Notes: generated by a model not told the origin, from the letters alone. Shown: positions 1-56,867, counted from the stretch's first letter. The stretch is DNA of 56,867 nucleotides from Reclinomonas americana ATCC 50394 (GCA_048213135.1 PS015534.1:1-56867); one strand, 5' to 3'. Numbers and translations are program-made.

Positions 1-3000
1 AGTATCAGCGGCTATAGTACTCACTGGAATGAAACCATGACGACGTGTAACAACTCACCGACGGTACTGCGGTCGACGGCGGCGCCTGTGTCAGCTCGCC
101 CGCCAATATCTTCTGCATCCAGTCGGTGCCACCACCTGCCGTGTTTGTGGCAACAGTTGCACTGCTGGCGGCTTGCTCCGCCGGCTTGGCGGCCTGCGTC
201 GCACCAGTCGGGTACATGTTGGTGCCCTTGTTGTACTGCTCCTCATCATGCAACATCACGAGATGAGACACACGACATGGTGGTCTGGAATGCAGCACAT
301 GGACACTTACCAGCTGCTGCTGCTGCTGTTGCTGCTGCTGTGGTGGCGGTGGCATGGCGTAGCCACCAGGGTGCATTGCAAGCGGCGGCGCCTGCGCAGA
401 GTACGGATAGCCGGACGGTGGCGGCGGCACCATGGCACCCGGGAAATGCACCGAGGATGCAGGAGCGGGAGACTGCTGTTGCATGGGCTGGGACGGCTGT
501 CGTGCATGCTGTTGTTGTTGTTGGTGCTGTTGCTGCTGGTGCATCATGGACGGCGGTAGTGATGATGGAGGTGCGTACGCGCCACCACCACCACCACCAT
601 ACGGATTGCCGAAGGGCATGCCTTGTTGCATCATAAGCGGAGGCTGTGATTGATGCGAAGGGCCAGCTCGCGGTGGTCCCGGATCGATGGAGAGCATCTG
701 GCGCAGCACACTCTCAATGTCGGACGGCCGCATCGACGAGGCTTCCGGCGCCGGTTTCGCCGTCATCTGCGTCAGTGGAATCGACAAGCCGGGCACCGGT
801 CCACGCGGAGGCGCCAGTACGGCACCAAAGTCCACTGGAACATTGCTGGAGAAGGCGCTCTCCAAATTGCGCGCAGCATGAGGCTGCCGATCCAGTGAGT
901 GGAAGTCCATATTAGTCGGCATTGGTCGACCGTTGCCGCCGCCTCCAGCACCCCCCGGAACGCCACCGCCACCAGCTCCACCGTCAATGAGACCCATGGG
1001 TCGACCCCACGGCGAGGACGACGAGGATGACTCGAACGCCTGTCCTTCCATTGACGGTGGCGACGATGGTGCATCACTGCCGCCCAGCTCCTCCAGACCC
1101 TCCTCCTGTGTGTGGCCACTCGCGCATGAGAGTTGTAGAAGAAGACGACATGCACACACATGCAACGTACCAGAGCGACTCCAGGGCTGCTCATGTCACC
1201 AAAGAAACCGCCCGGACCAATGGCCGACATGATGGGCGGCAGCGCGTTGGGCGCATCGAGGTGCGCTCGGCGCGACGGCATCTCGGGTGACGACGGCAAT
1301 GCCGCGTCATACGAGAGCAGTGCGGCGGCAGACGAGGCGGCCGAATCCGACGAGTGCGACACCGTGGTCGACTTGGCCGGCGACTGCGCCACCGTCTTTG
1401 TCGGTGACATTTTCGGCGTCTCTCCAGCTGGCCCACTCGACTTGCGCTGCAGCTTGGCACTAGTGCCGCTGCCGCCTTGTGTGGGGTCGAAATTCTTCAC
1501 CGTGCCAATAATCACCATTTCTCCGTGCTGCACACCCGAGCTCTGCTCCGACGGCTCCGGGAAGTCGTCAGGTGTCTGGCGACACATCAGCAAAGAAGTA
1601 GGAGTGGGGCAGACGGACGACGCAAGACTACGCAACAACAGTGGCCTCAAAGAAGCGCGCAAAGCGACTTCCTGAACGACTGTCGCCGTCACCGCCATTT
1701 CCACCACCATTTCCACCACCATCGGCAGAGCCGCCAGCAGCCCCGCCCTCCGCACCCTTCCTGTTCTCCGTACGCGCACGACTGTCGGCATCGGCGGTCG
1801 AGGTTGCCGTAAACTAGCGAAGCATTGCGGCATGTCAGAACGACGCGGCACATACCACCCCCACCCCCTCAGATGTGATGATGATCACCTTGGAGTCTGC
1901 GTCACGTGAATTCGGTTGAATCACCGAGGCAATGCGACGACCCTGTGAGCTTCCGCCTCCGACCGGCCGTGATTGATTGTCGACGACGATTCGAATCGGC
2001 CGCGACTTGAGCGGCTGCGTGCGAGTACAGTGAATCTGCGGTGCCCCACCGACGCCGCCAACGCACACGACAGTACCTTGTTGGTCAGTTCCAGTGCTCC
2101 TCGCAGGTGACTCTCGTCGCCAAAGTAGACGTGCGCCTGCGAACCGTTCAGTTGCACCGACAGCGGACGCTGTGCCGCAAAGAACATCATGAGGTCCTCG
2201 CGGGAGGTTCCCGACTCGAGATTCTTCACAAAGGCAATGTAGTCGCCAGCGTTGCCGTCCTTGGTCTTGTTGCTGCGGCGATTGCCAGTGGAAGACTGGC
2301 TGCCACCAAACGAGCTCTCGATCTCGTTCAGCGACACGGCACCGCTGGGAAGTGTGCCACCTGCGGGCGCCACATTGCCCAGCGAGCGCATGTCGAAACC
2401 CGGCTGCGTGGCGCGTACTTAAGTCACTGACCCTGACCAAACTGTGTGCACACACACACACACACACAAACAAACACACCTTGGACGCGCCCTCGGCACG
2501 ACGCCAGCTCGAGTCGTTGCTGCTTCGCGATCCCCTGTCACGAGACATTGGTGAGCACTTGTGGACACCGCCGCCCCATCCAGTTGCAAACAGACACACC
2601 GATCGCGCTTGTCACCCTGCGCTGTCGACGACGACGACGACGACGACGACAATGCCGACGACGACGCCAACAAACCGACACCTGCAGGTGCTCCTCGTGT
2701 GCGCCACGAGTCTCCCGACGCTGGCGGCGCATCGATACTCGCGCCACGACCCCGTCCAGTCGTCGTCGTACTGCGTCCGAGCAGCGAGTCGCCACCAGTC
2801 CCACCTCCCGCCGCCCCTCGCCTGCCCAACCCACCTTCACCTGCAGCACCCAACCGTCCCTCTCCATGCTCCCGATGTGCAGAGCGCTTGGGCTCCTGCG
2901 CGCATTGCAAAACGTCACAAAAAAGTGGGGACACGACGCAAAAGAGAGTCTGGCACGAACCAGCTCCTCGCCAATGCCACCACCGCCCTTGTACTTGGCC

Positions 3001-3418
3001 TCGGTCAGCCGCGCCATCATGCGCTCCTCCTCGGGATCCCTACCAGCGCATGAGCAGCGTGCACACAAACACGCGAGACACACAAGCGCGCATTGCAGGT
3101 GACCAACCATGGCTGCGGCTTCCGCAAGCCGCGCGGGATCAACTGCCACGCCTCATCAGTGACCAGCAGCGGAGACATGCGCAACGCATTCATGTGTGCC
3201 AGCGAGTACACAAAGCGAGTGGCGCGCGCTTCTGGCGGTGCCGGGTGGTACGTTGACAAGCGAGGACCACCTGCTGTTGGTGGTGCTGCTGCTCCTCCTC
3301 CTCCTGCTGCAGCAGAGGCGGCCGCTGCAGCAGCAAAGACAGCAGCCACTGATGCAGATGTGGTGTTGGGCGGTGTTGTCCTTGCGCCATGGGGATGCTC
3401 GGCATCGCCACCCAACAT
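1..3418 (-). CDS. Multi-exon RNA-binding protein with an eIF4B/eIF4H-like RRM, a possible N-terminal eIF4E-binding-type motif and a long Q/P/G-rich C-terminus; runs off the window start
   Basis: Spliced frames join via GT-AG introns. RRM: YIAFVKNLESGTSREDLMMFF...AHVYFGDESHLRGALELTNK...PLKSRPIRIVVD. N-terminal FVYSLAHMNALR. The last visible donor (GTGAG) is at 58. Confidence 0.7.
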
Positions 3419-3451
3419 TACTGCTGCAGCGGAATGCGCGCGTCAGAGGAT

Positions 3452-3486
<35 letters not shown>

Positions 3487-4217
3487 CGGAAAGGGAAAGA
3501 GAGAGGACGATAACGTGCGTGTGAGAGCACACACGTGTGTGTGAATGAGTGTGTTGCAAAAGTGTGCTGTTTGCGTACCTGCAAGGCGATGCCAAAATCA
3601 GTCGACTTTCTTGCTTTTTTGTTGTTGTTTTTTTGTGTGCGTTTCTGCGTGTGTGTAAGCTTCTTGCTTGTCTGCCAGTGTGCGTGTGTGTGTCTGCGTG
3701 TGTGTCTGTGTGTGTGTCGTTGTGGTTGGTCGACAAGTTGATGGATCAACTAAATGGACCGGCAAAACGCACGCACACACCACGTCCTTTGCGTGTTGTG
3801 CAGGCTGCGGATACGTGAGCTGACGGCAATGCACACAATGCGCGCTGCACGTTGCATGTCGATGGAGACGAAATGCATATAATGGAAAAGGTGTGTGCAA
3901 GGGGAGAAGAGAGAGAGAGAGAGAAGAGAGTGTGCGCATATGTGAATGTGTGTGTGAGAGAGAAAGCGACGTTAGTTTGTTTTGTGTGTCTGCATTTTGC
4001 TGAGTTGTCTCCTCATGATCAATGCATTTTTCTCACAAGTTCAACTCTTTTTTCGTCGCTCTCCCGCTGTTGGTGTGACAAAAAACGGCGTGAGCAGCTG
4101 GCCAATCGCCAGCAGCAGGCAAGCGGCGATCTGAATCGGCGAGGTGACTTGCATCGATCGCGCGTCCATTGAGCGCACTTCAATTGCGTGAAAGGCACTT
4201 TGATCACGCGAAAAAAC

Positions 4218-7200
4218 ATGGAGCAACAACAACAACGTGCGTCTGTGCACTTTGTTCTTTGCCACTCGCTTCTCTCTCTTATGTGATATGCAGCTCCGAC
4301 TGTTCCTCTCCTGCTGCCTCCACTGCCTCCACCGCAGGCGACACTGAGCAACAGTGCGTGACTTGCCTCACTGTGCACGCACAATCGTTGCTCACATGTG
4401 CAGCTCGCACACAACACACAGGCCAGTTCTGTGACTTGGTTGTTCCGCATCTGTTCAACCACCACCACTGCGACTTTGCCTCGGTCGACGAGTCGCGAAT
4501 GTCAGCCGAGCAGCTCGGAGTGCTTTGCGAGGTCCTTTTTGCGTGTGTGTGCATGCCTGCTGCCGCATCTCTGACACACGCATGCAAATGCGCAGCTGCG
4601 ACGCGATGCCAATGCGTATCTGATGCAGCATGTGCTGCCGGGGAAGACCGTCCGTCGTGATGCGTGGACCAAGGTCGAGGGCGACAACTTTCTGCGCATG
4701 ATTCGTCGCTTCCCGCATCTGCACGCGCAGTGGGGCCTCTTGTCGCTGCTGATCGACAGTCGCAACGGCCAGCAGTGCCAGTCCTTTATGCAGTTCTTGC
4801 TGAGCGTACAGTCGAAGCCGGGTTTGGTGCGTCTTTATTTGCTGCCGCCGGTTTCGTGCAATATCTCTAATATTATTATTTTGATTGCACAGGCGCAGTC
4901 TTTTGGTGCGCGTGCGTTGCCGGCACCCGCCACGGCAACCACTACCACCACCACCACTGCCACCACGTCAACGACAGCGACGACGGCTACTGTCATTTTT
5001 GATGACGGTCCACTGGCGAGGCTGCCGCCGCTTTCACCTCCGTCACCACCGCCGCCACCTCCTCTGGTGCTGCCACCGCTGCCCGAGCCTTCGGCCTTGC
5101 CACCGATGCGACAACTGCCTCCGCTACCACCACCGCCATCAGCCTCTCTGCGACCAGAGCCACCCCCACCACCACCACCTCCTCCCCCTCCAGCGTTGCC
5201 TTCGCCACCACCGTCACCGTCACCACCGCCTCCTCCACCAGCGTTGCCGTCGCCACCGCCACTGCCTCCGCCACCTCCTCCACCAGCTTTACCGTCACCG
5301 CCGCCGCTTCCTCCACCACCGGCACCCGCGCTACCGGTAGTTGTGGGATCTCGCGACTTGCCGTTCGTGGAGCGCGGATGCAACACGGATCGGACGTCTG
5401 TGCGGCATGTTTCCACGCAAGTCAACCTCGCCGCCGATGACATGGAAGAGGAGCGCAGTGCGATGCGCCAGCAACAGCAGCAACAGCGGCAGCAGTTGCA
5501 AGAGATGGAGAATCAGGTGTGCTCGCTGCGTCATCGTTTGTGTCTTTCGTTGGTTGACTCACCAACGGCGACAGCTCCGGTGCCGGGATCTGCGCGTTTT
5601 GCACCTGCAACGGCGCATGCTGCAACTGCAGCGCTTCCACGAAGACATTCGTCGCGCATCGTCCGACATGCAGTTCTTGATGGACAGTGCGTTTGTGTTT
5701 CCTTTGCCTTTGTGTGCTCCTCTGCGCTGCTGATCCCTCCGCATGCACGTGCAGTGTCCGTCGACTCTACCACGACTTCGAGCACGCTTCTGTCGGTTCC
5801 TGCGCACGTTGAGGCCTACCGACCGAAGCGCTCATTCACTGTCTTCAACTCGGTCACCAATGTTGCGTCGCAGTGCGCCTGATCCATCTCGTAGTCTCCC
5901 TGACTCATGCGCGCCGCACCTCCCTGCGCAGGAGCTCATCGGGTGCGCCGTGGCCGCTAGCGATGTGGCTGCCTTGGAGCCGGCAGAAAAGAAGCGCCGT
6001 CGTGTCACCGATGCATCGTCGCCGGCCATCGCCGCAGTCGACAGAGCAGTGTCGATTTCTGCAATGACGGCCACCACCACCACCACCAACTCCTCCTCCA
6101 AGAAGAAAGAAAAGCCGGCTGCAATGGCGGCGGCGGCGGCGGCGGATCCGAGTGTCGACTCGCTGTTTGACGAGGATCCACTCGTGCGCTACAGCAAGAT
6201 GGAGCAGATGATTCAGGATGCGTTCGAGAAGCAGGCGGCATCGTCGTCATCCACCGACGACGCAGCCTACCTGCAGTACCGTCAGGGACTCGAGGTGGAG
6301 CGCGAAAAGGCCGCTGCCGATGTGGTGGAGTGCCCGCTGTGCCTCCTGGACATGGAGCACGGGGTCTTTCAGTTGCCGGCGTGTGGCCACTCGTTTCACT
6401 TGGAGTGCCTGTCCAAGAGTTACGTGCACCAGTATAAGACGCAGTGATGTGGCGCTCATCTGCCGTTTGTTTGTGACGCAGTGCTGGCCAGTCGCTTTGT
6501 CACCCGCAAAATGTGCACGGCATGCTTCCGCGATCTTGGAACGGACGAGATCAAGCACATCAACACCGCCGTGCGGACTGAGCGATACAAGGCACAGCCG
6601 CCAGCACCGCAGCCACCACCGCTGGTGTCACCGCCACCACCACCACCACCGCCTCCACCTGCTCCGATTGCGAAGTCGCCAATACCGACGTGGCTGCTAG
6701 CTCCGATCGCCAACTCTCTGCTGCCTTCACCGGTATCGGAGAGCGGCAGCGGCATCACGCACATGAAGACGGACGTCGGCTGGTGCGTCTGTCAACCGAC
6801 GTACGTTTTTATACTCTCCTGACCACGCACACGCAGCAGCGCCGCCACCACCATCGGTCCGGTCGACCTGCCGCCGGCCGACACTGCCATCACCGAGGCC
6901 ACTGTCACAGGCGACGAAGTCGTTGCGGTCGTCGCTGAAGACATGCAAGTCGACAAGCCGAATCCGGAAAGCAAGACCACCAGCAAGAAGAAGAGGGCTG
7001 CGACGCCGCGCAAACGAGTCAACCAGCTGCTTTATGAGCTGGCCGGCTCACATGACGAAGCGAAGGCTCTCGAGGCGGTGGTTGCGAAGCACGGAGACGG
7101 TGCGGGCACAGCAGAGCCGGCAGACGCGGCGGAATCCGACATGCAGTACCGAGTATTCTTGCGACGCGGCAAGCTGAAGGACCCACGCAACTCTGCCACC

Positions 7201-7365
7201 GCGGCCGTCACCGCCGCTGCAGCAGCCCCAGTCGACGTACCCGACCTGCAACTGCAGCTGCTGGCAACCCTGACCGAGCGCCCCAGACGACAGGCGGCCT
7301 TCCTGGCCGAGTCGCGTCGTCGCAACTCGCCTCGCGGCTGGGAGTCATTCGCGGACAACATCTAA
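4218..7365 (+). CDS. Myb/SANT-like domain + polyproline region + coiled coil + RING-H2 finger protein (multi-exon)
   Basis: Myb-like WTKVEGDNFLRMIRRFPHLHAQWGLLSLLIDSRNGQQC; ALPSPPP repeats; RING CPLC...CGHSFHLECLSK|MLASRFVTRKMCTAC across intron 6419-6481. The frame stays open across GT-AG introns to TAA at 7365. Confidence 0.75.
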
Positions 7366-7420
7366 CGCAACACGAAAAGCAATGCATGCACGCCGCTCTC
7401 TATACCATTGCCACGTTCAC

Positions 7421-7466
<46 letters not shown>

Positions 7467-7470
7467 AGGC

Positions 7471-7985
7471 TCACAGGTACAAGCTCTCCTCCTCTGCAAC
7501 AGGTGGTGGTGGTTGTTCCGGGGGCACCAACACACCGCGTCGCCTTGTCTCCAGCTCTGCATCACTCATAATCTCCACTCTTCTCGCCTCCTCCCGTCGC
7601 CGTCTCTCCTCCTCTGCATCTGCCTCCTCATCAAGCACCTCTCCTCGCATCAGTCGCCGAAGACGCTCAATCCTGGCAAGCGCAAGTGAGTGAAATGCAC
7701 ACATTCTCACTCTCTCTCTCTCTCGCACACACACCGCAATCGCTTTCTCTCCATCACTCCCAAGTTCTCCTCCACGGCCACTCGCAAGTCTTCGTCCTCC
7801 AGTTGCGGGTCAAATTCGATCATTTCTCTGTTGCTTCTCTCCAAGTGCACAATGCTGTGCTCGATCTCGCGGATCTCAATCTCCAACAGTGAAACCTCCA
7901 CAAGCTCGCCCACTTCGGGCACCTCTGGTGGTGGTGGTGGTGGTGGTGGTGCGGAAGAGGAGGAGGCGCCCTCGTCTTCGCTCAT
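7471..7985 (-). CDS. TMA17/ADC17-like small acidic coiled-coil protein (2 exons)
   Basis: EIEHSIVHLERSN...AVEENLGV resembles yeast Tma17 (EIENSINHLQRSN...VRENE, recalled). Hydrophobic C-terminus SLYL*. One GT-AG intron. Confidence 0.6.
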
Positions 7986-8061
7986 GGCCTTGTTTGTGAT
8001 CGAGAGGACTGTGGGACGATCGATACACAAAATGATTCACTCTCCCTGATATACAGGCGGA

Positions 8062-11000
8062 TCAGAAGCCAGGCAAGAGGGCACCCTCGAATGCGGTACT
8101 GCTCTGCAAGGTGGTGACGCACAAGGAAAGGAAAGTGAGCTTTGCTGTTGGCGACAGGGAACGTCGGACTGGTGCGCAACTCGTCTGGCATTCGGATTGA
8201 ATCCGGGCATTAACCGCGGACTTTGCCGACCGCCGCCACCACGCAGTGCCTGTGGCACGATGCGCTGCGAATCCTGCACTCGAAGCATGCGCTCGGCTGC
8301 ACCCACAATAACGAGAGTGAGACGAGCGGAGAAGAGAGACATTGCCGAATGCAAGAGGAACTCGACCGCAACATTGCAACTGCATCAATTGCTTCTTGAG
8401 GGCCGCCACCTTCTCTTCCTGTTCCTCGATGAGCTGGTTGGCGCGGAACAGTTCGCTGCTGTGTAGTCTCGTGCGCTCCTCGACAGACGCTTCCAGCGCT
8501 GCGATTCGCTTGTCTCGCACTCCGAGTTGCTGCTTGGAGCTCTGCGGGAGAAGGCAGTGAGCAATCACGCAGGCGCGCAAACCACCTCCCCAACAAACAC
8601 ACAAATGTACGCACCTGCAGCTCCTGGCGCAACGTAGTGACTTCGCTTTGCAATTGCAGATACTTGGATTCGAGCAAATGCAGCGCCTGCATCGAGTGCG
8701 ACGCCTGCAACTGGGCGTTCTTCTCGCGCAACTCGTCGGCCTCGAGCTGCAAGTCGACACACTGGCAGGAGGGGAAAGGGAGAGAGTGAGCAAGCCGCAG
8801 GGAGAGCGAGGGGGAAGAAGGAGAGGAGGGAAGAAGGAGAGGAAGGAGGAAGGAGAGGAAGGAGGAAGGAGAGGAGGGAGAGGGAGCGGGGGGGAGAACG
8901 AGAGGGGAGAACGAGAGGGGAGAACGAGAGGGGAGAACGAGAGGGGAGAACGAGAGGGGAGAGCGAGAGGGGAGAACGAGAGGGGAGCACCGAGAGGAGG
9001 GAGCAGTGAGAAAACAAGCCAGAGGGGGGAGCGAGAGGGAGAGAAGCGAGAGGGAGAGAGAAAGAGAGCGATAAGGTAAAGAGCAAGGGAGGGAGAGAGA
9101 GAGAAGCGAAACGTTGTGAGGGGGAGCAGCGAGAGGGGGAGAAGAGGACACGACCCTCTCCATCATGCTCGCCCTTACCATCTCCACTCGCATGGCGTTC
9201 TCACGCGTCAGCGACTCGTTGTGCTGCTCCAGTCGACGCAATCTCTTCTGCATCTGAACCACGTCGGCAGGCACACCGCTGGAGCCCTTCTCCAGCAGTG
9301 CCGTCAACTCAGCCACCGCTGCCGCCGACACCTCCAGCTGTCGTCCAAGCTCCTCGCACTCTTGATGTGCCGCCGCCTCGGCTTTCTCTGCAACCCAGGC
9401 GGGTTAGAAGGCAACGTGCAAGAAACGAGTGAGTCGGCAGCCGCACGAACCGAGCGCCTGGATCTTCGCGGTCAGATCGGTCTTCAGCTTGGAGACTTGG
9501 TGTGAGTGCGCTTGCACCAGGCGCTGAATCTTTTGGTCTCGCGACGCCACTGCCTCCTTCAGTGCCGCCAGAGGATCGTCGGTTGAGGATGGCTGTGGGA
9601 ATGTGTGAGGCAAATAAGACTTGCTGAAGCAGAGAGCGGAACGAATGTCGCACCGCTGCCGCCTTTGTCGTCTCTTCCGCCGAAGGTCCGCTCGCGGCTG
9701 TAGGTGAGAGAGGTGATGGCTCCTGCGCACGCATACGGGTGGTGAGCAACATGGACACGACGGAGGTGAGTGCATGCGCTGCAAACCTCTTCAGCCAGTT
9801 CCACCGACCGCGGCCGACTGGGACTTGAGAGCGCCTTCCGCTGCTCCTCTAGTTGCGCCACCAGCGAGGAAACCTGTTCCCGCAGCGAGGTGTTGGCGGC
9901 CTCCAGATCTTGCACTTGCACGGCGTAGTTGTTCTCTTGGAACTGCATCTTCTCCACCTGGAAGCGCAGCAACTCGAGATCGCCCGCCATGCGCGACTTC
10001 TCAGCCTTGAACTCCTCTGTCGCCTGCAGCTCGGCATCCTTGCTGCTCAGTGACTCGCGCAACGTCTGGTTCTCCTCCTGCTCGGCCAGCAGCTCGTCGC
10101 GTAACCGCTCATTGTCGGTGCGCAACTGCACCAGCTCACCCTGCTCCGACGACTCGAGCGCCAACAACCGCTCCTGCAGACCGGCCTCGCCCGCCACTGT
10201 TGTGTGTGCATTGCCAAGGAGACAGTCAGCAGCGTGAGAAGAAGAAGTAGACGACACGGAGCTGCGGTCCACTGACCTCGGAACTTGGAAATGATCTCAT
10301 CACGTTGCCGCACATCCTCCTCGAGCTGTCGCACCATCATGGTCAGCTCCTGCACCGACAGCTCCTTGTTGACTCGCGGCTTGTTCTTGATTTGCTTGGC
10401 TCGGTCGCCGAAACGCAGCGTCGATAGCGTCTCCTGATCGTTCCAACTGTTGACGGAGCAATTGATGATGAGGGTGGTGCGCGAGTTGCCGCCGAGGGAG
10501 TCTTTGAGTAGTCGTGTGAGTTTCGAGTCGCGATACGGCACGTGTACGAGTTTCTGCGCGGGAGAGAGTGAGCCGGTCAGACAAATAACACGCGTTGCTG
10601 CCTGCAACAGACCTCGCCAGGTCTCCTGGGTTTGGTGAGCACTTGAATGACCAAACCGAGAGTGGACAGCGACTGATTAATGTGCTTGGCCTCCTCCAAC
10701 TGCTGACCCTCCGCGCGGGTTTTGGAGACTTTTTCGGAACCGGCCAAATCCACGAGATGCAGCTTGGAGTTCTTCTTCTCCGACGTTGCCGTGTTCTCCG
10801 TCGTAAGTGAGATGATGAAGAGGGAGTGCGACCGCGAGCTCTCGGCGTTCATATCTGAGGGGGAAAAGGAATTGTTAGAGAAATGAAGTCGTGCAGTGCA
10901 CTGTGCACGCGTGAAACGCTGCGTAACTGGTGGCCGCCACCACGCGGTTCGTGGCTCCAATGCGCAGATAGTCAAACATTTCCTCCACTCGGAACACCTG

Positions 11001-12314
11001 CTCCACACGGGCACCCTTGACGTGCATGGCATGGTCCTTGCTCTCGTGCAACGACAGTGTACCGCTGGCCGCTGCGGTGCACCGATAATGTTGGCATGAA
11101 AAAACGATGAGCACAGCAAGAGGGCGGGGGTGCACGCAACGATTCAACAAGTCGCGAATCTGCTCATTGTAAATCTCCACGTACGACACGTACAGGTAGA
11201 ACATGATGTTGAGATCGGCATTGTCAATCTCCTCAAAAATGGCGTCGGCGATGCGCGGGATCAGACCGCGGTCCAGTGGATCCTCACAAAAGCCCTGCGA
11301 TGGCGGTATGAGAACAGAGAGGGAGGGGGAACGGGATTGGTGGAGCGGCGCGCAACTCTGAGCGTCTCCTCTCCCGGTCCCATCATGGTGTGCGTCTTGC
11401 CGGAACCAGTTTGCCCGTACGCAAACAGCGTAGCATTGTAGCCCTCGAACAGCGCTGCCGAAAAAACACACACATATAATGATGAGAATCTGACATGCTT
11501 CGCCTCAAACGATGGAGTTATCACAGACCATCCACGGCCGGCGACCCGACATACTCGTAGACCAACTCCTGCGGATCGCCGGGCCTGAACACGCAATCAA
11601 ACGAGAACTTGTGCGCGACATTATCCTTGGTCTGGCCAGGGGAGAAGAGAGCTACACAGTGAGTCATGCATGAAGAAGACAGACCTGGATCAGTAACACA
11701 CACACCGTCAGCCGCACAGTATGCGCATTGCCCTCAAAATCAAACTCCACGCAGTCCTTGCCGCCAGCCTTGCGCTCAATCGAGTTCGACGGGCGGAACC
11801 TGCACATCACCTGCAGAGGCACAACAATGGTCACGCAAATCCGAACCTGCAAAAATCCTCTCACTTATGCAAAGCAAAGAGAGACCTTGATGTTCTGCCC
11901 CGAAGTCGGCGACGCTCCACCCCCCGGAGTTGAGCGTCTCCGCTTGCTGGAGGAGGGACTGTCGACACTCGCCGCACCGGGCGAGTCGAGCATGACAACC
12001 GACGATCCCATGGACGACAGCGAGTCGCCTCCGGGCGACGACACTCGCCGAGAGGCACTTGTCGCACGTGTGAGACTCAGGCGCGGCACAGACGCAGAGG
12101 CTGCGGAGGACGCCACACTGCCCTCATCATCTTCATCATCATCATCAACATCTTCTTCTTGTTGTTCTTCCTCGTCTGATGCATCGTGATGATCACCGAA
12201 ATCCTCTTCTCCGCCTGCTGCTGCTACCACTTCGTCGTCTTCCACTGGTGCATCAGCAGTGGGCAGCAGTTGCGGCGAGTCCACAGGCGAGGCAGAAGGC
12301 GATGCCCCGTCCAT
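8062..12314 (-). CDS. Kinesin-1 (conventional kinesin heavy chain)-like motor protein, multi-exon
   Basis: P-loop [11 protein letters not shown], switch I NAESSRSH, switch [32 protein letters not shown], neck [18 protein letters not shown], coiled-coil stalk, and tail [12 protein letters not shown] resembling the IAK motif. Confidence 0.92.
8891..8994. repeat. Intronic 13-bp tandem repeat (GGGGAGAACGAGA) x~8 within a polypurine tract
   Basis: Directly visible tandem units inside a kinesin intron. Confidence 0.85.
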
Positions 12315-12497
12315 GGTCACACGCACACACGCACACACTCTGTCTCACACTCAAACTTACACACGCACGCACACACAGACAACGAGCAGAGAAGTGTGGT
12401 GCACCGACGCAGGCGCAAGGCAAGACTGTTGTGACACAAAGTTGCATGACTCATCTCTCCAATTAAATCACTCTTTCTATTCGCTCGCCTCTATCTC

Positions 12498-12659
12498 ATG
12501 TGCGACTCCCCCGTTGATCTCATCACGTGGTCCTCCAACCCCACCGTGCCAGCAGACGAGGAGACACTGAGCGAGGTACGCAATGTCGACGAGGCAATCG
12601 ACACGCAACTGGATGCCACGAGTGATGCCTTCACGACGGCCATGGACGATGCCCCGTAG
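12498..12659 (+). CDS. Candidate 53-aa acidic microprotein or uORF (MCDSPVDLITWSSNPTVPADEETLSEVRNVDEAIDTQLDATSDAFTTAMDDAP)
   Basis: Clean ATG-TAG ORF with coding-like composition, lying between the kinesin start and DUF2231. Below the ORF-track length cutoff. Confidence 0.4.
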   Translation: MCDSPVDLITWSSNPTVPADEETLSEVRNVDEAIDTQLDATSDAFTTAMDDAP

Positions 12660-12756
12660 ATAGATGAGGTTGACTATCAGTAAACCAACGAAGCAAGACA
12701 GAAGAATCTCTCTCTGTGCGTGCGCGCGTGTGAGCGAGCAATCAGTGTGTGTGTGT

Positions 12757-13323
12757 ATGAGTACCGTGCAGCAGCAGCGCTTCCCGTTTGAGATGCAGAA
12801 ACCAGTGTTGCAAGTGGCCTCTCCGTCGGCGGTGGCGGCGGTGGCGGGAGTGGGCCAGCCGTCGCGTTTGCGGATCTTTGGCAATCCGATGCACCCGGCA
12901 CTGGTCGCCTTCCCCGTCGGCCTCTGGCTCTTCTCGCTGGCGTGCGACTACATTGGGCTGGTGAGTGGCGGCAAGGCCGGCACCGGCAGCACGTGGTTCA
13001 CCGTGTCGTACTACAACATGTGGGGCGGCTACATTATGGCGCACTTGGCGGCGGTGCCGGGCCTCGTCGACTGGCTGACGCTGACGCGCGGGCCCACCTT
13101 CCGCCTCGGCCTCTATCACTTTATCCTCAATGCCGTGGCGCTGCTTATGTACACGGCCAATCTGTGGCTGCGATCGGGCAGCACTCCGCGCGACAGCATG
13201 CTCCTGCCGGTGGCGCTGTCGACCACGTCGTGTGTCGGACTGGCCATCTCGGGGTGGATCGGAGGCCGGTTGGTCCACCACCACGCGATCTCGGTGGAGA
13301 ATGTCAAGATTCTCAGTGAGTGA
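12757..13323 (+). CDS. DUF2231-like membrane protein, intronless
   Basis: PMHPALVAFPVGLW...AAVPGLVDW...GLYHFILN...SGWIGGRLVHHH matches the pattern of bacterial DUF2231 proteins; about 4 hydrophobic helices. Confidence 0.8.
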   Translation: MSTVQQQRFPFEMQKPVLQVASPSAVAAVAGVGQPSRLRIFGNPMHPALVAFPVGLWLFSLACDYIGLVSGGKAGTGSTWFTVSYYNMWGGYIMAHLAAVPGLVDWLTLTRGPTFRLGLYHFILNAVALLMYTANLWLRSGSTPRDSMLLPVALSTTSCVGLAISGWIGGRLVHHHAISVENVKILSE

Positions 13324-13433
13324 GTATGAAGAAGAAGAAGGAAAAAGCTTCCCCGAATACAAGCCACGATACGAACCGAGGTGCAATTGGTCGGTTGATC
13401 ATCGTTTACAACTCACTCACACACACACACACC

Positions 13434-14167
13434 ATGGGCGCCAAGTCTTCCACTGTTGCGTTTGCCCTCCGTTTGTTCTCTTGCCGCGCGCACAGTGATG
13501 TGTATTTTGTGCGCTCATGTCGATTCTCCCGCCCATCACACAGCTCAGCGACATTCTCGGCAAGATGGCAGAGTGTGTCATCACGCCGGACCCCGCTCTT
13601 CGCCTCTCCAAGGACGAAGTCGACATTGTGTTTGACAAGGTGGGTGTCAACTGTGTGTGTGCGTGCGCGCGCACATGATGGAGCCCTGATCACATGGTTG
13701 TGCATCCTCGCAGTACGATGAGAACAACAACGGGAAGATCGAGTTCTCTGGTGCGCTCACTCTCCTCTCAGTGTGTATGTGTATGTCTGGCTGAACGCGA
13801 GCTGTGACAGAGCTCAAGAGCTTAATGCTTGACTTGTTGGAGATGGCGCACAAAAAGGCTCAGACGTGTGGCGACGAGGCGCGAGTGGAGTTGCTGGAGC
13901 TGTGGGACTTGAATGGTTCGTGCGCACACTCCTCCTCGTCCTCTCCATGCAGAGGCTGACGATGTGTGACTGGCCATGGCAGAGGAGATTGTCAAGACCG
14001 AGTTCGATTTCATGGACAGCGATGGTGGTGAGCAGTCTCTTTTTCGTCGCCGTCTCCCCGTCTCGTTCTTGCACGATGTGTGACTGACTGTGCACGCAGA
14101 CGGCACCATCTCCAAGGCCGAGTTCGACTCTCACATTCACGAGTTTTACGGCTTGGTTGACGAGTAA
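13434..14167 (+). CDS. N-myristoylated two-EF-hand calcium-binding protein (6 exons)
   Basis: MGAKSS N-terminus. EF loops DENNNGKIEFSE and DSDGDGTISKAE are assembled across GT-AG introns; stop TAA at 14165-14167. Confidence 0.85.
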
Positions 14168-14796
14168 CAGTGACAATGGGAGAGGGAAGGGCCGTCACCG
14201 CCCCCGTCTGCGAGAGTAATTAACAGTAGCAACGCCATTGAATAGCGGTGGCGGCGGCAGCAGCAGCAAGAGGAGGAGGAGGGGAAGGGGGGAGGGATGC
14301 AGGGAGGGATGGGGATACCAATGAATTTCGAACACTGGGAGCTTTTTCTCTTGTCTGTTTTTTTGCATCCTTGACTGTGAGCGCAATGGTTGTCAGTAGA
14401 GTCAGGGACGATCATTTACCGTTGGTCACTCACAATAGAAAGAGGATGGGAAAGCGCAGTTAACGCTGCAGATCTTGATCATGAGCTCGAGAGTGCAAGC
14501 AAAAAAAAGAGAAAGCCCATCATGATTCGAAGGCACTGCAGGAAAAATCACAGGAACGTACCAACGACGCCTGATTGTTGCCTTTGCAACCACACACAAA
14601 AAAAGAGCAACAATGAGGACGTCCTACGTCGCGACAAATTGACCCGCCGCGAGCATCCCGGGAGCGCGCGCAGCGGGCAAACCCCAGCCTTTTCACTTTT
14701 GTCACCGCGCAGTGAACACCTCGTGTGTGTGTGCGTCGAATTCTCTCTCCCTTCCTCTCTCTCTCTTTTCGTGTGTGCGTGCGACATTGAAGAAAC

Positions 14797-14946
14797 ATGG
14801 GCCGCAAGAAGGACAACGACGACGATGACAACAGTGACTTTGACATGAAAGAGCTGTTCAGCTCAGACGAGGACGAGTCTGGAAGCGACTTTGGTGTGCA
14901 CACACTCACACACAAAGAGAGAGAGAGAGACACACGCACATACACA

Positions 14947-15005
<59 letters not shown>

Positions 15006-15911
15006 GCGCGACATGTCGCCAAACTTCCACTCACACACACGCTCTCTCTCTCTCTCACACACACACAGAACCCAACTCCGATCGCGAGAGCCCTGGAGTG
15101 CGTGAGCGCGACGCGGAGGCGCTCGCCTCACTGAAAGCCACCGAGGTGACACCGAAGAAGAAGGCGGGCAAGTCGGCCAAGAAGGCGCCGAGTGCCAAGA
15201 AGGGCGCAGCATCGCCTGGCAAGCGTGGCAAGAAGGCCGTGAAGAGCGACGAAGCCAGTGGAAGCACACCACCCTCAGTGACTGGTGCGTGCACGAGAGG
15301 GAGAGAGAGAGAGAGGAGGGAGAGGGAGAGGGAGAATGCGTGTGTGCATGTGCAGACCGCTGGGGTGCACAGGCACTCCGCAATCAGCGACCACGGAGCG
15401 CTCTGTGGAGGAGGACACGGCGACGGCCATGGCGGTTGACGATGCGGAGGCGGTGGCGAGCAGTGGTCGTGCTGCCAAGCGCAAGGTGGAGTCCGACGAT
15501 GAGGGCGGCGACAGTGGCAGCGACAATGATTTAGCCGCGGATAACGAGTCCGAGGAGGAGGACGAGGAGGATGAGGACGACGACTTTTACGATTCGGATT
15601 CCGACGGTGGCGGCAAGAAGAAGAAGAAGGCGAAGCAGGGCAAGGCCGCGAAGAAGGCCCCGGCAGCGAAGAAGGCTCCGGCGGCCAAGAAGGGTGCGGC
15701 GGTGGTTTGTGATGCACGCTCTCTTGGTGCCTCCACTCACTCCATCTCGTGTTGCAGGCAAGGCCGCCGATGCTGGTGGCGATGAGGAAAAGAGTTGCGT
15801 GCTTTTTCTTCTTCATCAGCCACCACAGACAATGAGTTCACTGTTTTTTTATGTCAACGCAGAGCCGGCGGCCAAGAAGGCGACTGGAGGCAAGGCAGCT
15901 GGTGAGTAGCA

Positions 15912-15965
<54 letters not shown>

Positions 15966-16789
15966 GTTGTGTGACAAGCTTCGCACAGCCGCCTCCACTG
16001 CGACGTCTGCGGCGGGCGGCAAGAAGGCACCGGCTAGTGGCAGGAAGGCCTCGGGTGGCAAGAAGGAGGAGAAGGTCAAGGCGATCACCAACGAGAAGGA
16101 GGGTGCGTTAATGAGTCTGTGGCGTCTGTCTCGTTTGGTGAGCTGACGTGCGGGCGCAGTGGAGAAGCTGCTGCTGGACTACTTGCGCGAGTTGAATCGA
16201 CCATTCAGCGTGCAGCACATTCTCGACGCCCAAAAGGGCGCGGTGAAGAAGCCGCTGCTGACCAAGGTGCTGGAGGCGATGGCCGCCGCCAACAAGATCG
16301 GAGCCAAGGACGGATCCGGCAAGCAGCGCATCTACTTTGCCGACCAGGATCAGTTCCCGGTTCTCAACGAGGCCGAACTCGCCGAGCTCGACGCCAAGAT
16401 CGAGGACGCCAAGGCGCAGGATGAAGCCGTCACCGCCGAGCGCAATGCACTCGCCAGCGACGTGAAGCGCCTGGAGTCGGAGCCAACGGAGGCCGAGCTG
16501 GACAAGCAGTTGACGCAAATGGAGCAGGAGGTGAGGGGACGGCTTGTGCTGCAAATTGCGCGTGATGTTGGTCTTCATTGAGGATGTTGCGCCACAGAAT
16601 GTTCGCCTGTCGGAGAAGCTGGCGCTGCTGAGCAATGGTGCCGTGCTGGTGTCGGCCGAGGATCGAGAAAAGGCGGTGAAGATGTACGAAAAGTACCGAG
16701 TTGCGTGGCTGCTGTCAGCGAAATAGTGTTGTTGTTGGTGGTGGTGGTGAGTTGACACTGTCGATGGTGCTTGCAGCGCGAGTGGCGAA
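14797..16789 (+). CDS. HOP2: HOP2/TBPIP homologous-pairing protein with a long acidic and Lys/Ala-rich N-terminal extension; 3' end lost at a gap
   Basis: Winged helix LLDYLRELNRPFSVQHILD...KPLLTKVLE...GKQRIYFADQ, coiled coil with EPTEAEL, and YEKYR|REWR. Confidence 0.85.
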
Positions 16790-16826
16790 NNNNNNNNNNN
16801 NNNNNNNNNAGATGAGAGAGTGCTTC

Positions 16827-16869
<43 letters not shown>

Positions 16870-17080
16870 TGAGTGAGAGCGACACAAGAGTGAGCGAGTG
16901 AGAGAGGTTGACTGCAAACGTCAGAGACTGAGGAATGCACACTGATCACGTTCTCCTTCTCCTTCTCTCGCACACACACATACGCAGGCACTCATGAGGA
17001 TGCACTCACATGCGATGAAGGCGAAAACTGTAAATTTGTGTGTGCGGGACCGAAGTGACTTCAAAGCCTTTCTGTAAATT

Positions 17081-17750
17081 GAGGGGAAGCTTGTTGGCCA
17101 TGGCAGACGCGGCGCACTGAAATGAATCGCTGCTTCGCAAGAGACGGCTCACACTAGAGAACGGTGGCCGATAGAGCTGCAAGCAGCAGTGCTTGTACGC
17201 CATTCACTCATCGACACGAGTTAATGATCCACGTCCACCCACCCAGATCGCATGGAGGGGAAGCTGCTTGGCCATGGCAGACGCGGTGCACTGAACTGAG
17301 TAGCTGCTTCGCAAGAGATGGCTCACACAAGAGAAGGGCGATCGATGCAGCCTTGCAAGCAGTTGTCATGGACTTCAAGCTAATGATCCACGTCCATCCA
17401 TCCAGATCGCCCACACAAGAGAAGAATGCACAGCTGCGCATGATGGCGCAAACGCCTGTGTCCAGTGGGCCTTCCATTCATCGACTCGACAAGACCGCGG
17501 GTTGATGCAAAACGAGACAACGATCCACGTCCACTTACCCCGATCGCTCACAAGAGAAGAGCGCGCGGCTGCTCCGAAAGGCACGTGCTCATACCACTGC
17601 CAGTGGTCATACGCCTTCCATTCATCGACTCGAAAAGACCGCGGGTTGATGTCCACTTACCCCGATCGCTCACCCAAGAGAAGAGCGCACGGATGGACCG
17701 CTGCCTGTGATCATCCACCTCCCCATCCACTCACCCAGATCAAGCGCGAA
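17081..17750. repeat. Degenerate modular tandem repeat (period ~145-175 bp)
   Basis: GAGGGGAAGC...TTGGCCATGGCAGACGCGG...GCTTCGCAAGAGA x2; TCCACYYACCCMGATC-like core x5; CAAGAGAAG-like x5; CCTTCCATTCATCGACTCGA.AAGACCGCGGGTTGATG x2. Confidence 0.8.
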
Positions 17751-17869
17751 GGAAGCAGTCGCGAAGGATAAACCATCGCCCGTGCCCTCCTGATCCAACC
17801 ATTCTCTACATTGTCTGGCAAGTCTCGCCACCATAACTCGCTCCCTGTGCCACAAACGCGCGCACGGTC

Positions 17870-18194
17870 TCATGCACTTCCGGCGGCCGCCGCACCTTTC
17901 GGTTCGTGTGCAAACACGTACATCTTAGAGATGTAGATACCGGAGCCGCCAAAGTTGTCGGTCTATTGTTTTGCGTGTGAGAGACGGCTGCGAGGCACAG
18001 GAGAGAGACGGATCATCGCACCACTTCAAACTTGACAAACTGGCCAGTGACCAGTGCCGGCAACGACCACAAGTGATCGCCAGCACGATGCTCCAGCTCC
18101 TCATCGACCACCACCTGATAGTCTCCATCCGAAGCCGCGGCAATCGAGATGATCAGATCTGCAGAAGAGTACATAAGGCTGCACATCAACAGAC

Positions 18195-18273
<79 letters not shown>

Positions 18274-19126
18274 CGNNNNNNNNNNNNNNNNNNNNNNNNN
18301 NNNNNNNNNNNNNNNNNNNNNNNNNNNNNNNNNNNNNNNNNNNNNNNNNNNNNNNNNNNNNNNNNNNNNNNNNNNNNNNNNNNNNNNNNNNNNNNNNNNN
18401 NNNNNNNNNNNNNNNNNNNNNNNNNNNNNNNNNNNNNNNNNNNNNNNNNNNNNNNNNNNNNNNNNNNNNNNNNNNNNNNNNNNNNNNNNNNNNNNNNNNN
18501 NNNNNNNNNNNNNNNNNNNNNNNNNNNNNNNNNNNNNNNNNNNNNNNNNNNNNNNNNNNNNNNNNNNNNNNNNNNNNNNNNNNNNNNNNNNNNNNNNNNN
18601 NNNNNNNNNNNNNNNNNNNNNNNNNNNNNNNNNNNNNNNNNNNNNNNNNNNNNNNNNNNNNNNNNNNNNNNNNNNNNNNNNNNNNNNNNNNNNNNNNNNN
18701 NNNNNNNNNNNNNNNNNNNNNNNNNNNNNNNNNNNNNNNNNNNNNNNNNNNNNNNNNNNNNNNNNNNNNNNNNNNNNNNNNNNNNNNNNNNNNNNNNNNN
18801 NNNNNNNNNNNNNNNNNNNNNNNNNNNNNNNNNNNNNNNNNNNNNNNNNNNNNNNNNNNNNNNNNNNNNNNNNNNNNNNNNNNNNNNNNNNNNNNNNNNN
18901 NNNNNNNNNNNNNNNNNNNNNNNNNNNNNNNNNNNNNNNNNNNNNNNNNNNNNNNNNNNNNNNNNNNNNNNNNNNNNNNNNNNNNNNNNNNNNNACTGAG
19001 AGAGAGAGAGAGTCCAGTTGCGAGAGAGCGCGCGCGAAACTATTGACTGGTGAAATGGTGAATCGAGGCTCCGTTCTCCTCCAGAGTGAGGTTGCGCATC
19101 TCGAAAGGGACGCTGGTGGCTGCCAT
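17870..19126 (-). CDS. Small galactose-binding-like (discoidin/F5-8C or HSPB11/IFT25-like fold) protein; middle part falls in a gap
   Basis: Exon 1 MAATSVPFEMRNLTLEENGASIHHFTSQ (donor 19040). After the gap: DLIISIAAASDGDYQVVVDEELEHRAGDHLWSLPALVTGQFVKFEV|TDNFGGSGIYISKMYVFA...*. Confidence 0.5.
18196..18271. repeat. (CA)n microsatellite abutting an assembly gap; similar tracts at ~34866-34936, ~35926-35995, ~46411-46462
   Basis: Directly visible. Confidence 0.95.
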
Positions 19127-19637
19127 CTCTGTCGACAATGTGGCTTGCGATCTGGCGTAGAGTGATATGAGGTGTGCAGGACACGACTCTCAATGAGTTG
19201 TCCCTCTCTCGCCCCTTCCTGTGACGCTGCGGCACTGCGCTTGTGGGTCGTAGACTGGAGGATGTAGAGTGCGCGAAGCAGGCGAGCACAAGCAGCTTTC
19301 GTTGCAACGTCGACGTCGCGATCGAGCTCGACGTTTGTTGCAAAAATGGCTTGAGCTGTGCTACTGCATCGTCTCATGCACATCCCCCGTCGCCTGTCGA
19401 TGCCAGCACTCTCACGGTGGGACGGGGCGGGGCGCGGGTGGGGCAGATGGATCAGCGCTAAATTTGGCCATATATATGGACCAAAATCGACCCCGATTTC
19501 GATCGCGCGCACTGCAGGCAACGGCGGCCGTGATGCCTTTGAGACACTTGCGCGCGACATGGCGAGCACGCACAGCGAGAGACAGTGACAAGTTCGCGAC
19601 AATCGTGACAAGATTGACAGGATTTTCGCGCCCACTG

Positions 19638-19643
19638 TATAAA
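19638..19643 (+). promoter_or_regulatory. Putative TATA box of the RBR ligase gene
   Basis: TATAAA about 75 nt upstream of ATG 19715; the motif is rare in this GC-rich window. Confidence 0.4.
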
Positions 19644-19714
19644 CGTCGAGTGTGCGTCCATTTTGCATTCACATTCCCCCTGCGCGCGCCCCCTGATCCC
19701 CTTCTTTCCCAACC

Positions 19715-21203
19715 ATGAGTATTGTCGAGCAACGAGCATGCGCCGTGTGCGCCAAGTCGCGCTCTCTACCCTCCTTCCAGCTCGCGTGTCAGGGTCGCTG
19801 TGCACACGACGCCGACACGTGCAGCAAGTGCATGGCGCAGCACTTCATCGCCAACGCGCAAGACGTGGAGACAGGCCGCGCCCGCTGCCCCTCTCTCGGC
19901 TGCCTCCAGCAGCTCGACGTGCACGACGTGAACCGCCTGCTGGGCAAGGCGGCTGCCGATCGGTACAGTGCCGCACTGCTGCAGCGAGCGCTGGATCTCG
20001 ACCCGACAGTGGTGCGATGCGCGGGACCCGATTGCGAGTATGCGGCCATTGTGCCGGATCGCGATCGCGCGTGTGCGCCGGCCGCGGCGGCAATGCAGTG
20101 CGAGCGTTGTCACACGCGCACCTGTGTGGTGCACCGCGCCGCCGTGCCGTGTGGCGAGTGTGCGACCGCGGCAGCTGGTGGCTCGAGCTCCGGATCCAGC
20201 TCGGAGCACGTTNNNNNNNNNNNNNNNNNNNNNNNNNNNNNNNNNNNNNNNNNNNNNNNNNNNNNNNNNNNNNNNNNNNNNNNNNNNNNNNNNNNNNNNN
20301 NNNNNNNNNNNNNNNNNNNNNNNNNNNNNNNNNNNNNNNNNNNNNNNNNNNNNNNNNNNNNNNNNNNNNNNNNNNNNNNNNNNNNNNNNNNNNNNNNNNN
20401 NNNNNNNNNNNNNNNNNNNNNNNNNNNNNNNNNNNNNNNNNNNNNNNNNNNNNNNNNNNNATTGATGCCACCACCAAGCAGTGCCCGGGATGCCGTGTGC
20501 GGATCGAGAAGAACGCCGGATGCAAGCACATGACGTGCACGCAGTGCCATCGCGAGTTCTGCTGGGTGTGTCTCGGTGCGTGGCCCGGCGCGCACGGTGC
20601 CTGTCACGAGCCAGCTGCTGCTGCTGGTCCTGTGCGTTTCGCCGCTGCTGCGCCTGTTGTCCGGGCGGAGGCGCCGCGTGCCCTCGCACCACGTGCTGCG
20701 CCGGTTGCTGTGCAGCCACGCGCACGCATCGTCTCTGCCGACGAGCGACGCCGGATCGCCGACATTATCGCCACTTACTCGCCCTCCAACTACTTCCATG
20801 TGGGNNNNNNNNNNNNNNNNNNNNNNNNNNNNNNNNNNNNNNNNNNNNNNNNNNNNNNNNNNNNNNNNNNNNNNNNNNNNNNNNNNNNNNNNNNNNNNNN
20901 NNNNNNNNNNNNNNNNNNNNNNNNNNNNNNNNNNNNNNNNNNNNNNNNNNNNNNNNNNNNNNNNNNNNNNNNNNNNNNNNNNNNNNNNNNNNNNNNNNNN
21001 NNNNNNNNNNTGAGCGCCGGTTCATCTTTGGTCTGTTGCGTCGTCTGTGCGCCGCGGATGCGGAGAACCGGGTGCTGCCGGCAGCCACCAAGCAGCAACT
21101 GCAGAACATCATGGACGAGTACGACGGCAGCCGGTACTTCCATGTCGGCCCGCGCCGGCAGATGTTTGCCGCGGTCAACACATTGGTGGATGCCGTGGCG
21201 TGA
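19715..21203 (+). CDS. RBR (RING1-IBR-RING2) E3 ubiquitin ligase, Ariadne/RNF144-like; interrupted by 2 gaps
   Basis: RING1 CAVC...[11 protein letters not shown]...RCPSLGC; IBR RCAGPDC...[16 protein letters not shown]2 [34 protein letters not shown]. Confidence 0.9.
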
Positions 21204-21904
21204 TGATGAGCGGGTATGCTGTTCTCCCGCCCGCTGCTGCTAGCGCTGCTGGTGTGCGCGGTGTGTGTGGGAACACGCAAGTGAGGATTGTTTTTGTAGT
21301 AGCAGATCGTAATAATATAGAGCATGTGATGTACAAGAAACTGCAGATATCGAAGGTGGTGGAGGGAGAGGGAGGGAGGGAGAGAGAGGATGTGGGAGGT
21401 GCACAGGCTGTGGGAGAGGAGAGACGGAGAGGCTCGTCACAAACTCCGAGTTACAGTTGTCGATATATCGGCACTGCGCGCTTTTGCGCTCTCCCCCTCT
21501 CTCTCCGTCTACAAATTCCGCTCTTTCCCACGCAGCGACATAGCAAAGCACACACTCTCTCTCCCTCTCTCCCCTCCTCTCCTCTGCGCTGCGCCGCCTT
21601 TCGGCGCGCTGTTGCATCTTTTTCTGGACAGCTTTTTTAGCGGATTTGTCTTTCTTGTTCCTCACCGCACAAACGACGACGACAGCGAGAGAGCGAGAGC
21701 AAGAGTAGGACTGCACCTCGTCTCTCTTTGACCACTCTGCTCCGCTGCCGTTTTGATCCCACACTCTCCGTGCGCTCTCCTCGCCTGCGCGCGATCGGTC
21801 GGAAAACAAAGTACTTCTTGTTTTGGTGGTGCTTGCGTCATCGTCGCTTTCTTTCTGGTATCCCTCGGGGCATATCCCTCTCTCTGTCTCCCCATTGCAT
21901 CATC

Positions 21905-22203
21905 ATGTTGGTGGAGGTCACCGACGAGGTGCACTTCGACATCACCTCCATTGTGGAGCTTGCAGGTGTGCGCGTGGAGCTACAGTGTGGTGGCGATGAC
22001 GAACGCATTGGTCATATGCATGTACCATCACAGGCCTCCACGGTCACAACACACTCCGCACCATCGCGACAGCACAATCGGCAACTCTTTCCGAACCCAC
22101 CGGTTTCACATCCTCCTCCATCGTCATCACACCTGGCGGTGACGCGGTTGGCCGCACGATCAATCCAAAGGTGTCGGAGGACATTGAGAGTGCGCTGAGC
22201 TGA
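21905..22203 (+). CDS. Candidate two-exon 76-aa microprotein
   Basis: MLVEVTDEVHFDITSIVELAG, then a 68-nt GT-AG intron (21966-22033), then LHGHNTLRTIA...KVSEDIESALS*; the frame is restored by splicing. Confidence 0.5.
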
Positions 22204-22972
22204 GCACTTGGTGTTGCACCTTACGTATACCATGCATGTGATCATGAATGAGTGTAAAGATTTTAAATTTGCTGCCTTTTTATCACTTCTTGAGACCGGT
22301 ACCGGTGGTGCGCGCTGGTTCGGCGTGTGACGGCCCTTAGAGAGTGCATACAATGCACAAGCGTAGTTTGGCAGTTTCGCCACCGCATGATCGAGTTGTC
22401 CGTCCTGCATGCTCATCAATATTCNNNNNNNNNNNNNNNNNNNNNNNNNNNNNNNNNNNNNNNNNNNNNNNNNNNNNNNNNNNNNNNNNNNNNNNNNNNN
22501 NNNNNNNNNNNNNNNNNNNNNNNNNNNNNNNNNNNNNNNNNNNNNNNNNNNNNNNNNNNNNNNNNNNNNNNNNNNNNNNNNNNNNNNNNNNNNNNNNNNN
22601 NNNNNNNNNNNNNNNNNNNNNNNNNNNNNNNNNNNNNNNNNNNNNNNNNNNNNNNNNNNNNNNNNNNNNNNNNNNNNNNNNNNNNNNNNNNNNNNNNNNN
22701 NNNNNNNNNNNNNNNNNNNNNNNNNNNNNNNNNNNNNNNNNNNNNNNNNNNNNNNNNNNNNNNNNNNNNNNNNNNNNNNNNNNNNNNNNNNNNNNNNNNN
22801 NNNNNNNNNNNNNNNNNNNNNNNNNNNNNNNNNNNNNNNNNNNNNNNNNNNNNNNNNNNNNNNNNNNNNNNNNNNNNNNNNNNNNNNNNNNNNNNNNNNN
22901 NNNNNNNNNNNNNNNNNNNNNNNNNNNNNNNNNNNNNNNNNNNNNNNNNNNNNNNNNNNNNNNNNNNNNNNN

Positions 22973-23930
22973 TTGGAGAGGACAACGCAGCATTTGCTCG
23001 GCGACGTGCTGCCTCGTTTCGCGGCGACGCATTCGCTGCCGTCGGTGGTGGACTTTGTCGCGGATCGCCTGCGGGCGGTGCGCTTCGATCTCCGCATCCA
23101 GCAGCATGCCTCGACGGAGAGCCTGAACATGCTGCAGCGCATGATTCGCTTCTGTGCGTCCAGGCTCTCCCCCGCCTCCCTCTCCTTCTATCTCTTCATC
23201 GCACTCATCGTCGTCGTCGTCTGGTAGATATTGTGGTCGAGTACCTGCTGTGCGAGGAGTCGGAGGCGGCATTCTCGTCGCACCACAACACGCGACAGTT
23301 GACCGATGCACTCGTGTCGTATCGGCAGCAGTGTTGCGTCTGGTGCATCTTTCCTTTGCAGCACTGCCTCCTCACCGCCCTCGACCAGGCCGACAACTGA
23401 GTCGCGACGAGAGCGCACACATTGTCGCCCTGCGTCTGCTGCTCGACCTCTCATCTCCGTTGCACGGTTCGTTGTTGGCGCTGCAACTGGCCAGGTCGTC
23501 GCCGCGGGTGGCATTCGCTGTGCGTGCTGGAAGAGCGTATCGTGCCCGCGACTATGTCGGCTTCTTTCGCCTGTTGCAAGGCGCGTCGCCCGAGTTGATT
23601 GTCGAGTGGTGTGCGCTGCATCGCCATGTCGCAGCGATGCGTCAACGTGCCATTCACGTCGTGGTGCGTGCATATCGGCCGACCAAGTTCTCCCTGGGCA
23701 CGCTGGCCACTCTCTTGCTGTGGAACTGTGAGGAGCTGGAGATTGTGCTGGCCGCTGGGCGCGTCAAGCTGGCACCAGGCACCAACGGAGCCGTGCTGCT
23801 CGATCTGGCAGCGCCGATTCCTGCCGATGCCGTGCTGGCGGTTCCACACCGCCGCCTCGCCGACTCCTTGTGGGATGCTGTTCGATGCGGACGGCCGCTG
23901 GAGGTTGTGGTCGCCGAGTCTGTGGATTAA
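22973..23930 (+). CDS. SAC3/GANP-family PCI-domain protein (SAC3D1-like); N-terminus in a gap
   Basis: LERTTQHLL...DFVADRLRAVRFDLRIQ...QRMIRF; RDYVGFFRL; MRQRAIHVVVRAY. Two GT-AG introns. Confidence 0.85.
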
Positions 23931-24147
23931 CATGTGGGCGATGCCGTTGTGCGCACACGCACGGACATGCCACTAGCGCTGGCCGCATCTCCCTGGTGCC
24001 GGCCGACACAAGAGCGGCGCAGGATTGGTACCTACTGCGCATCGTCGTACGCGACACTCCTCGTGAAATAAAAGTGTGTCACGCAACACTTCTTTTCTTC
24101 ATGTTGCATCGTCCGTCTCCTGTCTCTCTCTTTCTCTCCCCAACAAC

Positions 24148-24989
24148 TCACAACTTGGCGTTGAGCAAGTACGTTTCCACACGCATCGTCAAAATCCTGG
24201 CCCAGATGCGCAACAGCACCAGTGGATTGGCCAGCACGCTGTGCACGGGTCCGTAGATCTCGCGCTTCAGCGTCGAATACACCACGCGCTGGTTGCCGAC
24301 CTGCTTGGCGGCGTCCGCGGCCATGGTCATCGCCATGGTCATCAGTGGATCCGGCGCATCGGCAGCGGCTCCGGCGGCCGGCTGCGCCACAGCATCAATG
24401 ATGCCCTTGGCCAGTGCATCAGTCGCGGTCCATCGCTGTGACAGGAGCACCGACGTGCGCATCGTGTTGCCACCCGGCAGCTTGCCCAAGGTGATGGCGC
24501 GGAAGCCCGACGAGAGCGGCATGCCGAGCTTCATCTCCGGGAGGCACAGGAAGCCGCGATCGGAGCGCATGATCCTGTGCGATCGGCAGTGAGTGAAAAC
24601 GGAGAACAACTGCAGTCGGCGAGGCACGCAGGCAGCACCTGTAGTCGCACACGAGAGCCAAGAAGAACCCCGCACCAAATGCGTGGCCATTGATGGCGGC
24701 CACAGTCGGCACACCGAGCGTGAGAATGCGGTCGAGGACGCGATACACTGACGCCACCTGCATGCATGCATGCATGAATGAGACAGATGACGAAAAAGAA
24801 GTGAGAAAAGGCGCAACACACCAACGACGGCATGTTCATCGGGCTCTTCTTGAGGTACCCAGTGTCGAGACCATTGGAGAAGAACTTGTCGCGAGAGGTA
24901 ATGATCAGTGCACGCACTGACTTGTTACTGCATTTTGTTGTCGATCATCATCAGTGTGCATCCATCAAGAAGAGACTCGGCGACCACTG

Positions 24990-25022
<33 letters not shown>

Positions 25023-25202
25023 TGAGACCTCCTCGTCACCTCACCTCTCCACTTGCGTGACAGCGGCATTGAGTGCATTCACGAATGCGGGGTTGAAGAG
25101 GTTGTCATTCTGTGCTCCTGCATGCATGGTCATCACTGCCACACCGCCATCGCGAACTGCGACGGAGATCAGTTCACTGCTCTTGTTGCTGCTCCGGCTC
25201 AT
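24148..25202 (-). CDS. Peroxisomal enoyl-CoA delta isomerase (crotonase family)
   Basis: DNLFNP, KFFSNGLD, PTVAAINGHAFGAG, MRSDRGFLCLPEMKLG; C-terminal PTS1 -AKL*. Confidence 0.9.
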
Positions 25203-25303
25203 CGCGAACACCACACACTCCCACTCGCCAACAAAGAGTTGTCAACTCCGTCCGACAGTCGGGTCCTAAACTTCGCATCAACATGCTTTCACTGTCTCGT
25301 GGC

Positions 25304-27969
25304 TCACACACCCTGCCCCTCGTCCAACCGTTGCGACCATTGACGGTTGGAGGGCGCCGCGGTCACTGGCGACTGCCTGCTTCGTTTCAGCAGCACGAAA
25401 ATCGTCACCAGCACCAAAACCGTCGTGACCAGGCTGCCGCCCATCAGCACCGCCAAGACGACACCGTTGCCGCTCTTGGGCTTGTCTCCGTGATCGTTGT
25501 GATCGCTGTGATTGTCGTCATCGTTGGCGTCGGCGGGCTTCGGGGCGAAAACGATGCGGTCGGTGGGGGGTCGCGCCACCATGCCCATTTTGCTGATGTA
25601 GTCGACCAAGCTGTCGGCCTGCGTGGTGCCAAAGTCGTTGTAGCGCGCGAGCTCTGTCAGCATGGAGAAGCCATCGCCGCCGCGCTGAAGGAAACTGGAA
25701 AACGCCACACTGTACGTTTGGTCGTCGTCGATTTTGGTGCCGTCCAGCAGTGTCGCATTCCACTGCGAAACACGAGTGAGCAGCGTACCCACCCAATCAC
25801 CACCGCTAGAGTAACCATAGACGCACTACTCGGTGACCCACAGGCTGCTGCATGTCGATCCAGTAGCGGAAACCCGATACTTGCAGGAATCCTCCGCCAC
25901 CCACCACCGATGCGCTGCGATGAATGGGAGTGGGAATCAGAACCACGATAGCTCTGCTGCCGTCGACGTCTCATCTCACCTGTGCTCCAACACTTCGTGC
26001 AACTGATCGCCAGTGAGCCACGACTCGACCACTGTGTTGCCGAACGGGAACACCTCGTAGACGGCACCTGTGGGGCGCGCAGCCAGCAGGTGAACGAGGA
26101 GACAAAAATTGCAAAAAAAAAACAGACAGGGTTCACGCAACCGTATGACACGGGGCCAGCATCGATGGAGGCGCGAATGTTGCCACCTGGCGCACGACGC
26201 TACCCCGTGAGGACGAAACTCGACGAAGAGCACATGCGAGTTACAAACCATTGATGAATGCAATCTGCGTCTTGGCTGTCGCTCGCAGAGCATCGGCGGC
26301 GAAACTGCCCAGCGTGCATTCGGCGTTGCGACACTGGCCGCTCAGAGGCACTGGAGTGGATGAAAGCGGCTTTTGCAACAGATCGTAGACGCTCATCGTA
26401 AAGGCTGCGTCGCTCCACCACCGTGAGCGACTGTCGTTGCAGCAGCAGCAGCAGCAGTATACTTGACGCAACGATTCAACAGCTCGTCAATGGCCGGGTT
26501 CGACGGCACATCGAGTTTCATCATCGTGGTGGCACCGGAACATTGCAGCACGTCACCATGCGTGTCGAACACCAACTGTGCAAACCGTGTCAGCGCGCGA
26601 CTGCATCAGCGAACGACGACTACTGCGGCACGGGGGAGAACCATCAGTGAGCCGAGATATTCGTCCCAGCACTTGGCCTGCACGACACACACGAGACGGC
26701 CCTCGGCATCCTCGACGACGGTCGGGTACTGATTTGGAGGCAAGTACGTGTGGGTCTGTGTGCACACCGCATAAATCACTCCGTGAGAGATCTGCAGAAA
26801 AAGGCGAGCATAGTTTTGGCAGCACAACCCAACATGCCCGCCAATGATGGCATCCACTCCGCGCAGCTTTGACGCCAGCTCCAAATCCTCGCCGTAGCCG
26901 AGATGGCTGAGCAGAATCACCTGCGCGCCGCTCACCATATAAGGCACGTAGGCACATCCCCTTTCACACTCGGCTCTCTCCATTGCAAACCTTGTCCACG
27001 TTCTCGTTGGAGAGAGCATCGACGGCGGCCTGCACTGGTTCGCGCGCATCGACAAATCTCGACTGCGGACTGGCGGCGGCAGTGTACGCCGTCGATGGTG
27101 TGATGGCACCCTGCAGTGGTGCATTTTTTCGTGACGAACTGCTTTGTGATGCAACACACCACATCGCAGAAACCGAACCACAATGCCCACACGATGGCCT
27201 GACGGCATCGTACGAATCGTGTACGGCTGGATGCGTGTGAAACTCTTGTGCAGCGGGTCCTCCGACATGTCGAGATTGGCCACCAGCACATCGACAGCGG
27301 GATTGAGTGCGTCCATGTACTGCGCCAGTCCCGCAGAGCCGCGATCAAACTCATGATTGCTGTGCGAGACACACGCGTGAGACAACTGCACCGCACCTCT
27401 TGTCTCTCTCTCTTCACAAACACACCCCAGCGTGATGGCGTCGTATCCCACAGCGTTGATCATGGTGGCCGCCAGCTGTTCCAACACCCAGATGAGTGAC
27501 CGAGTAGTCGCTCAAGCAAGCACAGGGCAGAACACAACTGATGGTCCATGAATGGTGAAGAAGAGCGAGCCTTGAAACTCATCGCCAGCATACACCCACA
27601 GCGCATCCACACCAGCAGCTATATCGGCCTCTCTCCGACGGTGCAACTCCGCCATTGCACGCGCAATGCCACCGCGGCATGGACTCAGCGGCATTGCGAG
27701 ATCTGTGGGATTGCGTAAATGACGACTTATGCAATGCACTGTCTCTCTCACACGCAGTCTCTCCCCCTCCGTTTGTTTCACTTGCCTGCAGGGAGACAGG
27801 TGATGCCCGAGGCCTTGAACGGCAAGTAATGTGCATGCACATCGTTGAGATGATAGATTTGCAGCTCATACGTCAGATCACCGTCGTCTCCTTCGTTCTG
27901 TGCATGTGCGATGGAGAGGCAGGCGACGAGAAGAAGCACTGCGAACAGTGCAGCCACACTGCGGCTCAT
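25304..27969 (-). CDS. Membrane-anchored ecto-5'-nucleotidase (UshA/CD73 family), multi-exon
   Basis: Signal peptide; HLNDVH, AGDEFQG, LGNHEFD, LSHLG, GGH|TH, FPFGN, GGDGF motifs; C-terminal TM VVLAVLMGGSLVTTVLVLVTIFVLL. Confidence 0.92.
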
Positions 27970-28311
27970 GATCGTCCGAGGAAGACAGAAGAGTGTGTGC
28001 GTCGTCCGGATCGCGAGGGACAACTGCGAGACTGTGCCGTGCTTCGCGCGTCTCTTCGTATATGCTCGCTAGCAGACGGGGGCTGAACGAAGCTCCGTCA
28101 CTGTCGCTGATCTTCTGTCGTTCTCAGATTGTCGACATCGACGTCGACGTACGCTTCAGATCCTTGCCAGCACCGATCCGCATCGCCTTGGCGGTGGTGG
28201 AACACGTGCCTCAACTACAGTACAAGAGTGTACACGGTGTTCTCGCGCCTGCAGCCGTGCAGAAGACCGCCAGCAATCGTCGTGTCCTGTGCACCGTTTC
28301 AGCAGTCATCA

Positions 28312-29185
28312 ATGTCGTTTGCCGACGAGTTCCCCGCGCTGAACCTCGTTCTGTCACGCAAGCGCGTTAGTGCTGCTGCGTCACCATCAGCACCACCACG
28401 GAGCCGCTCAGAGAAGAGTCGACGTCGACGCGTGGTGGCGCTCGTCGATCCCACCGCCGACAAGGAGAACATCGAGCACACCCGTGCTGTTGCCATTGTC
28501 TGCGAACAACCACCACCACCACCACAGCAACAACAACAGCAGCCATTGTCGCGCAACGGAAAGACAGCAGAGGAGGTGCAAGAGGAACAGTACAAGGCGG
28601 CAGTGACAGTTGCGCGCGAAAGCGATCCACGCCTACGCCTCCCGTCTTCTTCTGCTCTCCTTTGCTCACCTGGCGCATGAGAGAAAACAGCTCCAACAAT
28701 GGTGGCTCCGCGTTCTCTTTCGTCGCCACTTGCGTCGCCGTCGCGAGGAGCGGCTGCGACTGGAACGCGCGCAACAAGCACAACGACAACGCGATCGTTT
28801 CATGCGCATTGTGCGCGTGGTGCGCCTCGGCTTGCTGCGAGTGCTGCTGCTCGATCGATGGCGAGCGTTTGTCGAGCACAAGAAGCGATTGCGACGCTTG
28901 TGGCTTGTGCGCGACTTGTCGTGGATCGACAATGACGATGACGATGACGATGACTGTGGCCGCAGGTTCGTTGTGCGGCCACCGCCACCCTTCAATGCGG
29001 TAAAGGCGGCACGTGAGGGCGGGCGGGTGCGACTGGCGTTCCTGTACCATCGATGGTGAGTGCCTCCCCTCGTGAGCCGCACAAACACACCTCGCCTAAC
29101 GTGTGTCACGATGATGTGTCGCAGGCATGTGCTGTCGACGTTTTTCGTGCGCTGGAAGTCGCGTGCCGTGGAACCGTATCCATGA
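28312..29185 (+). CDS. Hypothetical basic helical protein with IQ-like and Sfi1-like (centrin-binding-type) segments, 3 exons
   Basis: KEN box DKENI; AAVT|LQQWWLRVLFRR; LRVLLLDRWRAF; LSTFFVRWK; stop TGA at 29183-29185. Confidence 0.55.
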
Positions 29186-29218
29186 GGTCTACACCGACTG
29201 TTTTCATTTGCTTTTCCA

Positions 29219-38443
<9,225 letters not shown>

Positions 38444-38509
38444 CGCGCACACACAGAGAGAGGCAAAGAAGAGTGAATTTTCTTTGTGTTTCTTCTTCTT
38501 TCTTTGTGA

Positions 38510-38656
38510 ATGTTTCGTCCACGTGTGCCCACTCGAGAGGATACGGATAAGGCGCTGAAGGAGGTGGCCAGGCGAGGCACCTTTGTCGAGGTGGAGGCGG
38601 CGGAGGTGCCAGGCGCAGTGCGTGCAACAAAAGGTGTGAAACACACACACACACAA

Positions 38657-38749
<93 letters not shown>

Positions 38750-40178
38750 GACAGAGAGAGAGACTGAGAGGTACACCAGAGACAAGAGGAATGCAGACGG
38801 ACTGGGAGACAGACACACACACACAGAGAGAGAGAAAGGAATCGATGCAAAGAACGCTGCTGACCTCTTCTCCCTCGCCTCTCCTCGCCTCCCCCTCTCT
38901 CCCTGTCTCTCAGGTGGGGCGACTGCAGACCGAGCGATTGCCGAGTCGTTGCGACGAGAGGGCGCAGCGCGACACTCGCGTGCGGGCATGCATCCCGACA
39001 CAATGGAGTCTCTGCAGCTGCGCGCCTTTGAGGACCTGTTCATGTATGCAGGCGCCTATGCCGAGTACCGCTCGGTGGTGTTTGTGCAGTCCGATGAGGA
39101 TGTCGAGCCGGGAGTGGTGCGCTCTTCACTCAACTCCTTCTGTCTCTTTCTCACTGGGCGCTCACATTGTGCACAGCTGCGACTGCACCCGCTGGTGATG
39201 CGCTCGTTGCACGTGCACTCGGGCGATCGCGTAAAGATCGAGCGGTGTCGCGACATTGACGGTGGCGAGGGCGTGGCCATGCAGCTGGTGCGCTCGGAGA
39301 CGTCGCTGGAGGTGCCGTCGCCGTTGGAGCCGCAGGCGCGACGGCGGTTTGGGAAGCGCCTGTTTAACGAGTTTCTGCTGCCGTACTTTGCGCGACTGTG
39401 TCTGCCGGTGCACACGGGCGATCACCTCATCATCCCGTCGGCGGTCAATGCCGACGAGTCGGTTGAGCTGCGGGTGATTGGCACGGTGCCGTCGCCGTTT
39501 TGCTACCTGGCGCCGTACACGCAGCTGACGGTGCAGGCGCCGCCGGTGCCCAAGGCGCTGCGCATGAAGCTCGGTCCGCGGTACTACGCCAAGTCGCCAG
39601 AGGAGGCCGCCGTGCTGCTGCGCAAGGCCAAGTATGTGGACGAGCCGAAGGACGCCAGAAGGGAGAGGGCGAAGCAGCAGCAGCAGCAGAAGAAGAAGAG
39701 GACGAGTGAGAGCGGCACGGGCGGGGAGTCGTCAGCAGCGGCGGGGGGTGAGGACGACGGCGAGGAGGAGATGGGAGAAGAAGAGAATGAGGATGATGAG
39801 GAGGAGGAGGAGGATGAGGAACTGTACAGCGGCGAGAACCCACCGACCAAGGAGGACCTGGCGCGCGTGATGCGCTTGATCGACAAGCCCACGCCCGAAG
39901 GCAGCCAGAAGCCGACTCCCGGCTCTCCGCCGCCACCCAACACCCGCGACTACCACGAGCACATGACGACATCGTTCCGGCCGTGCGATGTCATCTTCTC
40001 GGAGCCGCTGTACGAGGACGCCGACAAAGACTCGTTTGTGCCGCACGACATGCGTCGGAAGCGACTGACGTCGTCGCGCAACGCCCTCATCTTTGGCACG
40101 GTGATCATGGCCGCCTTTGTGCTCTACTTTGGCTACCAGCTCTACCAGATGGGCTTTGATGCGCTGAGTTTCTCGTAG
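38510..40178 (+). CDS. Stand-alone CDC48/p97 N-domain protein with acidic linker and C-terminal transmembrane anchor; no AAA domain
   Basis: VVFVQSDEDVEPGV|LRLHPLVMRSLHVHSGDRVKIERCRD...LFNEFLLPYFARLCLPVHTGDHL...VELRVIGTVPSPFCYLAPYT aligns by eye with the p97 N-domain. Ends ALIFGTVIMAAFVLYFGYQLYQMGFDALSFS*. Confidence 0.8.
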
Positions 40179-40246
40179 TCGGCCCCACATGTCAGTGAAG
40201 ACGGAGAAGAAACGCACAGTCCTTGTGTCCTCTCTTTGTTGAAGAA

Positions 40247-41939
40247 ATGCATGAGGAGCGGAGTGACGAAGACAGCTCCCTGCCTCCCACCGACAGTGGC
40301 ATCGAGCTGGCCACACTGCTCGACGATGAGGAGTCGTCCAGTTCCACTGCAGGTGGCCTATTATTCGTCTTCGTACCTCATTCTCCTCTGTCATCATCGC
40401 TCATCTCCCACAGCAGTCGTCACCTCGGAGCACGTGCCCACTGCGCAGCCCGTGGAGCACGACCCTCCTGGCCGATGGTGGCAACTCTCGCTGCAGTGCC
40501 TCACCGTGGCACTGGCCTACGCCACCTGGTTCTCCGCCAGTGCCGTCCTCCCACAACTGGTGCACCTGTTCGCCCTTAGTGCACCTCTCACTGCGCTCCT
40601 GTCGGTCTCGGTGCAAGTGGGATTCACTGTGGGTGCCTTCCTCTCGGCGCTCGTCACGCTGTCGGACCTGGTGAAGCCTCGGCGACTGGCCTTGTGGGGA
40701 TCACTGTTGTCGGCACTTTGCAATGCAGCTGTGCTGCTGGACGGTGTGCCGTTTGCGGCCGTGGTTGCCGCACGTTTTGGTGCCGGCTTCTTCCTCGCTG
40801 CGGTGTACCCGCCGGGCGTGAAGCACATCGCCACCTGGTGGCGACATGGGCGCGGTCTGGCCGTCGGCTGCTATGTCGGCGCCCTCGCCGTGGGCAGCGC
40901 ACTGCCGTCGCTCTCGTCGGCCGTGCTGCCTGCCGACTACGCATCCGTCACACTGGTCAGCTCCGTGCTGAGTGCGGTGGGTGGCTTGCTGGCCATCCTG
41001 TGGCGTGACGGCCCGTATCCCTTCCCCACCGCCAAGTTCCGACTTCGCCAAGTGCCCGACACGCTGGCCTCGCTCCCGCTGCTGCTCGTCGCCGCCAGTT
41101 ACACCGGCCACACGTGGGAGCTGTATGGCGCCTGGTCATGGTTCAAGTCCTTCATGAACAACGCCCTTTCCGTGCGAGGCCAAGACCCCGTGACGGCCGC
41201 TCGATCGGCGTCGCTCATCAATTTTGTGTTTGTCGGCAGGTGCGACAAGTGGAGACTCATGTGCGCGCCAGCTCGATTTTCCTCACTCTGTCATAACAGT
41301 GGTGTTATTGGTTGCGTCGCTGGCGGCCGGTTGAGTGACAAGTACGGGCGCACGCTGGTGACCCTGGTCACGGTGTGCATCAGCGGAGCTTGCTCGGTGC
41401 TGGTCGGTTTGCTGGACATGGCGGCCTGCCCCGTGTGGGTTCTCGTTTGTGTGGCTATTGTGTGGGGTTGCGTTGCTTCTTGTTGTTGTGCTCGACCGCT
41501 TGCTGTTGTGGAGGAGCTTATCTCCCATCCTTCAGGCATCACCATTATCGCTGACTCGGCGCTGTACACGTTTCGTGTTTCGTTTGCAAGTGCTGTTTTT
41601 ACCGATCCCAGCTGCTTCTCACTCCCGTCTTGCCCGCACAGCTCCATGGCCACTGAACTGGCCGACCAGGTGTGCAGATCGGGAAAAGTGAATGCGTGAG
41701 TGTTCGTGTTTGCTCACTCCCCCGTGCAGTCCTACGTCGGCACCGCCGTGTCGTTGCAAATGGTGCTTGGCTTCCTGCTGGCTACACCGGCGGTGCTGTC
41801 AGTGCCGCTGGCGCAGCCGAGCCTCGGATGGGACGCCGTGTTCACGTTGCTGACGCCGGGCGCGGTGATCGGCATTATCGGCATGCTCTGGTTGCGCCGA
41901 CTGCCGGACGCCAAGCGCATCGCACACGGCAAGATGTGA
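40247..41939 (+). CDS. Major facilitator superfamily transporter of a bacterial-type subfamily
   Basis: WFSASAV, VQVGF, VYPPGVKHIATW..GRG, YTGHTWELY, GRLSDKYGR, IADSA, YVGTAVSLQ; about 12 TM segments; 5 introns. Confidence 0.9.
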
Positions 41940-41982
41940 CACAAAAAAAAAAGGTGCGGGCGTACAGCTAACAAACAGTTTA

Positions 41983-43074
41983 TCAATTCTGCAGCGTTCT
42001 CATCACAATGTGGTAGAAGCCGAGCTCGTGGTTGGTTCGAATCGAATTCACACGGTAGATCTTGTGCGTGCCGCCGAGAAAGTCGTGCGTGCGAACCTGC
42101 ACGCGCGGCGTTCAGCACAGCCACTAGCAATCGTTGCCACACACGCACGTACGTACCTTGATGGACAGCGTGTAGTCGCGCACTGGTCCCGGCATGCCCT
42201 TGCCGCGCACCAGCAAGTCGTAAAACGCCAGATAATAAACAATGGACTGCGCCACAGCGCCACGAATCACCAGTCGCCCTGTGACTCCAAGCTGCGTGGC
42301 AAACACCACCGACAGCACCCGTGCACTGTGCTGATCCCAGTGGACGTCTTGCGCACGACGCGCCTGTCACGTGCACCATGAGCACGAGGGAGACACAGAG
42401 AGAGACAAGACAAGCCCAACCTCGGCGGCCAGCAGCACAGTGCGAATGTACCGGAACGCCAGTGGTGTCTTGGGATCGTCTTGCGACACGTCGAGAGTCA
42501 CTGCCGACACGCCCTCACTCGCCTCCTTCTTGGCCACTGTTGACGATCCTGCTCCTCCTCCTGCCCGCTCCTTGCCCTCCGCCCCACCCTCCTGCTCCTC
42601 ACCGGCCTCCTCGCCCTGCTGCACATCGTACAGAATGCGAACCCGCTGCCGCCTTCTCAGACGCGACTCTGCACCCGCCCTCGCACTCTCCTCCACAAAG
42701 CTCGGCACGATCACGTACGGCATGAAGAGCAGCTTCTCGTACTCTACATCGCTCACTCGTTTGCGCTCGCCCAGCTCGTCTGCAGGCGACTGAGTGTGTG
42801 AGGGGAGAGAGAGAGACAACTCTGCAGATGACTTGCCTTGCTCTTGCAGCATGCGGATCTCTTCTGCGCGTCGCACCAGTACGTCCAGCTCGTCCTCTGC
42901 AGCCGGTGCATTGCCAGTGGTGGTGGAGGTGGAGGTGCTGGCAGCAGTGGCGGGAGTGAAGATGTGCGAGAGGAGAACGCGAACGCGCTTCTGTGAATGT
43001 GTGGCGGGAGGTGAGTGTGGCGATGAGAGGGAGAGGAAGTGATGGAGGCGAACCACTGTGCTGGAGCTCAGCAT
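41983..43074 (-). CDS. Hypothetical protein with a PTS2-like N-terminal motif, multi-exon
   Basis: MLSSSTV|KRVRVLLSHI...; the spliced frame ends VRTHDFLGGTHKIYRVNSIRTNHELGFYHIVMRTLQN*. Confidence 0.6.
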
Positions 43075-43176
43075 GCACGGTACATGCTGAACACAAATAC
43101 AGGACGTGCATGACATTTCCTTTTTCATTGACTTCTCCTCCCTTGGCCTCTTTTCTCTCTCTCTGGACGGGTGGCC

Positions 43177-45135
43177 TCATTTCAGTGGCTTGAGACCCAG
43201 CGAGATGCGCAGCTTGTTTGTCTCCTCGATCGACATCGACACCTCCTTGCCGCTTCCGCCACCACCGCCGCCACCACCACCGCCGCCACTGCCGCTGGCA
43301 CCGCTCTTTTGCTTCTTGGTGCCGGCGTAGCCGCCTGGCGGACTCGGACTGCGTTCGCGCTTGCGTCGCTCCCTGTCCCTGTCCCTATCTCTATCACGAT
43401 CACGATCACGGTCGCGGTCGCGGTCCCTGTCTCGGTCGCGGTCTCTGTCACGGTCCCCGTGGCGATCGCGGTCGCGGTCGCGGTCCCTGTCTCGATCTCT
43501 GTCGCGATCGCGGTCACGATCCCTGTCGCGGTGTCGATCTGGCGAGCGCGACCTGCATGCAGCACAAACCGCATGCGTGGGTTATTCGTGCTGTCAAGCA
43601 AACGACAGCAGCGCTGACTCACCGTCGTCTCGGCGACCGACTGCCGTCGCGGTGTCGCCGGTGCCGGTCGCGTCGATCGTCCTCGCCGTCGGAGCGCGAG
43701 GGTGAACGTGAGTGCCGTCTCTTCTCTGCGGCCGGTGACAAGCAATGAGCACACATTTTCACGCCTCTTGACGTACAGAAGGCAACCAACCAACCTCGAC
43801 GTGGTGAAGGCATCCACTTTTCGCGCCGACGCGGCTCTTTCCGCTCTTCCTCGCTGCCTTCCTCCGCCTCACCATCCTCTCCTCCTCCTCCTCCACCTCC
43901 ACGACGTCTGCGCGCCGCACCATCATCATCGTCGTCTTCGTCATTGTCGTCGAATCGTCGCGGCGCAGTGCGTCGCTCTCGCCCACCCGACGCCTCATCT
44001 TCGCGGTCCATCTCCTCCAGAATCTCGTCGGTCAGCAGACTCTGACGCGGCTCCAGGCCGCCGGCCTCTTGCACCACAGAGCGTTTCGGCAGGAACGGCA
44101 ACGAAATGTCCATGGCGTAGTCGGTGGTGAGAATCTCGTCCACGAACTCGTCCATGTGGATCACCTCGTACTCTGACGGAGGAAAAGGGGAAAGGGAAGA
44201 GGAAGGGTGAGGGGAAGAGGAAGGGTGAGGGGAAGAAGAAGGGTGAGGGGAAGGGGACAAGGAGAGAAGCAAGAAGGAAACGATCATGAGGAAAAGAACA
44301 AGAAGAAAAGAAAGAAGAAGAAGAAGAACAACAACAACAACAAGAAGAAGAAGAAGAAGAAGAAGAAGAGGAAGAGGAAGAGGAAGAGGAAGGGTGAGGG
44401 GAAGAAGAAAACAGTTGGGAGAAAAAGAAAAGAAGAAGAAAGAACAACGAGAAGAAGAAGAACAGGAAGGATGAAGAGAGTGAAAGGAAGAAAGAACAAC
44501 AACAACAACAACAAGAAGAAGAGGAAGGGTGGGAGAGAGAAGACAAGGAAGAGGCCACTCCCATTCACAACGCCATCCCTCTTCTCTCTCTCTCTCTCTC
44601 CCTCTCCCTCTCCCTCTCCCTCTCCCTCTCCCTCTCCCTCTCTCTTCTCCGCAACTGCCATCGGCCTTTTTCCTCCGAATCTTGCGATAGTCGGCGTACA
44701 GTGGCTCCAAATACCCGTAAATGTCGGTGGGTCGGCCCACCAGGCGCATGTAGAACGCGCCGAGGGCACGCACGTACTTGTAATCGTCGTTGTGAATGAA
44801 CTCAATCACAATCTCCTTCTCCGGCTGAATCTGCAACATCTTCAACACCAAGCACAGGAACTTGGAGGGTTTGCGGGCGCCGCCGTACGTGCCGCCCACG
44901 TGATCCAAGTCCATGGCCTTGTCGACCAGCGTGTCGGCTGTGTTCCCGAGAGTGAGCGAATGAAGGGGGAGGCAAAGAGAGGAGCAGCGAGTGAGCGCAC
45001 CCGACAAGCCAAAGCAGTGTTCCTGGGAGGAGGAGAAGAAGGGGTGCGATGAGCGCGCCACGAATGGACGTGCTGTGGTGGCGAGTGAAGCAACTGTACC
45101 TTCCAGTACCATGAGGCGTAGATCTTTTGCCGCAC
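43177..45135 (-). CDS. PRP38: Pre-mRNA splicing factor PRP38 with RS/RD tail and C-terminal HIND; first exon(s) in a gap
   Basis: [28 protein letters not shown]...[15 protein letters not shown]...[13 protein letters not shown]...[10 protein letters not shown]...HMDEFVD; C-terminus [19 protein letters not shown]. Confidence 0.95.
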
Positions 45136-45316
45136 CTGTTGAGATGGAAGAGGAGGGTGAGAGGGTGGAGAAGAGAAGGAGAAGGAGAAAGAGAGAGAGA
45201 GAAGAGTGTGGAGAATGAGTGAGAGAGAGAGAGAGAAGACGAGCATGAGACGGAGAGCGAGAAGGAGAGTGAGATAGTGAGCGGTGGAGAAGTAGAGAAA
45301 GCAAAGGGAGAGAGAG

Positions 45317-45354
<38 letters not shown>

Positions 45355-56867: not shown

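Follow-up and report, generated by a model that had tools for sequence, protein, structure and literature searches.

A predicted tail-anchored CDC48-type N-domain without an ATPase in Reclinomonas americana

One gene on the plus strand of the window (the whole stretch of DNA analysed here, 56,867 nt from R. americana ATCC 50394) is predicted from its sequence to combine a CDC48-type N-domain, a charged linker and a C-terminal membrane anchor, without an ATPase. We consider this architecture to be real. The locus is probably a live, lineage-restricted gene for a tail-anchored, motor-less and strongly diverged paralogue of the CDC48 N-domain, most likely a membrane-fixed protein-binding module. 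The CDC48 N-domain family itself is already known; the predicted membrane-anchored, ATPase-less arrangement appears to be new. The original prediction suggested that it had not been described, and we likewise found no account of a tail-anchored or other membrane-bound N-domain-only protein among the results listed by full-text searches of openly accessible articles or in published passages on the evolution of the Cdc48 family.

The N-domain and its gene model

The coding sequence lies in an uninterrupted ORF that extends from the ATG at 38988 to the TAG at 40176-40178 and comprises 396 codons when unspliced (P0001). A phmmer comparison of P0001 with all PDB chain sequences matched 76 distinct sequences at E ≤ 10. 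Every one of the 60 that were listed was a p97/VCP/TER94/CDC48-type protein, with 4rv0_A as the best (E = 1e-9, query residues 50-186). Furthermore, tblastn with the CDC48 fragment P0007 against a local database detected the locus with 30% identity over 127 columns (E = 3e-15), and the spliced N-domain scored 69.8 bits against an HMM of 214 positions built from seven complete CDC48 N-domains. When unspliced pieces were scanned against Pfam, CDC48_N (PF02359) gave no match and CDC48_2 (PF02933) reached 12.5 bits with the whole ORF and 15.9 bits with the exon-3 piece (E = 0.01), below the cut-off of 22.4. Hence, although the Pfam gathering cut-offs were missed for the two families named in the original prediction, the pairwise and custom-profile statistics were significant, and by this similarity the sequence belongs to the superfamily of CDC48/p97-type N-domains. 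Identity to complete CDC48 N-domains was 25-30%, whereas true CDC48 orthologues are much closer to one another; the protein is therefore not the genuine CDC48 of the organism.

The two subdomains are unequally preserved. Nc is recognisable and well conserved: its core barrel residues are kept, and both Nc motifs quoted in the original prediction were found in the ORF. Nn is recognisable in part only, as the alignment with the profile covers positions 39-189 and leaves about the first 38 positions unmatched. The second psi-loop keeps its Gly-Asp (Ser-Gly-Asp replaces the usual Leu-Gly-Asp), and the Gly-Asp of the first psi-loop is changed to Glu-Asp. The linker between the subdomains is 13 residues longer than in CDC48, and this insertion adjoins the SHP strand.

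The first coding part (38988..39116, GC3 0.74) begins at the first ATG past a pyrimidine tract and encodes what appears to be the first half of Nn, the double-psi barrel subdomain, in a weakly conserved, remnant form. With the intron described below removed, its product aligns with profile positions 39-80, and MAFFT pairs its MHPDTMESLQL stretch with the corresponding segment of the CDC48 fragments P0012 and P0040. The reading frame is stop-free upstream as far as 38640, passing through a GA/CA microsatellite. A start at 38510, with a first exon at 38510-38633 and a 280-nt first intron at 38634-38913, had been proposed previously and was not supported. This exon is on the plus strand in phase with the main ORF, has a GC3 of 0.61 and matches no Pfam family, and the proposed intron contains microsatellites of CA and of GA as well as an AG-terminated pyrimidine tract. 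Of 169 ways to combine an upstream ATG, GT and AG in frame and without a stop, the best reached 74.9 bits compared to 71.9 bits without any upstream exon. With a gain of no more than 3 bits from upstream exons, the two initial strands of Nn would be either absent or encoded in sequence that is not recognised.

A 60-nt segment at 39117..39176 (plus strand) is probably a spliceosomal intron. It is in frame and stop-free, the ORF reading through it, and is pyrimidine-rich; it starts with GTGCGC and carries GCTCAC about 17 nt upstream of its final CAG. Its GC3 is 0.55, versus 0.74 before and 0.86 after. With it removed, the profile score was 69.8 bits instead of 59.6, and the two partial alignments merged into one. 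The first motif quoted in the original prediction is not contiguous in the DNA and appears only when this segment is spliced out, a removal that is probably right. Homology alone leaves the intron undecided, because the peptide encoded by the intron can itself be placed on a CDC48 strand by MAFFT and phmmer if the preceding 21 residues are looped out; codon bias and splice signals decide. A second in-frame GTGCGC...CAG stretch, 48 nt long and located inside the inter-subdomain insertion, was rejected as an intron: its third codon positions are all G or C, a CTNAY motif is absent, and its length falls below the 58-72 nt seen for introns here.

This range comes from neighbouring genes. The MtnA gene contains a 72-nt piece of the same size class that shares its 5' GTGCG and its CTCAC motif with 39117-39176, and this piece is certainly an intron, judging from comparison with homologues, because the Leishmania major and human MtnA chains in the PDB are contiguous where translation of the window skips 24 residues. 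Other introns of this class measure 58 nt (MtnA) and 61 nt (the MFS gene described below), and four donors were seen: GTGCGC, GTGCGT, GTCAGC and GTGGCC. A kinetoplastid origin, suggested at first by the GC content, the GA/CA microsatellites and the pyrimidine tract with its AG ahead of the ORF, was rejected: MtnA has short introns, its product scores equally against the human and L. major structures, and its start has no pyrimidine tract upstream. With the 60-nt intron removed, the product of the N-domain gene would be about 376 residues.

The segment that follows (39177..39554, GC3 0.86) encodes the second half of Nn, the inter-subdomain linker and the Nc beta-barrel, as indicated by phmmer against the PDB, tblastn, the sub-cut-off CDC48_2 match and AF2. 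The AF2 model was computed with a 20-row alignment whose first row was the translation of unspliced 38916-39575, including the 20 intron-encoded residues, which MAFFT misplaces. In this model pLDDT was 75-94 over Nc (model residues ~121-210) and below 50 at model residues 37-86, which comprise the weak N-terminal half of Nn together with the peptide encoded by the intron; the other rows being CDC48 sequences, the result is partly circular. A Foldseek search with this model, which is not independent for the same reason, gave 164 matches at E ≤ 0.001 among 500 counted, and the top rows listed were all p97/CDC48 N-domains (E = 1.4e-9, TM 0.36-0.46). Because the rows are CDC48 sequences, the Nc model serves as a consistency check rather than as independent proof. 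On these predictions Nc alone models confidently, and Nn is poorly supported.

Linker, predicted tail anchor and absence of an ATPase

As the original prediction stated, no ATPase or Walker A motif was found in this gene. Neither the ORF nor any of the 43 other ORFs with GC3 ≥ 0.70 across the window matched an AAA family of Pfam, no Walker A motif occurs in the six frames of 37900-42100, and GPPGxGK is absent from the six frames of the whole window. Two generic Walker A motifs are present in the window, at 11416 on the minus strand and 33827 on the plus strand; neither is of the AAA type and both are more than 5 kb away. Without D1 and D2, the protein would therefore be incapable of ATP hydrolysis, D1-mediated hexamer formation and unfolding. 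The absence of a gap in the gene was also confirmed, as there is no N-run between 37818 and 45374, the nearest ones being 37798-37817 and 45375-46170. The window has a GC content of ~0.6 outside gaps, and indel errors are possible at the locus since the window, with its 13 N-runs, belongs to a gapped draft assembly.

About 175 predicted disordered residues separate the N-domain from the C-terminal helix. The predicted disordered linker (39555..39821, GC3 0.82) leaves the domain through a QAPPVP exit and proceeds through a KKKR basic patch, a Gly/Ser/Ala stretch and an acidic run, with 22 Asp or Glu in 42 residues, in agreement with the charged and acidic linker noted originally. The run is followed by Leu279-Tyr280 (39822..39827) and by a pre-anchor region (39828..40082, GC3 0.86) that matches no family, either in Pfam or in an Atlas feature search with the C-terminal 114 residues, and that ends in a basic cluster, RRKR..R, on the predicted cytosolic side of the helix. 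A regex search of the linker for SHP, VIM and FFAT motifs found neither SHP nor VIM; its sole match was a loose FFAT-like core, Tyr-Glu-Asp-Ala, at residue 342.

The hydrophobic helix followed by a stop that closed the original description was borne out. P0001 has a single hydrophobic segment, at residues 363-387, where the best 19-residue Kyte-Doolittle window reaches 1.85 (threshold 1.4), and this segment ends 10 residues from the stop. The predicted transmembrane helix itself corresponds to 40083..40145 (residues 366-386, GC3 0.83), and single-sequence AF2, with a mean pLDDT of 40, places a helix at 362-387. The last ten residues, encoded with the TAG stop by 40146..40178, have a net charge of -1. 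With a lone predicted transmembrane helix near the C-terminus, no other hydrophobic segment and no N-terminal signal sequence, the protein would belong to the tail-anchored class.

The next gene (40247..41699, plus strand) encodes an MFS transporter, identified by Pfam MFS_1 (E = 1.1e-17), and its structure was read from GC3 in each frame and from the intron sequence. Exon 1 spans 40247-40352, a 61-nt intron 40353-40413, and the gene then continues in the frame of the ORF at 40251-41699, which differs from that of the upstream ORF. Its ATG lies 68 nt past the end of the N-domain gene at 40178, precisely the spacing first reported. With both genes on the same strand and so close together, the stop could be spliced out and the frame run on into the transporter, the helix then being added in front of the transporter in a fusion protein. 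The GT at 40169, paired with an AG at 40243-40244 that follows a pyrimidine tract, would define a putative 76-nt intron that joins the frames via one Lys codon. We regard such a fusion as highly improbable: its donor, GTTTCT, would resemble none of the four donors seen, an in-frame result has a one-in-three chance anyway, and the MFS exon has its own ATG. Moreover, GC3 is down to ~0.5 from 40158 to 40247, and with a helix added at its front the transporter would have the inverse of the usual MFS topology.

Codon usage argues that the anchored protein is the product of a live gene. GC3 is 0.86 in the N-domain, 0.82 in the linker, 0.86 in the pre-anchor region and 0.83 in the anchor, and falls to 0.50 in the 72 nt past the stop. 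Over ~1000 nt, including the parts free of homology, GC3 thus remains at 0.82-0.86 with GC2 at 0.37-0.47, and its drops coincide exactly with the intron and the stop. Sequencing data were also searched. A 313-nt contig from one DNA sequencing run matches 39603-39658 and 39828-39887 with zero differences; three DNA sequencing rows of one study contain a fraction of 0.05-0.14 of the locus words, and the other three assembled runs gave no contig. These reads do not bear on expression, splicing or transcript ends. No RNA run containing locus words was listed in the sequencing-run search. A scan for RNA families and tRNAs found a single 5S rRNA and nothing else.

Cofactor docking residues and the acidic Leu-Tyr motif

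The original prediction proposed that the membrane-tethered N-domain could recruit or sequester p97 cofactors, which we took to mean docking of the standard ones (UBX/UBXL, SHP, VIM and VBM) at the canonical sites. Human p97 numbering was mapped via P0007 (human = P0007 + 1), and P0007 itself has the named residue at 17 of 17 mapped positions, which validates the offset. Tyr110 and Tyr143, which a review (PMC5389986) describes as key for UBX/UBXL binding, are replaced by Gly and Cys, respectively, and the loop at human positions 52-55 is changed throughout, from Phe-Arg-Gly-Asp to Arg-Ala-Phe-Glu. Among the ten p97 residues that contact the Ufd1 SHP box according to PMC5042407, two are identical (Phe131 and Phe139), three are substituted conservatively (Val166, Val176 and Ile182 by Ile, Leu and Leu) and five non-conservatively (Arg113, His115, Leu117, His183 and Leu140 by Gly, Ala, Gln, Thr and Ala). 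None of the three disease-linked or D1-facing arginines, Arg95, Arg155 and Arg159, is an Arg here, which fits a domain that no longer packs on D1.

Canonical docking draws support from the closeness of the domain to CDC48 itself, the listed PDB matches being of no other type, from the partly kept SHP pocket and from the retention of Thr168 near the groove. Nevertheless, we consider it improbable. Besides the substitutions at the UBX/UBXL, loop and SHP positions, the 13-residue insertion next to the SHP strand stands against it, and the canonical cleft requires an intact Nn, which is doubtful here. The architecture behind the proposal was upheld; the docking mechanism finds no support in the residues. 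Loss of the canonical cleft and of half of the SHP groove, as read from the sequence, argues against a simple cofactor decoy.

Another feature recalls a different part of CDC48. The tail of p97 is acidic just before its Leu-Tyr, and in P0001 a regex search showed that the acidic run ends directly in Leu279-Tyr280. Like the CDC48 C-terminal tail, the linker thus presents an acidic run followed by a hydrophobic-aromatic pair. The pair is internal, about 115 residues from the C-terminus, whereas PUB/PUL-binding tails of the HbYX type carry a penultimate hydrophobic-Tyr; only the local pattern is common to both, and the likeness is confined to a short stretch of low-complexity sequence. PUB/PUL domains make their key contacts in p97 with Leu804 and the penultimate Tyr805 (PMC5389986), and eukaryotic Cdc48 proteins show high conservation of the C-terminal hydrophobic-Tyr-X motif (PMC5070193). 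We take Leu279-Tyr280 as a look-alike of this motif, and a functional meaning would be a lead. Under one reading, the protein would be a motor-less mimic of CDC48 that carries both docking ends on a tail anchor and acts as a landing pad or competitor for PUB/PUL-type and Nc-binding factors. This reading is unlikely. If true, the mimic would set the pool of CDC48 cofactors available at its membrane and represent a natural dominant regulator of a kind not described.

Relatives, retention and significance

When 1.84 billion representatives were searched in full with HMMER, 42 hits fell at E ≤ 1e-3, but not one reached E ≤ 1e-10. Upon inspection (8 in full, the first 110 residues of all), the hits were CDC48 fragments, with the exception of P0005, a 188-aa fragment on a 3292-nt contig, which is the sole orthologue-like relative among these representatives. 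P0001 and P0005 have in common a family-specific strand and exit motif, SPFCY.APY.Q.TVQAPP.P; at this place CDC48 proteins are conserved but differ from the motif. Furthermore, P0005 continues into an acidic run as P0001 does and then into Met-Trp, so that both fit [LM][YW]. Retention of the exit motif, the acidic run and the aromatic pair at ~33% identity implies that these features were kept over the long term. With a single fragment, the relatives are too few to measure purifying selection.

Other searches added no relative. A word-index protein search with P0001 produced no match at E ≤ 0.001 among 4051 candidates of near length and none among 404 of shorter length, the same search with P0005 returned only P0005 itself among 261 candidates, and a metagenome scan with the P0001/P0005 alignment gave 592 pattern matches, of which 0 were confirmed. 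The nearest neighbours of the whole protein in the Atlas feature search, at 0.77-0.80 and to be taken as leads only, were PEX-1N, CDC48_N, CDC48_2 and UFD1_N2 clusters within the N-domain superfamily, some of 157-199 aa and some viral.

The near-absence of a family would be expected if the locus were a decaying or never-functional partial CDC48 duplicate, with a frame that stayed open fortuitously where GC is high and stops are few, or if the draft assembly had produced it. Long chance ORFs are indeed frequent, 5 kb being overlapped by 48 ORFs that reach at least 60 aa, Nn looks degenerate, and docking residues have been lost. Yet the codon bias extends through regions without homology and stops where the intron and the coding sequence end, the intron is retained with good signals, the locus is free of N-runs, and P0005 has kept the same features despite its divergence. 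Decay is thus not a likely explanation, and we favor a live gene.

Such a gene would most likely have originated as a partial copy of the host CDC48 gene. Its product may be inserted into the membrane post-translationally, with the N-domain facing the cytosol. Tail-anchored proteins whose tail lacks positive charge go, as a rule, to the ER; our guess for the target membrane is therefore the ER, since there is no positive charge in this tail. The ligand would be something other than a canonical UBX domain, given the replacement of the cleft residues. The mechanism we prefer is that of a lineage-specific adaptor that would hold a partner at the membrane, possibly through its kept surfaces: the hydrophobic pocket of Nc, the family-specific strand with its exit motif, and the acidic motif with Leu-Tyr.

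Comparison with known proteins places this candidate adaptor between several groups. The N-domain of CDC48/p97/VCP (Pfam CDC48_N and CDC48_2) is its best and only significant sequence relative, with the Nc core and the Gly-Asp of the second psi-loop in common. It differs from CDC48/p97 in lacking D1 and D2, in its low identity, in the replaced UBX tyrosines, 52-55 loop and half of the SHP contacts, in the longer inter-subdomain linker, in first strands that are missing or unresolved and in the predicted membrane anchor. An N-domain-type fold without an ATPase on the chain also occurs in the N-terminal (UT3) domain of Ufd1, a soluble protein that binds ubiquitin and Npl4, and in short giant-virus proteins of the CDC48_N/CDC48_2 type. 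For these leads, however, the relation extends no further than the superfamily, and no tail anchor is reported among the matches listed. UBXD8/Ubx2, VIMP, Derlin with its SHP box and gp78 with its VIM are membrane proteins of the p97 network, tail-anchored or otherwise bound, that recruit p97 and position pathway components at the membrane (PMC5389986). The predicted protein would share their membrane location, but unlike them it carries a copy of the N-domain itself instead of N-domain-binding motifs, and the logic is reversed.

The case rests on one draft locus and one fragment, P0005. The safe, narrower conclusion is that at least one lineage of protists or fungus-like organisms has re-used the N-domain fold in a predicted tail-anchored protein. 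The factors that dock on the N-domain and C-tail of p97/CDC48 are what steers it in its entirety. If the proposed reading is true, motor-free docking elements fixed to a membrane would constitute a new type of regulator and would offer a tool to separate docking from unfolding.

Junction with the downstream MFS gene

The stop codon of the N-domain gene and the ATG of the MFS gene, which lies on the same strand, are separated by only 68 nt (40178-40247); the UTRs between the two genes must be overlapping or tiny. Possible reasons for this arrangement include extreme compactness of the genome, transcription of both genes as a dicistronic unit, and trans-splicing. We also observed a pyrimidine tract with a terminal AG located 2 nt upstream of the MFS ATG. 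Further downstream (41699-41939, plus strand), the MFS frame ends at 41699 and resumes, with a change of frame, in ORF 41700-41936 (GC3 0.86). The shift is due either to a further intron or to a draft-assembly indel.

Short introns, microsatellites and draft quality

The methylthioribose-1-phosphate isomerase gene (IF-2B family, 50799-52125, minus strand) is interrupted by at least three short introns, including one of 72 nt at 51943-52014 and one of 58 nt near 51760-51817, and its last exon lies at 50799-51011. The 72-nt intron and the 60-nt intron of the N-domain gene both have a length that is a multiple of three and lack a stop codon; consequently, ORF finders read straight through the former, which is in frame. 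Immediately upstream of the N-domain gene are extended microsatellites of the (CA)n and (GA)n types (38636-38760 and 37600-38000). Because of them, the frame of the gene has no stop as far back as 38640, and ORF lists for either strand are inflated. The sole matching contig, which comes from sequencing run X1 and aligns at 39603, carries a 28-nt loose end that resembles a library linker; this would fit an old paired-end draft with possible homopolymer indels.

Other genes in the window

The window also contains a RING finger gene (5734-6444), a GQTGSGKT P-loop at 11416 (minus strand) that is presumably kinesin-like, and genes encoding DUF2231 (12664-13320), a Hop2/TBPIP winged helix (16147-16578), a 5'-nucleotidase C-terminal domain (25307-25825) and Kelch repeats (52795-53400). 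None of these is linked to the CDC48 pathway, with the possible exception of the RING finger gene. One 5S rRNA gene (52714-52833, plus strand, 103 bits) stands isolated among protein-coding genes, with no visible array.

A candidate FFAT-like core near the anchor

Residues 339-348 of P0001, the unspliced translation of the N-domain gene, form a loose FFAT-like core (about 40002-40031) in which Tyr-Glu-Asp-Ala follows acidic or Ser residues, 20 residues ahead of the predicted anchor. If real, this core would point to an interaction with VAP-type proteins on a different membrane.
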